Of a stretch of 64,000 bases of DNA, positions 1-64,000 are shown piece by piece; the stretch's first letter is position 1; every line of letters begins with the position of its first letter. Origin of the DNA: Patescibacteria group bacterium (GTDB taxonomy: Bacteria > Patescibacteriota > Minisyncoccia > Moranbacterales > UBA2206); NCBI GenBank assembly GCA_022709735.1, contig JAKLIG010000002.1, positions 65,949-129,948 of the forward strand. Direction: 5' to 3'. Under the pieces are notes generated by a model that did not search any database, was not told the origin of the DNA, and saw nothing but the letters and a program-made list of their open reading frames with translations. The position numbers and the translations under genes were made by a program.

Positions 1-386
1 TATTTAGAAAAAACACTTTGCAAAATTTCGCTGTGATGGAAAATATCCCGGCTAATTATAGCGATAAACACATCGGCATATCCATCAGCACGCTCAATTA
101 TTGGGATAAACATATTTTGATTGAAATCTTGATAGATTTCATTTTCTTTTTCTTTAGTTAAACCACTAAACTTTATCCAATAGCCCCAAAAAAAGGAATA
201 ATCCGCCTTATCATAATCGATAAAAGCCCAGAAATGCTTAATTATCCCCTTTTCCATGAGCTGTTCAAAGTGATATTTCACTACTTGTGGGGTAGATCCA
301 ATTATTCTAGCGATTTCAGAAAAGCTTACACGCCCATCTTTATCAAGCTCAAATAGTATTTTTTTGTCGAATTCCGTGAGGTTCAT
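1..386 (-). CDS. Lrp/AsnC-family transcriptional regulator, partial (start codon at ~386, C-terminus beyond window start)
   Basis: Reverse-strand translation from the ATG at ~384-386 reads MNLTEFDKKILFELDKDGRVSFSEIARIIGSTPQVVKYHFEQLMEKGIIKHFWAFIDYD. This matches the N-terminal winged-HTH pattern of the Lrp/AsnC family. The ORF runs off the window edge, so it is absent from the ORF track. Confidence 0.55.
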   Translation of the reverse strand, partial: MNLTEFDKKILFELDKDGRVSFSEIARIIGSTPQVVKYHFEQLMEKGIIKHFWAFIDYDKADYSFFWGYWIKFSGLTKEKENEIYQDFNQNMFIPIIERADGYADVFIAIISRDIFHHSEILQSVFSK

Positions 387-555
387 TTTTTAAATTATAT
401 ACTTATATAATCATTTTAGCACATTATTGATAAAATATCAAGTAATATATTGAAATATTGTCCAAACAGTGCTATAATAGGCCGTTAAGCTAAAAATAGC
501 CTAACAAACGCACCTTTAAAAAACAACTTTAAAACCATACAAAAGGAGTCCAAAA

Positions 556-1407
556 ATGGAAAAAATCAATGTAATCATTGAAATGGCAAGACATGGCAAA
601 AAAAATGGCTTTAATTCAAGTCGAATCTCAAACTCGGAAGAAATCGCAGAAATGGCAGAGAATATAGATTTAAGCGGATTCCAGTCAGTTGAAATTCATA
701 CAACGCCAGTAGAAAGAGCCGTTCACACCGCCCAATCAATTCAGAGTGGTTTCAAAAAACAAGGAGCGGATACGGAAATCAAGATCCAGGAAATGGCTAG
801 CGGGATCTTGAGCTCTGCAGGAACTTCTATTGAAGCCATTATGGCTAAAAGTGAAAGCTCCAAGGATCTTAACCTGATTTCTCCGGAAATCAGAGAGGAA
901 TACAAATTAGCCGTGGAAAATCACATCGCCTCATCCTGGTCTAAAGAGGACGCCGGTGTCGGCGCCTGGATCAAAATCATGAAAAAAGAAATTGAGTTTC
1001 TGAAAAAAAATGGGGCTGAAAAGTTTAAAAGTGACCAGCTCAAAAAAAACGGAATTTCTGTTCTTGAGGTGGTTCTACGGATATGTAGTTACCTCATTAA
1101 CATTAATGGTGAAAATAAATTCGTGTATTCAATAAATCACGCGGGTTTCATCGAACCATTATTAGTCTATCTACTAGCCGAACAAATTACCGAAAATCCA
1201 GTAAGAGATGGGCTGGATGTTTTCCAAAAGATGGGTGGTGCCTTCGAGCCGTCCGAGAGTGTAAAGATTATCCTCAAGGGCGAAAAAGTTATTTTTCATC
1301 TACGAGGAAAAATTTACGAAATTAACCGAGAGAAATTAGAAAAGGAGGCAAAAAAATTAGAAAGCATTTCAATCGCTAATCAAGTTATCGAGATGCGAAA
1401 AAAATAG
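556..1407 (+). CDS. histidine phosphatase superfamily protein (SixA/phosphoglycerate-mutase-like fold)
   Basis: N-terminal catalytic RHG motif (IEMARHGKK). A downstream TPVERAVHTAQ segment matches the SP-x-RA-x-QTA motif of branch-1 histidine phosphatases. A later NHAGF histidine is also present. Confidence 0.5.
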   Translation: MEKINVIIEMARHGKKNGFNSSRISNSEEIAEMAENIDLSGFQSVEIHTTPVERAVHTAQSIQSGFKKQGADTEIKIQEMASGILSSAGTSIEAIMAKSESSKDLNLISPEIREEYKLAVENHIASSWSKEDAGVGAWIKIMKKEIEFLKKNGAEKFKSDQLKKNGISVLEVVLRICSYLININGENKFVYSINHAGFIEPLLVYLLAEQITENPVRDGLDVFQKMGGAFEPSESVKIILKGEKVIFHLRGKIYEINREKLEKEAKKLESISIANQVIEMRKK

Positions 1408-1525
1408 TTCTTTCAAAAAAGGTCAAACGGGAAGCTACCTATACAAAACGCTTCCCACTTTTTTCAAGATCATCTTATTTATAAGGTAATCTTAAGAGAA
1501 GTATTAATTATTAAATTATAATAAT

Positions 1526-3088
1526 ATGGAAAAAAATAACTTACCAAAAAAATCAAACTGGAAATTGATGTATGAAGGACCTGACTTGGGTCATTTTCTA
1601 GCTAATCAAATATTCATCAAACCCTTTAGCCAAAAAAATAGCTTACTAAACAAATTAACCGGTTTTAAATATGACTATTATCTTTGGTATAGCGACGAAA
1701 ATGAATGTGGCGGAATTCATGGCGGATACTATCAAGAAAGTGATTTGAGAAGAGCTCTCGAAAAAGGAGAAAAACTATTTTTCAATAAAAAGTGGCTTGA
1801 GAAATGGTATCAATTAATAGATAGTGATTCAAAAAAAGTTGGCGAGCTTATGGAGAAATATAGCCTTGAAAAAAATATCAAAAAATACAACGCCACTAAA
1901 TTGCTGAAAATTATTCCAAAGATGATTACTTTGGAATATAGACTTCTTTCTTATGTGAGATGTAGTCAACCACAATTAACTGATGCTTTGAAAAATAAAC
2001 TCTACAAAAAAATAAGAAGGAAAATCAAAAATGAAAAAACCGTTGAGAAAATTTTCAACACACTTACGATGCCAGAAGAAAAATCCTTTTTCACCGAGGA
2101 AGAAATAGCTTGGCTATCAATTATAATAGAGGCCGAAGAAAAAATCCGAGAAAAAGAAATTAGACATCTCTCTGAAGAATTTTTATCTAATAATTATTTA
2201 GAGATATTTAAATCAATCAAAAATCACCTTGAAAAATATTCGCTGATACCCGCTAGCGACAGAACCCCAGCTTGGGATATTGAGCATTTTATTGAACTCT
2301 TAAAAAATAATTTAAGATCAGATATTAATCATCAAAACAAACAAAAAGAAATCATCAACCAATACAAAAATTCTAAAAAAATAAAAGAAAATATCATTAG
2401 AAAATATAATCTGGAATACAGTTGCCTTGAAATAGGAAGTAGGATTGCAAAAGTTGGATTCTATAGATTTAAGGCAAGTTTCTATTGGAGATGGATGGGA
2501 TATTATTTAGTTTTAATTTCAAAAAGATATTCTAAAAAATTAAACATATCCTTCAAAGAAATAACATCTCTAACAGAAAAAGAATTTATCGAGGCGATTA
2601 AAAGCAACCGACTTCCCCATAAAAAATATCTATCAAAAAGAGCAACAGCAGAACTCTATTTGCACCAAAAAGGAAAAAACTTTATTTGGTGGGGAGATGA
2701 AGCAATTAAGAAGAAAAAAGAGTTTTTGGGTAATAACATAGACGGGGCAACCGAACTAAAGGGAGAAATTGGAAGCATGGGGATGGTCAAGGGCAGGGCA
2801 TTTGTGTTTTATTGGAGTGACAATATAATCAAAAAAATGCAAAGCATGAGACAAGGAGACATTCTTGTCGCCCCACAAACTCATCCTACATATATGCCCG
2901 CCATAAGAATGGCGCAAGCTATGGTTTGCGATGAAGGCGGAGTTACTGGACATGCGGCAATAGTTGCTCGAGAACTCAAAAAACCTTGCGTCATAGGACT
3001 GCATACTGCTACCAAAATAATTAAAACTGGGGATGAAATTGAGGTTGATGCCAACAAAGGAATTGTTAGAATTATAAAAAGAAAATAA
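1526..3088 (+). CDS. protein with C-terminal PEP-utilising-enzyme mobile (phosphohistidine swivel) domain; N-terminal ~400 aa unassigned
   Basis: C-terminus carries GRAFVFYW...GDILVAPQTHPTYMPAIRMAQAMVCDEGGVTGHAAIVARELKKPCVIGL. This is the G-G-x-T-S/G-H-A-A-I-V-A-R-E-L-G-I-P-C-V-V-G signature of PEP synthase / PPDK / rifampin-phosphotransferase swivel domains. Confidence 0.6.
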   Translation: MEKNNLPKKSNWKLMYEGPDLGHFLANQIFIKPFSQKNSLLNKLTGFKYDYYLWYSDENECGGIHGGYYQESDLRRALEKGEKLFFNKKWLEKWYQLIDSDSKKVGELMEKYSLEKNIKKYNATKLLKIIPKMITLEYRLLSYVRCSQPQLTDALKNKLYKKIRRKIKNEKTVEKIFNTLTMPEEKSFFTEEEIAWLSIIIEAEEKIREKEIRHLSEEFLSNNYLEIFKSIKNHLEKYSLIPASDRTPAWDIEHFIELLKNNLRSDINHQNKQKEIINQYKNSKKIKENIIRKYNLEYSCLEIGSRIAKVGFYRFKASFYWRWMGYYLVLISKRYSKKLNISFKEITSLTEKEFIEAIKSNRLPHKKYLSKRATAELYLHQKGKNFIWWGDEAIKKKKEFLGNNIDGATELKGEIGSMGMVKGRAFVFYWSDNIIKKMQSMRQGDILVAPQTHPTYMPAIRMAQAMVCDEGGVTGHAAIVARELKKPCVIGLHTATKIIKTGDEIEVDANKGIVRIIKRK

Positions 3089-3109
3089 TTCTAGCTAAAA
3101 GTTGTCATA

Positions 3110-3142
3110 AAAAAACCACTCTTCACGAGTGGTTTTTTTGTG
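3110..3142 (+). terminator. rho-independent terminator after the PEP-utiliser gene
   Basis: aaaaaaccactcttcacgagtggtttttttg forms a perfect 9-bp stem followed by a T7 tract. Confidence 0.6.
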
Positions 3143-3229
3143 CCCTCAGTAGGAATCCCTGCCTGCCGGCAGGCAGGAAACCTACATCTCATTCTTAGGA
3201 CGGATTTGCTCCCCGCCTGCCATCGCCTG
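3141..3229 (-). pseudogene. partial duplicate of the tRNA-Arg 3' half (anticodon arm to 3' end), with a 20-bp perfect palindrome in the T-loop
   Basis: The minus strand reads AGCAAATCCGTCCTAAGAATGAGATGTAGGTTT[CCTGCCTGCCGGCAGGCAGG]GATTCCTACTGAGGGCAC. This is near-identical to positions ~22-73 of the adjacent intact tRNA but lacks the acceptor 5' strand and D-arm. Confidence 0.5.
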
Positions 3230-3301
3230 TGCCCTCAGTAGGAATCGAACCTACATCTCATCCTTAGGACGGATTTGCTCTATCCATTGAGCTATGAGGG
3301 C
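3230..3301 (-). tRNA. tRNA-Arg (anticodon CCU)
   Basis: Reverse complement GCCCTCATAGCTCAATGGATAGAGCAAATCCGTCCTAAGGATGAGATGTAGGTTCGATTCCTACTGAGGGCA folds as a cloverleaf. Acceptor stem is 7 bp, D-arm is GCTC/GAGC, anticodon loop is GTCCTAA, T-arm is GTAGG-TTCGATT-CCTAC. Confidence 0.8.
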
Positions 3302-3350
3302 AGAGGCAAAGGCGGGCAGGTATCCGTTGAACTACAGGGACAGAATTATT

Positions 3351-4283
3351 TTATACAGCTTCTCTTTTTATATTTTTCTTTTCCATATATTCGTCCAGCG
3401 CTTCATCTTCCCACGCTAATAGTTTACTTCCATAATGAGTTCCGCTACGTTCTTTGCCGCTTTCTTTTGCCTCTTCTTTTATACACTTTAAAATCAACTT
3501 GATTATCGTATTATTTTTTCGAAGCTTTTGATATGTATCATCATATAGAACATTCCTGTTTAATAGTATGCCATTATCTAATTGAAGATCAGCAATATAT
3601 AAACATCTCTTAAATTCTCTCTTGAGCATTTTTTCAATGACTGTGTCATCTTTTTCCTTCAAGGCTTTTTCAAAAACTGCATCGGGATAATTTTTGCCAG
3701 CTTCTTTTTCCAAAAGTTTTATTTGGTTATAATACTCATACTTTTTGCCATACGCAACCTGCATAAGTTTCTCCTTAGCCTCTAAATATTCCTTATATTT
3801 TTCAGGTTTATTAACTTTATTAATCTCTTCTAAAAAAGATTGAATATCTTCTTCGAAAGAAAAAGGCTCAGGATATTTTTTAAGAAACTCTTCTACATTT
3901 CTAGCATCAATTTCTTCATACGCATTGGCGTCATTTAAAACCAAACGAGCAATCATTCTTTCTATGTGTTTTTCTACCTGTTTATCTTCCGAAATTTCTC
4001 TGAATAACAAAGCTGGTTTGCCAGGATGTATGCCTGTAGAAATTTCTTCTAATTTCAATAATTCTTTAAAATCTTCCCTGGTAATTTCTCCGCCGGCAAC
4101 TTTTTTTAAGAATTCTTCTTTCGCTTTTATTTCCAAAACCAATCCTGTTTCGCCAAAAATCTTTGCATCTTTTTCTGACATAAAAATAATTATTTCTTTT
4201 TGTTTTTCAATATCAGGAGTTATTTCTTTTTCACCCATATTTTCTTTTTCCATTATTTTTGTAATTGATTCGGGATTGTACAT
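3351..4283 (-). CDS. hypothetical protein (acidic, Lys/Glu-rich, cytoplasmic)
   Basis: Long ORF (310 aa) with the local coding-like composition. No motif recognised. Confidence 0.45.
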   Translation of the reverse strand: MYNPESITKIMEKENMGEKEITPDIEKQKEIIIFMSEKDAKIFGETGLVLEIKAKEEFLKKVAGGEITREDFKELLKLEEISTGIHPGKPALLFREISEDKQVEKHIERMIARLVLNDANAYEEIDARNVEEFLKKYPEPFSFEEDIQSFLEEINKVNKPEKYKEYLEAKEKLMQVAYGKKYEYYNQIKLLEKEAGKNYPDAVFEKALKEKDDTVIEKMLKREFKRCLYIADLQLDNGILLNRNVLYDDTYQKLRKNNTIIKLILKCIKEEAKESGKERSGTHYGSKLLAWEDEALDEYMEKKNIKREAV

Positions 4284-4310
4284 ATTTTTAATTTAATTAT
4301 TAATAGTAAA

Positions 4311-4580
4311 TTATTTTTTACTTTTTCCAAATTTTGATTTCATTGCAATGAATGTTCCAACTGCAATGCCGAGTGAATATACAGTTATCGCTAAAATACT
4401 TCTTTCAGTGTCTAACCTTGTGAGTATATCATAAAATACTCCCAAACTTATCATCGAAGTAAAAAAAGAAAATGTCGAAGCTAAAAGCGGTCGATCCGTC
4501 GCAACATACTTTACATTGAGCGTCCAAAACACATCTTGCATCACTCCAACTAGAAAATAAATTATAAAATAAATATTCAT
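4311..4580 (-). CDS. small membrane protein (2-3 TM helices)
   Basis: 89-aa ORF with hydrophobic helices and a KFGKSKK C-terminal tail. Confidence 0.4.
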   Translation of the reverse strand: MNIYFIIYFLVGVMQDVFWTLNVKYVATDRPLLASTFSFFTSMISLGVFYDILTRLDTERSILAITVYSLGIAVGTFIAMKSKFGKSKK

Positions 4581-4593
4581 ATTTTTTTATTAG

Positions 4594-4666
4594 TGGACCT
4601 GAGGAGACTCGAACTCCTTACCTCAGCAATGCGAATGCTGCGCTCTACCAGCTGAGCTACAGGCCC
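4594..4666 (-). tRNA. tRNA-Ala (anticodon CGC)
   Basis: Reverse complement GGGCCTGTAGCTCAGCTGGTAGAGCGCAGCATTCGCATTGCTGAGGTAAGGAGTTCGAGTCTCCTCAGGTCCA. G3:U70 alanine identity pair is present. Anticodon loop is TTCGCAT. Confidence 0.8.
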
Positions 4667-4677
4667 TATTTTTAGAG

Positions 4678-4751
4678 TGGGTATATCCTGACTCGAACAG
4701 GAGACCTTTCCGATGTGAACGGAACGCTCTAACCAACTGAGCTATACACCC
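4678..4751 (-). tRNA. tRNA-Val (anticodon CAC)
   Basis: Reverse complement GGGTGTATAGCTCAGTTGGTTAGAGCGTTCCGTTCACATCGGAAAGGTCTCCTGTTCGAGTCAGGATATACCCA. Anticodon loop is TTCACAT. Confidence 0.8.
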
Positions 4752-4757
4752 AAAAGG

Positions 4758-4830
4758 TGGACCATACCGGGATCGAACCGGTCACCTCATCCGTGCCACG
4801 GATGCGCTCTACCAGATGAGCTAATGGCCC
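4758..4830 (-). tRNA. tRNA-Ala (anticodon GGC)
   Basis: Reverse complement GGGCCATTAGCTCATCTGGTAGAGCGCATCCGTGGCACGGATGAGGTGACCGGTTCGATCCCGGTATGGTCCA. G3:U70 pair is present. Anticodon loop is GTGGCAC. The 5' end overlaps the stop codon of the next ORF. Confidence 0.7.
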
Positions 4831-5507
4831 GCATTGCAAATAGTTTCTATTATTTGCCTTATTTCATTATAAATATCAGCAGAAAAATAATCTATCCGGC
4901 AAACTCCTTTATATTCTGGTTTTTTTGATTTTTTTCCCACAGTTCGCAAATCAATTCTAGCTTTATAAAATTGACTCAATGGAATACCTGTAGTATTTGA
5001 CCAAAATTTTTCTAGTTTTAGAACATCCTGATCTGCTCTGCCTTGCAAAGTACATCTGAATTTTTTCTCATCAATCTTATAACATTTTCTTAATAAACCT
5101 AAAAAAAGCTTGATTACTTTAGGATCAGAATTTCCTAACATAAGGGAACTTCTGTGTGTTTTCCCGCCTTCGCCTAAATATAACACTGCTAGTATAATTT
5201 TAGCAATATCTTCATTATTTTTTAACTTTTCCAAATGAGCCACTCTATTTTTAATTTCATTTAAATATTTCTTTCTTTTTTCTCCGATTGTTTTTAAGGC
5301 TGCTACATGAGCAATTTCAGTTTTATTTTTTATAGCCTCATCTAGCTTAGACTTTGCTTTCTGTGATAGTTTCAAGCCATCAAACCAAAAAGATAAAGTA
5401 CTTTTTGGTATTTTTATTTTTATCTTTGATATAATTTCTCCATAAGTATTCCCCTCACTTCTAAGTTCAATCGCTCTATTTTTATATTTTATATATTTGG
5501 ATATCAT
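4821..5507 (-). CDS. possible single-motif LAGLIDADG-type homing endonuclease with N-terminal HTH
   Basis: Contains IAKIILAVLYLGEGGK, which resembles the LAGLIDGDG helix motif. The N-terminus (NRAIELRSEGNTYGEIISKI) looks like a helix-turn-helix. The stop codon overlaps the tRNA-Ala 5' end. Confidence 0.35.
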   Translation of the reverse strand: MISKYIKYKNRAIELRSEGNTYGEIISKIKIKIPKSTLSFWFDGLKLSQKAKSKLDEAIKNKTEIAHVAALKTIGEKRKKYLNEIKNRVAHLEKLKNNEDIAKIILAVLYLGEGGKTHRSSLMLGNSDPKVIKLFLGLLRKCYKIDEKKFRCTLQGRADQDVLKLEKFWSNTTGIPLSQFYKARIDLRTVGKKSKKPEYKGVCRIDYFSADIYNEIRQIIETICNAGH

Positions 5508-5600
5508 AATATATCAATTGTACTACTGAACTTATCAATGTGCAAACAAAAAAATTCAAATAAATTTGCTACAAAGCTTTAATAATATTAAACTATATTT

Positions 5601-7172
5601 ATGGATTCAATAAAAATGCTTTGGGGTAAATTCAAAACTCAACCAGATATTTGGTTCTTTTTTGGATTTTTATTAACTTTTACCTTAAGTGTTCGAAAAG
5701 TACTGTTTTACTTTCCAATTCTTGGAACTTTTAATGAATATTCCGGGATGTATCTTTATATCTCTGATATATTTCTACTTTTAACCCTTCTTTCTTGGCT
5801 TATATCTATATTATGCAATAATAGTATTACTTTATCAAGATACTTGCCCCCCACTAAAAATCTATTATCTCATTACAAAACTTATTTAAAACAATTTTTA
5901 GTGGGGGGTGAACTGTGGATAAGTAATATATTTCACAGGTTATACATACTTTTACCATCTTTTTTAGTTTTACTTTCTTTTATATCAATTTTCTGGTCCC
6001 AAAATCAGTCAATAGCATTATTTAGATCTATTAAGCTTTTAGAGTTTTATTTACTCTATCTATACATTATCTTCCGCATTGTTCCACAATTGTTCCACGC
6101 TTGCCCGCCAGAAAAATGTTCCACGCTTGCCCCGTTAATCTTAGATGTTCCACGTGGAACATCTAAGATTATTACGGGGTGGAACAAACTACTTTTCGGC
6201 ACTATTATCTTTTTAGGCCTATTCCAAGCCATAATCGGCATTATCCAATTTTTCCTACAAAAATCTATCGGCCTATTTTGGCTCAAAGAAAGCCTAATTT
6301 CACCAGACATTCTTGGCGTGGCAAAAGTAATTTTAAATAGCGAAAAATTCATCCGCGCTTATGGTTTAATGCCACATCCTAATATTCTAGGAGGATTTCT
6401 ACTATTTTCAATTATTATAACTTTACTTTATCAAAAATGTTCCATGCGGAACATTAAAAATGGCATCTGGCTTTTTAGGCTTATTCTAACAATCCAAATT
6501 TTCTCTCTAATTTTAACTTTTTCAAAATCAGCCATAATTGGACTGCTTATCGCCTTAGTATATATTTATGTTTCACGTGGAACATTTATTAAGAACTTAA
6601 AGCAACTGCAAAATTTTAAACTTATAATTCTATCAGTCTTAATTATTTTATTTTCTAGTTTTATTTTAATCAAACCAGATCTGAATTCTCTATTTACCAA
6701 ATCTCTAAATGAACGTTTATTCTATCTGAATGTTCCACATGGAACATTCGTGGAACATCCAATTTTAGGAATTGGAACCGGACAATCGGTTTTAATGATG
6801 CAAAAATTTTATTCGCAAACTCTAAACTTCTGGGAATATCAGCCTGTTCATAATGTTTTTTTGCTTATCCTAAGCGAACTAGACGTATTCGGTCTTGGAG
6901 TATTTATTTGGTGGTTATGGGAATTGTTCCATGCAAAACAATTAAAAGAGAAGAATAACGAGTATATATTACAAAACAATAATACCACTTTGTCAAGTAT
7001 TGTTATCTCCCGCTATTTCAAAGGAATTCTTCTAGGTCTTATCTTTATAATGCTTTTTGATCATTATTTATGGGATATTCAGCAAGGAAGCTTTCTATTT
7101 TGGCTAACCGCCGGATTTGTTGCTGGAATAACCAAAAACTGGTATTGTGGAAATGAAATTGTAATTAGTTAG
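5601..7172 (+). CDS. O-antigen ligase/Wzy-like polytopic membrane protein carrying multiple in-frame palindromic repeat insertions
   Basis: At least 10 predicted TM helices. The C-terminal region carries the Wzy_C-like motif NERLFYLNVPHGTFVEHPILGIGTGQS. The reading frame stays open across 6 palindromic DNA repeats (see findings). Confidence 0.5.
   Translation: MDSIKMLWGKFKTQPDIWFFFGFLLTFTLSVRKVLFYFPILGTFNEYSGMYLYISDIFLLLTLLSWLISILCNNSITLSRYLPPTKNLLSHYKTYLKQFLVGGELWISNIFHRLYILLPSFLVLLSFISIFWSQNQSIALFRSIKLLEFYLLYLYIIFRIVPQLFHACPPEKCSTLAPLILDVPRGTSKIITGWNKLLFGTIIFLGLFQAIIGIIQFFLQKSIGLFWLKESLISPDILGVAKVILNSEKFIRAYGLMPHPNILGGFLLFSIIITLLYQKCSMRNIKNGIWLFRLILTIQIFSLILTFSKSAIIGLLIALVYIYVSRGTFIKNLKQLQNFKLIILSVLIILFSSFILIKPDLNSLFTKSLNERLFYLNVPHGTFVEHPILGIGTGQSVLMMQKFYSQTLNFWEYQPVHNVFLLILSELDVFGLGVFIWWLWELFHAKQLKEKNNEYILQNNNTTLSSIVISRYFKGILLGLIFIMLFDHYLWDIQQGSFLFWLTAGFVAGITKNWYCGNEIVIS
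6081..6190. repeat. nested palindromic element: 30-bp perfect palindrome tcttagatgttccacgtggaacatctaaga, preceded by two direct copies of gttccacgcttgcccg
   Basis: Read directly. The core ATGTTCCACGTGGAACAT recurs in degenerate form at ~6436-6455, 6568-6585, 6729-6760 and 6922-6941. Confidence 0.8.
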
Positions 7173-7184
7173 AATAAAAACGAT

Positions 7185-8096
7185 ATGGACAAAGAACAGC
7201 AATTTAATCCGAGCAATCCAAAATATAAAAAGATTGAGGACTTGCCAGCTGATGAACAAAATAAATTTAAAGCAAATTATGACTATAAACCTACCGAGGG
7301 ATATGTAGAAAATGGTTTCGTAAGAAATAGTGTCTACAAAAAAGATGAAGCGCAAGAACAAGCGAAGCGCATGCAAAAATTAATAACATCTGGTCAAGCA
7401 TCAAATTATAATGACGCGGAAAAGATCGTAGAAGAAGAAATAAAAAAAGAATACTTAATAGAGGCAAAAAAGGAGTTAACTACAAATGCAAGCAAGACCC
7501 TTGGCGTTTATGGGCTGTTTCTAAGTGGCCTTTTGAATTTAGCATACTGTCTTGAAAATGCTGGCGAAAATGAATTGTTTGAAAAAATTATTAATAAAAT
7601 TCTTCCTTGTGCTGGCGTCATAAATGTAAAATTTGCGCTAGAAAAACTTGGCGATACATCAAAAATGAATGATCTTGATCGTGCAGAAAGTGTTATTGGC
7701 CATGAAATATTTAGATTAGAAAAATACTCACTAAAAAATATTGAGACACCAATTTTTAGGGCGTTTGCTCGACTCATTGCTGACATAAAAATGCTTTGGG
7801 AGGATTATCGAGGAGAGACAATAGCTCCATTAAAATTATATAGAGCATTGGGTGAGGAAAATAAAATCAAAGAAGCTGAAGAAATTATAAATAATCCTGA
7901 TTTTAAATATAAACAAAGCTTTGAATATGCAAATAGGACATTCAATGCAACTGAATATATGAAAAGAATAAATGCTTTAAGGGTATTACTTCAAGAATTT
8001 CTGGAAAAAACTAATCAATTCGAAGAAAGCAGAATAGATTATTATCAAGCTGTTGATGAAATCGAAAAAGAAATAACTGCCAAACTTGAACAATAG
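7185..8096 (+). CDS. hypothetical protein
   Basis: 303-aa ORF with no recognisable motif. Coding-like composition. Confidence 0.45.
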   Translation: MDKEQQFNPSNPKYKKIEDLPADEQNKFKANYDYKPTEGYVENGFVRNSVYKKDEAQEQAKRMQKLITSGQASNYNDAEKIVEEEIKKEYLIEAKKELTTNASKTLGVYGLFLSGLLNLAYCLENAGENELFEKIINKILPCAGVINVKFALEKLGDTSKMNDLDRAESVIGHEIFRLEKYSLKNIETPIFRAFARLIADIKMLWEDYRGETIAPLKLYRALGEENKIKEAEEIINNPDFKYKQSFEYANRTFNATEYMKRINALRVLLQEFLEKTNQFEESRIDYYQAVDEIEKEITAKLEQ

Positions 8097-8532
8097 CAAA
8101 ATATTAGCTTCAAGCAATTCGCCTCTGCCTATTCGCCAAAAATTAAAAATAATTATGGGAAGTTTTATTGAAATAAACGATACATTGCAAATATCAACAG
8201 ACCAAGGTTTTCCGAAAGAATTGGATTATGCACAACATAAGATAAAACCTTTTACCGCAGAAGATTTCAAGGATAAGATTTTTGAATTTAAAGATAAGCC
8301 GAAAATTAGAATTTATAAATTACCGCCTGTCAGAAATTTTTTAGTCCAGAATATCGATGGCAAATGGCTTTATTGGGGGCTTGTGCATATTGTTGAAATT
8401 TTTCATGATAATATAAAACAAACTACTTCCGGAAAATTCAAGATAATTTATATTTATACTCCGGAAGAAATGAAACAAGCTCATAAGCTGATAGATAGAA
8501 ATAAGGAAACGAATTATTTGGAAGTAATATAA
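8086..8532 (+). CDS. hypothetical protein (true start may be the internal Met at ~8155)
   Basis: ORF of 148 aa. Confidence 0.4.
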   Translation: MNNSKILASSNSPLPIRQKLKIIMGSFIEINDTLQISTDQGFPKELDYAQHKIKPFTAEDFKDKIFEFKDKPKIRIYKLPPVRNFLVQNIDGKWLYWGLVHIVEIFHDNIKQTTSGKFKIIYIYTPEEMKQAHKLIDRNKETNYLEVI

Positions 8533-8537
8533 ATAAT

Positions 8538-8951
8538 ATGAAGAAAATCGCAGCGATTATTTTGGAAAATGATAAGGGAGAAATTCTTCTTTATTTGCGA
8601 GATAACAAACCCAACATCCCATTTCCTCATCATTGGGATTTGTTTGGCGGATATGTTGAAGAAGGAGAAACGCCGGAAGAAGCTTTGATTCGCGAAGTCA
8701 AAGAAGAATTAAATTTTGATTTGAAAGAATATAAATTTTTCAAAAAATATGAATGCTTGGAAGGAGATGCGCATCAAAACGAAAAATATGTTTATATCGG
8801 CAAAATAAATTTACCCCTTGAAAAAATCACTTTGCAGGAAGGGGAACGATTACAATTTTTTCCAAAAAAAGATATTCCTGATGTTAAGTTTGCAAATATA
8901 TTAAAAAGCATAGTTATGGATTATATTAATGATAAGAATTTTAATAAATAA
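8538..8951 (+). CDS. NUDIX hydrolase
   Basis: Nudix box GGYVEEGETPEEALIREVKEELN matches G-x5-E-x7-R-E-x-x-E-E-x-G-U. Confidence 0.75.
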   Translation: MKKIAAIILENDKGEILLYLRDNKPNIPFPHHWDLFGGYVEEGETPEEALIREVKEELNFDLKEYKFFKKYECLEGDAHQNEKYVYIGKINLPLEKITLQEGERLQFFPKKDIPDVKFANILKSIVMDYINDKNFNK

Positions 8952-9483
8952 AATAACCATTATTAGATTTTATCTTATGAATGATTTAAATTACAACGAG
9001 AATGGAGTCAAGATAATTGACCAAGAAAAAATAAATGCGCTGCTAGAAGAATCGAGAATTAGTCCGCGAAAAAGAGCGAGCATATGCCTTCACACCGAAA
9101 AATCAGATTTAGTGCAAAGAATGGTTATGGCTATTCAAACAGAATCCTACATGCAAGCGCATAAGCATGAATTGCCAGCCAAAAGGGAACTTTTTACGAT
9201 TTATCAAGGAGAAGCGGCTGTGGCTATATTCAAAAATGATGGCGAGATTGACAACGTTTATGTACTTGCCCCGGATAAAATACGCACTATTGAAATTTCA
9301 GCTGGTCTATACCATTGCCTTGTCGCTCTGACACCAGACATTGTTCTTTTTGAAACAAAAGACGGACCATGGGAAAGCGTGGAAAAAGACAAGCAATTTG
9401 CGCCCTGGATGCCAGCAGAAGACTCTGAAGAGTCAGTAGAGTATTTGAAAAATCTAAAAGTTAAGATAGAACAATACTTCTAA
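8929..9483 (+). CDS. cupin-fold protein (WbuC-like); likely true start at the Met near 8977
   Basis: ~165-aa beta-rich protein with the spacing pattern of small WbuC-type cupins. Recalled loosely, low certainty. Confidence 0.35.
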   Translation: MIRILINKITIIRFYLMNDLNYNENGVKIIDQEKINALLEESRISPRKRASICLHTEKSDLVQRMVMAIQTESYMQAHKHELPAKRELFTIYQGEAAVAIFKNDGEIDNVYVLAPDKIRTIEISAGLYHCLVALTPDIVLFETKDGPWESVEKDKQFAPWMPAEDSEESVEYLKNLKVKIEQYF

Positions 9484-9637
9484 AATTTGACTAAAATAGC
9501 AAAATAATATAGAATGACGGCATAAGTCGTCGTTTTTTATTTGGTATAATTTTGCCTTTTATAAAGCATTATTATACTAAGATATTTACTAAATGACGAT
9601 AAGTATTGATTATTTTAATTATTAAGAGTATAATCTT

Positions 9638-10417
9638 ATGTTAAACGAAAATCAGAGAGAGAAAATTAAGACCGCCCTTTTAAAACTAAATATGACAGAA
9701 AAAGAGGTGGCTATCTATATTTCCGCCCTGCAACTAGGCGAATCCAGCATTCCAATGCTCTCCAAAGAAACTGGTTTTAGCCGGGGAACGATCTATGATC
9801 TAGTAGAGAAACTTAAAAATAGCGGGTTCTTGGCTGAAATTAAAAAAGGCAAGAAGCGAAGAATTGTGCCAGAAAGCCCGACTAATAGATTATATAAAGT
9901 TTTGGACTCGAAGCACGACCAGCTCAAAAGAATGCAACAGGATGTGGATGAGATCTTGCCGATCCTTCGGACAATTAATGCCAAGGAAGATTTTAAACCT
10001 CAAATCCGAACTTATTTTGGAGAAAAAGGTTTTCGGCAAGTGTGGGATGAAATTTTTTCTTATGAAGGAAAAAATTTCTTGAGTATTGCGAGAATTGAAA
10101 CTTTTGTTGCTTTCGGAGGGGAAAATTTTCTTAAGGAAATAATTGAAAGAAAGTTGAAGCTTGGATTTATTAGCCGAGCCATTAATGAAAATTCCTCTCC
10201 TGCTATCAAAATGCAAGAGAGCGATACAAAAGAAAGTCGAGAAACTCGGTTGGCGCCTAAAGAATTTATGTTTCCATCAACTGAAATAATTTTTGGAGAT
10301 AAGATCGCCATGTTTTCAACTCAAAAGGAAAATATTATTCTTCTGATTGAAAGTAAAGACTTTGCCGACACTCACCGTGCTTATTTTGAAATGATGTGGA
10401 AGTTTTTGGAGAAATAA
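9638..10417 (+). CDS. TrmB-family transcriptional regulator
   Basis: The N-terminal winged HTH (LTEKEVAIYISALQLGESSIPMLSKETGFSRGTIYDLVEKLKNSGFL) is typical of TrmB-type regulators. The 33117 gene is a paralogue. Confidence 0.55.
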   Translation: MLNENQREKIKTALLKLNMTEKEVAIYISALQLGESSIPMLSKETGFSRGTIYDLVEKLKNSGFLAEIKKGKKRRIVPESPTNRLYKVLDSKHDQLKRMQQDVDEILPILRTINAKEDFKPQIRTYFGEKGFRQVWDEIFSYEGKNFLSIARIETFVAFGGENFLKEIIERKLKLGFISRAINENSSPAIKMQESDTKESRETRLAPKEFMFPSTEIIFGDKIAMFSTQKENIILLIESKDFADTHRAYFEMMWKFLEK

Positions 10418-10445
10418 AACAATATACAGAAAAGGAGATGTCAAT

Positions 10446-10820
10446 ATGAATAATAAACCTTTATTGCTTAATATTAAAGAATGTCCATCGGAGCTAGATT
10501 TTCTCCACAGCTTTGCAAAACATCATCCGATAAATGCGACCATCCGGGTGAAAAATTCCATCAATACGGCTGTTTTACAATTTTATGTAACCCAAATAGA
10601 AACAATTTTTTACCCAGGCGATACATGGGAAATTAAAGGTCATTTTCTAGAATGGAAATTTCTTTATAAGGAGGATAAAAAAACAAACTACTATTACCAT
10701 CTTTCCGGCAAATTCGTCGGTACCTACAAACCCTCAACAAGGAGCGGGGAAATTAAAGTCCTTGACTACAAAAAAAGTATTGAAAAAAAACCCAGATATA
10801 TTTTAATAACTGGCTGTTAA
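10446..10820 (+). CDS. hypothetical protein
   Basis: 124-aa ORF with an upstream RBS (aaaggagatg). Confidence 0.4.
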   Translation: MNNKPLLLNIKECPSELDFLHSFAKHHPINATIRVKNSINTAVLQFYVTQIETIFYPGDTWEIKGHFLEWKFLYKEDKKTNYYYHLSGKFVGTYKPSTRSGEIKVLDYKKSIEKKPRYILITGC

Positions 10821-10826
10821 AACACT

Positions 10827-11015
10827 TTGAAAAGGAGAACAATTATGGCACTTATTGATACCTTGAAATACATCCGGATGTCAGCCTATCTTCGGGAAAG
10901 AGATGCTAGAGAAAAATATCTTCGAGAAGAAAAGAATAGATTAACTCAAGAGAATGAATCCCTTAGACAAAAACTTGAACAACTTGAAAAAGGAGAAGAA
11001 GAGCAGAAAAAGTAA
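10827..11015 (+). CDS. small coiled-coil protein
   Basis: 62 aa. RBS aaaaggagaacaattATG. Charged heptad-like C-terminus. Confidence 0.3.
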   Translation: MKRRTIMALIDTLKYIRMSAYLRERDAREKYLREEKNRLTQENESLRQKLEQLEKGEEEQKK

Positions 11016-11091
11016 TTTTGCAAAAACTACAAAAAATCCTACACCCTGGAAACTCGGGTGTAGGATTTTTAATTTGTAGCAAAATATAATT

Positions 11092-13563
11092 TTATAGCAC
11101 AGTCGAGGCAGAAACTTTGTCCCCAGCTTGCGGTCTCATAACTCTCACTCCTTGCGTTGCTCGTCCAAGAACAGAAACGCTTCCCAGCGGAATTCTAATG
11201 ATTTGGCCTTTCTCGGAAGTGAGAATTAGATCAGTATCGAGCGCGTCCATATTGATAATTGTTGCGCCGACTATTTTTCCAGTCTTCGAAGTAACGGAAG
11301 CAGTTTTTATTCCCGAGCCTCCGCGCTTTTGCACTTTGTAGAATTTCAGATCTGATCTTTTGCCAAAACCATTTTCAGAAATTGTCAGAAGCTGGTTGCC
11401 TTTTTGATTTTTGAAAACCACATCCATTCCCACGACCTTGTCATCTTTCTTAAGTTTTATTCCACGCACTCCCGCCGCATTTCTTCCCATCGAACGAACA
11501 TCCGATTCTTTGAATCTAATCGCTTGACCATTTTTGGTAGTGATGACAATTTCATCTGTTCCGGTGGTCGCTTCCACCCAGCTAAGCATATCGCCCTTTT
11601 CAAGCTTGATCGCAATTAGTCCAGAACGGCGAACATTTTCAAATTCATCCAAGGTAGTTTTTTTGACTGTTCCCATTTCAGTTGTCATAAAGAAAAATTT
11701 ATAATTGTCATCTTTGTTGAAAGCGATAATCGCGGTGACACTTTCTTCTTGAGAAAGTGAGAGGAAGTTCACGATTGATTGACCCTTGGCGATTCTGGTT
11801 GATTCCGGAATTTCATAAGCTTTCGTTTGAAAAACTTTTCCACTGTTAGTGAAAAATAGCAAATTATCATGCGTCATTACGCCGAGCATTTTTTGAATCT
11901 CATCGCCCTCTCTTGTTGTCGCGCCAATCACGCCTTTGCCTCCGCGCTTTTGCACTTTGTAGACGCTTGGGTTCATTCTTTTTACATAGCCATCCTTAGA
12001 AAGAGTGATGATTGCTTCTTCATTCGGGACGAGATCTTCTTGTTTGAATTCGCCCACACCTGATTTTATCACTTTCGTTTTTCGCTCATCGCCATATTTT
12101 TCTTTGACGCGTGTTAATTCATCTTTGATAATTCCAAATATTTTTTTCTCGCTTTTTAGAATTGCTTCAAGTTCGGCGATGAGTTTTATTTTTTCCGCTA
12201 ATTCATCTTCAATCTTTTTTCGTTCGAGTCCAGCCAGAGTTTGCAGTTTCATTTCCAAAATTGCCGTGGCTTGTTTTTCCGACAATTTGAATTTCTTCAT
12301 CAAATTCTTATGCGCTTCTTCTTTCGTCCCCGATTTTTTGATTGTTTCAATCACCGCGTCAATATGATCCAAGGCAATTTTGAGTCCTTCCAAGATATGC
12401 GCTCGATCTCGCGCTTTTTCTAAATCAAATTTAGTGCGTCTCACAATTACAATTTTTCGATGCGCAATATATTCTTCCAAGATAGCTTTTAAATTCAAAA
12501 CTTTTGGTTCGATGCCGTTAACGAGCGCCAGCATATTCACACCAAAATTTTTCTGAAGATCAGTCAGTGAATATAATTTATTCAAAACTTTTTGCGGATA
12601 AGCATCTTTTTTGAGATCAACGACAATTCGCACACCTTCCTTGTCAGATTCATCACGAAGATCTTTTATTCCGACAATTTTTCCTTCATGCACAAGATTG
12701 GCAATATTTTCAATAAGCGTTGATTTGTTGGTCGCATAAGTAATCTCGCTAATTATAATTTGAAATGCGCCAGTCTTAGTTTCTACGATATCCGCTTTCC
12801 CACGGGTCAAAATTTTTCCGCGTCCGGTTTTGTAAGCTTCTAAAATATCTCGCTTGTTATAAATTATTCCGCCCGTTGGAAAATCTGGGCCTTTAATAAA
12901 TTCAGCGAGCTCTTCAACGGTTGCCTCGGAATTATCAATCAGATGATTTATGCCATCGATAAGTTCCGAAAGATTATGTGGAGGAATGTTGGTCGCCATT
13001 CCAACTGCGATTCCCATCGAACCGTTAAGTAGAAGTTGGGGAAGTCCGGCTGGGAGAACTGTTGGTTCTTTATGCTGGCCATCAAAATTCGGCACGAAAT
13101 CTACCGTATCTTTTTCAATATCCACTAGCATCTCTTCCGCCATTTGCGAAAGTTTGGCTTCTGTATAACGATAAGCGGCTGGGCCATCGCCGTCCATTGA
13201 GCCAAAGTTTCCTTGTCCTTTCACCATTGGATAGCGAAGAGAGAAATCTTGCGCCATTCGAACCATTGAGTCATAAACCGCGACATCGCCGTGTGGGTGG
13301 TATTTTCCAAGCACTTCTCCAACAACAGTGGCTGATTTTCGAAATTTGGCGTTCGCGCGAAGCCCAGTGTTCCACATGGAATAGAGAATTCTTCGATGAA
13401 CTGGCTTCAAACCGTCCCTAACATCCGGCAGAGCACGGGACACAATCACGCTCATGGCATAATCTAAATAGGATTGCTGGATTTCAAGAGTAATTTCGCG
13501 ATTTTGAACATTTTTTTCTCCCTCGTTAGAAATATTTTGTATAGATTTTTTTTCTTCTGACAT
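11092..13563 (-). CDS. gyrA: DNA gyrase subunit A
   Basis: Carries [21 protein letters not shown], the AAYRYTE region of the catalytic Tyr, and C-terminal beta-pinwheel repeats. 823 aa. Confidence 0.95.
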
Positions 13564-13573
13564 ATGGAAATAT

Positions 13574-13849
13574 TTATTGATTATTTTGCGTTTGATTGCC
13601 TAAAACTTTTTTCATCTGCTTGGTCGCGTCTTCAATGGATTTTTTTTGCTGACTAAATTCTTCTACCATTACCTTATTTTTTTTCTCCGAAACTTCTTTT
13701 TCATTCATACTGCTGATTTGCGCCGAAAGAGAAATCATCCAGATGATTATAATTACTGCCATTCCAATGGCTGTGAGCCCCCACGCCCAACGAAGCCTGA
13801 TATGCTCGGGCTGTTTTCTAATTTCCTCTACTTTATCAAAAATACTCAT
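13574..13849 (-). CDS. small single-TM membrane protein (operonic with gyrA)
   Basis: 91-aa ORF with one hydrophobic helix and a charged tail. Confidence 0.4.
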
Positions 13850-13853
13850 AAAC

Positions 13854-14519
13854 TTATTCGATATCCATCACAATAACTTCCATTTCTTTTCCTTCCAAGT
13901 CTTTTTTCTTGATATTAATCTTGGAAACTTTTTCTCTCGGACAATTTCCGATTTCACTGCAGAATTTTTTCTCATCATCAATCTTAATATCCGACGCCGT
14001 ATCTTTCATTTTATAGTGTATTGGGATAATTATTTTCGGTTCAATTTTTTTGGCAATTTCTACCGCTTTTTTGCCGTCAATTGTATAATTTCCCCCAATC
14101 GGAATCATAAGCACATCGATACCATTAATTTTTTCCAGTTGATTTTCGCTAAGATCCGTTCCGAGATCGCCCAAATGGCAAATGCGTAAATCTTCTGATT
14201 CTAAAATATAAATCGTGTTTATTCCATGCTCCGCTCCGTTTTTTTCATCATGAAATGAAGGAATGCCAATAACATTCACCCCCTTAGCACTGTATTCACC
14301 AGGAATATCAATCACATACGGCTCGCCTTTCAGCGCCTCTACATTATTATGATCATGATGAGCGTGGCTTACTAAAACTAAATCGGCCTGGCCTTGCGGA
14401 GGGCGAAGCCCGACAGATTTGTCGAAAGGATCAAAAAAAATCGCGATATCTTCTTTGCCTCTTCCAGCTGGTTTTGTGGTTATTTTAAAGCAAGAATGGC
14501 CGTAATATTGAATGTTCAT
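13854..14519 (-). CDS. MBL-fold metallo-hydrolase
   Basis: Carries the HxHxDH motif (VSHAHHDHNN) plus downstream His/Asp ligands typical of UPF0173-type MBL proteins. Confidence 0.7.
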   Translation of the reverse strand: MNIQYYGHSCFKITTKPAGRGKEDIAIFFDPFDKSVGLRPPQGQADLVLVSHAHHDHNNVEALKGEPYVIDIPGEYSAKGVNVIGIPSFHDEKNGAEHGINTIYILESEDLRICHLGDLGTDLSENQLEKINGIDVLMIPIGGNYTIDGKKAVEIAKKIEPKIIIPIHYKMKDTASDIKIDDEKKFCSEIGNCPREKVSKINIKKKDLEGKEMEVIVMDIE

Positions 14520-14728
14520 AAAATTGAGAATTAAGAAGTATGAATTAAGAAGAAAGCATAAAATAGTATGCTTTTTTACTAACTCATTTTAGCACGGAGA
14601 AAAAGAGTTGTCGAGATTTGACAAATTGTTATTTAGCCTTTAAATTTATTATCAGTTCATTTATTTAGTTTTTGGGATTAATTATCAGCTAACCGTAATT
14701 TTTTAAGAATTAAGAGGAGACGACACGC

Positions 14729-14956
14729 ATGGAGAAAAATAACCCAAAATGTAATTTAAGAGGGAATGCCTGCAAAAAAAAGCAGGCTAAAAAAAATCAG
14801 GATTGCCAGGGTTGCATCAAAAGATTATATGATGATAGTGGTATGAAAGTTGCACCAACCGCAACCATAATGCCAACTCACATCATTGATACGTTGTTCA
14901 GATCCTCCAGAGAAGAAAGGATTTGTCATAAAACGCCTTTCCGCAAGTATGCCTAA
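14729..14956 (+). CDS. Cys-rich, Lys-rich small protein (75 aa)
   Basis: Strong SD (aagaggagacgacacgcATG). Carries CNLRGNACKKKQAKKNQDCQGC. A hairpin+T terminator follows at ~15009-15052. Confidence 0.4.
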   Translation: MEKNNPKCNLRGNACKKKQAKKNQDCQGCIKRLYDDSGMKVAPTATIMPTHIIDTLFRSSREERICHKTPFRKYA

Positions 14957-15145
14957 TCACGCTTAATTTCGTTGGAAAATATGCCTGCTGATAATTATCC
15001 CGAACCGACCAGTGGTCTTGATCCCAAAAGGAGAGAGACTACTGGTTTTTTATTTCCAATATTTGACTTTTCGCCATTTTCCCGCTAAATTATTGTCAGT
15101 TAAGTGGTTCGTTAACAATTTAAGCTTCATTTGAAAGGAGGACAT

Positions 15146-15286
15146 ATGAAGCCGTGGTGTAAGAAATATGAGATGTCTATTCCGAATGAAAAAGTAAAAA
15201 ATCAGTGTTCTTTGCATAATCACCATCGTGGCTGTATAAATCTCATAAAGAAAAGAAGGGTAAAAAATAGAAAAAAGTTTTATTAA
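15146..15286 (+). CDS. Cys-rich cationic mini-ORF (46 aa, MKPWCKKYEMSIPNEKVKNQCSLHNHHRGCINLIKKRRVKNRKKFY), absent from the ORF track
   Basis: Read by eye. A consensus SD (gaaaggaggacatATG) sits 8 nt upstream. Confidence 0.35.
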   Translation: MKPWCKKYEMSIPNEKVKNQCSLHNHHRGCINLIKKRRVKNRKKFY

Positions 15287-15309
15287 TCTTTTTTTGGATG
15301 AAGGAGGGC

Positions 15310-15435
15310 ATGAGAATTATGGCAAAAAAAGTGAATGTGACTCCAAGAGATTGCAAAAAACCAAAGAATGGCGAATGTGGCAGATATGCATATTGTATAG
15401 GCTGCCCGAAAAACAACCTGAAGAAAAGGAAATGA
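15310..15435 (+). CDS. Cys-rich cationic mini-ORF (41 aa, MRIMAKKVNVTPRDCKKPKNGECGRYAYCIGCPKNNLKKRK), absent from the ORF track
   Basis: Read by eye. SD gaaggagggcATGagaattATG. Ends 12 nt before the decarboxylase-like gene. Confidence 0.35.
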   Translation: MRIMAKKVNVTPRDCKKPKNGECGRYAYCIGCPKNNLKKRK

Positions 15436-15447
15436 AAGGAAAAAGTC

Positions 15448-16599
15448 ATGACTAAACAAACAAATTTACCACCAATGGTTGTAAAGCACGCCCATGTGGA
15501 ACTGGCTGAAGCTCAAAGAGTACAAAAAACTCTTCTGGCGCCCGGCCCATGTCCTCATCTTTTCGAAGGACGCCAAAAAAATATTGCTGTTTATGGCTTG
15601 ATATCAAAGGGTCCGGAATTTGAATTCTACGATGCCCTGCTTGCCATGACCAATATGAAAGATCCGCTTTCCCGTCGTCTCATGGCAGGCATTATGGCCG
15701 CCGCCGAAATTTACACTAAAAGAATGATCCAGATCTGGGTCGAACTCTGCAACCTGAGAACCTTTAAAGACCAGGACGGCGTTTACCAGAAATGGGGACC
15801 GGCGGGAGATTTTATGATGATGCGGATTATGGATTATGTGCGGGAGCTCGAGAAAAAACACAACATTCGCATTATCTGCCAGCATGATTGCAAACGTGGC
15901 GACCTCGGTGCAACAATGATCGGTTATTACGACCGATTCATCGGAAATCTCAGCTCTTCGCTGGAAATCGGCCATGCTTTCCTCGGTTATGATACTATGA
16001 ATATACAGCTGTACATGGGGAGCGATGTCCTCATGCTGAAGGAAGTGCAGAAGAAAAATTACATCCCAGCGCACGGTTTAAAGCTTATGCGTGAAAAGGG
16101 GAAGGGAATAATTGTCGTTGATAAAACTTCCAACGACAGTGGCCCCGAATACCAACAGCTGTTTATCCCGAAACGCGGCAGAACTCTGGAAGAATGCGTG
16201 GCAGAAGATATCAATTCATTGGCCGAATACTATGGCCTGGTTTATGACGAACTGTCCCCACTTGGTCTTGTCGTAGGCTCAACACATCAAGCTAATGGGA
16301 TGCTGCGTTTATTGTTCCCCACGGGCACATGGTGGGTCCCCGGCTATGGAAATCAGGGCGGAAAATTCGAAAATATTATGCTTGAGCTTATCCGAGAAGG
16401 TAAATGGTGCGGGCAGGGCGCCACATTTACCAATGAAACCGGCATGATGTATGTGTGGATGGAAAATCAAGGCGGCACCGGGAAGATCCATGATGCAGAA
16501 ATGCTATCAATATCAGCAACAAAAAAATTTCAGGAAGCTGAATATAAAGCTTATCAGACGCCGGAAGTAAAGGCGGCCGGAATTCGGTATCCATTTTAA
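15448..16599 (+). CDS. orotidine-5'-phosphate decarboxylase suprafamily enzyme (type-2 PyrF-like) with ~110-aa N-terminal extension
   Basis: HDCKRGDLGATM matches the D-x-K-R-G-D-I-G-x-T catalytic motif. Downstream blocks IIVVDKTSNDSG, LGLVVGSTHQA and WWVPGYGNQGG align with the TSNP, VVGAT and PGVG-QGG blocks of type-2 OMPDCs. Local GC is clearly higher than the flanks. Confidence 0.55.
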   Translation: MTKQTNLPPMVVKHAHVELAEAQRVQKTLLAPGPCPHLFEGRQKNIAVYGLISKGPEFEFYDALLAMTNMKDPLSRRLMAGIMAAAEIYTKRMIQIWVELCNLRTFKDQDGVYQKWGPAGDFMMMRIMDYVRELEKKHNIRIICQHDCKRGDLGATMIGYYDRFIGNLSSSLEIGHAFLGYDTMNIQLYMGSDVLMLKEVQKKNYIPAHGLKLMREKGKGIIVVDKTSNDSGPEYQQLFIPKRGRTLEECVAEDINSLAEYYGLVYDELSPLGLVVGSTHQANGMLRLLFPTGTWWVPGYGNQGGKFENIMLELIREGKWCGQGATFTNETGMMYVWMENQGGTGKIHDAEMLSISATKKFQEAEYKAYQTPEVKAAGIRYPF

Positions 16600-16650
16600 A
16601 AAATGGGAATGGATCGTATTAACAATATACCGAATACTCAACCCGCACGA

Positions 16651-16712
16651 CTTAGCAGAATTAAGGAGGAAATATTCTGCAAAAGTCGTGTGGGTTGATT
16701 TTTTTTACCAAA
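16651..16712 (+). terminator. rho-independent terminator closing the GC-shifted island
   Basis: caacccgcacgactt...aagtcgtgtgggttg is a 15-bp inverted repeat followed by attttttttt. Confidence 0.55.
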
Positions 16713-16842
16713 ATTTGACATAATTCAATTTTTAAATTACAATGATTTTACAGTTAATTATTAAGAAAATTGAATAGGGAATGCTTTAATTCCCATATCG
16801 TCTTTCTTAATAATTTCCTTTAATTAGGGAATTTTTTAATTT

Positions 16843-16928
16843 TACGAACTACGAAATGAACGAAATACGAAACATTTAAACTACCTTTCGTACTTTCGTA
16901 TTTAGTATTTATTTCGTAGTTCGTAAAC
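16843..16928. promoter_or_regulatory. conserved upstream element (inverted pair of the TTTCGTATTTCGTTCATTTCGTAGTTCGTAAA family) immediately 5' of rpsA
   Basis: The same ~32-nt motif is also found at 19865-19898 (5' of ftsH) and 35985-36031 (5' of the YraN gene). Confidence 0.5.
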
Positions 16929-16936
16929 AAAATACT

Positions 16937-18256
16937 ATGTCAGACATTTTAGACAATCTCGCCAAAGAAGTGGATAAACTTTCCGAAGAAACTGCTTCTC
17001 CTAGCAAAAAAGTTTCGAAAGAAACAGAAAAGGAAATCCCGGAAGATAATTCCGTGATGAGCAACCTTCTTTCCAAGGGCTCTTTTCATTTTCCAAAAGT
17101 CAGCGACACAATTGATGGAAAAGTAATTTATGTTTCTTCCAATGAAATATATCTTGATCTTCCGCCGTTTGGCACTGGAATCGTTTTGGGAAAAGAAATA
17201 AAAGATGGCCTCGGAAGTGGAAAGTTGAAAATTGGAGACACAGTGAATGCCACGATAATTGATATGGAGAATGAAAATGGCTATATTGAGCTTTCTATCC
17301 GTGAAGCATCTTGCGAAAAAGCTTGGGATGATTTGGAAAGCAAACGAGACACGCAAGAAAAAGTGAACATAAAAGTGCTTAGCGCCAATAAAGGCGGGCT
17401 TTTAGTGGAAGTTAACAGTATTTCCGGATTTTTGCCAGTTTCCCAACTTTCCGGCAAGAATTATCCTCGAGTAGAAGACGGCGATAAGAATAAAATTTTG
17501 AATCTTCTCAAAAAACTCATTGGTCAAGAATTGGAAGTTCGAATAATTGACGCTGATCGAGAAACAGAAAAACTTATCGTGAGCGAAAAAGCCGCGCAGA
17601 GCGAAAAAGACATGGAAGTAATTTCCGCGCTTAATGTCGGCGACACCGTGAGCGGAGAAATCAGCGGAGTAGTTGATTTTGGAGCATTCGTTAAGTTTTC
17701 AATAAAAGAAAATGACAGTGAAAGAAAGCTAGAAGGATTGGTTCATATTTCCGAACTCGCTTGGCAACTTATTGAAGATCCGCGAACAATTGTGAAAGTC
17801 GGCGACAAAGTGAGCGCCAAAATTATCGGCATTGATGGCGATAAAATTTCGCTTTCTATCCGCGCGCTTCAAGAAGATCCTTGGTCAAATATCGCAGAAA
17901 AATATAAAAAAGGCGACATCGTTTCCGGAACAGTTAATAAAATTAATCATTTCGGCGCATTTGTATATCTCGACAAAGATATTCATGGCTTGGCTCACAT
18001 CAGCGAAATGTCAGAAAATTATCCTGGAAAAAGCCTAAACGAACTTATCAAGGCCGGCGAAAAATATAATTGGGAAATTCTTTCTATTGAACCAAAAGAG
18101 CATCGCATGGGACTCGTTCTAGCAAAAGATAAGAAAAAGAAAAAAGAAAAGGAAGAAAAAGTTGAGAAGGAAGAAGTTGGAGAAGAAAAAGAAATTAAGA
18201 AAGAAAAGAAAGAGAAAAAAGAAGCCAAGAAAAAAAGTAAAAAGAAAGAAGAATAA
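16937..18256 (+). CDS. rpsA: 30S ribosomal protein S1 (short form) with Lys/Glu-rich C-terminal tail
   Basis: Several S1 RNA-binding domains (e.g. GTVNKINHFGAFVYLDKDIHGLAHISEMS). 439 aa. Confidence 0.8.
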   Translation: MSDILDNLAKEVDKLSEETASPSKKVSKETEKEIPEDNSVMSNLLSKGSFHFPKVSDTIDGKVIYVSSNEIYLDLPPFGTGIVLGKEIKDGLGSGKLKIGDTVNATIIDMENENGYIELSIREASCEKAWDDLESKRDTQEKVNIKVLSANKGGLLVEVNSISGFLPVSQLSGKNYPRVEDGDKNKILNLLKKLIGQELEVRIIDADRETEKLIVSEKAAQSEKDMEVISALNVGDTVSGEISGVVDFGAFVKFSIKENDSERKLEGLVHISELAWQLIEDPRTIVKVGDKVSAKIIGIDGDKISLSIRALQEDPWSNIAEKYKKGDIVSGTVNKINHFGAFVYLDKDIHGLAHISEMSENYPGKSLNELIKAGEKYNWEILSIEPKEHRMGLVLAKDKKKKKEKEEKVEKEEVGEEKEIKKEKKEKKEAKKKSKKKEE

Positions 18257-18266
18257 AAAATTTAAA

Positions 18267-18830
18267 ATGATTATTTCTTTCAACGGAGATCATGGCTCCG
18301 GAAAAAGCACTGTTGCTAAAATGGTAGCAGAAAAGTTGAGCTATCCCAGATATTATATGGGACAAATTTTTCGTGATTTAGCAGAAAAAGAAGGGCTGAA
18401 TTTAGCAGAATTTCAGAATTTGTGTAAAAAAAATTCTTGGGCAGACAAACAAGTAGATGATTATTTAATGGAGCTTCCAAAAAAAGAAAAGAATTTTGTT
18501 ATAGAAAGTAGGACTGCTTGGCATTTTATTCCTGATTCTCTAAAAATTTATTTAAAAGTTAGTGAGAAGGAAGGTGCTAAAAGAATTCTAAAGGAAATAG
18601 AAAAAAATAGCCTTAGAAATAAAGAGGACTTTAATTTAAATTCCATAGAGAATATAATCGCTAGTGAAAAAGCCAGAAAAGATAGAGATGATGAACGCTA
18701 TCAAAAATATTATGGAATAAAAATCCGTAATGAAGCTAACTATGACTTCGCGTTAGATACAACCAAACTAACAGTTGAGGAAGTTTTTAAAAAAGTAATG
18801 ACTTTCATCGAATCAAAAATAAATAATTAA
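18267..18830 (+). CDS. cmk: cytidylate kinase
   Basis: IISFNGDHGSGKSTVAKMVAEKL P-loop at the N-terminus. The likely true start is the ATG at ~18267. The track ORF start at 18162 overlaps the rpsA tail. Confidence 0.8.
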   Translation: MIISFNGDHGSGKSTVAKMVAEKLSYPRYYMGQIFRDLAEKEGLNLAEFQNLCKKNSWADKQVDDYLMELPKKEKNFVIESRTAWHFIPDSLKIYLKVSEKEGAKRILKEIEKNSLRNKEDFNLNSIENIIASEKARKDRDDERYQKYYGIKIRNEANYDFALDTTKLTVEEVFKKVMTFIESKINN

Positions 18831-18851
18831 ATTTAATTTTGATTTACTATC

Positions 18852-19829
18852 GTGCCTAATTTAATCAAAAAAGTTCAAAATACTATCTTTAAGAACAATC
18901 TTTTTGAGCGAGGAGCAAAAATTATCCTCGCGGTTTCTGGTGGACCGGATAGCGTGTGTCTTCTGGATATTTTTTCGCATCTCCAAAAAAAATATTCTCT
19001 GGAACTAATTGTTGCGCATGTAAATTATAATCTTCGAGGAAGCGATAGTTTGAAAGATGAGAAGTTTGTGCAGAAATTAGCAGAGAAATATGGAATGGGG
19101 ATTTTTGTTCTACATTTTAATAATGTAGAGACGCGCTATAGCACGTCTCTACGAAAGCGAAAACAGGAGAATATTTCTGAAAATAATCTTAGAAATATTC
19201 GTTATGATTTTTTTGAAAAGCTTCGCACGGAAAATAATTTTGATTATATCGCAGTTGCGCATAATGCAAACGATCAAGTAGAAACATTCCTCATGAGAAT
19301 TATTCGAGGCTCGGGAACAAATGGCCTTACCGCCATGAAATTTAAAAATAATTTTTTGATCCGACCCTTGCTTTCAACTAGTCGCATTGAAATTCTCGAA
19401 TATCTCAAGAAAAATAATTTATCCCATAGAACAGACAGAACAAATCAAGAAAATACTTTTTTTAGAAACAAAATCAGAAACAACTTCATTCCATTTATTG
19501 AAAAAAACTTCAATCCACGCGTCAAAGAAACTATTTTTGATTCCTTAGTTTCCATTTCCGAAGATTCAGATTTTCTCGAAAAAACAGCCCAAAATAATTT
19601 CAAAAATCTGACGATAAAAAAACTAGAAAAACTGCATCCGGCCATCCTTCGAAGAGTCATCCGGAAAAATATAGAAAGCCTAAAGGGAGATACCAAAGAT
19701 ATCAGCGCTAATAATATTGAAGAAATCATAAAAATCATAAAAAGCACGAAAAACAAAATTCAAGTTGTAATACTCAAAGGATTGAAAATTATCCGGAAGA
19801 GTGATAAAATTGTAATTAGTAAATTATAA
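18852..19829 (+). CDS. tilS: tRNA(Ile)-lysidine synthetase
   Basis: PP-loop SGGPDS motif (ILAVSGGPDSVCLLDIF). GTG start. Confidence 0.85.
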   Translation: MPNLIKKVQNTIFKNNLFERGAKIILAVSGGPDSVCLLDIFSHLQKKYSLELIVAHVNYNLRGSDSLKDEKFVQKLAEKYGMGIFVLHFNNVETRYSTSLRKRKQENISENNLRNIRYDFFEKLRTENNFDYIAVAHNANDQVETFLMRIIRGSGTNGLTAMKFKNNFLIRPLLSTSRIEILEYLKKNNLSHRTDRTNQENTFFRNKIRNNFIPFIEKNFNPRVKETIFDSLVSISEDSDFLEKTAQNNFKNLTIKKLEKLHPAILRRVIRKNIESLKGDTKDISANNIEEIIKIIKSTKNKIQVVILKGLKIIRKSDKIVISKL

Positions 19830-19864
19830 TTAGGATAAATAAATTAAATACGTTCAGAATGAAA

Positions 19865-19898
19865 TTTTCGTATTTCGTTCATTTCGTAGTTCGTAAAT
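19865..19898. promoter_or_regulatory. copy of the TTTCGTATTTCGTTCATTTCGTAGTTCGTAAAT upstream element, 5' of ftsH
   Basis: Near-identical to the motif at 16886-16928 and 35997-36031. Confidence 0.5.
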
Positions 19899-19900
19899 AT

Positions 19901-21769
19901 ATGCAAAAACTATTCAAAAACATCGGCATCGTGATCCTAATTTTCCTTTTTATCTCGGGAATTTTTGTTCTTTACGGCAGTCCTTCAAAAACTCCGGCTT
20001 CCGTTTCCCTTTCCACTTTAGCCCAGCAAGTGAACGACGGCAAAGTTAAAGAGATAAAAGTTGACTCTAATAGCTTAAATATCACCCTAAATGATGGCAC
20101 AATAGAAAAATCAACCAAGGAAACCAGTGGAGGAATTGTAGAAACTCTCAAAAATTATGGCGTTGATAGCGCAAAAATCCAAGGAGTGAGCATCGATGTC
20201 CAAGGAGAATCCGGCGTAAGTTTTTGGCTGGGAACAATTTTGCCATTTCTTCTGCCTTTTCTTTTGGTTGGCGCTTTTATCTGGTTTATGTTTCGCCAAG
20301 CGCAACGAGGCAACAATCAAGCCTTGTCTTTCGGTTCATCGCGCGCTCGAATGATTGATCCAAAGAATAAAAATCAAAGAATCACTTTCAAAGATGTGGC
20401 CGGATCAAAAGAAGCCAAGGAAGAACTTTTTGAAATTGTAGAATTTTTAAAAAGCCCGAAAAAGTTTTTGAACCTTGGCGCAAAAATTCCAAAAGGCGTT
20501 TTGCTCCTGGGCTCTCCCGGAACTGGAAAAACTTTGATTGCCAAAGCAGTCGCTGGTGAAGCCAATGTGCCATTTTTCAATATCAGTGGCTCGGAATTTG
20601 TAGAAATGTTTGTCGGAGTCGGCGCTTCGCGCGTTCGTGATCTTTTCAAGCAAGCCAAGAAAAATGCACCAGCTATTGTTTTTATCGATGAAATTGACGC
20701 AGTCGGCCGTCACCGCGGAGCGGGACTGGGAGGAGGACACGACGAAAGAGAACAGACATTGAATCAAATTTTAGTTGAAATGGACGGCTTTGATACAAAT
20801 ACTAATGTAATTATTATCGCCGCCACTAACAGACCGGATGTTTTGGATCCAGCCCTTCTTCGCCCGGGACGATTTGACCGCCGAGTGATGATGGATCTTC
20901 CTGATATAGCCGAAAGAGAAGAAATTTTGAAACTGCATTCTAAAAACAAACCTCTGACCAAAGATGCTGATCTCAAAAAAATTGCCCAAAGAACTCCGGG
21001 CTTTTCCGGCGCTGATCTTTCTAATCTTTTGAACGAAGGAGCAATTCTTACTGCAAGGAGAAACAAAAAACAAATCACAATGGACGAACTTACAGAGTCA
21101 ATTGAAAAAGTAATCCTTGGGCCAGAAAGAAGAAGTCGAAGAATTGACGAGGAAGAGAAAAAAATTATCGCCTATCACGAAGCCGGACACGCGCTTATTG
21201 CCGCCAGTCTCAAAAATTCTGATCCGGTCCAAAAAATTTCAATCATCTCCCGCGGTCATGCTGGCGGATATACTTTCAGCACGCCAGAAAAAGACAAGAC
21301 CTTGCTTTCAAAAAATTATTTCATCGATGAGCTTTCCGTGCTTCTCGGCGGATATGCCAGTGAGAAATTAAATTTTGAAACGGTGACTACCGGTTCTTCC
21401 AATGATTTGGAAAGAGCCACCAACATCGCGAGAAATTTGATCACTCGCTACGGCATGAGCGAACTTGGACCACGCACTTTCGGCCACAAGGAAGAAATGG
21501 TTTTTCTTGGCAAAGAAATGCATGAAGAAAAAAATTATTCCGAAAAAACCGCTGAAGAAATCGACCAGAAAGTTTCCCAATTTATCGAAAACGCTTATAA
21601 AGTTTCGGAAAAAATACTTCAAGATAAAAAAGAACTTTTGGAAAAACTTTCCGCCACACTTCTCGAAAAAGAAACAATCGAACAGGAAGAGTTTAATGAG
21701 ATTATGGGAATTGCTCCAAAAAATAAGCCTGAAGAAAAAATTGTGCAAGAAGAAACAAAGACAGTTTAG
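19901..21769 (+). CDS. ftsH: ATP-dependent zinc metalloprotease FtsH
   Basis: Walker A GSPGTGKT, second region of homology, and zinc site HEAGHA. The start is probably the Met at 19901, downstream of the repeat element. Confidence 0.95.
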
Positions 21770-21774
21770 CAAAT

Positions 21775-21890
21775 TTTTAATTTTTGAATTTTTAATTTTA
21801 TAAATAAATCCAAATTTCTTAATTTTTAAACATTTAGAAATTAAAGCATTATTTAAAAATTACAAAATTAAAAATTATAAAATTAATCTC
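21775..21890. repeat. AT-rich ~110-nt intergenic repeat (copy 1 of 2)
   Basis: ~85% identical to 37347-37458 (tttttgaatttttaattttataaataaatc...ttaatttttaaacatt...atttaaaaattat). Contains an internal inverted repeat. Confidence 0.7.
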
Positions 21891-21891
21891 T

Positions 21892-22878
21892 ATGTCTACA
21901 ATAAATTATCTCTCCATCTTAAAAAAAGCTTGGTCAATCACCTGGACGAATAAATATCTATGGTGGTTTGGTTTTTTTGCTACTTTAGGCAGTTGTGGTG
22001 GAATAAATATTTTTTTCGATGGAGTCGAAGAAAATTTAGATCCAGTCAAGGAGCAACAAATACTGGAATTTTTTTCGAAAAATTTTCATTGGATAATCGC
22101 GATTGCGATTATATTATTCCTGCTGTTTATTATTTTTCTAATCCTAGGCACTATCGGCCGAGGCGCGCTCATCAGCTCTATCGGAAAAAATCTAAAAGAG
22201 CAACATTCTAATTTTAAGATTAGTTGGCAAGAAGGCAAGAAAAACTTCTGGAAAATATTTGCTATTAACTTTTCCTTGGGCCTGTTTATTCTTCTGACTC
22301 TTCTCATTCTTATCGCCCCAGTAGCCACATTGTTTTTGAATAAAAATTATATTATCGGAGGAATCCTGGCATTCATCGCTATTTTAATTTTTATCCCAAT
22401 CGCTATTCTAACTTGTTATCTCAAAACTTACGGCTATATTTATGCGGTTTTAGGCAAGTTAAAATTTTGGCCAGCTATTGAAAATGCCTATAATCTTTTT
22501 GCTAAAAATCTGACTTCGAGTGTCCTGATGAGTTTGATCTTTATTCCGCTTGGCATAATTTTTATGCTGATTATTTTTGTTGCCATTCCAATTTTATTTT
22601 TTGTTTTTCTCATTCTTTGCGGTATCGCTTATCTCGCGCTTGGAAAAATTGCTGCAATTATTTTTGGCGCGATTGGAATAATAATCTTTTTGACCTACGC
22701 GCTCTTTGTGCGAAGCATCTTTGAAGTTTTCGCCCAAACTGTCTGGATTCTTTTCTTCCACAAAATTGCAACGCCGAAAGTGAAAGAGCTGGTCGTTGAA
22801 GAGGAAAAAGAAAAAGAAATCGCCTCCAAACCGCTTCCGATAATCGAAGCCAAAAAAATTCCTAAAGCCGAGCTTTAG
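21892..22878 (+). CDS. polytopic membrane protein, unknown function
   Basis: 328 aa with ~7 TM helices. The C-terminus (IPKAEL) is encoded by the AAAGCCGAGCTTT hairpin repeat. Confidence 0.5.
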   Translation: MSTINYLSILKKAWSITWTNKYLWWFGFFATLGSCGGINIFFDGVEENLDPVKEQQILEFFSKNFHWIIAIAIILFLLFIIFLILGTIGRGALISSIGKNLKEQHSNFKISWQEGKKNFWKIFAINFSLGLFILLTLLILIAPVATLFLNKNYIIGGILAFIAILIFIPIAILTCYLKTYGYIYAVLGKLKFWPAIENAYNLFAKNLTSSVLMSLIFIPLGIIFMLIIFVAIPILFFVFLILCGIAYLALGKIAAIIFGAIGIIIFLTYALFVRSIFEVFAQTVWILFFHKIATPKVKELVVEEEKEKEIASKPLPIIEAKKIPKAEL

Positions 22879-22914
22879 GACAGAGCCAAAGCTTTTCAAA
22901 AAGCTCGGCTTTGA
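22862..22914. repeat. hairpin repeat AAAGCCGAGCTTTAG-N20-TTCAAAAAGCTCGGCTTT (copy 1)
   Basis: 13-bp inverted repeat. The second copy lies at 42693-42746. Confidence 0.7.
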
Positions 22915-23003
22915 AGAAACACTTTTAGAAATCAAAAAGCCAGCTATTAGCAATGTGTTCTTGCTAGCTGGCTTTTTTCGCGTCTAATTTTTGGTACCGT
23001 TTT

Positions 23004-23408
23004 TTAGTACCGTGGCGGTTCAGGGGAAGTTGAAACTATTTCTCTTGATGAAAACTTCCCATCAAGGAAATAAATTTTAACGCAAACGAAGGATTGCGCT
23101 TTTCCTCTTACGGGAATCTTGGAATAGTCAACATAAAGCGTTAGGTAATCATAAACGCTGTCCTCTCCATCCGCAAAGGCTTTATCTTTCGCTTGTTGCA
23201 GTTGTGCATTGCTACGGTTCTGGGTATTTTGTTCAATATCATACATTCCAGCGAAAGTTCCACATAAAATTAATACAATACCCATTGTTAAAAAAATACC
23301 ATTTCTTTTGCTTTGATTTGTGACAGATATGCCAGTTAGAATAATAATAACTAATCCCACAAAGCCCAAAAGATAGTTCCATAATGAAATATCTTGATAA
23401 CTACTCAT
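23004..23408 (-). CDS. membrane protein, unknown function
   Basis: 134 aa with two TM helices. Confidence 0.4.
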   Translation of the reverse strand: MSSYQDISLWNYLLGFVGLVIIILTGISVTNQSKRNGIFLTMGIVLILCGTFAGMYDIEQNTQNRSNAQLQQAKDKAFADGEDSVYDYLTLYVDYSKIPVRGKAQSFVCVKIYFLDGKFSSREIVSTSPEPPRY

Positions 23409-23570
23409 ACGCCCTCCTTAAAAAGATTGAAGTTTAAAATTTTCCCTTTTTTTAATTTACTGTCAAAAACTGATTTTCTAACTTATCATACCCTTCCCTT
23501 TTTGTCAAGTTATTATTAAAAAAAATTGACTGAAAGGTTTTTTTGAAATATGATAAAAAAAGACTTGATA

Positions 23571-23644
23571 GGGTGTTTAGCTCAGCTGGTTAGAGCGTCA
23601 CATTGACATTGTGAAGGTCACTGGTTCGAGTCCAGTAATACCCA
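23571..23644 (+). tRNA. tRNA-Val (anticodon GAC)
   Basis: GGGTGTTTAGCTCAGCTGGTTAGAGCGTCACATTGACATTGTGAAGGTCACTGGTTCGAGTCCAGTAATACCCA. Anticodon loop is TTGACAT. Confidence 0.85.
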
Positions 23645-23654
23645 CTAAAATATT

Positions 23655-23726
23655 GGGACCATAGCTCAGCGGTAGAGCAGGCGACTCATAATCGCTTGGT
23701 CGAAGGTTCGAATCCTTCTGGTCCCA
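23655..23726 (+). tRNA. tRNA-Met (CAU; elongator type, or tRNA-Ile2 substrate of TilS)
   Basis: GGGACCATAGCTCAGCGGTAGAGCAGGCGACTCATAATCGCTTGGTCGAAGGTTCGAATCCTTCTGGTCCCA. G1-C72 pair and no GGG/CCC anticodon stem, so not an initiator. Confidence 0.75.
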
Positions 23727-23730
23727 CAAA

Positions 23731-23762
23731 AAAACAATCCTTGAATGGATTGTTTTAAATTT
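23731..23762. terminator. bidirectional hairpin terminator between the tRNAs and the recombinase gene
   Basis: aaacaatccttgaatggattgttttaaatttt forms an 8-bp stem. Confidence 0.5.
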
Positions 23763-23771
23763 TATTAAAAA

Positions 23772-24716
23772 TTATTTTCCCCTTCTTCTCGCGTGAAAGG
23801 CTTTGTGAATTTCCTTAAGATGTGGATTGGTAACATGAGTATAAATTTGCGTGGTGTTTATTGAGGCATGCCCGAGCATCGCTTGGACCGACCGAATATC
23901 CGCGCCGTTCATCAAAAGATCAGTCGCAAAAGAATGGCGAAGCGTATGCGGATGGACATCTTTCACAATCCCGGCTTTGACCGCATAATACTTCACGATT
24001 CGTTGAATAGACCTCGGGGTTAATCTCAAATTGTCAGATTTATTCTTATTTTTTTCTTTTTTACCCTCGAATTTTTTAAGCCCCGCGCTATCCCGCACAA
24101 AAAGCGCCGGATCAATGTCTTCTCTCTTTTTGAGATATTCGCAGAGCGCCCGAGAGGCCGTGTCAGAAATAAAAACCACTCTGATTTTATTTCCCTTGCC
24201 TCGAACACTCAATTCTCCGCTTTTTAGATTGAGTTTTTCTCGATCAATGCTAATGAGCTCGGAAACCCGAAGACCAGCCGAAAAAAGTAGCTCCAGAATT
24301 GCCCGATCACGAAGAGATTTGAAACTTACTCCGCTCGCTGCGCCCAAAATCCTTTCCACCTCGGCATTTTCCAAAAAATCTACCTCTCGTTCCGGCGTTT
24401 TCCCGATTTCCACCTTTTCCGCTTGAAGCGTTTTAACATCTCTTTTCGCCATATATTTCAAAAAACAACGAAGAGCAATAATATAATAATTTTGCGTAAT
24501 TTTCTTGAGATTTTGACCTTTTTCGTCGACAAAACGGTTGAGATATAGCCTAAAATTTCTAATTAAATCATCCGTGATTTCTCTTGGCTCTTCAATTTTT
24601 GCCCAAACTAAAAATTTTTCCAAATAACGATCATAATTTTCAATCGTTTTGGGCGACCGCTGTTTTTCCACCTCCAAATATTCAAGAAATTGCGTTTTAA
24701 GCTCTTTTAGCTTCAT
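23772..24716 (-). CDS. tyrosine site-specific recombinase (XerC/XerD family)
   Basis: C-terminal HTLRHSFATDLLMNGADIRSVQAMLGHASINTTQIYTHV carries the R-H-R-Y catalytic signature. The N-terminal core-binding domain is of XerD type. Confidence 0.8.
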   Translation of the reverse strand: MKLKELKTQFLEYLEVEKQRSPKTIENYDRYLEKFLVWAKIEEPREITDDLIRNFRLYLNRFVDEKGQNLKKITQNYYIIALRCFLKYMAKRDVKTLQAEKVEIGKTPEREVDFLENAEVERILGAASGVSFKSLRDRAILELLFSAGLRVSELISIDREKLNLKSGELSVRGKGNKIRVVFISDTASRALCEYLKKREDIDPALFVRDSAGLKKFEGKKEKNKNKSDNLRLTPRSIQRIVKYYAVKAGIVKDVHPHTLRHSFATDLLMNGADIRSVQAMLGHASINTTQIYTHVTNPHLKEIHKAFHARRRGK

Positions 24717-25072
24717 ATAATTGCATTATTATGCGACATTACCTAATTTCATTATACCCCATTTTTCCCATTTGACAAAAAGGGCTCTGGGATATATACT
24801 GTTTTGGAGATAAATATTAGGGTTTTAGAAGCGAAAAATGCCTTTTTAAAAGGCTTTTTCAAATCAAAACCACAAGAAAGATCAATTCTATTAGTAACCT
24901 AATAGCATCAATCAGAAATCTATTTACTCGGAAAAAACTAGACAATACAAGAAACCAAATTCATATCAAGCAGAAAGCTATCACAGCTTTTATCAAGGAA
25001 CACCGGACTATAAAAGTCCTTCATCTGTTTCGAAACTATTCTGCCTTTGCTGTTGTTGTATCCAGCGCTTTC

Positions 25073-26068
25073 TTGGTTTCTGCCACTAATTTAGCCGCAG
25101 GGCGGGAGTCCAGTGGTTTTTTATTTGGCTATTTTGGAGAAAATGAAAATTATGAAAACCCTCTGAAAGATGTGATGTTTTTGAAAACGGCTGAAAAAAC
25201 CAGTGTCGCGGTAGCTGATTTAGCAAAAGCAAAAATTCTTCCCGACCCTAAAAGCGCCCGACTGGAAAAAGAAGAAGAATCAATGATAATCCAAGGCCAA
25301 GCGCTTGTCGCTGGGAACAGCCCGATCAAAAAAGATCCGGAAGAAGAAGGTGGAGTTGTTATCTATGAAGTAAAACAAGGCGATACGGTAGGCGCTATTG
25401 CAGCCGCTAATCATATTTCAATTAATACTATCCTGTGGTCAAATGAACTTGATAATGTTGATTCTATAAAGCCTGGAGATAAGATATTCCTCTTGCCAGT
25501 ATCTGGGCTTAATTATAAAGTCAAAAGCGGAGACACAATCGATAGCATCGCTTCAAAATATAAAGCAGAAAAAGATAAAATTATCGCTTTCAATAACTTG
25601 CCAGCTAATGGAGATTTGGAAGTCGGGCAGGAGATTACTATTCCTGACGGCCAAAAAGAAACACCAAAACCGCAACCAACGCCATCCAGCTCATTTAATA
25701 TCGCTCAGCGTCCATATGAGTCATTCTCAAGTGGAGGAACGGTCCTTGGCGGAAAAGCTGGCGCCGGACATAAATTCCCATACGGTTATTGCACTTGGTA
25801 TGTCGCGCAAAAAAGATATGTCCCATGGGGTGGAAACGCTGGAACCTGGCTTTACCATGCCAAAGCAGCCGGCTATGCTACGGGAAGAACTCCAAAAGTT
25901 GGATCAATTATGGTTTCTTCTGAATCCTGGTGGGGGCATGTTGCTTTGGTTGAAAAAGTTTCCGGCAGTATGATTACTGTTTCTGAAATGAACTATGTCA
26001 AATGGGGGAAGAAAAGTTCTAGAACTTTAGATTCTAAATCAAGGGTAATAAAGGGATTTATTTATTAA
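25073..26068 (+). CDS. peptidoglycan hydrolase with two LysM domains and a C-terminal CHAP domain; N-terminus probably extends upstream
   Basis: LysM repeats YEVKQGDTVGAIAAANHISINTI and YKVKSGDTIDSIASKY. CHAP Cys/His region is YGYCTWYV...SWWGHVALVEKV. The in-frame upstream sequence encodes a TM-like YSAFAVVVSSAFLV segment with no ATG, so a non-ATG start is likely. Confidence 0.65.
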   Translation: MVSATNLAAGRESSGFLFGYFGENENYENPLKDVMFLKTAEKTSVAVADLAKAKILPDPKSARLEKEEESMIIQGQALVAGNSPIKKDPEEEGGVVIYEVKQGDTVGAIAAANHISINTILWSNELDNVDSIKPGDKIFLLPVSGLNYKVKSGDTIDSIASKYKAEKDKIIAFNNLPANGDLEVGQEITIPDGQKETPKPQPTPSSSFNIAQRPYESFSSGGTVLGGKAGAGHKFPYGYCTWYVAQKRYVPWGGNAGTWLYHAKAAGYATGRTPKVGSIMVSSESWWGHVALVEKVSGSMITVSEMNYVKWGKKSSRTLDSKSRVIKGFIY

Positions 26069-26388
26069 TTATAACCAATTAAATAAGAAGGGGGAGTATC
26101 AATGATAAAATTTGGTTATTTTTCTGTGCTACGAGCACAGACTTATGGAACCCCGCTTGATCCCAAGGGGGGTGCAGGAAGAATCAGGGGTGAAGAATTC
26201 CGCTATCCAATAACAAAAGCGGAAATTAATCACCCAAGAGCATTTTATAATTCATCGGATCCGGATATATTACGTCCGGAACTAAAAACGAAAAAATAAT
26301 TTCTTAGAATCTTTAAGAAATTATAAAAAAGGCCACTTGATACATAAGCTTATCAGTGGCTTTGTCTTTTAAATAATTTTAATTTTAT

Positions 26389-28641
26389 TTAATTTATCTT
26401 TTTGAGTGGCGCGATTGAGCTGGCTAATTTTTTTAGCCCCGCCTTGGAAAACGCGACTGTGATGACATCGCCTTGGCTCGCAACTACGAGGCCTTCGCCA
26501 AAAGTTTCATGCTCAACTCTGTCTCCATCTTTAAAACTGGAATTAGGAATTATGAATTTAGAATTAGGAATATTTTTTTCTTTCTCCTGATTCCTAATTC
26601 CTGATTCCTGATTCTGCATTAGATGTTCCGGAATGTCGTCTAGAAAACGGCTAGGTGCATTAATTTGCGTTGAACCAAAAATATTTCGAGTTACGGTAAA
26701 TAATAAATATACTTTTTCCATCGCCCGCGTAATGCCGACATACATAAGTCGTCTTTCTTCTTCCATTTCACTATCATTTAGCATGCTTCTGGAATGTGGC
26801 AAAATCCCTTCTTCCAACCCTGCGATAAAAACTATTCGAAACTCCAAACCTTTGGCACTATGAAGCGTCATAAGATGCACCGCTTCGGACGCCTGATCAA
26901 TATTATCCGTATCTGAAATCAATGCCACTTCTTCCAAGAATAATTTCAAGGCTTCGTCGCCTTCGTATTCTTCGTACTTTTTCGCCACCGTCAAAAGTTC
27001 CCGCACATTTTCATGTCTCATTTCTCCTTCTTCTGTCCCATCCATTAAAAATTTTTCATAACCTGATTCGCTATAAACTTTTTGAATAAAATCCGTAAGA
27101 ATTAATTTATTTTTTAGTTCTGCCATCCGTTTTATAAAATCTGAAAATTTAACAATATTATCAATTCGTTGTTTGGAAATTGGAAATTGGAAATTGGAAA
27201 TTGCGAGGCCTTGAGATATTAAATCGAGATTATTACTCCTTGCTATATTAATCCATTTTCCCAAAGTAATATCTCCGACTCCTCGCTTCGGTTCATTTAT
27301 TATTCGCTCCAGCGAAGTTTCATCATTAAAATTATTGATAAGCCGGAGATACGCAATCACATCCTTGATTTCTTTTCGCTGATAGAATTTTACTCCGCCA
27401 ATAATCCGGTAGGAAATAGAATTTCTAAGCATCGCTTCTTCAATCATCCGGGATTGGGCATTGGTTCTGTATAAAACTACAAACTCATTTAATTTATAAT
27501 TATTCCTATTTTTCAAAGCTCTAATTTCATCCACGATAAACTGCGCTTCTTCTTTTTCATCTTCCGCTTCAAAACTTTGAATCAAATGTCCTTCCTTGTT
27601 TTCCGTCCAGATTTTCTTATCTTTGCGGTTTATGTTTTTGGAAATCACACCATAAGCTGCGTCCAAAATGTTTTGCGTAGAACGGTAATTTTGCTCAAGT
27701 TTTATAGTCTTGGCATTGGGATAATCTTTTTCAAAATCCAAAATATTTTGAATGTTGGCACCTCGCCAAGAATAAATTCCCTGCCAGTCATCGCCCACGA
27801 CGCAAAGATTTTTATTCTTTTCGGATAATAATTTAACTAGAATATATTGCGCATGGTTAGTGTCCTGATATTCATCCACCATAATATATTGAAAAAAGTT
27901 TTGGTATTTTTCCAAGACTTCGGGAAATGCCCGAAAAATTTTAACTGTGATCATCAAAATATCATCGAAATCCAAAGCGCCTTGTTCTTTCAATTTTTTT
28001 TGATAATTTAGATAAATTTTTGCCACCATTTCTTCAAAATATCCGCCGACTCCCGCCAAAAATTCTTCCGCACCGAGTAGTTCATTTTTAGCATTGGAGA
28101 TTGCGCCTAAAATTGTTTTTGGTTTGAATTGGTCAATATTAATTTCCATTTCTTTCATCACTTTTTTCATCAGAGCCAGCTGGTCTTGGTCATCAAAAAT
28201 GTTAAATGAACTTTTGTATCCAACTTTTTCAATTTCCCGCCGAAGAATTTTCACGCAAATCGAATGGAAGGTGCCAACAGTCGGCAATTCGTAATTTGTA
28301 ATTGGTAACTTGGATTCTTTTGAATTTTGGTCATTGGAATTTGAAAATTCATTGGAAACCTGCCTGCCGGTAGGCAAGGTTGGGATTTGGAAATTGGAAA
28401 TTGAATTTGCTGAAAGCAAATTTTTTATTCTTTCTTTCATCTCTCCCGCCGCTTTATTAGTAAAAGTCACCGCCAAAATTCTTCTCGGACTGATCTTTTT
28501 TTCACAAATCAAATACGCCACGCGGTGCGTAAGCGCTTTTGTTTTCCCTGATCCGGCGCCAGCAATAATCAACACCGGTCCTTCGGTGATCATTACCGCT
28601 TCTCTTTGCGGAGGATTAAGTTTTTCTAAAATTTCATTCAT
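26389..28641 (-). CDS. uvrD: ATP-dependent DNA helicase UvrD/PcrA family, with in-frame low-complexity insertions
   Basis: MNEILEKLNPPQREAVMITEGPVLIIAGAGSGKTKALTHRVAYLI motif I. Helicase motifs II-VI are present. 750 aa. Confidence 0.9.
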   Translation of the reverse strand: MNEILEKLNPPQREAVMITEGPVLIIAGAGSGKTKALTHRVAYLICEKKISPRRILAVTFTNKAAGEMKERIKNLLSANSISNFQIPTLPTGRQVSNEFSNSNDQNSKESKLPITNYELPTVGTFHSICVKILRREIEKVGYKSSFNIFDDQDQLALMKKVMKEMEINIDQFKPKTILGAISNAKNELLGAEEFLAGVGGYFEEMVAKIYLNYQKKLKEQGALDFDDILMITVKIFRAFPEVLEKYQNFFQYIMVDEYQDTNHAQYILVKLLSEKNKNLCVVGDDWQGIYSWRGANIQNILDFEKDYPNAKTIKLEQNYRSTQNILDAAYGVISKNINRKDKKIWTENKEGHLIQSFEAEDEKEEAQFIVDEIRALKNRNNYKLNEFVVLYRTNAQSRMIEEAMLRNSISYRIIGGVKFYQRKEIKDVIAYLRLINNFNDETSLERIINEPKRGVGDITLGKWINIARSNNLDLISQGLAISNFQFPISKQRIDNIVKFSDFIKRMAELKNKLILTDFIQKVYSESGYEKFLMDGTEEGEMRHENVRELLTVAKKYEEYEGDEALKLFLEEVALISDTDNIDQASEAVHLMTLHSAKGLEFRIVFIAGLEEGILPHSRSMLNDSEMEEERRLMYVGITRAMEKVYLLFTVTRNIFGSTQINAPSRFLDDIPEHLMQNQESGIRNQEKEKNIPNSKFIIPNSSFKDGDRVEHETFGEGLVVASQGDVITVAFSKAGLKKLASSIAPLKKIN

Positions 28642-28846
28642 CCCGTTAGAAATTTATTAGTTATGCCCGTTTTGTAATTTCTTAACGGGATTCATAGCTA
28701 AGTTATTTTAACACACAATTACTCTAGAGCGAAAAATTTGCCAAACTTCCAATTATATTGTAATGTTTATACATAATTATTTTATCTAGCCGGCACTGGT
28801 TTATCTGACGGGGGCTTCCCGCAACGAGTGCTTGGCCGAAAAAGCT

Positions 28847-29116
28847 ATGGCGCTAAACGCAAAGCAAAAGGCGAAAGCCACAAAAGATGTAGTAAGACAC
28901 GAGAAAGATACCGGCTCGCCGGAATATCAAATCGCACTCTTCACTGAGAAGATTAAAAAACTAACTTTGCATCTCAAAAAGAATGCCAAAGATTTTCACT
29001 CCCGTCGCGGACTTCTCAAAATGGTTTCCAAGAGAAAGAAACTAATGGATTATCTCAAAAAAACCAACGAAAAAGCCTATAAAACAGTGGTCAAGAAGTT
29101 GGATTTAAATGGGTAG
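28847..29116 (+). CDS. rpsO: 30S ribosomal protein S15
   Basis: [48 protein letters not shown] matches the S15 signature. Likely start at Met 28847. Confidence 0.9.
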
Positions 29117-29242
29117 CTTTAAATTGACCTAATTATACTAATTGTCTAATTATTCTAAATAATTCTTAAATCCAATTTTGAATTTGGTTATTGATTCTTT
29201 ATTAGATTAATTAAATTAATTAGAATAATTAGAATAATTTTA

Positions 29243-29740
29243 ATGAGTATTTATAAAGAACAACGCATCGGAGTCTTGGTGGACATTCAAAACCTCTACT
29301 ACAGCGCAAAAGTTTTGCACAAAAAAAAGGTTAACTTCGGGCAGATTCTGAAAGAAGCGGTGGGGGACAGAAAGCTCATCCGCGCGATTGCTTATGGGAT
29401 AAAAACCCTAGAAGGCCAAGAAGAAAAATTTTTCGAAGCTTTGGAAAAAGTCGGTTATGAAGTCAAAACCAAAGATCTTCAGATTTTTCCCGGAGGCGCC
29501 AAAAAAGGCGATTGGGATGTAGGCATTGCGATGGACGCGATAAAGATGTCAAAAAGTTTGGATGTGATTGTGCTTGTTGCCGGCGACGGAGATTACATTC
29601 CGCTCGTAAATTATATTCAATCCACCACCGGTTGCCGAGTGGAAGGAATTGCTTTTTTGGAATCAACCAGCAAAAAACTTGTGGAAGAATTAGATGACTT
29701 TTTGAACTTAAGCGAGAATAAAAAGAAGTTTTTGATTTAA
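29243..29740 (+). CDS. NYN-domain (LabA-like) protein
   Basis: IGVLVDIQNLYYS...VLVAGDGDYIPLV matches the NYN/LabA fold motifs. Confidence 0.6.
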   Translation: MSIYKEQRIGVLVDIQNLYYSAKVLHKKKVNFGQILKEAVGDRKLIRAIAYGIKTLEGQEEKFFEALEKVGYEVKTKDLQIFPGGAKKGDWDVGIAMDAIKMSKSLDVIVLVAGDGDYIPLVNYIQSTTGCRVEGIAFLESTSKKLVEELDDFLNLSENKKKFLI

Positions 29741-30092
29741 AAACGCTTTGTCACTTTTCTTTTCCCAAAAGAAAAGTGACAGAAAAGAAAAAGGCCGCCC
29801 AAACTCATAGAAAGATAAATTTTCAACTTTTTCGCTAAAATTTATGTTCCGCTCCGCTCCATAATAAATTTTTTAACGCGAAAAAAGTCTAAATTTATAG
29901 CTTTCTATTTCGTAAGGGCGGGTTTTAATTTTTTGACAAAACCCCTAAATTAAGCTACAGTTTAGCTACTAAATAAGTAAATTAATAATAAAAAGCCTGC
30001 GACTTCTGCGTAAAAGGCACAATAGTGAACTTACAATCTTAAGTTTAGTATCGTGTTTTATGACGTCATTAGCGCAAGGCTAATCAAGAAAA

Positions 30093-32192
30093 ATGGAAGC
30101 AAAAAAATGGTCTCTCCAAATCGGAGGACGAATTTTGGAAATCGAAACCGGCCTCTTAGCTGGACAAGCTAGCGGAGCAGTAACCGCCCGTTATGGCGAC
30201 ACTGTCGTTCTCGCAACGGCTGTTATGAGCAAGTCCGCTTCAAAAATAAGCGGATATTTTCCGCTGATGGTGGATTTTGAAGAAAGATATTATGCCGCCG
30301 GAAAAATCAAAGGATCGAGATTTATTAAACGAGAAGGTCGTCCATCGGATGACGCTATTCTTTCCGGACGCGCAGTGGATCGAACAGTGCGCCCACTTTT
30401 CAATTCGAGGATGCGAAATGATGTGCAAGTAGTTTGCACAGTTTTGTCATACGACGGCGAAAATGATCCAGATATAATTTCCATCATCGCCGCTTCAACG
30501 GCTCTTTCTATTTCCAACATTCCTTGGAGAGGACCCGTCGCTGCAGTTCGAGTTGGAAAAGTTAAAGATGAATTAATTTTAAACCCAGTTAATGGAGAAA
30601 TTACTGATGGTTCGCTAGATCTTTTGGTTAGCGGCACAGAAGATAAAATCAATATGATTGAGTGCGCTTCAAAAGAAGTTCCAGAAGGAGAAATGCTTGA
30701 AGCGATCAAATTTGCGCAGGAAGCAATCAAAAAAATTGCTGGATTTATTTTGGAAATTCAAAAAGAAGCTGGCAAAGAAAAATCAGAACCAGCTCTAGTA
30801 AAAGGCACAGAGGAATTTGAAAATAAAATTAAGGAAATGCTTCTTAAGGAAAATTTAGCCCAAGCACTTTATGACAAAGATAAAAAAGTTATTGAAGAAA
30901 AAACTGGCGCTATTCAAGAAAAGATTTCAGTGTTTATTAAAGAAAATTATTCCGAGGATCAAGAAAAATTAAAAGAAGTCGCCAATATTATTTTTGAAGA
31001 AGTGTCCGATGAAATTGTGCATAAAAATGTTTTGGAGCGTGATATGCGACCGGACGGAAGAAAACTAGATGAAATTAGAAATATCGAATGCAAAGTTGGA
31101 ATTTTGCCAAGAACTCACGGCACTGGACTTTTCACTCGCGGAGAAACACAAGCGCTCACTGTCACAACTCTTGGTGCGCCTGGAGACGAGCAAATCATTG
31201 ACACTATGGAAGTTGATACGAAAAAAAGATACATTCATTATTACAATTTCCCGCCATTTTCCGTGGGCGAAGTGCGCCCAATGCGAGGACCGGGAAGACG
31301 AGAAGTTGGTCATGGAGCACTGGCTGAAAAAGCTTTAGTTCCAGTGCTGCCTTCAAAAGAAGAATTTCCCTATACAATTTTGCTTATGAGCGAAGTACTT
31401 TCTTCTAATGGTTCTTCTTCGATGGCTTCGACTTGTGGTTCCACTCTTTCTCTTATGGATGCCGGCGTACCAATCAAGCGCCCAGTCAGCGGAATTGCAA
31501 TGGGAATAATTGTGGGAGAAAATAATTTCAAAGTGCTAACTGACATTCAAGGACTCGAAGATCATTATGGCGATATGGATTTCAAAGCGGCTGGAACAGA
31601 CAAAGGAATCACGGCGCTTCAAATGGATGTAAAACTTGATGGCGTAACAATTCCAATGCTCGAAGCAGTTCTCGCTCAATCTCATGAAAATAGATTGGAA
31701 ATTTTGAAAAAAATTAATGATACAATTTCTGCTCCACGCGCCGAAATGTCGCAATATGCGCCGAGAATTATCGTTATGCATATCAATCCTGATAAGATTC
31801 GAAATGTCATCGGCACTGGAGGAAAAATCATCAACGAAATTATTGATGAAACAGGCGTAGAAATTGACATTGAAGATGACGGTTCAGTTTTTATTACTTC
31901 AACTGACAAACAATCCGCAGAGAAAGCGAAAGAATGGATAAATAATCTCACTCGTGAAGTCAAAGCCGGTGAAATTTTCCAAGCTAAAGTTGTGAAAATT
32001 ATGGCCTTTGGAGCTTTCGTTGAACTTCTCCCAGGACAAGATGGTCTAGTGCATGTCAGCGAAATTGCTGATCGAAGAATTGAAAAAGTGGAAGATGTGC
32101 TTCATATTGGCGATATGGTTTCGGTCAAAGTCAAAGAAATCGATTCGCAAGGAAGAATTAATCTCACTATGCGAGGATTGGAAAAGAAATAA
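30093..32192 (+). CDS. pnp: polyribonucleotide nucleotidyltransferase (PNPase)
   Basis: Two RNase PH-like domains, then a KH domain (IGTGGKIINEIIDETGVEIDI) and an S1 domain (GEIFQAKVVKIMAFGAFVEL). 699 aa. Confidence 0.95.
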   Translation: MEAKKWSLQIGGRILEIETGLLAGQASGAVTARYGDTVVLATAVMSKSASKISGYFPLMVDFEERYYAAGKIKGSRFIKREGRPSDDAILSGRAVDRTVRPLFNSRMRNDVQVVCTVLSYDGENDPDIISIIAASTALSISNIPWRGPVAAVRVGKVKDELILNPVNGEITDGSLDLLVSGTEDKINMIECASKEVPEGEMLEAIKFAQEAIKKIAGFILEIQKEAGKEKSEPALVKGTEEFENKIKEMLLKENLAQALYDKDKKVIEEKTGAIQEKISVFIKENYSEDQEKLKEVANIIFEEVSDEIVHKNVLERDMRPDGRKLDEIRNIECKVGILPRTHGTGLFTRGETQALTVTTLGAPGDEQIIDTMEVDTKKRYIHYYNFPPFSVGEVRPMRGPGRREVGHGALAEKALVPVLPSKEEFPYTILLMSEVLSSNGSSSMASTCGSTLSLMDAGVPIKRPVSGIAMGIIVGENNFKVLTDIQGLEDHYGDMDFKAAGTDKGITALQMDVKLDGVTIPMLEAVLAQSHENRLEILKKINDTISAPRAEMSQYAPRIIVMHINPDKIRNVIGTGGKIINEIIDETGVEIDIEDDGSVFITSTDKQSAEKAKEWINNLTREVKAGEIFQAKVVKIMAFGAFVELLPGQDGLVHVSEIADRRIEKVEDVLHIGDMVSVKVKEIDSQGRINLTMRGLEKK

Positions 32193-32210
32193 ATCTTTAT
32201 GGAATTTAAA

Positions 32211-32247
32211 AAAGCGGTTAATGATTTTTCATTAAACCGCTTTTTTG
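32211..32247 (+). terminator. rho-independent terminator after pnp
   Basis: aaagcggttaatgatttttcattaaaccgcttttttg. Confidence 0.6.
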
Positions 32248-32287
32248 ATTTCTGCCTCCTTTCTTAATAATTTTTTGTATTGTAATC

Positions 32288-32926
32288 TTAGAATTTGATT
32301 TCTACGCCCGTCATAAGAGACCGGTTTGCCAACTTGCTGTCCAAAAAAAAGAAGTTTGGCATTAGGAAAAAATTTACCGATTCATATTTGTAGCTCAGTC
32401 TGACTGGTCGGAGATACAGATTTTTGCTTCCACCAAGATAATTGTGATACCAGACTTCAGCGCCAAGATTGAAAGTTGGATTGGTGGTGCTAAAAAAGAA
32501 CCACATATCATTTTTTGCCGGAGTTTGCTGGTTGATTCCAAAATCCCGAACATAGTCAAAGATAACGAACAATTTCCAAACATTGCCTTTAAATCGAATG
32601 GCTGGTCCCAGGGTCTGATTTCCAAGCGAATCTTCAGAATACTTGGCACCAGCTTGCCAGCCAGAGAAAAAAGTTTTGAATATATATGGCTGTAGCTTAT
32701 TATATCCGTGATTGCCGGTACAAAATTTTGTTCCTATCGACAAATCTTTTATGCCATTGTTTTCAAAAACAGCATAGGTTCCTCCAAAATCTTCAGCGTT
32801 ACTTACTCTTTCCCCTTTTTCAAGACGGAGATAAAGGTAATTATCCACCGCTTGCACATTTTTTGTAATCAAAATGGTGCAAAAAAATACTGCCAACATA
32901 ATCTTGATAAGCTGATTTTTTTTCAT
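32288..32926 (-). CDS. secreted beta-rich protein with outer-membrane-beta-barrel-like C-terminus (…GVEIKF)
   Basis: N-terminal signal peptide (MKKNQLIKIMLAVFFCTILITKNVQA). Alternating hydrophobic beta-strand pattern. Ends in an aromatic residue, like OMP C-terminal strands. Confidence 0.35.
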   Translation of the reverse strand: MKKNQLIKIMLAVFFCTILITKNVQAVDNYLYLRLEKGERVSNAEDFGGTYAVFENNGIKDLSIGTKFCTGNHGYNKLQPYIFKTFFSGWQAGAKYSEDSLGNQTLGPAIRFKGNVWKLFVIFDYVRDFGINQQTPAKNDMWFFFSTTNPTFNLGAEVWYHNYLGGSKNLYLRPVRLSYKYESVNFFLMPNFFFLDSKLANRSLMTGVEIKF

Positions 32927-33116
32927 TTCATCTTCTCCTTTTTTAAATTTTTAAAATAAAAGTAATCCATTTCGCCACATATTAGGTTGTTAATGTTCAA
33001 CGGTATATGTTAGCTTAATTATTAATAATCGTCAAAATTGTTAACAAAACAATTGATTTGACTTATTTGTTGCTTTATATTAGCATTAATAATGTTGACA
33101 ATAATTTTGACAAAAT

Positions 33117-33875
33117 ATGAAAAATAATCTATTAGCCATACTTAAAGATATGGGATTAAGCGATCTTGAAGCCTCTGTTTACCTTGCGTCCCTCTCGCTG
33201 GGCCCAGCTTCTGTTTCAAAAATATCTAGAAATTCAGATGTAAAAAGAACCTCTGTTTATCCAATAATCAATTCTTTAAAGCAAAAAGGCCTTATGAATA
33301 TTGAGCTTAGAGGCTGGAAAAAGCTATACACTGCTGAAAGTCCAGAAAAATTGAAATTTATTATAGATGATAAGCTAAATAAATTAAAAAATGGCTTACC
33401 CGATTTTATGGCTATGTACAACCTAAGAGGAGGGGAAAGTTTTATTAAATATTATGAAGGAATTGCTGGCATAAAATCCGTCTATGAAAGTTTTTTAAGG
33501 GATATTCAACCACATGATGACTATTTAGTTATTTCTGATACTGAAGAATGGTTTAACCTTGATCCGGAATATTTTTCTAGCTTTTTAGAACGAAGAGCAA
33601 AATTCAATATTAATGTCAGGATGCTCTTGCAAGACAAAGAAAAGGCACGCGAACTTAAAAAGAAAGAGCAGGGACTTAATTTTAAAATTAAGCTTTTGCC
33701 TCCTGAAACTAAATTAACTACTAATATGGTCGTTATCCCTCAACGAATTCTCATACAGCAACTTACTCCTCCTATAATAGGAATTGTTATTGAAAATAAA
33801 AGTATAATACAAATGAATCAACAGCTTTTTGAAATAATGTGGAAATCAATCAAAGAAGAAAATAATATCGAGTAG
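33117..33875 (+). CDS. TrmB-family transcriptional regulator (paralogue of 9638..10417)
   Basis: N-terminal HTH LSDLEASVYLASLSLGPASVSKISRNSDVKRTSVYPIINSLKQKGLM. Confidence 0.5.
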   Translation: MKNNLLAILKDMGLSDLEASVYLASLSLGPASVSKISRNSDVKRTSVYPIINSLKQKGLMNIELRGWKKLYTAESPEKLKFIIDDKLNKLKNGLPDFMAMYNLRGGESFIKYYEGIAGIKSVYESFLRDIQPHDDYLVISDTEEWFNLDPEYFSSFLERRAKFNINVRMLLQDKEKARELKKKEQGLNFKIKLLPPETKLTTNMVVIPQRILIQQLTPPIIGIVIENKSIIQMNQQLFEIMWKSIKEENNIE

Positions 33876-33984
33876 CCAAATTTCCGAATCTGTTGTAAAA
33901 TATAAATGCAAATTAGATATCTTTAGTTATTCGAATCATTCGAGTGGCAATTTGAATTATTCGAGTCGCTTTATTAAAAACAAA

Positions 33985-35214
33985 ATGTTTGGACAAAAAA
34001 CTAATGGATCAAATGATCCGCAAAATAAAAATTTATCCACTGATGGAAAAATGAATTTCAACGAAGATAATTTCAAAGTGGAAGAATTTCCAATTCACAC
34101 TATGAAAAACGATTTGAAAGAATTGCAAAATCCAACCGAAAAAAAATCTATTCCCACAGATGATATCAGCATAGAAAAAAATTCTTTTTTTGGGAAAAAA
34201 CCGGAAACTGTTTCGCCAGAAAAAAATGGTCCATTTTTTCAAGCGGAAACTCCAAAACCCCAGGAAAAATCTGATTTTTCTGATATTAGAACTGCTCCAG
34301 CAAAAATCGAACCGGCCTATTCTCAAGAGCCTAAAGAATTACCGAGAGAAGAAACAAAAGAAGTGCCAAAAGAAACACCGGCTATTTTTCAAACTCCAAA
34401 GGAAAATATTCCTCCTGTTCAAAGTCATGGCATCGGAAAAGCAATTTTTGTTGCTGTTATAATTTTTATAATTTTGATTGTCTGTACTGGCGGGTATTAT
34501 TTTTGGATGACAAGAGTTTCCATTTCGCCAGAAGAAATTGCCCTTCCGGAAACAGTTGAACCGATCGTAGAAACAATCCCCGATGAAACAATCGCCTTAC
34601 CTGCTTTATCCGCCCAAAATTCAAATTATCTGCAAATTAATCTAACAGACGCTACTGCCGAAAGCCTCAAAACAACCTTGAATAGTTATACCGAAAAAGT
34701 TCTTGCGACCAAAACAATCGGCGCTTTTGAATTTTTAATAACTGACGAAAAAAATAATCCAATCACTTTCAAGGATTTCGCCGATAAATCAGGCCTGATT
34801 CTAGCGCCAGCAATTTTATCTAATCTAAATTCTGATTTTAGTCTTTATATCTATAATTATGGAGAAAACACGCGCTTTGGACTCTCTATATCCTCAAAAA
34901 ATGATACGCTTTTAAAAACTGCGCTCCTAAAAGAAGAAAAAAACCTTTTTAAGGGCTTATCTCCGCTATATCCAGCCTTAACTGCTAATCCGCTAAGCAC
35001 TTTTTCTACTACTGCCTATAAAAACAACGCCGTTCGTTATTTAAACATAACCACTCCGGATGATTATGCAGTTGATTATATTATTATTAACAAAAAACTG
35101 CTTATTGGCACAACCAAAACTGCCACATTTTCGATTTTAGACCGCATATTGGCACCAAAAAATGAGGATAGCCTTGAAAATAGCAATGAAAATACGACTC
35201 CTGTTATTCCTTAG
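33985..35214 (+). CDS. single-pass membrane-anchored protein with large extracytoplasmic domain
   Basis: The track ORF starts at 33952 inside a repeat element, so the Met at 33985 is the likelier start. One TM helix (AIFVAVIIFIILIVCTGGYYFWM). Confidence 0.45.
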   Translation: MFGQKTNGSNDPQNKNLSTDGKMNFNEDNFKVEEFPIHTMKNDLKELQNPTEKKSIPTDDISIEKNSFFGKKPETVSPEKNGPFFQAETPKPQEKSDFSDIRTAPAKIEPAYSQEPKELPREETKEVPKETPAIFQTPKENIPPVQSHGIGKAIFVAVIIFIILIVCTGGYYFWMTRVSISPEEIALPETVEPIVETIPDETIALPALSAQNSNYLQINLTDATAESLKTTLNSYTEKVLATKTIGAFEFLITDEKNNPITFKDFADKSGLILAPAILSNLNSDFSLYIYNYGENTRFGLSISSKNDTLLKTALLKEEKNLFKGLSPLYPALTANPLSTFSTTAYKNNAVRYLNITTPDDYAVDYIIINKKLLIGTTKTATFSILDRILAPKNEDSLENSNENTTPVIP

Positions 35215-35377
35215 GATTATCCATGCTGTGGATAACTTGTGAGAAAACACTCCTTATCCCCAAAAAAGAAAATTACTTTAAAATTCTTTTATTTTTTACA
35301 TTTACGCTGTAAACTGATTGAAAAATTGAAAAAATCTAATTTTTACGCTTAGATAAAAGATTTTTTAGTTTATTGCA

Positions 35378-35406
35378 TTGACTTTAGAGTATTTTCTTGC
35401 TATAAT
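35378..35406 (+). promoter_or_regulatory. near-consensus sigma70-type promoter (TTGACT-17 bp-TATAAT with TGn extended -10)
   Basis: ttgactttagagtattttcttgcTATAAT read directly. No protein-coding gene follows for ~640 bp. Confidence 0.55.
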
Positions 35407-35412
35407 AATAGT

Positions 35413-35940
35413 ATCAATTGAACATTAACAACTTATTCCCGACGGCGGAAAAGTTTTCAATCGCAATTTCCCCCTATTTGCGATTGAAAATTATTCTGCT
35501 GTCCAAGCATTCTTGCCAACGCGCAAGAGTCGCTCCGATCTTCTGACATCGGAGACCCAAAATAAAAACAAAAATTTTTTATTAAAATAAAAACAAAAAA
35601 TAAAAAACAAGTTCTTTAAATCCAAAGGCCAAGTGCCAGAGGATGGCAGGAGAAAAAGCATAAAAAAAGTCAGAAATGCTTAAGGCATGTACATAAAATA
35701 CACCCAAGCTATAATTTCCGAATGGTATATCCATTTGAGTGAATAATAATTTATTCTTCTTTCAAGTGGATATACCAAAGCCTCTCACCCGGGCTAGGGA
35801 ATTTCCGCTCTCGGTGTTAGTACATGACAAACACCGGGGCGTTCAGCCTATAATTTTTATTTATTGGGCGTCGAACGCCCTGGTTACCATACCATATGGA
35901 TATCGGGGTGAAGTTAGGTTATAAATTTTTGATTTTAAAG
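35413..35940 (+). ncRNA. candidate structured ncRNA(s) of unknown identity, transcribed from the strong promoter
   Basis: 840-bp ORF-free region (35215-36054). Stable hairpins at 35454-35487, 35505-35522 and 35530-35551, followed by an A/T run. A GC-rich segment at 35720-35920 carries long inverted repeats (tggtatatcca/tggatatacc; gggcgttc/gaacgccc). Confidence 0.3.
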
Positions 35941-35964
35941 GCACCAAAGAAAGGGTGTTTTTAT

Positions 35965-36031
35965 TTTTTACGAAATACGAAAAGGCTTTTTAAATGTTTC
36001 GTATTTCGTTCATTTCGTAGTTCGTAAATAG
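35965..36031. promoter_or_regulatory. third copy of the TTTCGTATTTCGTTCATTTCGTAGTTCGTAAAT upstream element, 5' of the YraN gene
   Basis: cgaaatacgaaa...tttcgtatttcgttcatttcgtagttcgtaaatag. Confidence 0.5.
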
Positions 36032-36054
36032 AAGAAGTCTGCTATAATTTAACT

Positions 36055-36438
36055 ATGGCTACTAATACTAAAAATTTAGGTAATCTCGGCGAGGAAGAAG
36101 CTGTAAAATATTTGAAAAATAATGGTTATGAAATTTTAGATCGAAATTTTCAAAATAATTTCGGGCGAAGACTCGGAGAAATTGATATTATTGCGCTTGA
36201 CCCCAAAGAAAAAGAAATTGTTTTTGTGGAAGTTAAGACCAGAGAATTTGAAAAATATAAAAATACTCTTCCTGAAGAAAATATCACTTATTCCAAGCTT
36301 AGAAAACTCAATAAAATCGCCAACGCTTATCTTCGACTTAAAAATCTGGAGGATGAGGCTTATCGTTTTGATGCTATTTCTGTTTGGCTAAGCGAGATAA
36401 CCGGAGAAGCAAAAATAAAGCATATCCAAAGCCTTTAA
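36055..36438 (+). CDS. YraN-family (UPF0102) endonuclease
   Basis: GEEEAVKYLKNNGYEILDRNFQ...GEIDIIALDPKEKEIVFVEVKTR. Confidence 0.7.
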   Translation: MATNTKNLGNLGEEEAVKYLKNNGYEILDRNFQNNFGRRLGEIDIIALDPKEKEIVFVEVKTREFEKYKNTLPEENITYSKLRKLNKIANAYLRLKNLEDEAYRFDAISVWLSEITGEAKIKHIQSL

Positions 36439-36521
36439 TAGACAATGAAGTTTTTCTCTGCTAGAATTGTATTATAATTAAGATAGAATTAACTATCGAT
36501 TTTAAATCTTAAGCTAAATTT

Positions 36522-36875
36522 ATGACTATTAATAAAGAAACATTAGATGAACTAAAATCAGCCCTTCTCAAAGAAAAAGAAGAATTGGAAAAAAATTTAG
36601 GACGAATTGCAAAACCTATCGACAAAAAAGAAGGCGACTATGAAACTTCTTTTGAAACACTTGGGACCGACAAGGATGACAATGCTACGGAAGTAGACCA
36701 ATATTCCCAAAATTTGTCCGTAGAAACATCTCTTGAAAAACAACTTCAAGAAATTATTGGCGCACTTTCTCGAATGGAAAAAGGCACTTATGGAAAATGC
36801 GAAAATTGCGGAAAAGATATTCCGTTGGAAAGACTAAAAGCCAATCCAAGCGCTAGAGTTTGTTTGGATTGCTAA
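36522..36875 (+). CDS. DksA/TraR-family C4 zinc-finger protein
   Basis: C-terminal CENCGKDIPLERLKANPSARVCLDC. Confidence 0.7.
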   Translation: MTINKETLDELKSALLKEKEELEKNLGRIAKPIDKKEGDYETSFETLGTDKDDNATEVDQYSQNLSVETSLEKQLQEIIGALSRMEKGTYGKCENCGKDIPLERLKANPSARVCLDC

Positions 36876-36891
36876 ACACAAGTAATCACGA

Positions 36892-37350
36892 ATGTATAAA
36901 TATAAAAAAATACTTTATATATTTTGTTTTTTATTTCTGATTTTTATTGACCAGTTATCAAAATATTTGATCCGCTTATACTACAGCGGATTTTATATTT
37001 GTAATCATAATTTGGCGTTTGGATTAAATTTGAAATGGGGGATTTTAATATTTATTTTTCTTTTTATTTTGATTGCTTTAAATTTTCAATTTAAAATTTT
37101 CAATTTAAAATTAATTTCAAATTTCAAATTTCAAATTTCAAATTGGAGCGTTTTAAATATATCCGGTATTATTTTGATTGCCTCTGGTGGCATTTCAAAC
37201 ATCATCGACCGCTTGCACTTTGGTTGCGTTATTGATTTTATCGATTTAAAATTTTGGCCTGTTTTTAATTTGGCTGATATCTACATTACGCTTGGTGTTA
37301 TACTTATATTAATCAGTTATTTCAAGAGTAAAGAAAAAAATAATTTTTAA
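36892..37350 (+). CDS. lspA: lipoprotein signal peptidase II, with an in-frame heptamer tandem repeat
   Basis: Conserved NIIDRLHFGCVIDFIDL...FNLADIYITLG C-terminal blocks. The internal LNFQFKIFNLKLISNFKFQISNW segment is encoded by (AATTTCA)n. Confidence 0.8.
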   Translation: MYKYKKILYIFCFLFLIFIDQLSKYLIRLYYSGFYICNHNLAFGLNLKWGILIFIFLFILIALNFQFKIFNLKLISNFKFQISNWSVLNISGIILIASGGISNIIDRLHFGCVIDFIDLKFWPVFNLADIYITLGVILILISYFKSKEKNNF

Positions 37351-37458
37351 TTTTTGAAATTTTTAATTTTATAAATAAATCTTAATGTCTTAATTTTTAA
37401 ACATTAGAAATTAGATATTATTTAAAAATTATAAAATTAAAAACTAAAAATTTTCAAA
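37347..37458. repeat. AT-rich ~110-nt intergenic repeat (copy 2 of 2)
   Basis: See 21775-21890. Confidence 0.7.
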
Positions 37459-38985
37459 GTGTCTTCCAAAGTTTTTTCGGCCGCGACCATAGGCCTCAAA
37501 AGTGAAATTGTCGAAGTAGAAGCCGATACGGTGAGCGCTGGCCTACATCAATTTAATATTGTTGGACTGCCTGACACAGCTGTTAAAGAATCACGAGACC
37601 GCGTGAGTGCGGCAATCAGAAATTCTGGCTTCAAGCCGCCTCATCGGGCTGGTCGGGTTACAATCAATCTCGCTCCGGCTGATCTCAAAAAAGAAGGACC
37701 AATTTATGATCTCCCGATGGCGCTCGGATTTCTTCTGGCCACCGAACAAATCGCTTTTGATTTCAAGGATAAAATATTTTTAGGTGAACTGTCGCTCGAC
37801 GGGAAAGTTAGAGGAGTTAAAGGCGTGCTTCCAATGGCAATTTTAGCCAAAGAAAAAAATATTAAAGAGCTTTATATTCCAAAAGACAATGCCAAGGAGG
37901 CCTCTGTTATCGAAGGCGTGGAAATTTTTCCAGTGTCAACTTTAATTGAACTTATTGAACATTTAATCGGGGAAAACAAAATTATTCCAGCCGAAAAAAT
38001 AAATCTGGAAGAACTTTTTTCTTATGAAGATTATCTGGTGGATATGTCGCATGTTCGCGGGCAAGAACATGCCAAACGCGCACTGGAAATTGCCGCCGCG
38101 GGTGGGCACAATGTAATTTTGAACGGTCCACCTGGATCAGGAAAAACACTTCTCGCCAAAACTATGGCCTCAATTTTGCCAAAACTAACTGTCGCGGAAG
38201 CGCTGGAAGTTACTAAAATATTTTCTATTGCCGGGCAACTTCCGAGAAATAACGCGCTCATTACCAAGCGGCAATTCCGCTCACCTCATCATAGCGCCTC
38301 GGCAGTTTCTTTGGTTGGCGGTGGAACATTCCCGCGTCCGGGAGAAATCAGTCTTTCTCATCGAGGAGTTTTATTTTTAGATGAATTTCCCGAATTTTCG
38401 CGATCAGTTCTGGAAAATCTTCGTCAACCTTTGGAAGACGGAATCATTACAGTTTCTCGCGCTCAAGGCACAATGGAATTTCCAGCGCGTTTCACCCTAG
38501 TCGCTGCGATGAATCCGTGCCCCTGCGGAAATGCCACTGATCCAGAAAAAACTTGCGTTTGTTCGCCGGCTTCGATTATAAAATACCAGCGAAAAATTTC
38601 TGGGCCGATTATGGATCGAATTGATCTCCATGTCGAAGTACCGCGCATTAAATTTGAAAAACTTTCCGAAGATCCTATCGGAGAAAAATCAGCTGAAATC
38701 CGAATTCGCGTCGAAAAAGCTCGAAGCATTCAAAAAGAAAGATTTCTAAATTCAAAAACTATTTCGAACAGCGAAATGGGCAGCGAACAAATCAAAACTT
38801 TTTGCAAATTAACACCTGAATCACTAGAACTTATGCGCATGGCTGTTTCCAATTTTCATTTGAGCGCGAGAGCCTATTATCGCATCATTAAAGTTGCCAG
38901 AACCATCGCTGATTTAGAAGAACTTGAAAAAATCTCTCCCGCCCACATCGCCGAAGCTTTGCAATATCGCTTTAAGGCAGAATAA
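37459..38985 (+). CDS. YifB/ComM-family Mg-chelatase-like AAA+ ATPase
   Basis: VRGQEHAKRALEIAAAGGHNVILNGPPGSGKTLLAKTMASILP. C-terminal Mg-chelatase subunit ChlI-like domain. GTG start. Confidence 0.85.
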   Translation: MSSKVFSAATIGLKSEIVEVEADTVSAGLHQFNIVGLPDTAVKESRDRVSAAIRNSGFKPPHRAGRVTINLAPADLKKEGPIYDLPMALGFLLATEQIAFDFKDKIFLGELSLDGKVRGVKGVLPMAILAKEKNIKELYIPKDNAKEASVIEGVEIFPVSTLIELIEHLIGENKIIPAEKINLEELFSYEDYLVDMSHVRGQEHAKRALEIAAAGGHNVILNGPPGSGKTLLAKTMASILPKLTVAEALEVTKIFSIAGQLPRNNALITKRQFRSPHHSASAVSLVGGGTFPRPGEISLSHRGVLFLDEFPEFSRSVLENLRQPLEDGIITVSRAQGTMEFPARFTLVAAMNPCPCGNATDPEKTCVCSPASIIKYQRKISGPIMDRIDLHVEVPRIKFEKLSEDPIGEKSAEIRIRVEKARSIQKERFLNSKTISNSEMGSEQIKTFCKLTPESLELMRMAVSNFHLSARAYYRIIKVARTIADLEELEKISPAHIAEALQYRFKAE

Positions 38986-39064
38986 AATACTTCCATGTTG
39001 AACGCATATATGCGTTCAATACAGGTTTTACATTTTCTCTTTTCCAGTTTAGAATTGATTAAAG

Positions 39065-40054
39065 ATGAACAAGAAAAAATTCAAGAAAATATTTTACTTT
39101 CTTCTCCTTTTTACGCTTATTTTTGGCGCATATAAGCTATTTTTATTTTTCAAAAATAAACGAGACTTTTCCGAAAATTCAGAATATAGAAAAACGATTA
39201 TTTTGAATGATAACGGGCTTATTTTCGAAACTTCGACCTCAGCCGGTTTAGTTTCAGAATTTTTGAAAGACAAAAATATAAACTTAGGGGAACATGACAA
39301 GATTATTCCAGAACTTGATTCCAAGATTTTTTCCGGATCAAATATTGAAATTCAAAGAGCCGCAAAAATAAAAATTGAAGTTGATGGCAAAAAAATTGAA
39401 GGCTATGCGATTTCAAAAAATGTCGGTAAAGCTTTGATAGAAAATAATATCACATTAACTCGTTTGGATAAAACTGAACCGCGCTTAAGTTATCCAGTAG
39501 AAAATAATTCCACCATAATTGTGACAAGAATAAACATTGAAGAAAAAATTGAGAAGGAAGAAATTGATTTTAAGATTACCGCTAAAAATGATTCGAAGCT
39601 CGGCTGGCGAGAGAAAAAAGTTGAACAAAAAGGAGAAAAAGGGATAAAGGAAATTAAATATGAAATAACTTACAAGAACGGCAAAGAAATTTCTCGTAAA
39701 GTTTTAGAAAAAAATATAACCAAGGAGCCCATTGCAGAAATTATTGTAAAAGGCACCTATGTCAAACTTGGCAAAACTCACACCGGGCTTGGTACTTGGT
39801 ATAAACAACCAGAGCATCTTTTTATTGGAAGCGAATCCGGAGAAGGCCTTTATGCCGCCAATCCTTGGCTTCCAAAAGGAAGTTATGTTAAGGTAACTAA
39901 TAAAGACAATGGAAAAACAGTAATCGTACGAATAAATGACCGCGGACCGTTCGGACCAAATCGTATTATTGATCTTCACACTGTGGCTTTCCAAAAAATC
40001 GCTTCCCTCGGCGCAGGAGTGATCAATGTGAAGATGGAAGAAATCCTAAATTAA
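39065..40054 (+). CDS. RlpA-like double-psi beta-barrel protein with N-terminal TM anchor and G5-like middle region
   Basis: C-terminal GLYAANPWLPKGSYVKVTNKDNGKTVIVRINDRGPFGPNRIIDL matches the RlpA/DPBB motif. Confidence 0.6.
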   Translation: MNKKKFKKIFYFLLLFTLIFGAYKLFLFFKNKRDFSENSEYRKTIILNDNGLIFETSTSAGLVSEFLKDKNINLGEHDKIIPELDSKIFSGSNIEIQRAAKIKIEVDGKKIEGYAISKNVGKALIENNITLTRLDKTEPRLSYPVENNSTIIVTRINIEEKIEKEEIDFKITAKNDSKLGWREKKVEQKGEKGIKEIKYEITYKNGKEISRKVLEKNITKEPIAEIIVKGTYVKLGKTHTGLGTWYKQPEHLFIGSESGEGLYAANPWLPKGSYVKVTNKDNGKTVIVRINDRGPFGPNRIIDLHTVAFQKIASLGAGVINVKMEEILN

Positions 40055-40058
40055 ATTT

Positions 40059-40961
40059 ATGCAACCAAAAAAATCGTTAGGACAAAATTTTCTAAGAGAT
40101 AAGAATGTTTTGGAAAAAATTATTGCATCCGCTGATTTGAAATCGGATGATTTTGTGATTGAAATCGGACCGGGGGAGGGAGTCTTAACAGAAGAATTAG
40201 CAAAACACGCTGGAAAAGTTTTAGCGGTTGAGATTGATAAAACTTTGGCCGATAAATTAAAAGAAAAATATAAAAATAACAAAAAAATAGAAATTTTAAA
40301 TGATGATATTTTGAAAATAAATCTGCCGGAAATACTCCGTCATTCTGAGCGGAGCGAAGCGAAGTCGAAGAATCTGCTAGATAATATTACTAGTAATAAT
40401 AACCGAAAGATCCTTCGACTTCGTCCGAGTACGGACTTCGCTCAGGATGACGATATTAATTATAAGCTAATTGCCAACATCCCATATTACATCACTTCTC
40501 CAATCATCCAATTATTTTTAGAAACAAAATATCCGCCAAGCGTTATGATTTTGATGGTGCAAAAAGAAGTCGCGCAGAGGATTTGCGCAAACCCCGGACA
40601 GATGAGCATTCTCGCTGTGAGCGTGCAATATTATTCCAAGCCGGAATTATTATTTTATGTCGACAAAAAAAGTTTTTATCCGGTGCCGGAAGTGGACAGC
40701 GCGGTGATAAAAATTTCAGGAATCAGGAATTATGAATCAGGAATTATGAATCAGGAAGAAACAAAAAAATTCTTTAGAATTGTCAAGGCTGGATTTTCCG
40801 CCAAACGAAAAATGCTTCTCAATAATTTGTCCAGCAGTTTACATCTCGAAAAAAAACAAGTTGAAGAAAAATTAAAAAAAGTTGGAATATCTCCGGCCTC
40901 AAGAGCGCAAGAACTCTCCATGGAAGATTGGAAAAATATAGCGACTCTAATTTACGAATGA
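40059..40961 (+). CDS. rsmA: 16S rRNA (adenine1518/1519-N6)-dimethyltransferase, with two in-frame repeat insertions
   Basis: SLGQNFLRDKNVLEKII...IEIGPGEGVLTEEL SAM-binding N-terminus. Confidence 0.9.
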   Translation: MQPKKSLGQNFLRDKNVLEKIIASADLKSDDFVIEIGPGEGVLTEELAKHAGKVLAVEIDKTLADKLKEKYKNNKKIEILNDDILKINLPEILRHSERSEAKSKNLLDNITSNNNRKILRLRPSTDFAQDDDINYKLIANIPYYITSPIIQLFLETKYPPSVMILMVQKEVAQRICANPGQMSILAVSVQYYSKPELLFYVDKKSFYPVPEVDSAVIKISGIRNYESGIMNQEETKKFFRIVKAGFSAKRKMLLNNLSSSLHLEKKQVEEKLKKVGISPASRAQELSMEDWKNIATLIYE

Positions 40962-41030
40962 ACACTCGAATGATTCGAATAAATTCGAGACATTCGGGTG
41001 ATGATTCGAGTTATTCGAGTCGCCCTAGAA
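40962..41030. repeat. TTCGAG-rich dispersed repeat (copy 2; copy 1 at 33905-33965)
   Basis: Shared ATTCGAGTTATTCGAGTCGC / TTCGAATnATTCGAG blocks. Confidence 0.55.
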
Positions 41031-42653
41031 AAACAAAACCTTCACCATAACCAAACCATAAACAAAAATAATTCCCAAAACCGGCCAGAAAATTTGGCGC
41101 GGTTTTATTTTCTCCGAAACTACTGTTAAAAATGCCGCCCCTCCAAAAAACATCGCATACCAAAAAAGTTTCAACTCATTAAGCAGAAAAACGCTTAAAA
41201 CAAAGGAAATAAATAAGCCGGACGCTACAATCGTCCGCGCTTTTTTTTCTCCGAAAATAACTGGAATTGTCCAAACATCGTCCTTTTTGTCGCCAGCGAT
41301 ATCCTTGAAATCTTTGATTGGAAGTGAAAGCGTTCCAGCGATAAGCATAAGGAAAATAATTCGGCTAGAAAGAGTATGGATGGTTTGATTTTCAGAAATT
41401 AAAATATAACCTAAAAATAAAACCATAAGCGACGCAAGAGAACTTATGAATGTTGCAATGATTGGAAATCTTTTCAGGCGAAATGGCTCGGCGGAATATA
41501 TCCAAGCAATCACTTGATAAACAACAAGGAGCGAAGCGAAAGAAAAACCAATTGTGAGCCCGCCTACAATCGACAAAGAAAAACAAGCCAGTCCGAAATG
41601 CGCATAAGATTCCCGCGTAAAAATTTCTTGCTGAAGCGGGCGTTCCGGATTAGAAATACGATCTATTTCAAAATCATTGAGATCATTTACCACGACTGAT
41701 GCTTTCCAAGAAAGCCAAACACTAATAAGAAGCACCACGGCAGAAAGAATAGAAAATAAATCCAGGCGAAGATTTTGCGGATAATTCAAAAATCCGATTG
41801 CTATTCCAATGAAAAAAAGTCCGCTGTGATAGAAAATTTGCGGAAAACGGAAATTCTTGAGAACTGCGATAAATTTTTTTGAGTCAATTCGCCAAAATAA
41901 AAAAGAAAGCAAAAAAATCAAAAGAATAAAATAAATAAAATCCAAACGATAGGCCAGAGCCAGCGCGAAGTGGAGCGCCGAAAAATCAATTCCCATCGTT
42001 CGGCTCATCCCGCCGAAAAATTGAGCAATTTGATAAGCTTGAATTTCCGAAATTTTATTTTGCCCGGAAAAAAAAGAAAAAGTGTAAAAAAACAGCGATG
42101 GGAAAGCGCCAAGAAAAAACAAAATAGAATAAACCGCCAAAGCAGTAAAAATTGTCTTTAGAATTTTTTTAGTTTTTATCCAAACAACTGCCGAAAGCAA
42201 AAAAATAACTGTCAAAAAAATAATTTTTGTTCCAAAATAAACAATCGCGCTTGGAAGATGGCCAAAAACACTGCTATATTGGAGCCATAAATCATGCGGA
42301 GCGCTGAAAAGATAAAAACTCCAGTAAATTTCCCCACCGGTCTTCGCCATATCGATAAGCGGAGGAAAAAGGACAAAAATCAAGGAAAAAATCATAATCC
42401 CGGACAATTTTTCGGGGTTAATTTTCAAAATAAGGCTTAAAAAAAGCCAAAATAGGACTATTACCAGTGAAAAAAAGTAGAAATTATGAATATATTCCAA
42501 TATTGCCTCATAAAAAGAAAGTGGCTTAGATAAAGCTAAAAACTGCTCAATAAAGCATCTTATAAAAATAATTCCCAGAAAAGCCATAATCCAAACCAAA
42601 AGACTGGCCTTTTTCTCAAATAAATTATTGAAAAGTTTTTGTATTTTATCCAT
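41025..42653 (-). CDS. fusion membrane protein: N-terminal polytopic domain plus C-terminal UbiA-family prenyltransferase domain
   Basis: C-terminal domain carries the first Asp-rich motif NDLNDFEIDRISNPERP (NDxxDxxxD) and the second DFKDIAGDKKDDVWTIPV. Confidence 0.55.
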   Translation of the reverse strand: MDKIQKLFNNLFEKKASLLVWIMAFLGIIFIRCFIEQFLALSKPLSFYEAILEYIHNFYFFSLVIVLFWLFLSLILKINPEKLSGIMIFSLIFVLFPPLIDMAKTGGEIYWSFYLFSAPHDLWLQYSSVFGHLPSAIVYFGTKIIFLTVIFLLSAVVWIKTKKILKTIFTALAVYSILFFLGAFPSLFFYTFSFFSGQNKISEIQAYQIAQFFGGMSRTMGIDFSALHFALALAYRLDFIYFILLIFLLSFLFWRIDSKKFIAVLKNFRFPQIFYHSGLFFIGIAIGFLNYPQNLRLDLFSILSAVVLLISVWLSWKASVVVNDLNDFEIDRISNPERPLQQEIFTRESYAHFGLACFSLSIVGGLTIGFSFASLLVVYQVIAWIYSAEPFRLKRFPIIATFISSLASLMVLFLGYILISENQTIHTLSSRIIFLMLIAGTLSLPIKDFKDIAGDKKDDVWTIPVIFGEKKARTIVASGLFISFVLSVFLLNELKLFWYAMFFGGAAFLTVVSEKIKPRQIFWPVLGIIFVYGLVMVKVLFF

Positions 42654-42692
42654 AACTTAAATTTAGCAAAAACTCGAAAGAAAGTCTATCTC

Positions 42693-42746
42693 CATTTCCA
42701 AAGCCGAGCTTTAGTGAAAAACCCAAACGGTTCAAAAAGCTCGGCT
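42693..42746. repeat. hairpin repeat AAAGCCGAGCTTTAG-N-TTCAAAAAGCTCGGCTTT (copy 2)
   Basis: See 22862-22914. Confidence 0.7.
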
Positions 42747-42841
42747 TTAAATAAACTCTTTGCAAAATAATATATCCACTTATCCACAGCCCTAATTTTG
42801 TTTTTAAAAAAATACTTTTTGTGGTATAATTTCAATGCAAT

Positions 42842-43930
42842 ATGAAATTAAAAAATCTTAATACAACTCTGCTTATCTTGGCGGGCTTATTGTGTTTAAG
42901 CTTGGCTTTTTTTGCAATGGCTGAGCAGAATTCTAGCGGAGCAAAAAACATTTTTTTAGATTCCGATCAAGACGGTCTGGCCGATACAGAAGAAAAAGCT
43001 TATGGCACTAATCCAAAAAATTCTGACACGGATGGCGATGGCTATTCTGACGGCGCTGAAGTAAAAGCCGGCTATAACCCTTTGAAAAAAGCGCCTGGAG
43101 ACAAATTATCCGAAACTCCCAAACAGGAAGTCAAGGGAGAAAGTATAACAGCTAAAATTAGCGGGGAAAATGATAAAAAAACGACAACAGATACCACAGC
43201 AAAGGAAGCTTCCGTCTCTGGAGAAAAAGAAAATTTAACTGAAAAAGTTGCTGGAAAAATATCTGCCCTCGCTAACCAAAAAGATCCAGCTAACCAAACA
43301 ATTGACATGGAAGATATTCAGGGAATATTAGATTCAATTATGAGCGGAGAAGATTTCAAAGATGAACTTCCTAAAGTTTCCAAGGATGATATAAAAATTT
43401 TGAAACAAAACTATGGAAATTTAAGCGAAAAAAAAGCCAAGGAAAAAAAGAAAGAAGACGCCATCAATTATTCCGTCGCCGTCCTTTATATTTTTACCAG
43501 CAATTCTCCAGAACCTCTTACTTCCTCCACTGATGCTATTTCTATTCTCCAAAAAACAATCAAACAAATTTCTTCCTCTTTCAACTCTGGCAATCCAGAA
43601 AGTCTGAATGATCTAAGCAATAGTGGGGAAAAAATTTATGAACAGCTAAAAGAAGTCGTTGTTCCAGAAGATATGACAGACACACAAATAAAGGCCTTGC
43701 AATATGCTCTTTATGCCCAAGATCTAAAAAATATAGTTAAATTAGATCAAGCAGATCCCCTCGCTAGCCTGTCCAATTATTCAAAAATTGCAAATTATGT
43801 TAAGAGCTTAAATGCTTTTTATGATGAAATAAAAAGCAAGCTTGACGACTACGGCATAGAATATAATGAAGTTCAAAGCAAGCTAGAAGATCACGGGATT
43901 AAGGCAGATATTTTTGGAACCCAAGAATAA
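42842..43930 (+). CDS. secreted protein with thrombospondin-type-3-like Ca-binding repeats (first gene of T4SS-like cluster)
   Basis: Signal peptide. DSDQDGLADTEE...NSDTDGDGYSDGAEVKAGYNP D-x-D-x-D-G repeats. Confidence 0.45.
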   Translation: MKLKNLNTTLLILAGLLCLSLAFFAMAEQNSSGAKNIFLDSDQDGLADTEEKAYGTNPKNSDTDGDGYSDGAEVKAGYNPLKKAPGDKLSETPKQEVKGESITAKISGENDKKTTTDTTAKEASVSGEKENLTEKVAGKISALANQKDPANQTIDMEDIQGILDSIMSGEDFKDELPKVSKDDIKILKQNYGNLSEKKAKEKKKEDAINYSVAVLYIFTSNSPEPLTSSTDAISILQKTIKQISSSFNSGNPESLNDLSNSGEKIYEQLKEVVVPEDMTDTQIKALQYALYAQDLKNIVKLDQADPLASLSNYSKIANYVKSLNAFYDEIKSKLDDYGIEYNEVQSKLEDHGIKADIFGTQE

Positions 43931-44876
43931 AAATCCTTATATGAATTCCAATAAAAACAAAACCTATTTTTTGAAAAAAATATTATTTACAAGCTTTTTG
44001 GTTTTGTTTTTTTGCTTCTGGCAAGCACCGAAAGCTCAAGCAACTGTTTGGCCGGGAGTTGACCCAGTTATCAAACAAGGGCTGGAAGTGATAACAAACT
44101 TAATCCAAGATTTGATGGTGAGTGTCATAAAACAAGCAGCCATTCAATCAATTGTTCAATTAGTCGACTCTTCAGTTGGACGCGGAGCAGGAGGCCAGCC
44201 ATCCTTTATCACTAATTGGGATGATTTTTTAATCGGCCAACCAGAAAACAATACTAATATTTATATGAATGATTATATTAGTCGAATGACTCGTGGAAGA
44301 AATTCTTATTCCGGATATTCCACAGAGGGTTTTACCGGCCCAGCAAATTATGCTGCTGATTTAGGACAATTAGTCAACTCCTTAGGTGCTTCTAATGCTC
44401 CGGAGATGTCTTACGAAGGCGACCCTTCGCAAATGTTTGATGAGGGAAATTTCAAAAATATGGAACTTTATCTTTCGGGAGTTAATAATCCCTGGGCATT
44501 CAACATAGCTTATGAAAACGAACAGCAAAAAAAATTAGAAGAAGAAAAATATATCGCCCAAACACAAGCAATCGCTTATCAAGGATTTCGCGGAACACCG
44601 GGAGAACTGCCAGGTACTGTCACTAAGCCTGGAATCTTAATCAAGGAAAATGTAGCTAATACAGAAAATTTGCCAAATCTCACCCTGGCAAATGCCGGGA
44701 GTTTGCCAGAAATGATAGTTGCAGCCTTGGTCAATCAGATGGTCAGCCGTTCCATCACTGGTTATTCAAGCGTTCAAAGATCCACATCCAGATCAGCTGC
44801 TTCAGAAAATAGATATAATTCTAGCATTAATAGTTCCATTGATTCTCAAGGACCGGAAGCAAGATTCGGAAACTAA
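43914..44876 (+). CDS. secreted/membrane-anchored hypothetical protein
   Basis: N-terminal hydrophobic signal anchor (ILFTSFLVLFFCFWQAPKAQA). Confidence 0.4.
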   Translation: MEPKNKNPYMNSNKNKTYFLKKILFTSFLVLFFCFWQAPKAQATVWPGVDPVIKQGLEVITNLIQDLMVSVIKQAAIQSIVQLVDSSVGRGAGGQPSFITNWDDFLIGQPENNTNIYMNDYISRMTRGRNSYSGYSTEGFTGPANYAADLGQLVNSLGASNAPEMSYEGDPSQMFDEGNFKNMELYLSGVNNPWAFNIAYENEQQKKLEEEKYIAQTQAIAYQGFRGTPGELPGTVTKPGILIKENVANTENLPNLTLANAGSLPEMIVAALVNQMVSRSITGYSSVQRSTSRSAASENRYNSSINSSIDSQGPEARFGN

Positions 44877-44912
44877 ACTAGAAGTAAATTTCAAATTGAA
44901 AATTTCTAAATA

Positions 44913-47300
44913 ATGAAACAAAAATCCATAACAACTAAATTTATTCTCATCGCTATTTTTATCTTAGCGCTTGGGTTTGGGCTTGGGAAAATAAACAAGG
45001 CAAAAGCAGCCACTCTGACTGATTGCTCAACTGAAGATCCATCTTTAACTGGATCTTGTTTTTGCATTTCAACATCTCCGTTAGTAACACCCGGAGAAGG
45101 AGATGTTGTGTTAGGTGAATTATCCTGCCAAGATTGTAAAACACAAACAGAAAATCCTATATATGCAAATAAAAATTGCACATGGAGTCATGACAAAGGA
45201 GCTTGGGAACATATTAAATCTTTTGGAACGTCAGGAACAACTAAAGTAATAATGCACTCCAATGATGTTTGCCCTGGAATGGAATTAACAAATCCAAGAA
45301 CATGGCTTAATTGTTTTCTTCTATATATCTTGAAGCTTTGCGGATTTCTTCTTTCTGTTTCTGCTACTCTTTTTGGCTGGTCAATTGAGCCAGGTAATAT
45401 CACTAATGTTCTTAATAATGCAATCATATATAAAACTTGGGCGATGGTCAGAGATGTTCTAAATATTGCTTTTATAATGTTTTTGCTTTTTTCTGCTTTT
45501 GCTACTGTTTTCCAAATTGACAAATATAGCTACAAAAAAATTCTTCTTATGCTTGTCATTATGGCGCTTCTCGTTAATTTCAGTTTTCCCATCACTCGTT
45601 TTATCATCGATGTTTCCAACATGATGATGTATTATTTTATAGATGCCCTCAAAGTTGGTGATAAAGTTGCAGGGGATTGGTTTGTGACTATAGCCAATAA
45701 AGGTCAATTGCAAGCTATAATCAATCCGGAAGATCAGGCTGATACCACTTTTTTGATTATAGCCGTAATTTTTGTCTTCATGCTGGCTGTAACATTTTTG
45801 ACTATTGCCGTGCTTTTTGTAATCCGAACAATTGCTCTGGCAATTTTAATTATTTTTTCTTCTTTGGCTTTTGTCGGCGCTGCTGTCTCTCCACTTTCTT
45901 CCTATGCTTCTGATTGGTGGAAAAAACTTTTTAACTATTCTTTTTTCGGACCAATTATGATTTTTATGCTTTATGTGGCCACAAGTATGACTGGCGCCAT
46001 AAGCACTGTTGGAGGAGAAAGCATGCAAAAAATAGCCGGCGATAACTCAAATAATCCTGATTTTATAAGCAGTCTCTCTTTTTATATCATCCCGATTATC
46101 ATTCTTTGGCTTGGTCTTGGTATTGCGCAATCAATGAGCATCGCCGGCGCTTCGGCCGTTGTTGGAAAAGCACAAAACTTTATGAAAGGCGCTGGAAGCT
46201 GGGCGATCTCACCAGTTACTGGTGGATACAAAGCTGGCAAATGGTTAGCCGGAGCAGGAGTGGGTGCTGCTGAAAGATGGGCGGGTAAAGGTAAAATTAC
46301 AAAATTCCTTATTCCTCGTGTTTACAAAGAAGCTTATAAACAAAGAATGGCCATTAAGGATCGCGAAGCTTTTGAAGGATCAACTGGAGAAATGCATGAT
46401 TTGTTTAATAAATGGCTTAGTCGTGGCAGAAAAGAAAAATCTGACTATAGCTACGCTTCTCATGCAGGAAAAGTTTCCAAATATGTTTCAGAAATTTCTG
46501 CTGTCAACACTAATGCTGATTATGTAATGGAGGAATTAAAAAGAGCTATTGACAATAAACAAGTTGCCAAAGCTGAAGCCGCTCTCAAAATTCTGGCTAA
46601 AGAAAACAATCTCAATGAAATGATGCATGCTATGGGCAAAGCTTACGGTAATCACACACAAACCGCTGGACCGCTCAATATAAAAGCGGCCATACAAGAT
46701 ATATTGTCAAAAGCAGGAGCAGGAACTAATGATGATAAAAATGAATTTATGGCAAAAGAACTTCTAGCACTAAGTGAAACATGTATCAGCGCGGGAAATT
46801 TTGGTCTAGCTGGAATGGCCCGGTTTAAACCTGGAGAAAACGGACAGCCAGGCCAATTTATAATTTCTGATGATGCATATCAAAGATCTATAGCTATAGC
46901 TAAATTCCAAAATCTTGAATCACAAACAAGACAAAAAATGCTTCATCATAATTCTATTTTTGGTGAAAATAAAGACGGCTCTATCGGAGAAATCGATATT
47001 GTCCAACGAGGCATCCTAGAAAGCTTTAATGAAAAAGATGTCGATCAAATGAATCGTTCTCGAGATGACCTCGTAAGACAAATAAAAAGAGCTATCAATG
47101 AAGACAGAATTGATGCAAAAGCTCTGGAAATCTTAAACTCGGTTATGGAAGATAATAAATATTTAAAGGATTATGTTTTTGCAGCGGCTGAAGGAAAAGC
47201 TAAGGCTGAAAGCAAAAAAAATACAAACAAACCTACTCCATCAGGATCGAGCGATTCTGGAAATTATACTTATGATACAAGCAATAGTAGCAGATCTTAG
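44913..47300 (+). CDS. VirB6/TrbL-like polytopic membrane protein with Cys-rich N-terminal ectodomain and long hydrophilic C-terminal domain
   Basis: Signal peptide, ~6 TM helices in the middle, 795 aa. Its position two genes upstream of VirB3/VirB4 fits T4SS VirB6/TrbL organisation. Confidence 0.4.
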   Translation: MKQKSITTKFILIAIFILALGFGLGKINKAKAATLTDCSTEDPSLTGSCFCISTSPLVTPGEGDVVLGELSCQDCKTQTENPIYANKNCTWSHDKGAWEHIKSFGTSGTTKVIMHSNDVCPGMELTNPRTWLNCFLLYILKLCGFLLSVSATLFGWSIEPGNITNVLNNAIIYKTWAMVRDVLNIAFIMFLLFSAFATVFQIDKYSYKKILLMLVIMALLVNFSFPITRFIIDVSNMMMYYFIDALKVGDKVAGDWFVTIANKGQLQAIINPEDQADTTFLIIAVIFVFMLAVTFLTIAVLFVIRTIALAILIIFSSLAFVGAAVSPLSSYASDWWKKLFNYSFFGPIMIFMLYVATSMTGAISTVGGESMQKIAGDNSNNPDFISSLSFYIIPIIILWLGLGIAQSMSIAGASAVVGKAQNFMKGAGSWAISPVTGGYKAGKWLAGAGVGAAERWAGKGKITKFLIPRVYKEAYKQRMAIKDREAFEGSTGEMHDLFNKWLSRGRKEKSDYSYASHAGKVSKYVSEISAVNTNADYVMEELKRAIDNKQVAKAEAALKILAKENNLNEMMHAMGKAYGNHTQTAGPLNIKAAIQDILSKAGAGTNDDKNEFMAKELLALSETCISAGNFGLAGMARFKPGENGQPGQFIISDDAYQRSIAIAKFQNLESQTRQKMLHHNSIFGENKDGSIGEIDIVQRGILESFNEKDVDQMNRSRDDLVRQIKRAINEDRIDAKALEILNSVMEDNKYLKDYVFAAAEGKAKAESKKNTNKPTPSGSSDSGNYTYDTSNSSRS

Positions 47301-47329
47301 TTAAAGAAAGTATTTAAAAAAATAATTCA

Positions 47330-48685
47330 ATGATTAATAATATTCAACTATTAGATCAATACAATCAACTCCGAGAAATTTCCCAAGAAGCGATTGATCA
47401 TATTGATTCTGGTGTGGCCGAACGAGTCCTAAGAGAAATCAGAAAAAATTTCCCTGTTTTAAATTTGGGAAAGGCCACTTCTGATTTAGACAAAAAAATA
47501 TATGATCTACAGATAAAAATGCAGATTGTCAACTTTTTAGCCATCACCAACGAAGAAGCAATGAATATATTCAAAAATCATCTTCTTTCTTTTTTTAGAA
47601 TTGACATTCCAATGGAAGAAAGAGTGATTTCTCGTTATAATTATGTTGGCTATTCCGAAAAAGAGTCAGCTCGACTGGCTTTGAAAAAAGCTATTTTGGA
47701 AAACAAAGAGAGACTAGGCAATCTAACTATAGGCGAATGGGTAAATAAATTTGAAGAAAAAGATGTTGCTCTTGGCAGGTCAGAAAATTCTATTATGACT
47801 TTTATGTCGGAAGATTTGGATGCAAAAAAATTGCCAAAAACAGAACATGGTCTTTTGAAAATAATTTTACATGTTTATAAAAAATTAATAGCCTTGAAAT
47901 TAATCGATATTTTTGATATTGCAGAAACATTAAAAGAATCTGCTGGCAATAAACAACCAGATAAAAGACAGTCCTACTTAAGATATATTTCGCCAGAAAC
48001 TGAACTTTCGGAAAATGCTAAAACTGCAAATCTTACTCTTCCCGACGCTCTCAAGAGTTATCCTGATCTTGGCGAACAGTTGATTACCTCAAATTATATA
48101 AAACTCAAAAATTTTCCCGAACCAGTTCGACCATCAATCAAAAACTGGCTTTCTGACTATACTTTCAACACTGGCTATGAATCACATGGCGCGATGGATC
48201 GCGGAACATATCTTTTCCGAAATGAAAATGCAAAAATCCTAAATTCAGCCGATCGCGAAAGACTTTCTTATGTTTTAAAAAGCTATGATGAAAATTCGCT
48301 AATTGATGTCAACACTAACACTAAACAAATAGTTTTCCCAAAAGCCGAATTGACTAAGCAACATGCTTCATCGATCAAAACAGAATACAAGCCTGCCCCA
48401 ATAGCAGAAAGAAAAAACACTTCTGATTTTGGCGCGCAAAATCAAGCCTCAAGAAACTTTCAAGAAATTTACAATGCCCCAAAACAAAATGTTCAACCAA
48501 AAAATGAGCCCTTGAGTTTCAGCTCCCCACAAAAACTTCCCTATGAAAAACAAACGGCTCTGACTAAAAATTATAGCCCTCAACCGATGAGAATTTCCTC
48601 ACAAAATTCAAAACAAAATGAAAATAATAATTCAAAAAATAACCGCAATGTTCCACCAGGGAATATTGTAAACTTAAAAGAATAA
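47330..48685 (+). CDS. hypothetical soluble protein within T4SS-like cluster
   Basis: 451 aa. No TM and no NTP-binding motif. Confidence 0.4.
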   Translation: MINNIQLLDQYNQLREISQEAIDHIDSGVAERVLREIRKNFPVLNLGKATSDLDKKIYDLQIKMQIVNFLAITNEEAMNIFKNHLLSFFRIDIPMEERVISRYNYVGYSEKESARLALKKAILENKERLGNLTIGEWVNKFEEKDVALGRSENSIMTFMSEDLDAKKLPKTEHGLLKIILHVYKKLIALKLIDIFDIAETLKESAGNKQPDKRQSYLRYISPETELSENAKTANLTLPDALKSYPDLGEQLITSNYIKLKNFPEPVRPSIKNWLSDYTFNTGYESHGAMDRGTYLFRNENAKILNSADRERLSYVLKSYDENSLIDVNTNTKQIVFPKAELTKQHASSIKTEYKPAPIAERKNTSDFGAQNQASRNFQEIYNAPKQNVQPKNEPLSFSSPQKLPYEKQTALTKNYSPQPMRISSQNSKQNENNNSKNNRNVPPGNIVNLKE

Positions 48686-48686
48686 T

Positions 48687-49085
48687 ATGTTATTCAATGT
48701 TCCACAATTTATCGATATTGAAGACAAAATTGTCGGCCCACTCACGGCCAAACAACTTGGTTGGCTTGGAATTGCTGGAGTTTTACTTCTTATTTTCTGG
48801 GGTACGCTCACTTTTTCCACTTTTGTCTTTGTCGCAATAATAACTCTTGGGATTTTTGGCGCCTTGGCATTTTATCGACCATATAACCAGCCCCTTTCAA
48901 ATCTTATAATGTCTGGAATAAATTATTTTATAAAACCGAAAGTCTATGTTTGGAAGAGATATTATGATAATATAAAAGCAACCAGCCAAGTTTCTGTTCA
49001 TCCTAAAGAAGAAGTTATTATTAGAAAAAAAGTTTTAGATAATAAAAAAATAGAAGAATTAACAAAAATACTAAATCAAAAATAA
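48687..49085 (+). CDS. VirB3/PrgI-like small two-TM protein
   Basis: 132 aa with two adjacent TM helices. It sits immediately upstream of VirB4, the conserved VirB3 position. Confidence 0.45.
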   Translation: MLFNVPQFIDIEDKIVGPLTAKQLGWLGIAGVLLLIFWGTLTFSTFVFVAIITLGIFGALAFYRPYNQPLSNLIMSGINYFIKPKVYVWKRYYDNIKATSQVSVHPKEEVIIRKKVLDNKKIEELTKILNQK

Positions 49086-49774
49086 TGGAATTTCTACATT
49101 CAAAAAAATTATCAAAAGAAGCGTCTTCTTCGCCTACCCAAAAATACTTGGATGTAGCAGAAATTAAAGATGATGTGGTTGTTCTGAAATCCGGCGCGCT
49201 TCGTTCTATTCTGGCGGTATCCGCAATCAACTTTGATTTGAAATCAACTGACGAGCAAGAAGCCATCATCAATCAATATCAGAATTTCTTGAATTCTGTA
49301 GATTTTCCTATCCAAATTCTAATCAGTTCTCGAAAACTGAATATGCAAACTTATCTTGACTATATCACCGAAAAGGAAAAAACCCAGTCAAGCGAACTTC
49401 TCCGAATGCAACTGGCAGAATACAAAAGTTTTATCGAGCAACTAGTAAGCGGTTCAAATATTATGGAAAAAAATTTCTATATAATTATCCCGTTTTCTCC
49501 AATTGAAAATCAAGAAAAAGGATTTTTTTCAAATATCGGAAGCCTCATGAACCCGCAGAAGAATATTCTAGAAAAAAGAGAGAATTTTGAAACATACAAA
49601 AACCAACTTTTTCAAAGAATCGACCATGTTATCGCTGCCCTCTCTGGAATTGGCTTGCGCATTGCGCCTCTCAAAACTGAAGAGCTTATTGAACTTTTGT
49701 TTGATTCCTACAATCCTGAAGTTTTCAATGCAACAGAACTTAAGGATATAAATAAATTAGAACTACAAAAATAA
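49085..49774 (+). CDS. VirB4/TraC N-terminal domain encoded as a separate ORF
   Basis: DDVVVLKSGALRSILAVSAINFDLKSTDEQEAIINQYQNFLNSVDFPIQIL matches the N-terminal domain of Gram-positive-type VirB4 (TcpF/Orf16-like). It ends in an A5 tract 4 nt before the next ORF, which is in the +1 frame. Confidence 0.55.
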   Translation: MEFLHSKKLSKEASSSPTQKYLDVAEIKDDVVVLKSGALRSILAVSAINFDLKSTDEQEAIINQYQNFLNSVDFPIQILISSRKLNMQTYLDYITEKEKTQSSELLRMQLAEYKSFIEQLVSGSNIMEKNFYIIIPFSPIENQEKGFFSNIGSLMNPQKNILEKRENFETYKNQLFQRIDHVIAALSGIGLRIAPLKTEELIELLFDSYNPEVFNATELKDINKLELQK

Positions 49775-49778
49775 ATTC

Positions 49779-51605
49779 ATGCTTAATTTATTCAAAAAAA
49801 ATACAAACACTCCTGCTCCCGCCAAACCGACTAATGAAGTTTTAGAATCAGAAAAATATTATCAAGAAGGGGTTTCTCGCCTCAACGATCTTTTGGCGCC
49901 CGCAGCTATAAAAGTAACTCCAAAATATATCCGAGTAGGCGAAACTCTCGCCCAAACTATTTTTGTCGTCGCTTATCCACGATTTCTAAATAGCAACTGG
50001 TTTTCACCGATTATAAACATCGACTTGCCGATAGATATTTCCATGTTTATTCATCCAATTGAAACTTACGACATTTTGAAAGATCTTAAAAAAAATGCCA
50101 CTCGAGTTGAATCACAACTTCATATCGAACAAGAAAAAGGTATGATTCGTGATCCTGCTCTCGAAACAGCCATTCAGGATATTGACGAACTTCGGGACAA
50201 ACTTCAACAAGGAACAGAAAAATTTTTCCGCTTTGGGCTCTATATCACTGCTTATGGAGAAAATGAAAAAGAACTTTCTGACATTTCTCGTTCCATTGAA
50301 GCAATTTTGGAAGCGCAATTGGTTTATATAAAACCGGCTATTTTTAAGTCTGAACAAGGATTCAATTCCACCCTTCCTCTTGCCAATGATGAATTAGACA
50401 TTGGAAGCAGCATGAATAGCGCTCCGCTTTCTACTACATTTCCTTTTGTTTCCTCCACCCTTTCTTCTAATGATGGAATTCTCTATGGAATAAACCGCCA
50501 CAACAATAGCTTGATTATTTTTGATCGATTCAAAATGGAAAACGCTAATATGGTAGTTTTTGCTAAATCTGGTGCTGGAAAAAGCTATACCATAAAGCTA
50601 GAAGTTCTCCGATCTCTTATGATGGGAACAGATGTTATTATTATTGATCCAGAAAATGAATACAAACATTTATGCGAAACAGTCGGTGGAACTTTTATAA
50701 AAATTTCCCTAAATTCCAACAACCATCTCAATCCTTTTGATTTACCACATATCAAAGAAGATGAGGATCCTGAAGATATCCTTCGAAATAACATTGCCAA
50801 TCTTCTCGGGCTTTTTCATATTATGCTTGGAAATATTACTCCAGAAGAAGATTCTATTTTAGGTCGAGCCATTCGGGAAACCTATGCTGTCCGCGATATT
50901 ACGGCTGAATCAAATTTCGATACTCTTACAAAAGAATCCTATCCCACCATGACTGATCTTTATCAAATTCTTCGCAGTATGGACGGCGGAGAAAACTTGG
51001 CCATTCGAATGGAAAAATATACGGAAGGAATTTTTTCAGGTTTCTTAAATAATACTACCAACATAAGCGTAAATAACCCGATGATGGTTTTCAATATCCG
51101 TGACATGGAAGAAGAATTGCGTCCAATTGCTATGTATATGGTAATGCAGTTTATTTGGAATGAAATGAGAACAACACTCAAGCGCCGGCTGGTTTTGGCC
51201 GATGAAGCTTGGGTAATGATGAAGTATGACGATGCTGCTTCTTTTATGTTCGGAATTGCTAAGCGTTGCCGAAAATATTATACCGGTCTCACTACCATCA
51301 CCCAGGATGTCAACGACTTTCTAAGCTCGCGCTACGGAAAAGCCATTGTCACCAACTCCTCAATTCAATTGCTTTTAAAACAATCGCCAGCCGCCGTGGA
51401 TGTTATCAGCGAAACTTTCTATCTCACTGACCAGGAAAAATTTCTTCTCTTGGAATCAAATGTCGGTGAAGGAATTTTTTTCGCTGGCACAAAGCATGTT
51501 GCTATTAAGGTTGTAGCTTCATATTCAGAGGATCAAATAATTACTACTGATCCAGCTCAACTTTTAGAAATTGAGCAAGCCAAAAAAGAATTCTCTGAAG
51601 AATAA
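49779..51605 (+). CDS. VirB4/TrbE-family T4SS ATPase (middle and C-terminal ATPase domains)
   Basis: YIRVGETLAQTIFVVAYPRFL middle-domain motif. Walker A AKSGAGKSY and Walker B RRLVLADEAW. Confidence 0.85.
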   Translation: MLNLFKKNTNTPAPAKPTNEVLESEKYYQEGVSRLNDLLAPAAIKVTPKYIRVGETLAQTIFVVAYPRFLNSNWFSPIINIDLPIDISMFIHPIETYDILKDLKKNATRVESQLHIEQEKGMIRDPALETAIQDIDELRDKLQQGTEKFFRFGLYITAYGENEKELSDISRSIEAILEAQLVYIKPAIFKSEQGFNSTLPLANDELDIGSSMNSAPLSTTFPFVSSTLSSNDGILYGINRHNNSLIIFDRFKMENANMVVFAKSGAGKSYTIKLEVLRSLMMGTDVIIIDPENEYKHLCETVGGTFIKISLNSNNHLNPFDLPHIKEDEDPEDILRNNIANLLGLFHIMLGNITPEEDSILGRAIRETYAVRDITAESNFDTLTKESYPTMTDLYQILRSMDGGENLAIRMEKYTEGIFSGFLNNTTNISVNNPMMVFNIRDMEEELRPIAMYMVMQFIWNEMRTTLKRRLVLADEAWVMMKYDDAASFMFGIAKRCRKYYTGLTTITQDVNDFLSSRYGKAIVTNSSIQLLLKQSPAAVDVISETFYLTDQEKFLLLESNVGEGIFFAGTKHVAIKVVASYSEDQIITTDPAQLLEIEQAKKEFSEE

Positions 51606-51608
51606 ATT

Positions 51609-52175
51609 ATGCTATACGATCCTCAAAAAAAACAAAATTTTGAAGATGAAAAACTAAAAACTCGTCAAGAAAAAGCTCAGAAAACATTGAAAGAAAACAG
51701 CATTGGAAAAAACAAAGGCCAAGCGCAAAAAACTATCCGATCCGCTAAAAATTTACTAAAAAAACTCACTCCGCTTCACGCCTTGTCTCTTGCTACCCAA
51801 ATCCGACCGTCTGATTTAGTTTATCTCATCGCCCTAGTTGCAGCAATTTTAAAAGATTTTTTAATAGATCCTATTGAAGCTACAGGGATAGGTTATGCTT
51901 TTGTATTTATAATAACACTCCTTGTTTCAATCCTTATTTGGTTTATGATGACTTTGGCAAATTTTTCCGATAGCGGGCAAAAGGTGAATCATAAGGTAAT
52001 AAAAAGCTGGCTTGTTCTCTTGGGAGGAACAACCGCCGAAATGCTTTTTGGAGTTAATATTCTGCCAATTGAAACACTCACAGTTTTTATTATATATTTT
52101 ATGGCACTTTCTGCCCGAAAAGAAGCTAAAGAAAAAGCCAAAGAAGAAGCTGCTGCGCAAGAAAGTTATGCCTAA
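51609..52175 (+). CDS. membrane protein (3-4 TM), unknown function
   Basis: 188 aa. Starts 4 nt after VirB4. Confidence 0.4.
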   Translation: MLYDPQKKQNFEDEKLKTRQEKAQKTLKENSIGKNKGQAQKTIRSAKNLLKKLTPLHALSLATQIRPSDLVYLIALVAAILKDFLIDPIEATGIGYAFVFIITLLVSILIWFMMTLANFSDSGQKVNHKVIKSWLVLLGGTTAEMLFGVNILPIETLTVFIIYFMALSARKEAKEKAKEEAAAQESYA

Positions 52176-52199
52176 AAATTTCGTGCCACTCACAAACAT

Positions 52200-52880
52200 A
52201 TGCGCTATTATAGAAAAAAAAGTTTTTTGTCCCGCTTAACTAGCGTTTTTATCGATAATAAGGAAATTGCCATCACCTGCTTGGTAATTATTTTTTGTTT
52301 ACTTTTATCAATTATTTTTCCGGTCAACAATTCCGTCCAGCTTCTTACTCGAAATATTTTTTTTCTGATTATTGTTCCAATTCTTTATTATAAATTAATT
52401 CTTGGAAAAAGATTTTCCGACTTGGGCCTGATTTTAGGCGACAAAAGGGCGGGAATTTTTTGGGGAATTATTTTGTTCTTTGTTTCTCTTTTGATTTTTT
52501 ATCTTCTTTATACCTATACAGATTTTAAAAAAAATTATTTGCTTTCATCCTATGTCGTCCATAATTTCTGGCTTTTTTTGCTTTACGAGCTTTTACTCGC
52601 CAATCTTTTTGTTTTTATCCAAGAATTTTTTTGGCGCGGATTTATCTTACTTTATTTTTCCAAAAAAATATCTTACTTTTCAATTTTTTTACAATTTATT
52701 CTTTTCACATTGATGCTTATTCCAGCAAAAAATACTTTTTGGCAAATGGCACCAACACTAGTAATTTCCCTTTTTTCTGGTATAATTGTATACAAAAGCC
52801 GGTCTATTTTATATTCTTGGATTTTCGCTTTGTTTTCCCTGGTAATTTTAGATAGTTTCATAATCTATCATTTAAAATGA
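52200..52880 (+). CDS. CPBP-family (CAAX/Abi) intramembrane protease-like protein
   Basis: Polytopic. QEFFWRGF matches the EExxxR motif-1 region. Confidence 0.4.
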   Translation: MRYYRKKSFLSRLTSVFIDNKEIAITCLVIIFCLLLSIIFPVNNSVQLLTRNIFFLIIVPILYYKLILGKRFSDLGLILGDKRAGIFWGIILFFVSLLIFYLLYTYTDFKKNYLLSSYVVHNFWLFLLYELLLANLFVFIQEFFWRGFILLYFSKKISYFSIFLQFILFTLMLIPAKNTFWQMAPTLVISLFSGIIVYKSRSILYSWIFALFSLVILDSFIIYHLK

Positions 52881-55669
52881 AAAATAAAAAGTTCAAAAAA
52901 ATTTATTCAATATTAAACTTGGTTGTTATTGTTTTGCTATTTTTTTCCCAAACAGGAATAGCGCAAGCTATTGATGTAGGAAGTGTCGGCAATATTATGG
53001 GTGTCAGTAGCCCGGCTGGTTTTTTAGATTCCATCTTTGACGATCTCGAATTAGATAAAGAAGAACTCAAATATGACATTCAGACATTCAATTCATCTAG
53101 CTCGAAAAAAACTCCACCGTCAGTTTCTCTATTTTTTAGCCCGGCTAATCCAAGCGAGGGAGAAAAAATCACCGTCACTGCTTCCCCAACTTATTTTCTA
53201 AATGACCCCAAGGAATTATATTATACTTGGTTTTTAAAAACAGAGGATTGTGATAGAACTAACAATATCACAGAAGAAAACAGAAAATGCGACCTTGATG
53301 AAGATGAGGATATCGATATTGAAGATTATAAAATAAAAGCTACTAAAATCATTGCTAACGGTGGATTTGTTTTGCCTGAAAATTATGGGGAACTTGAAAA
53401 ACTTTACCAAAGCGACTCTGATGATGATGGCTATGATGCTTATACGGGAGGTAATGATCAAAAAGGCAAAAACCCCTATTGCTACATTCACAATATAGAA
53501 ACTGGTGAGGAATATCGAATAAAGCATTGCGAGGAAGATGATGAAGAAGATGTTGATTTCAAAGATCTCCATCTTTTCCCAAATGCTCCTTACAGAACAA
53601 CTGGAAATGGAGAATTTGATACAATTGAAGAAAAATTCTGGAACACTGATCCAAACAGCAACGATACTGCCGGTACTGGAAATTCCGATGAAGCTAATGT
53701 AGCCGGGTTAGGCATAACTAACTTTACTTGGAATTATCAAAAGGGCGATGAAGTAGGAGTAGCAGTAGAAGGAGTCTCCACTGAACCGACTCAAACAGAT
53801 GATTCTTCCTACAAAACCATGTGGGCGATAAGCAAGGGGACTTATGAAGTTGATACTACTTATAATGAAAATGACTATCCGGAAACTACTACTCTAAGCA
53901 CAGATACTGATTTAAATACGCCTGTGCTTGGGCAAACCACTGTCACGATCAAAACTAAAGTTGAAGAAATTGATACTGACGAAGATGGAAATGAAAAAAT
54001 TGTCAATGAAATTGCCACAATTAAAACCACTTATTATACTAGAGTTACTATAACTAATGATATAACCGGAGACATTATAAGCGATGATACTGATCCGGAT
54101 GAATCAACAACCGAAGATCCAAACCCAGCCTATTCCACAGCCAATCTTGCTGGAGAGTTTGATATAGAAGCAAATGATTATGAAATTGAAAAGCCCTCTG
54201 ATTTAAATAAGCTTTTATACAAGGCCTTAGTTTCTCCTCAAGAAAACAGTGCCGGGAGTAATAAATTGGAAATTAATCTTTCTTATTCTCCTTCCAATCC
54301 AATAAATGATCCAACCGGCGAGCAAAGCGATATATTAGTTATCCATTCTTCTATTCCAAATGCTAAAGATAATAATTATTTGCAATATAAATGGAGTGTT
54401 TATAATAGTGACGAAGTAAATCCTGATAGTTGGGGGAACGCTATGCTAAAAACTGACCTGCCTGAATCAACTCAATCGATTGGATTTGGAATTGATACTT
54501 TTAAATTTAAATTAGCTTTAGAAAATCCAAAAAAATATATTAGAGTTGCTCTGACTGCCACAGAAAATGTTGGAGAAACATATTCTCGAAAAACTAGCCA
54601 GGATTTAATTATTCCAATTACTTCTATAGACGAAAATGAACAGATAAGCGCTTCCATTGCTTCCATTACGACGGCTGATCCTTCAGATACGGCCAATCTA
54701 TCTGGGATAAGTCTTGGTTTAGGCACTCAAATTTGCGATGTCAACGCTACCGAAAAAGCTGTTTGCCCAATTACTAAAAATCAAATTATAGGGCTATCCT
54801 ATCCAAAGAATACTTCTTCAACTACTGCCCAAGATTTTCTTTGGACAATTGATGGCAAACCATTTTCTTATCCATATTGCTATTTTGATGGCTGTGATTC
54901 AACTCATCCAGAAATGCAAACCAATACAGCCTTTTTCCCGGTTCTCAAAGAAGTTGGCGAGAAATATATGATAACTCTTACAACCGTGGATGCGGATAAG
55001 AATGGAAAGAAAATAAATTTAACAAAAACTTTTAAGGTGGTCGAACCAAAAATTGAAATTATTTCAGCAGATGAAAGTTGCGCTATCGGAGACAAAAATT
55101 GCAGACGGGAAGTTATAGGAAAATATTTCGATGTTGATGGCACATCATTCCCTGACTACAGTCGAAATAAATTTTGGGCGATAGTTGGCTCTAATGTCAA
55201 ATTGAAGGCTATAGCTAGCTTTCCGGTTTCCCCAGAAGAATATATTTGGACAGTTGATGGCACTTCGATAAATTATTACAACGCTAGCGACTATGGCTTC
55301 AGTATCGATGATACCGGCGCTCTTATCTTGCCTCCAAAAGAAAAACAAGGAGAAAATTATAATATATCTGCGAGCGCTCTCTATACCCAAGATCCCTTAG
55401 TTAAAAAAGCACTGAAAAATATTTGGAATATAACTTATAATCAATTCTATGAAAAACCCGTTTCTGATAACATTATTGTAAATATGTATAATGAAGAAGC
55501 AGTGACTACTACTCAAAAATCAGTTAAAAAAGTATTCGCTTCAGTATTTTCCTCTGCTCCAGCTTATATTGCCTTTCTTCTTAGAGTAGTTCTCACTATA
55601 TTCATCCTCCTATTCACAGTAAATTTAATTTTTTCTTTTTCTCCAAAAATTAATTCAAAAGAAGATTAA
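52877..55669 (+). CDS. large (930 aa) acidic Thr/Asp-rich surface protein with signal peptide and C-terminal TM anchor
   Basis: N-terminal signal peptide. C-terminal AYIAFLLRVVLTIFILLFTVNLIF helix. Confidence 0.5.
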   Translation: MKNKKFKKIYSILNLVVIVLLFFSQTGIAQAIDVGSVGNIMGVSSPAGFLDSIFDDLELDKEELKYDIQTFNSSSSKKTPPSVSLFFSPANPSEGEKITVTASPTYFLNDPKELYYTWFLKTEDCDRTNNITEENRKCDLDEDEDIDIEDYKIKATKIIANGGFVLPENYGELEKLYQSDSDDDGYDAYTGGNDQKGKNPYCYIHNIETGEEYRIKHCEEDDEEDVDFKDLHLFPNAPYRTTGNGEFDTIEEKFWNTDPNSNDTAGTGNSDEANVAGLGITNFTWNYQKGDEVGVAVEGVSTEPTQTDDSSYKTMWAISKGTYEVDTTYNENDYPETTTLSTDTDLNTPVLGQTTVTIKTKVEEIDTDEDGNEKIVNEIATIKTTYYTRVTITNDITGDIISDDTDPDESTTEDPNPAYSTANLAGEFDIEANDYEIEKPSDLNKLLYKALVSPQENSAGSNKLEINLSYSPSNPINDPTGEQSDILVIHSSIPNAKDNNYLQYKWSVYNSDEVNPDSWGNAMLKTDLPESTQSIGFGIDTFKFKLALENPKKYIRVALTATENVGETYSRKTSQDLIIPITSIDENEQISASIASITTADPSDTANLSGISLGLGTQICDVNATEKAVCPITKNQIIGLSYPKNTSSTTAQDFLWTIDGKPFSYPYCYFDGCDSTHPEMQTNTAFFPVLKEVGEKYMITLTTVDADKNGKKINLTKTFKVVEPKIEIISADESCAIGDKNCRREVIGKYFDVDGTSFPDYSRNKFWAIVGSNVKLKAIASFPVSPEEYIWTVDGTSINYYNASDYGFSIDDTGALILPPKEKQGENYNISASALYTQDPLVKKALKNIWNITYNQFYEKPVSDNIIVNMYNEEAVTTTQKSVKKVFASVFSSAPAYIAFLLRVVLTIFILLFTVNLIFSFSPKINSKED

Positions 55670-55678
55670 AAAAACAAA

Positions 55679-56230
55679 ATGAAAAAAATATTTATATTTA
55701 CATTTATTTCTTTATTTGCTTTTCCTTCAATAACAGAGGCCTATTGTTCTTGCTACAATCGACAATATTTTGCAACTACAATTGGCGAGGAAATTACGGA
55801 AGATATAGGGGCTGATAAATGTGACCAAGAATGTGCCAATCGCAGAACGAAATACTATTGTCTTAAAGATGTTTGCGCATCATATGACATTGTTCCTATC
55901 ACAAAAACACCTACCACTACTGATACCACTACTATAGGAACCTACAAACCCATGGAAGAAATTCCAGGATTTGGAAGGCCAGAAAATTTTCCAGCATACC
56001 TTATGGCAATTTATAAATTTGGTCTTTGGGCAATCGGAATGTGCGCAGTTTTTATGATTATGATCGGCGGATATATGTATTTGACTTCTGCTGGCAACAA
56101 TACTCAAACTGGAAAAGCTAAGGGAATTATCACAGACGCTATAGCCGGACTTATCCTAGCGTTAGTTTCGTATCTTTTGCTTTATACAATCAATCCAGAT
56201 TTAGTCATATTTACATCTATAATAAAATAA
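55679..56230 (+). CDS. VirB2/TrbC-like pilin candidate
   Basis: Signal peptide, Cys-rich segment, then two hydrophobic helices (LMAIYKFGLWAIGMCAVFMIMIGGYMYL...AIAGLILALVSYLLLY) in the TrbC/VirB2 arrangement. Confidence 0.45.
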   Translation: MKKIFIFTFISLFAFPSITEAYCSCYNRQYFATTIGEEITEDIGADKCDQECANRRTKYYCLKDVCASYDIVPITKTPTTTDTTTIGTYKPMEEIPGFGRPENFPAYLMAIYKFGLWAIGMCAVFMIMIGGYMYLTSAGNNTQTGKAKGIITDAIAGLILALVSYLLLYTINPDLVIFTSIIK

Positions 56231-56243
56231 AAAATAAAAAACC

Positions 56244-57128
56244 ATGTTTTCTAAAAAAAGTTTTTTTGCAACAATCATAATTTTGCTGTTTTTATTTTTG
56301 CCCCTAGCCTTGATTAATGCTCAAGGTGTAGTTCCTTGCGGGCATGGCGATGATCCAAATAATGCTTGCACGCTTTGCCACCTAATCATCGGCATCAAAA
56401 AAATTATTGATTTTGGCTTGAAATTGCTTGTCGTTGTCGCATTTATTGGAATTTTTATCGCTGGCATAATGTATATCATTTCTTCCGGGTCTGAAGAGAT
56501 GATGAAACGTGCCAAGGCTTTTCTTACTGCCAGTCTTACTGGGTTTGCTATAACTTTAGGCGCATGGCTAATCGTAAATATTGTGATATGGAGCCTTTCT
56601 GCCAATCCCACAATAGGCATTAAAGGGGCTAATTGGTATACCTTTACTTGCAGTACTAAAAGCTCTGCTGCTAATCCAGCAGTAACAACCCCTAGCGCTC
56701 CTAGTGCGCCTAGCACACCTAATGCTCCTAGTGCTCCTGGAGGGGGAGGAACTGCTTCAGGATATACCTATGATCCAGGAATTCAATCTCAAGCATCAGA
56801 TGCCTCAGGAGATTTAACTCAACTTTTAAATTGCATGCAGCCGAAACTGCCTACTGAAGCCAAAAGAATCAGTTCTATTTCCGATTCACATGGAATGGAA
56901 AATTGTGCAGGAACAGCATGGGAAAGTAGTTGCGCTCATACAAAAGATTCTTGCCACTATGGTGGAAAAAATTCTAGTTGTATTGGGAAATCATATGCTG
57001 CTGATTTTGGAAATGAAAGCTATTCTAATCAAATAATTTCAACGGCGAGATCATGCGGAGCAAATTATGCAGTCATGGAAGGAAATCATGTCCATGTCAG
57101 CGTTGGAGCTTCTTGCGGATGTAACTAA
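56244..57128 (+). CDS. second VirB2/TrbC-like pilin domain fused to a Pro/Ala/Ser linker and a Cys-rich C-terminal domain
   Basis: Signal peptide. Pilin-like helices KLLVVVAFIGIFIAGIMYI / FAITLGAWLIVNIVIW. Linker PSAPSAPSTPNAPSAPGGGG. At least 8 Cys in the C-terminal 140 aa. Confidence 0.4.
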   Translation: MFSKKSFFATIIILLFLFLPLALINAQGVVPCGHGDDPNNACTLCHLIIGIKKIIDFGLKLLVVVAFIGIFIAGIMYIISSGSEEMMKRAKAFLTASLTGFAITLGAWLIVNIVIWSLSANPTIGIKGANWYTFTCSTKSSAANPAVTTPSAPSAPSTPNAPSAPGGGGTASGYTYDPGIQSQASDASGDLTQLLNCMQPKLPTEAKRISSISDSHGMENCAGTAWESSCAHTKDSCHYGGKNSSCIGKSYAADFGNESYSNQIISTARSCGANYAVMEGNHVHVSVGASCGCN

Positions 57129-57140
57129 TTTAGCAAAAAA

Positions 57141-58298
57141 ATGTCTATTCTCAAAAAAATATTTTTTCTTTCTATTTTTATTTTTTTTCTTTCCCTGCTT
57201 TTTTGGGGTATTTATACCTTGTCTTTTAAAAAAACAGAAGTAGCTGAAAATGAAAATGCGCCAACAGATAATAATTCTATTATTGATAGCGCTCTCGACA
57301 AAATTATACCTACCTCTAACGCAAAAATTTCTGTAATTTCTCAAGAAGCCCTTATTTCTCCGCTCATTTCAACAGATGAAGATAAAATTTGGTATTTTTC
57401 CACCTCTGGAGAATTAAAAGAATTCGATCTTGCTGGAAGCGCTCAAAAAAATTTGGCTGACAAAAAAATTACTGGCGTTTCAAAAGTTGTTTGGTCTCCA
57501 AATAAACTAAAGGCTTTATTGAAAATTAAAAATTCCGATGGAAGCAGCTCTTTTTCACTTTTTGACATAAAAACCGGCCAAGCCTCTCCCCTTAATGCAA
57601 ATATTAATGAAGTTTCATGGCTAGCAACTTCTGATAAAATTTTTTATAAATATTTTGACACAAAAAACAAAAAAAGCACGCTGAATATTTCCAGCCCAGA
57701 TGGGAGTGGTTGGAAAAAGCTGCTAGAGCTTCCTCATGATAAAATATTTTTCTACCAAATTCCAAGATCTGGATTGGTTTCTGTTTGGAACAATGGGGAC
57801 GCCTATTATCCAACTCTTCTTCAAACAATTTCTCTTATCGGGGAAGATTTGAAAACTCTATATAAGGATAGCTTTGGCGCCGATTATCTTTGGGACAATG
57901 CCGGAAATCATGCCTTAGTAAGCCAAACAGATACCAAGGGTGGAACAAAAATTCAACTTGGCGTCATAAATTATAACGGTGGAGAATATAAAAACCTCGG
58001 CCTCCCAACTTTCGCCTTTAAATGCTTGTGGTCTAAAGATAATATAACTATTTATTGCGCTCTTCCGGGAGAAATTCCTGACAATTCTATTTTGCCCAAT
58101 GATTATAAAGCCGGAAAATTTACCACATCTGATACTTTTTGGAAAATTAATATTGAAACAGGAGAAAAAAAGCGTCTAGTTGAAACTGCCGACATAAATA
58201 GCGCTTTCGACGCTTCAAATCTATTCGCCAATTCCGATGAAAGTTTGCTTTTCTTTGTGAATAAAATTGACGGAAAGTTATATAAAATAGCGCTATAG
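57141..58298 (+). CDS. secreted beta-propeller-like protein (TolB-like)
   Basis: N-terminal TM/signal. Repeated ~40-aa beta-rich blocks. Confidence 0.35.
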   Translation: MSILKKIFFLSIFIFFLSLLFWGIYTLSFKKTEVAENENAPTDNNSIIDSALDKIIPTSNAKISVISQEALISPLISTDEDKIWYFSTSGELKEFDLAGSAQKNLADKKITGVSKVVWSPNKLKALLKIKNSDGSSSFSLFDIKTGQASPLNANINEVSWLATSDKIFYKYFDTKNKKSTLNISSPDGSGWKKLLELPHDKIFFYQIPRSGLVSVWNNGDAYYPTLLQTISLIGEDLKTLYKDSFGADYLWDNAGNHALVSQTDTKGGTKIQLGVINYNGGEYKNLGLPTFAFKCLWSKDNITIYCALPGEIPDNSILPNDYKAGKFTTSDTFWKINIETGEKKRLVETADINSAFDASNLFANSDESLLFFVNKIDGKLYKIAL

Positions 58299-58299
58299 A

Positions 58300-59469
58300 T
58301 TATTTTTTAAGCGCTAAAAAATTAAGCCAAAAAACAATTGCCAAATCATTTTTGAAATAAGTCGTATCGAAAATCCCGTGAATTAAGATAACTAACATTA
58401 TCCCTAAAGCCATAAACAGAATCTCGCTTGGTTCTGTTTTTATTTTTTCAAATATTTTCTTAAACCAAAAAAATGTCAACACCAAAAAACCAATCAGACC
58501 AGAAATCCCGGAGTAAAGCCAGAAAGTTAGATATAAATTATTCGGATGAGGCACGGCCCATTCCAAATAGGGCGGATAGAACTTTTGGTATTTAAGATAT
58601 GTGTTTTGAAAATTCCCCGGCCCAATGCCGATCCAAAAATTATTTTCAATCATTTTCCCCGAGGCTTTCCAAATCATGATCCGAGAAGACAAGGATGATC
58701 GTGGATTAGCAGTCAATAAATCCGTTAGTTTTTTATTATTTATTTGAGAAAAGAAAAGCACTATAATAATTAAAATCGCTATTATTATATTTTTTAAAGA
58801 AATGCTCTTTTTTATTAAAGCTATAATCAAAAGAGCACCAAGCACCGCTATCCAAGCTCCATAAGAATAAGTGAAATAAAAAGCTATTAAAATTATTATC
58901 GATAAAAAAATAAGTAAATTTTTTAGTTTTAAGTTGCGATTTTGGATTTGAAACAGCGATATTATTATCGCTGGCGCCAAATACATTGCCAGATAATTTG
59001 GCGAATTAAAAAATCCGATTAATCGTCCATCATAAGTGAGATGGCCTAAAATTAAATAACCCATAGAAATCAGCGCCACCGTTGCCCCGGAAAAAAAATA
59101 AGCCCAAAAAATGTGGTCTATTTTTTCTTTTGGAATAATTATTCCTACCAGAAAAAGAAAAATCAGTGGGAACAAAAACCAGCCCTTTATTATTCCCCAT
59201 GATTCCAAATGATTGCCATTAAAAAAAGTGGAAAGAAAAATTCCGATCAGCATAAGCCCTCCGGCAATGATATATTTTTTATATCTTTGAAAAAAATCCT
59301 GAAAATTTATTTTTCCCTTGTCAGAAAAAAACCAGACTAGAAAAGTTGCAGAGATTATTATTTCTAAAACATTCGTTGAAAAAAATCCTATCTTTATTTT
59401 TGCCAAATAAAGCGGGATAAAAAACACCGTTAGATATATCAGATTTTCTAATATTTTTTTACTTTTCAT
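58300..59469 (-). CDS. O-antigen ligase/polymerase-family membrane protein
   Basis: Wzy_C-like motif SRIMIWKASGKMIENNFWIGIGPGNF. ~10 TM. Confidence 0.6.
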   Translation of the reverse strand: MKSKKILENLIYLTVFFIPLYLAKIKIGFFSTNVLEIIISATFLVWFFSDKGKINFQDFFQRYKKYIIAGGLMLIGIFLSTFFNGNHLESWGIIKGWFLFPLIFLFLVGIIIPKEKIDHIFWAYFFSGATVALISMGYLILGHLTYDGRLIGFFNSPNYLAMYLAPAIIISLFQIQNRNLKLKNLLIFLSIIILIAFYFTYSYGAWIAVLGALLIIALIKKSISLKNIIIAILIIIVLFFSQINNKKLTDLLTANPRSSLSSRIMIWKASGKMIENNFWIGIGPGNFQNTYLKYQKFYPPYLEWAVPHPNNLYLTFWLYSGISGLIGFLVLTFFWFKKIFEKIKTEPSEILFMALGIMLVILIHGIFDTTYFKNDLAIVFWLNFLALKK

Positions 59470-60781
59470 ATCGCGGGTTAAAACTGATTAGAATAAGAAA
59501 AAGCGCGAGAACCACCGGAGAATAAAGGCCGGTTTCCGCCAATGAATGCGCGGAAAAAATAATCAAACTTGCAAAAAATCCAGCGTACATCATATCTCTC
59601 TTGGAAAAAATCCAAAAATTAAGAAGTGTTATAAATAAAATTAAAATCCAAACTGCGCTAGCCAAAACGCCTTCTTCAACAGCAATGTCCAAATAAGTAT
59701 TATGCGCATAAATTGGATTTCGATAAATTGCTGTGTTATCAACCTCTAGAGAAAAATTACCAATACCCGTTCCAAAAAAAGGTTTTTCTCTAATTATTTC
59801 CAAGGATTTTCGCCACATATTTATCCGACCGGCATTCGACCCTTCATTCAAATCAAAACTAGAATCAAACCTTTCTGAAACCGGGCCAGGAACAGTCAGC
59901 ATTAAAACATAAAATATTACCGCCAAACCTGTCATTAATTTATATTTTCCTGTCATTCTTTTCCAAAAAATAAACAAGAAAACCAACGCCCCCGAGGCAA
60001 TTGCTAAATATCCTCCGCGAGAAAAAGTTAGAATATTCGCCAAAAAAATACTTATAAAAGAAATCGCCCAAATTTTTTTCTTTTCTGAAATTAACCCCGC
60101 ACCCATAAGCTTACTTGCTTTATCCGTAGACACTCGCTCGGAGTATTCTGGGTGCGGGGTAAAAAATAAAATCACAGAAAGCGGCAGCATCATTCCTAAA
60201 AACAAGGAGAAAGAATGCGGATCAGGGAAAGTTGCAATTCCACGGAAATAATTTTGCCCAGAAACACCAACAAACCAGCTCGGGTATTTCAAAACCATTT
60301 GCGTCAAGTTTTCTCCCCAAAAAACCGGGCCAATAAAATTTAGATAAACACTGGAAATTTTTTCATGGCTCCAAAAAAATTGAGAAAAAAATTGGAAAAT
60401 ACCAAAAATGGATACAGCTAGCCCGGACAAAACCAAAGCTTCTAAGGTTTTTATGATTTTTTCTCTCCTGTCTAAAATGCTTTTTGCTATAAAATAAATT
60501 GGAAAAATAGAAAATAAATAAGCGAGTTTTCTAAGCGCCCAGCCATAATTTTGCGCAAAAAACAAAGAAACTGCGCCAAGAAAAAGAAAAAACAAAATTA
60601 GTTTTGCCTGCGCATCAAATTTGAAAAACTCTTTTTTATTCTTAAATCGATTATAAAGCCAAGCGAAAAATAGAAACAAGATAAAAATTCTTATTGAAGC
60701 CAGATCAATGCCCGGCGCCGGGTTGAGCGCTATCTGAAAAGGCAGATAAAAACAAATAAATAGGAAAAAAATAAATATCAT
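59459..60781 (-). CDS. O-antigen ligase/polymerase-family membrane protein
   Basis: NAGRINMWRKSLEIIREKPFFGTGIGNF motif. ~11 TM. Confidence 0.6.
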   Translation of the reverse strand: MIFIFFLFICFYLPFQIALNPAPGIDLASIRIFILFLFFAWLYNRFKNKKEFFKFDAQAKLILFFLFLGAVSLFFAQNYGWALRKLAYLFSIFPIYFIAKSILDRREKIIKTLEALVLSGLAVSIFGIFQFFSQFFWSHEKISSVYLNFIGPVFWGENLTQMVLKYPSWFVGVSGQNYFRGIATFPDPHSFSLFLGMMLPLSVILFFTPHPEYSERVSTDKASKLMGAGLISEKKKIWAISFISIFLANILTFSRGGYLAIASGALVFLFIFWKRMTGKYKLMTGLAVIFYVLMLTVPGPVSERFDSSFDLNEGSNAGRINMWRKSLEIIREKPFFGTGIGNFSLEVDNTAIYRNPIYAHNTYLDIAVEEGVLASAVWILILFITLLNFWIFSKRDMMYAGFFASLIIFSAHSLAETGLYSPVVLALFLILISFNPRYEK

Positions 60782-60961
60782 ATAAATAGCTGGCTTGAAG
60801 ACGCCAAAGAATTAAAATTTTTACGGAATTCCTGTTTGAGAATTTGAATTTTATCTAAAAATTTCCATCGGTAGCTGTTGATTGAGGGAAATTTTTAGCT
60901 ATAAAATTCTGAATTCGAGTTTAATTTCGGAAAAATTTTAATTCTTTAATATTTTAACCTG

Positions 60962-61795
60962 TTAATAAAATAATTTTCCCAATATTTTCACTGTCAGCCA
61001 TTCCAAAAAATTACGGTGTTTTTTGAAATAATATTCTTGCGATCGATAATAATCTGCTTTTTGCACTTTTTTTTCTGGATAGCTTTTCCCTCCGATGTGT
61101 TTTATGGAAAAATTAGGTTGATATAAAATTTTCTTACCGGCCTTTTTTACTCTTTTGCAAAGATCCATATCTTCAAAATACATAAAAAAATTTTCGTCAA
61201 AACCTCCGATTTTTTGGAAAATTTCTTTTCTTATAAAAAGAGCGGCCGCCGAAACCCAATCCGCTTCAACTAAATTTCCTTTCTGCCAAAATTTTTTATT
61301 CCTTGAAAGTCCTAAATTATTTTTTATTAAATCCAAAATACCAAATTCATATCCCGCGCTCCATTTTTCAATTTCTCCATCTCTGGAATATAATCGACTG
61401 CCAGCAACCCCTAGTTCCTCATTTTTTTCAAATAATTTAAACGCTTCCTCTATTTCCAGCGAGATAATCTCCGTGTCTGGATTCAGAAAGAGCAAAATTT
61501 CTCCTTGGGAAAGTTTTGCTCCGACATTATTTCCAGCGCCAAAACCTAAATTTTTATGATTATTTATTATTTTTATTTCTGCTTTATTTTCCAAAATCAT
61601 TTCCAGTTTCTCTTCGATATCATTATTAACTATGATTATTTCAAAAGGAACTGCTGAATTTATTCTATCATAAATCGAATCAACGCATTTTTTCAAAAAA
61701 TCCGCACTTTTATAATTTACAATAATGACTGAGAGTTTTTTATTTGGCATATTTAAAATCATGATAGGCTTTTTGAACTGCTTTGGCGATAGCAT
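60962..61795 (-). CDS. family-2 glycosyltransferase
   Basis: LSVIIVNYKSADFLKKCVDSI...DMDLCKR. DxD-type GT2 fold signature. Confidence 0.75.
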   Translation of the reverse strand: MLSPKQFKKPIMILNMPNKKLSVIIVNYKSADFLKKCVDSIYDRINSAVPFEIIIVNNDIEEKLEMILENKAEIKIINNHKNLGFGAGNNVGAKLSQGEILLFLNPDTEIISLEIEEAFKLFEKNEELGVAGSRLYSRDGEIEKWSAGYEFGILDLIKNNLGLSRNKKFWQKGNLVEADWVSAAALFIRKEIFQKIGGFDENFFMYFEDMDLCKRVKKAGKKILYQPNFSIKHIGGKSYPEKKVQKADYYRSQEYYFKKHRNFLEWLTVKILGKLFY

Positions 61796-62597
61796 TTTTT
61801 TCGCGCTTCAAATCTTTTTTATTTTTGAGCTTTCGCAGAAAAGTATAGAAAAAAATCCAAGGGCGAAGAAAAAGAGAAGAGTTTTTTCGAAAAAAGATAA
61901 GCCCGGAAAGCACCAGCCAATAAATTTTATTTTCTTTTTTTTCTTGGCTTTTTTCAAGATGCAAAATCCGACTTTTGAGACAGACCGCCAATCTGTAGCC
62001 TTCTTTTTTAGCACGAAAACTGAAATCCGCATCCTCCCAATAAAGAAAATATTTTTCATCAAAAAGCCCGATGCGTCGAAAGACTTCTGCGCGAATTAGC
62101 ATAGCACAACCGGAGATATAATCAGAACCAAAGTAATTTTCTCTTAAAGTATTTCTTTCTTGAATGCTTTTCATTTTGAGCCAGTTAATTTTTCCGCCAG
62201 AAAACCAAATTCTCAATCCGTCGCTTTCAAAAATCAAAGGGCTGGCTATCCCGATTTTTTTATCTTCTTCCATCATTTCAACTAAAGAAACCAGGAAATT
62301 ATTTTCCACCTCTGTGTCATAATTTAAAAGCAATATATAATCTGCGCCTCGTTCAAGCGCATATTCAATCCCAATATTATTTCCCGCCGAGAATCCGAGA
62401 TTTTCGCTGTTTTTTATCAATGTTATCTTGGAAAACTCGCGCTTAATAAGTTCGAAGGATCCGTCGACTGAATTATTATCAACGAAAACCACTTCGAAGT
62501 TCGGATAATTTATTCGAAAAACGCTTGCAAGCGTTTTTTTTATAAAATCCTTTCCATTATAGTTTAAGATTATTATAAAAACTTTAGGGAAGTTCAT
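61740..62597 (-). CDS. family-2 glycosyltransferase
   Basis: VFIIILNYNGKDFIKKTLASV N-terminus. YWEDADFSFR. Confidence 0.75.
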   Translation of the reverse strand: MNFPKVFIIILNYNGKDFIKKTLASVFRINYPNFEVVFVDNNSVDGSFELIKREFSKITLIKNSENLGFSAGNNIGIEYALERGADYILLLNYDTEVENNFLVSLVEMMEEDKKIGIASPLIFESDGLRIWFSGGKINWLKMKSIQERNTLRENYFGSDYISGCAMLIRAEVFRRIGLFDEKYFLYWEDADFSFRAKKEGYRLAVCLKSRILHLEKSQEKKENKIYWLVLSGLIFFRKNSSLFLRPWIFFYTFLRKLKNKKDLKREKNAIAKAVQKAYHDFKYAK

Positions 62598-63993
62598 ATT
62601 GTGCTGTTTCCTTTTTGCTAATTATACTGGTAATTTCCTGTGTTTTCACAACTTTAAATATCCAAATAAAAACAATGTAGACCGCTGTTCCAGAAAAAGC
62701 AAGAAGGAAAAAATTCATTTTTGAAAATATGAAAAAATAAACCGCCATTACAGCGCCGGAAAGCAATATCGCCCAAAATTTTTCCGCCTTTGGAAAATAG
62801 CCGAGATCTTTGACCGCCACATAAAAAGCAGCTAGCGTTACAAAAAGTTCTGTTGCCGTTGAAATAATCGCGGCGGCAAGATAGGAATAGCGCGGGATAA
62901 AAATTAGGTTGGCCGAGACATTGAAAATCGCGGCAATCGCCATAATTGTCATTAATTTTTTTTGCTTGTTGCCAGAAATCAAAATAACATTGAAAAAATT
63001 GCCAAAGAATATGCAACCTAAAGAAAAAATCAAAATACGAAGAACAACACTGGAAGCAAAAAATCCTTTTCCGCCGATAAGCTCAACAATTCCTCCCGAA
63101 AGAAACATTGTTCCAATAATAAGCGGGATGACAAAAATCCAAAAAACCTTGAAAGTTTTGTCAGAAATATTTTGAAAACTTTTTTTATCAGAAAAAATAT
63201 TTTTCGCCATAATCGGGAAAACCAAGCCCGCTATCATTGCCGGAAAAAAAGAAATATTTTCTATCACCTTGTAAGCTACATTATAAATCCCAACTTCCGC
63301 GCTGGTTTTCAAAACAGAAAGCAAAATTGTATCAATCTTAAAATAAATAAAACTAATTATCGCTGCAATCCCGAGCGGATAAGATTCTTTTACGAATTTT
63401 TTCCAATACACTATGTCAAACTTAAAAGAAAAAGAAATATATTTTTTTGACCAGAAATAAACCAGAAAAAAACTAAGCGCCATATTAAGAAGAAGCGAAG
63501 ATATTATCCAAAGAAAATTGAGCTTGAATTTTATGGCGAAAAAAATAAATAGCACCTGGACAATTTTCCCAAGAAGTTCCGCAACTGCTACTCGGTCCAT
63601 TGCTAAATTTTTTTGAAATATGCCGTTCAATACTTGGTACGATGAAGAAAAAAGAAAGGATAGCGCAACTATAATGATCGCTTCTTTGACTTCAGTCGGG
63701 TAAGGAAAGAAAAAGACAACCACTGGAGATAGGATCAAAACGACAAGCGAGATGATCATCCGCAGAGTGAAAATATTCCCAACAATTTTTTCTTCATCCG
63801 CCCCAGGACGGGAAATTTCTCGAGTAACTGTGGAATATAGCCCGAGATCAGCAATAGCTGTAAAAAAAGATAAAAACGCCAACACTGTGGCGTAATTTCC
63901 AAAACCAGCTTGCCCCAAATATCGAGTAATGAGGCCAATAGAAACTAAAGCTAAAATAGTCGAGAGAATTTTAGAAAAACTACTAAATGCCAC
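62584..63993 (-). CDS. Wzx-type oligosaccharide flippase (polysaccharide biosynthesis protein family)
   Basis: 469 aa with ~12-14 TM. N-terminal ILSTILALVSIGLITRYLGQAGFGNYATVLAFLSFF is typical of MOP/Wzx flippases. Confidence 0.65.
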   Translation of the reverse strand: MAFSSFSKILSTILALVSIGLITRYLGQAGFGNYATVLAFLSFFTAIADLGLYSTVTREISRPGADEEKIVGNIFTLRMIISLVVLILSPVVVFFFPYPTEVKEAIIIVALSFLFSSSYQVLNGIFQKNLAMDRVAVAELLGKIVQVLFIFFAIKFKLNFLWIISSLLLNMALSFFLVYFWSKKYISFSFKFDIVYWKKFVKESYPLGIAAIISFIYFKIDTILLSVLKTSAEVGIYNVAYKVIENISFFPAMIAGLVFPIMAKNIFSDKKSFQNISDKTFKVFWIFVIPLIIGTMFLSGGIVELIGGKGFFASSVVLRILIFSLGCIFFGNFFNVILISGNKQKKLMTIMAIAAIFNVSANLIFIPRYSYLAAAIISTATELFVTLAAFYVAVKDLGYFPKAEKFWAILLSGAVMAVYFFIFSKMNFFLLAFSGTAVYIVFIWIFKVVKTQEITSIISKKETAQYELP

Positions 63994-64000
63994 ATTGTAG

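Follow-up and report, generated by a model that had tools for sequence, protein, structure and literature searches.

Among T4SS components, TrsD is the most abundant in Patescibacteria. It is described as "remotely homologous to the N-terminal portion of VirB4"; 2,272 homologues have been counted in this phylum, 1,664 of them adjoining virB4, and the protein is reported as essential in Ca. Southlakia epibionticum (PMC12102498, Quinonero-Coronel et al., Microb Genom 2025). VirB4 is likewise divided between two genes, at the same point, in the TrsD/TrsE (TraD/TraE) pair of the pGO1/pSK41-type conjugative plasmids of Firmicutes, which belong to the MPF_FATA subclass. In B. cereus, TrsD (345 aa) is followed by TrsE (627 aa), and in Pontibacillus a 274-aa protein precedes a 621-aa CD1110-family VirB4. 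In full-length VirB4 proteins, such as TrwK of R388, those of the CD1110 family and a protein of the Carboxydocella plasmid pCCELLA01 (Clostridia; a single fused product of 754 aa), one polypeptide instead comprises both the N-terminal domain and the ATPase. The N-terminal domains of R388 VirB4 link the protomers to one another, are embedded in the membrane and touch both VirB3 and VirB8 (roles summarised in PMC12857230).

The locus studied here lies in a stretch of 64,000 nucleotides from a member of Candidatus Moranbacteria (the window), in which a T4SS gene cluster is situated amid housekeeping genes. The cluster is chromosomal, whereas the pGO1/pSK41-type TrsD/TrsE pair serves in plasmid conjugation. 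It is organized as a tightly packed operon with the order PrgI/VirB3-like, TrsD-like, VirB4, which is also the order in the TrsD-containing systems of the same phylum (PMC12102498); as in those systems, a small homologue of the VirB4 N-terminus stands directly upstream of virB4. We found no substantive difference between the two, and the window represents a further, moranbacterial example of an ancient arrangement that is found throughout Patescibacteria and has already been described. The TrsD assignment was made here with NCBIfam, and in PMC12102498 with the MPF_FATA TrsD profile of CONJscan/MacSyFinder. On the evidence of sequence comparisons, the locus almost certainly encodes a stable two-gene VirB4, made up of a TrsD-like protein and an ATPase, and not a product of frameshift, error or gene decay.

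The upstream gene, ORF1 (49085..49774, + strand), encodes a stand-alone TrsD-like protein of 229 aa, predicted to be the counterpart of the VirB4 N-terminal domain, as the first-pass annotation had proposed. It matches positions 87-234 of 894 in the NCBIfam VirB4_plasma model and positions 12-121 of 752 in the CD1110 model, and BLASTP aligns it with residues 10-127 of the pCCELLA01 protein (E 3e-18). A Foldseek search of its AlphaFold model against the PDB returned R388 TrwK/VirB4 chains as all of the top 14 matches; the quality of this model is moderate (pLDDT 70), and its TM-score to TrwK is 0.44. The fold thus resembles that of a domain which in TrwK is joined to the ATPase and here is encoded apart from it. 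The score against the NCBIfam TrsD/TraD model (NF041427) is 34.6 bits (E 1.6e-8), far below the curated cut-off of 200 bits. Together with the homology to the VirB4 N-terminal portion seen by NCBIfam, BLASTP and Foldseek, and with the position of this small stand-alone protein immediately upstream of a VirB4-like ATPase in the window and in 39 further species, this indicates that ORF1 is a remote relative of TrsD/TraD, to which its homology is significant, and not a member of that family in the strict sense. The profile of ORF1 aligns to residues 133-261 of B. cereus TrsD with 94% probability; compared with ORF1, the B. cereus protein is extended at its N-terminus by about 130 aa. A search of PDB sequences with phmmer gave no match to ORF1, and a scan against a local copy of Pfam gave none even at E 10; PF26593 is listed as precomputed for every ORF1 homologue in the protein database.

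The downstream gene, ORF2 (49779..51605, + strand), encodes a VirB4/TrsE-type T4SS ATPase of 608 aa that lacks the N-terminal domain. Its match to NF045971 (conju_CD1110; 364.7 bits, with the curated cut-off at 325) covers positions 185-734 of 752 and agrees with the earlier assignment of ORF2 to the middle and ATPase domains; the part of the model before position 185 is the one matched by ORF1. A Walker A motif (KSGAGKS) and a Walker B motif (LVLADEA) can be read in the translation, and ORF2 further matches Pfam P-loop_TraG (1.4e-31), the VirB4 C-terminal domain structure 4ag5 in the PDB (1.6e-49) and residues 299-735 of TrwK. Residues 39-587 align to residues 35-615 of B. cereus TrsE (E 4e-57), and the protein is accordingly predicted to be the TrsE counterpart, with a middle domain and a P-loop ATPase. 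Identity between the Firmicutes pair and ORF1/ORF2 is low, about 25-30%. The two products are collinear with full-length VirB4: residues 18-788 of a virtual fusion align in one stretch to positions 8-724 of 792 of TIGR00929 (VirB4_CagE), and the same fusion is collinear with the pCCELLA01 protein.

Re-reading the sequence confirmed the coordinates of both ORFs, the +1 frame of ORF2 relative to ORF1 (49779-49085 = 694 = 3x231+1) and a run of five A residues at 49767..49771 (+ strand) within the final codons of ORF1 (CAA AAA TAA). The ORF1 stop codon (TAA, 49772-74) and a 4-nt intercistronic spacer (attc) together occupy 49772..49778 (+ strand), and the ATG of ORF2 follows at 49779. The two frames had been said to overlap; the ORFs themselves are separated by the spacer, and it is only over 49761-49771 (11 nt) that both frames are open, the ORF2 frame being closed upstream by a TAG at 49758-60. 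The related statement that a single-A change would fuse the ORFs into a protein of about 837 aa holds for a deletion, which, like a +1 shift, gives a fusion of 839 aa with the junction-spanning peptide …LELQNKFMLNLF…, and fails for an insertion, which leads into the third frame. As a homopolymer the A5 run is unremarkable: runs of at least five A residues number 653 in the window, about 10 per kb.

This layout might be read as a homopolymer error of sequencing or assembly, such that the true genome has four A residues and one 839-aa VirB4; the joining of the frames by deletion of a single A and the occurrence of fused VirB4 proteins in other lineages would both agree with it. We consider this reading virtually untenable. 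Longer in-frame runs (A7, A8 and T7) were assembled intact within both ORFs, without frame breaks, and identical copies of the 229-aa protein are on record from 3 contigs and several sources. Homologues of ORF1 number 1,298, and each of the best 120 measures 220-244 aa (71-100% identity), close to the 229 aa of ORF1; among the 2,343 representatives at 50% clustering the best 150 span 132-443 aa. No homologue of VirB4 length occurs among the best 120 of the former or the best 150 of the latter.

Further evidence against an error comes from the junction in other species. We compared 46 loci from different GTDB species, 39 of which have an ORF2 orthologue directly downstream, giving 40 junctions with that of the window. 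In all 39 the ORF1 orthologue is terminated by a stop codon at a length of 226-232 aa, with a conserved C-terminus, and the ORF2 orthologue has its own ATG and a conserved N-terminus (M-L/F-N/D-F/L-F/L-K-K-N). The stop thus stands at the same position amid differing junction sequences, including CAA-TAA, AAA-TGA and long spacers with in-frame stops. A fused trsD-virB4 gene was found at none of the 39 orthologous loci, and a fusion in the window would set this genome apart from its relatives. The comparison of fused and split orthologues suggested in the first-pass annotation therefore gave a split at non-homopolymer positions in 39 of 39, and of the explanations listed there the genuinely split VirB4 proved correct. 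In one locus (L043), an 845-aa ORF downstream of the ORF1 homologue was considered as a possible full-length VirB4 and rejected, as it is a penicillin-binding protein.

The collinearity of ORF1 and ORF2 with full-length VirB4 could also reflect a recent pseudogenising frameshift in a once full-length gene, which is as improbable as an error in the assembly. The dN/dS values are 0.03-0.06 for ORF1 and 0.01-0.04 for ORF2, with synonymous sites ranging from 0.2 to saturation between species, indicating that both are under strong purifying selection, with no sign of the relaxation expected under decay. Moreover, the split is common to the 39 species, none of which has an intact fused orthologue, and to Firmicutes TrsD/TrsE, where it falls at the same point, and both the C-terminus of ORF1 and the N-terminus of ORF2 have been kept.

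The AAA preceding the stop, with the +1 frame open, formally provides a site for a programmed +1 ribosomal frameshift at AAA-UAA, or for transcriptional slippage on the A5 run, by which some fused VirB4 would be made beside the two proteins. Such a shift is very doubtful, if marginally less so than error or decay. The motif is unconserved: an A5 run in the jointly open stretch occurs in the window only (1 of 40 junctions), with three other loci having A4. The relation between the frames is likewise inconstant (offset 2 in 20 junctions, offset 1 in 17, offset 0 in 3), and the gaps are -1, +1, +4, +11 to +36 or +80 to +245 nt. A +1 shift would in addition require the tRNA-Lys to re-pair on AAU, and ORF2 has a conserved ATG of its own. 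An A5 run is too short for efficient transcriptional slippage, for which stretches of about 8-9 or more are required. Hence all three homopolymer readings raised by the earlier annotation (assembly error, recent pseudogenising frameshift, programmed frameshift or slippage) are contradicted by the conservation of stop and ATG in 39 species, the varied spacers, the lack of A5 at the boundary in these loci and the dN/dS of 0.01-0.06. The A5 run is best regarded as coincidental, the end of the gene being AT-rich and lysine-rich, and not as a conserved slippery site.

In practical terms, a VirB4 that appears "frameshifted" in Patescibacteria or in pGO1-type systems of Firmicutes is a normal TrsD + VirB4 pair, and such gene pairs should not be merged, flagged as pseudogenes or "corrected". 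The role of a free N-terminal-domain protein in a T4SS that is essential for an epibiotic lifestyle is a question already recognised in the literature, to which this locus adds nothing new.

With ORF1 and ORF2 each having its own start and stop codon, 4 nt apart in the window, ORF2 would be translated by coupling or re-initiation rather than by frameshifting. The neighbouring junctions of the operon are of comparable size (+1, -1, +4, +3, -4 and +9 nt), and translational coupling across the compact ORF1/ORF2 junction is likely. By analogy with the R388 structure, the free ORF1 protein may bind the ORF2 ATPase and the VirB3-like PrgI protein non-covalently, and this binding might anchor the ring of the ATPase at the membrane channel. 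The palindromic element that occupies the ORF1/ORF2 gap in relatives also lies in nearby intergenic gaps there, and the boundary thus behaves as ordinary intergenic DNA; no hairpin or palindromic element of this kind was seen within 42-58.5 kb of the window. It is conceivable, though improbable, that separating the N-terminal domain sets its dosage apart from that of the ATPase, with the palindromes in the gaps of relatives forming intercistronic RNA stem-loops that tune the ratio; a still less likely variant would add a little fused VirB4 through a +1 shift at AAA-UAA.

Two genes upstream of ORF2 lies another T4SS component, a small membrane protein of the PrgI family (VirB3-like; 48687..49085, + strand; Pfam PF12666, 38 bits, cut-off 27), whose stop codon shares 1 nt with the start codon of ORF1 (TAATG). 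Neither a relaxase nor a coupling protein was identified among the ORFs scanned at 30-61 kb of the window. Two T4SS-pilin-like ORFs of this gene cluster (55679..57128, + strand) give weak matches to PF18895 (T4SS_pilin; 24.4 and 18.7 bits, below the cut-off of 26.6), a further likeness to the patescibacterial TrsD + VirB4 systems, in which the cluster also holds VirB2-like pilin genes (PMC12102498).

The two genes lie on the forward strand of the window: ORF1, a TrsD-like gene (49085..49774), encodes 229 aa and stops with a TAA at 49772-74, and ORF2 (49779..51605) encodes 608 aa in the +1 frame relative to ORF1, with a run of five As (A5) at 49767-71. Our reading of the window sequence agrees with the first-pass annotation on both ORFs, their relative frame and the A5, but not on the overlap of ORF1 and ORF2 that it described, as the two are separated by a 4-nt spacer. 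The frame of ORF2 is open only from a TAG at 49758-60 onwards, and a frame change could therefore fuse the genes only within 49761-49771. The proposal that a single-A change would fuse them holds for a one-A deletion (or a +1 shift), which alone yields an 839-aa product, and fails for any other single-A change. The A5 run is not unusual, because the AT-rich window (GC about 35%) contains 653 A-runs of at least five bases, about 10 per kb, and longer in-frame runs (A7, A8, T7) occur within both ORFs.

As judged from its sequence, ORF2 is a VirB4-type ATPase: it matches the NCBIfam model conju_CD1110 (364.7 bits; cut-off 325) over positions 185-734 of 752 only, Pfam P-loop_TraG, the solved VirB4 C-terminal domain 4ag5 (E 1.6e-49), and residues 299-735 of TrwK, the VirB4 of R388. 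ORF1 corresponds to the N-terminal part absent from ORF2, matching positions 12-121 of CD1110 and 87-234 of 894 of VirB4_plasma; its match to the stand-alone TrsD/TraD family (E 1.6e-8) falls under the curated cut-off of that family. The 14 best PDB matches of its AlphaFold2 model (mean pLDDT 70) are R388 TrwK/VirB4 chains (E down to 2e-4, probability 1.0, TM-score 0.44), and nothing else in this fold search was significant. A scan of ORF1 against a local Pfam-A returned no family even at E 10, and every ORF1 homologue in the protein database (window 49085-49774 and the listed proteins P0001-P0120) carries a precomputed PF26593 assignment, the difference being one of library or version.

The earlier suggestion that ORF1 and ORF2 together represent one full-length VirB4 is borne out by their collinearity with two references. 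When the two are joined in silico, residues 18-788 align in one stretch to positions 8-724 of 792 of TIGR00929 VirB4_CagE. A single 754-aa protein of Carboxydocella plasmid pCCELLA01, a fused state unlike the two genes of the window, is likewise collinear, with ORF1 17-135 aligning to residues 10-127 (E 3e-18) and the remainder to 101-750 (E 5e-64).

The first-pass annotation had also entertained an assembly error at the A5, a recent pseudogene, and programmed frameshifting or slippage. A search with ORF1 recovered 1,298 homologues; the lengths of the best 120 (71-100% identity, mostly from Candidatus Moranbacteria or Patescibacteria) all fall within 220-244 aa. A wider search of 1.84 billion cluster representatives gave 2,343 relatives; lengths among the best 150 span 132-443 aa, and no protein of VirB4 length is included. 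We then surveyed 46 loci with ORF1 homologues from different GTDB species. An ORF2 orthologue follows in 39, and in all 39 ORF1 stops after 226-232 aa, ORF2 starts at an ATG of its own with a conserved N-terminus, and no A5 is found at the boundary. The gaps are -1 (TAATG), +1, +4, +11 to +36 and +80 to +245 nt; over 40 junctions, including that of the window, the frame offset is 2 in 20, 1 in 17 and 0 in 3. dN/dS is 0.03-0.06 for ORF1 and 0.01-0.04 for ORF2, at synonymous divergence from 0.2 to saturation. Taken together, the conserved junctions, lengths and dN/dS values exclude a recent pseudogene and make an assembly error implausible, as the same split occurs in 39 loci lacking the A5; nor do the junctions conserve any signal that programmed frameshifting or slippage could use, given all three frame offsets and gaps of up to +245 nt. 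We reject the readings based on a frameshift or on the homopolymer. The same observations support the remaining option of the first-pass annotation, a genuine two-gene architecture, of which we are highly confident; orthologues split away from a homopolymer were an outcome that this annotation itself had set against a frameshift.

This arrangement is already known from Patescibacteria and pGO1-type Firmicutes systems. On Bacillus cereus plasmid pH308197_73, a gene for TrsD (345 aa) precedes that for TrsE (627 aa); TrsE 35-615 is matched by ORF2 residues 39-587 (E 4e-57) and TrsD 133-261 by the ORF1 family profile (94% probability), so the split point is the same in both. The pair recurs on a Pontibacillus plasmid, where an ORF1-like gene (274 aa) precedes one for a 621-aa protein (PGAP: CD1110-family VirB4). 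A survey of Patescibacteria (Quinonero-Coronel et al., Microb Genom 2025, PMC12102498) described TrsD as a remote homologue of the VirB4 N-terminal portion and as the most abundant T4SS component there, reported 2,272 TrsD homologues, 1,664 of them virB4-associated, and listed that of Ca. Southlakia epibionticum ML1 as essential.

ORF1 and ORF2 belong to a tightly packed same-strand cluster (gaps +1, -1, +4, +3, +24, -4, +9, +13 and +12 nt). The start of ORF1 overlaps the stop of the PrgI/VirB3-like gene that directly precedes it; downstream lie a CPBP-family protease gene and two weakly matching T4SS-pilin-like ORFs. The flanking housekeeping genes (PNPase, a KsgA-type methyltransferase, a ComM/Mg-chelatase-like protein and O-antigen-ligase-like proteins) point to a T4SS that is chromosomal, not one on an obvious plasmid or ICE. 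The ORF1|ORF2 junction resembles all others of the operon, which would fit translational coupling, with ORF2 translated from its own ATG and probably coupled to ORF1 termination.

A full-length VirB4 is made up here of two separately encoded and separately conserved proteins. In R388 the VirB4 N-terminal domains join both protomers of each dimer, are embedded in the inner membrane and touch VirB3 and VirB8, according to a review of 2025 (PMC12857230). ORF1 may act as a detached N-terminal domain; by non-covalent contacts with the ATPase and with the VirB3-like PrgI protein, it would hold the ring of the ATPase in place at the membrane channel. Our confidence in this adaptor role is lower than in the two-gene architecture, as it rests on analogy.

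The CPBP/Rce1-like intramembrane protease gene (52200-52880, +; Pfam 1.7e-07; NCBIfam MrtA-like 3.9e-08, under cut-off) overlaps the next, 930-aa gene of the cluster by 4 nt, and the pilin-like ORFs follow some kilobases further downstream. Pilins or another component of the T4SS might be substrates of the protease.

An 80-245-nt, near-perfect and very stable palindrome fills the ORF1|ORF2 spacer of many Moranbacteria relatives (MFE z-scores -4 to -12; loci L001, L002, L003, L004, L005, L008, L015, L023, L026, L029, L034 and L038), varying in sequence between lineages. None like it occurs in the T4SS cluster of the window. Copies of the same element occupy neighbouring gaps of the operon in L003, L004, L008, L023 and L026; in L003 they fill three successive gaps (PrgI|TrsD, 3911-3995; TrsD|VirB4, 4691-4782; VirB4|next gene, 6609-6736), the copies being 100% identical upstream of ORF1 and about 97% downstream of ORF2. 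These look like REP/MITE-like intergenic palindromes.

Orphan TrsD genes, distant homologues of ORF1 (37-41% identity) without a following VirB4, occur in L042-L046 (e.g. L043:2526-3215 and L045:3932-4660), in agreement with the Gracilibacteria exception reported in PMC12102498. Their neighbours are a penicillin-binding protein in L043, rRNA-like sequence (judged by eye only) after the gene in L044, and a GT2 glycosyltransferase and a weakly matching TSP3-repeat protein (2703-3884, -) in L045. A bacterial TSP3-repeat protein (42842-43930, +) also stands at the upstream edge of the T4SS cluster of the window, and may be a recurring neighbour.

Among the surveyed loci, the virB4 of L009 contains an N-run, and that of L024 (CAYLWX010000001.1), which is 80% identical to ORF2 along its entire length, is interrupted by one in-frame TAG (codon 18, about 113 nt past the ORF1 stop), with a sequencing error, a pseudogene or a restart further downstream as candidate explanations. 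L010, L021, L024, L030 and L033 are titled 'uncultured Bdellovibrionales bacterium' and carry a Moranbacteria-type TrsD-VirB4 locus (61-76% identity), and L041 is titled Saccharibacteria; these titles probably reflect mislabelled MAG taxonomy.
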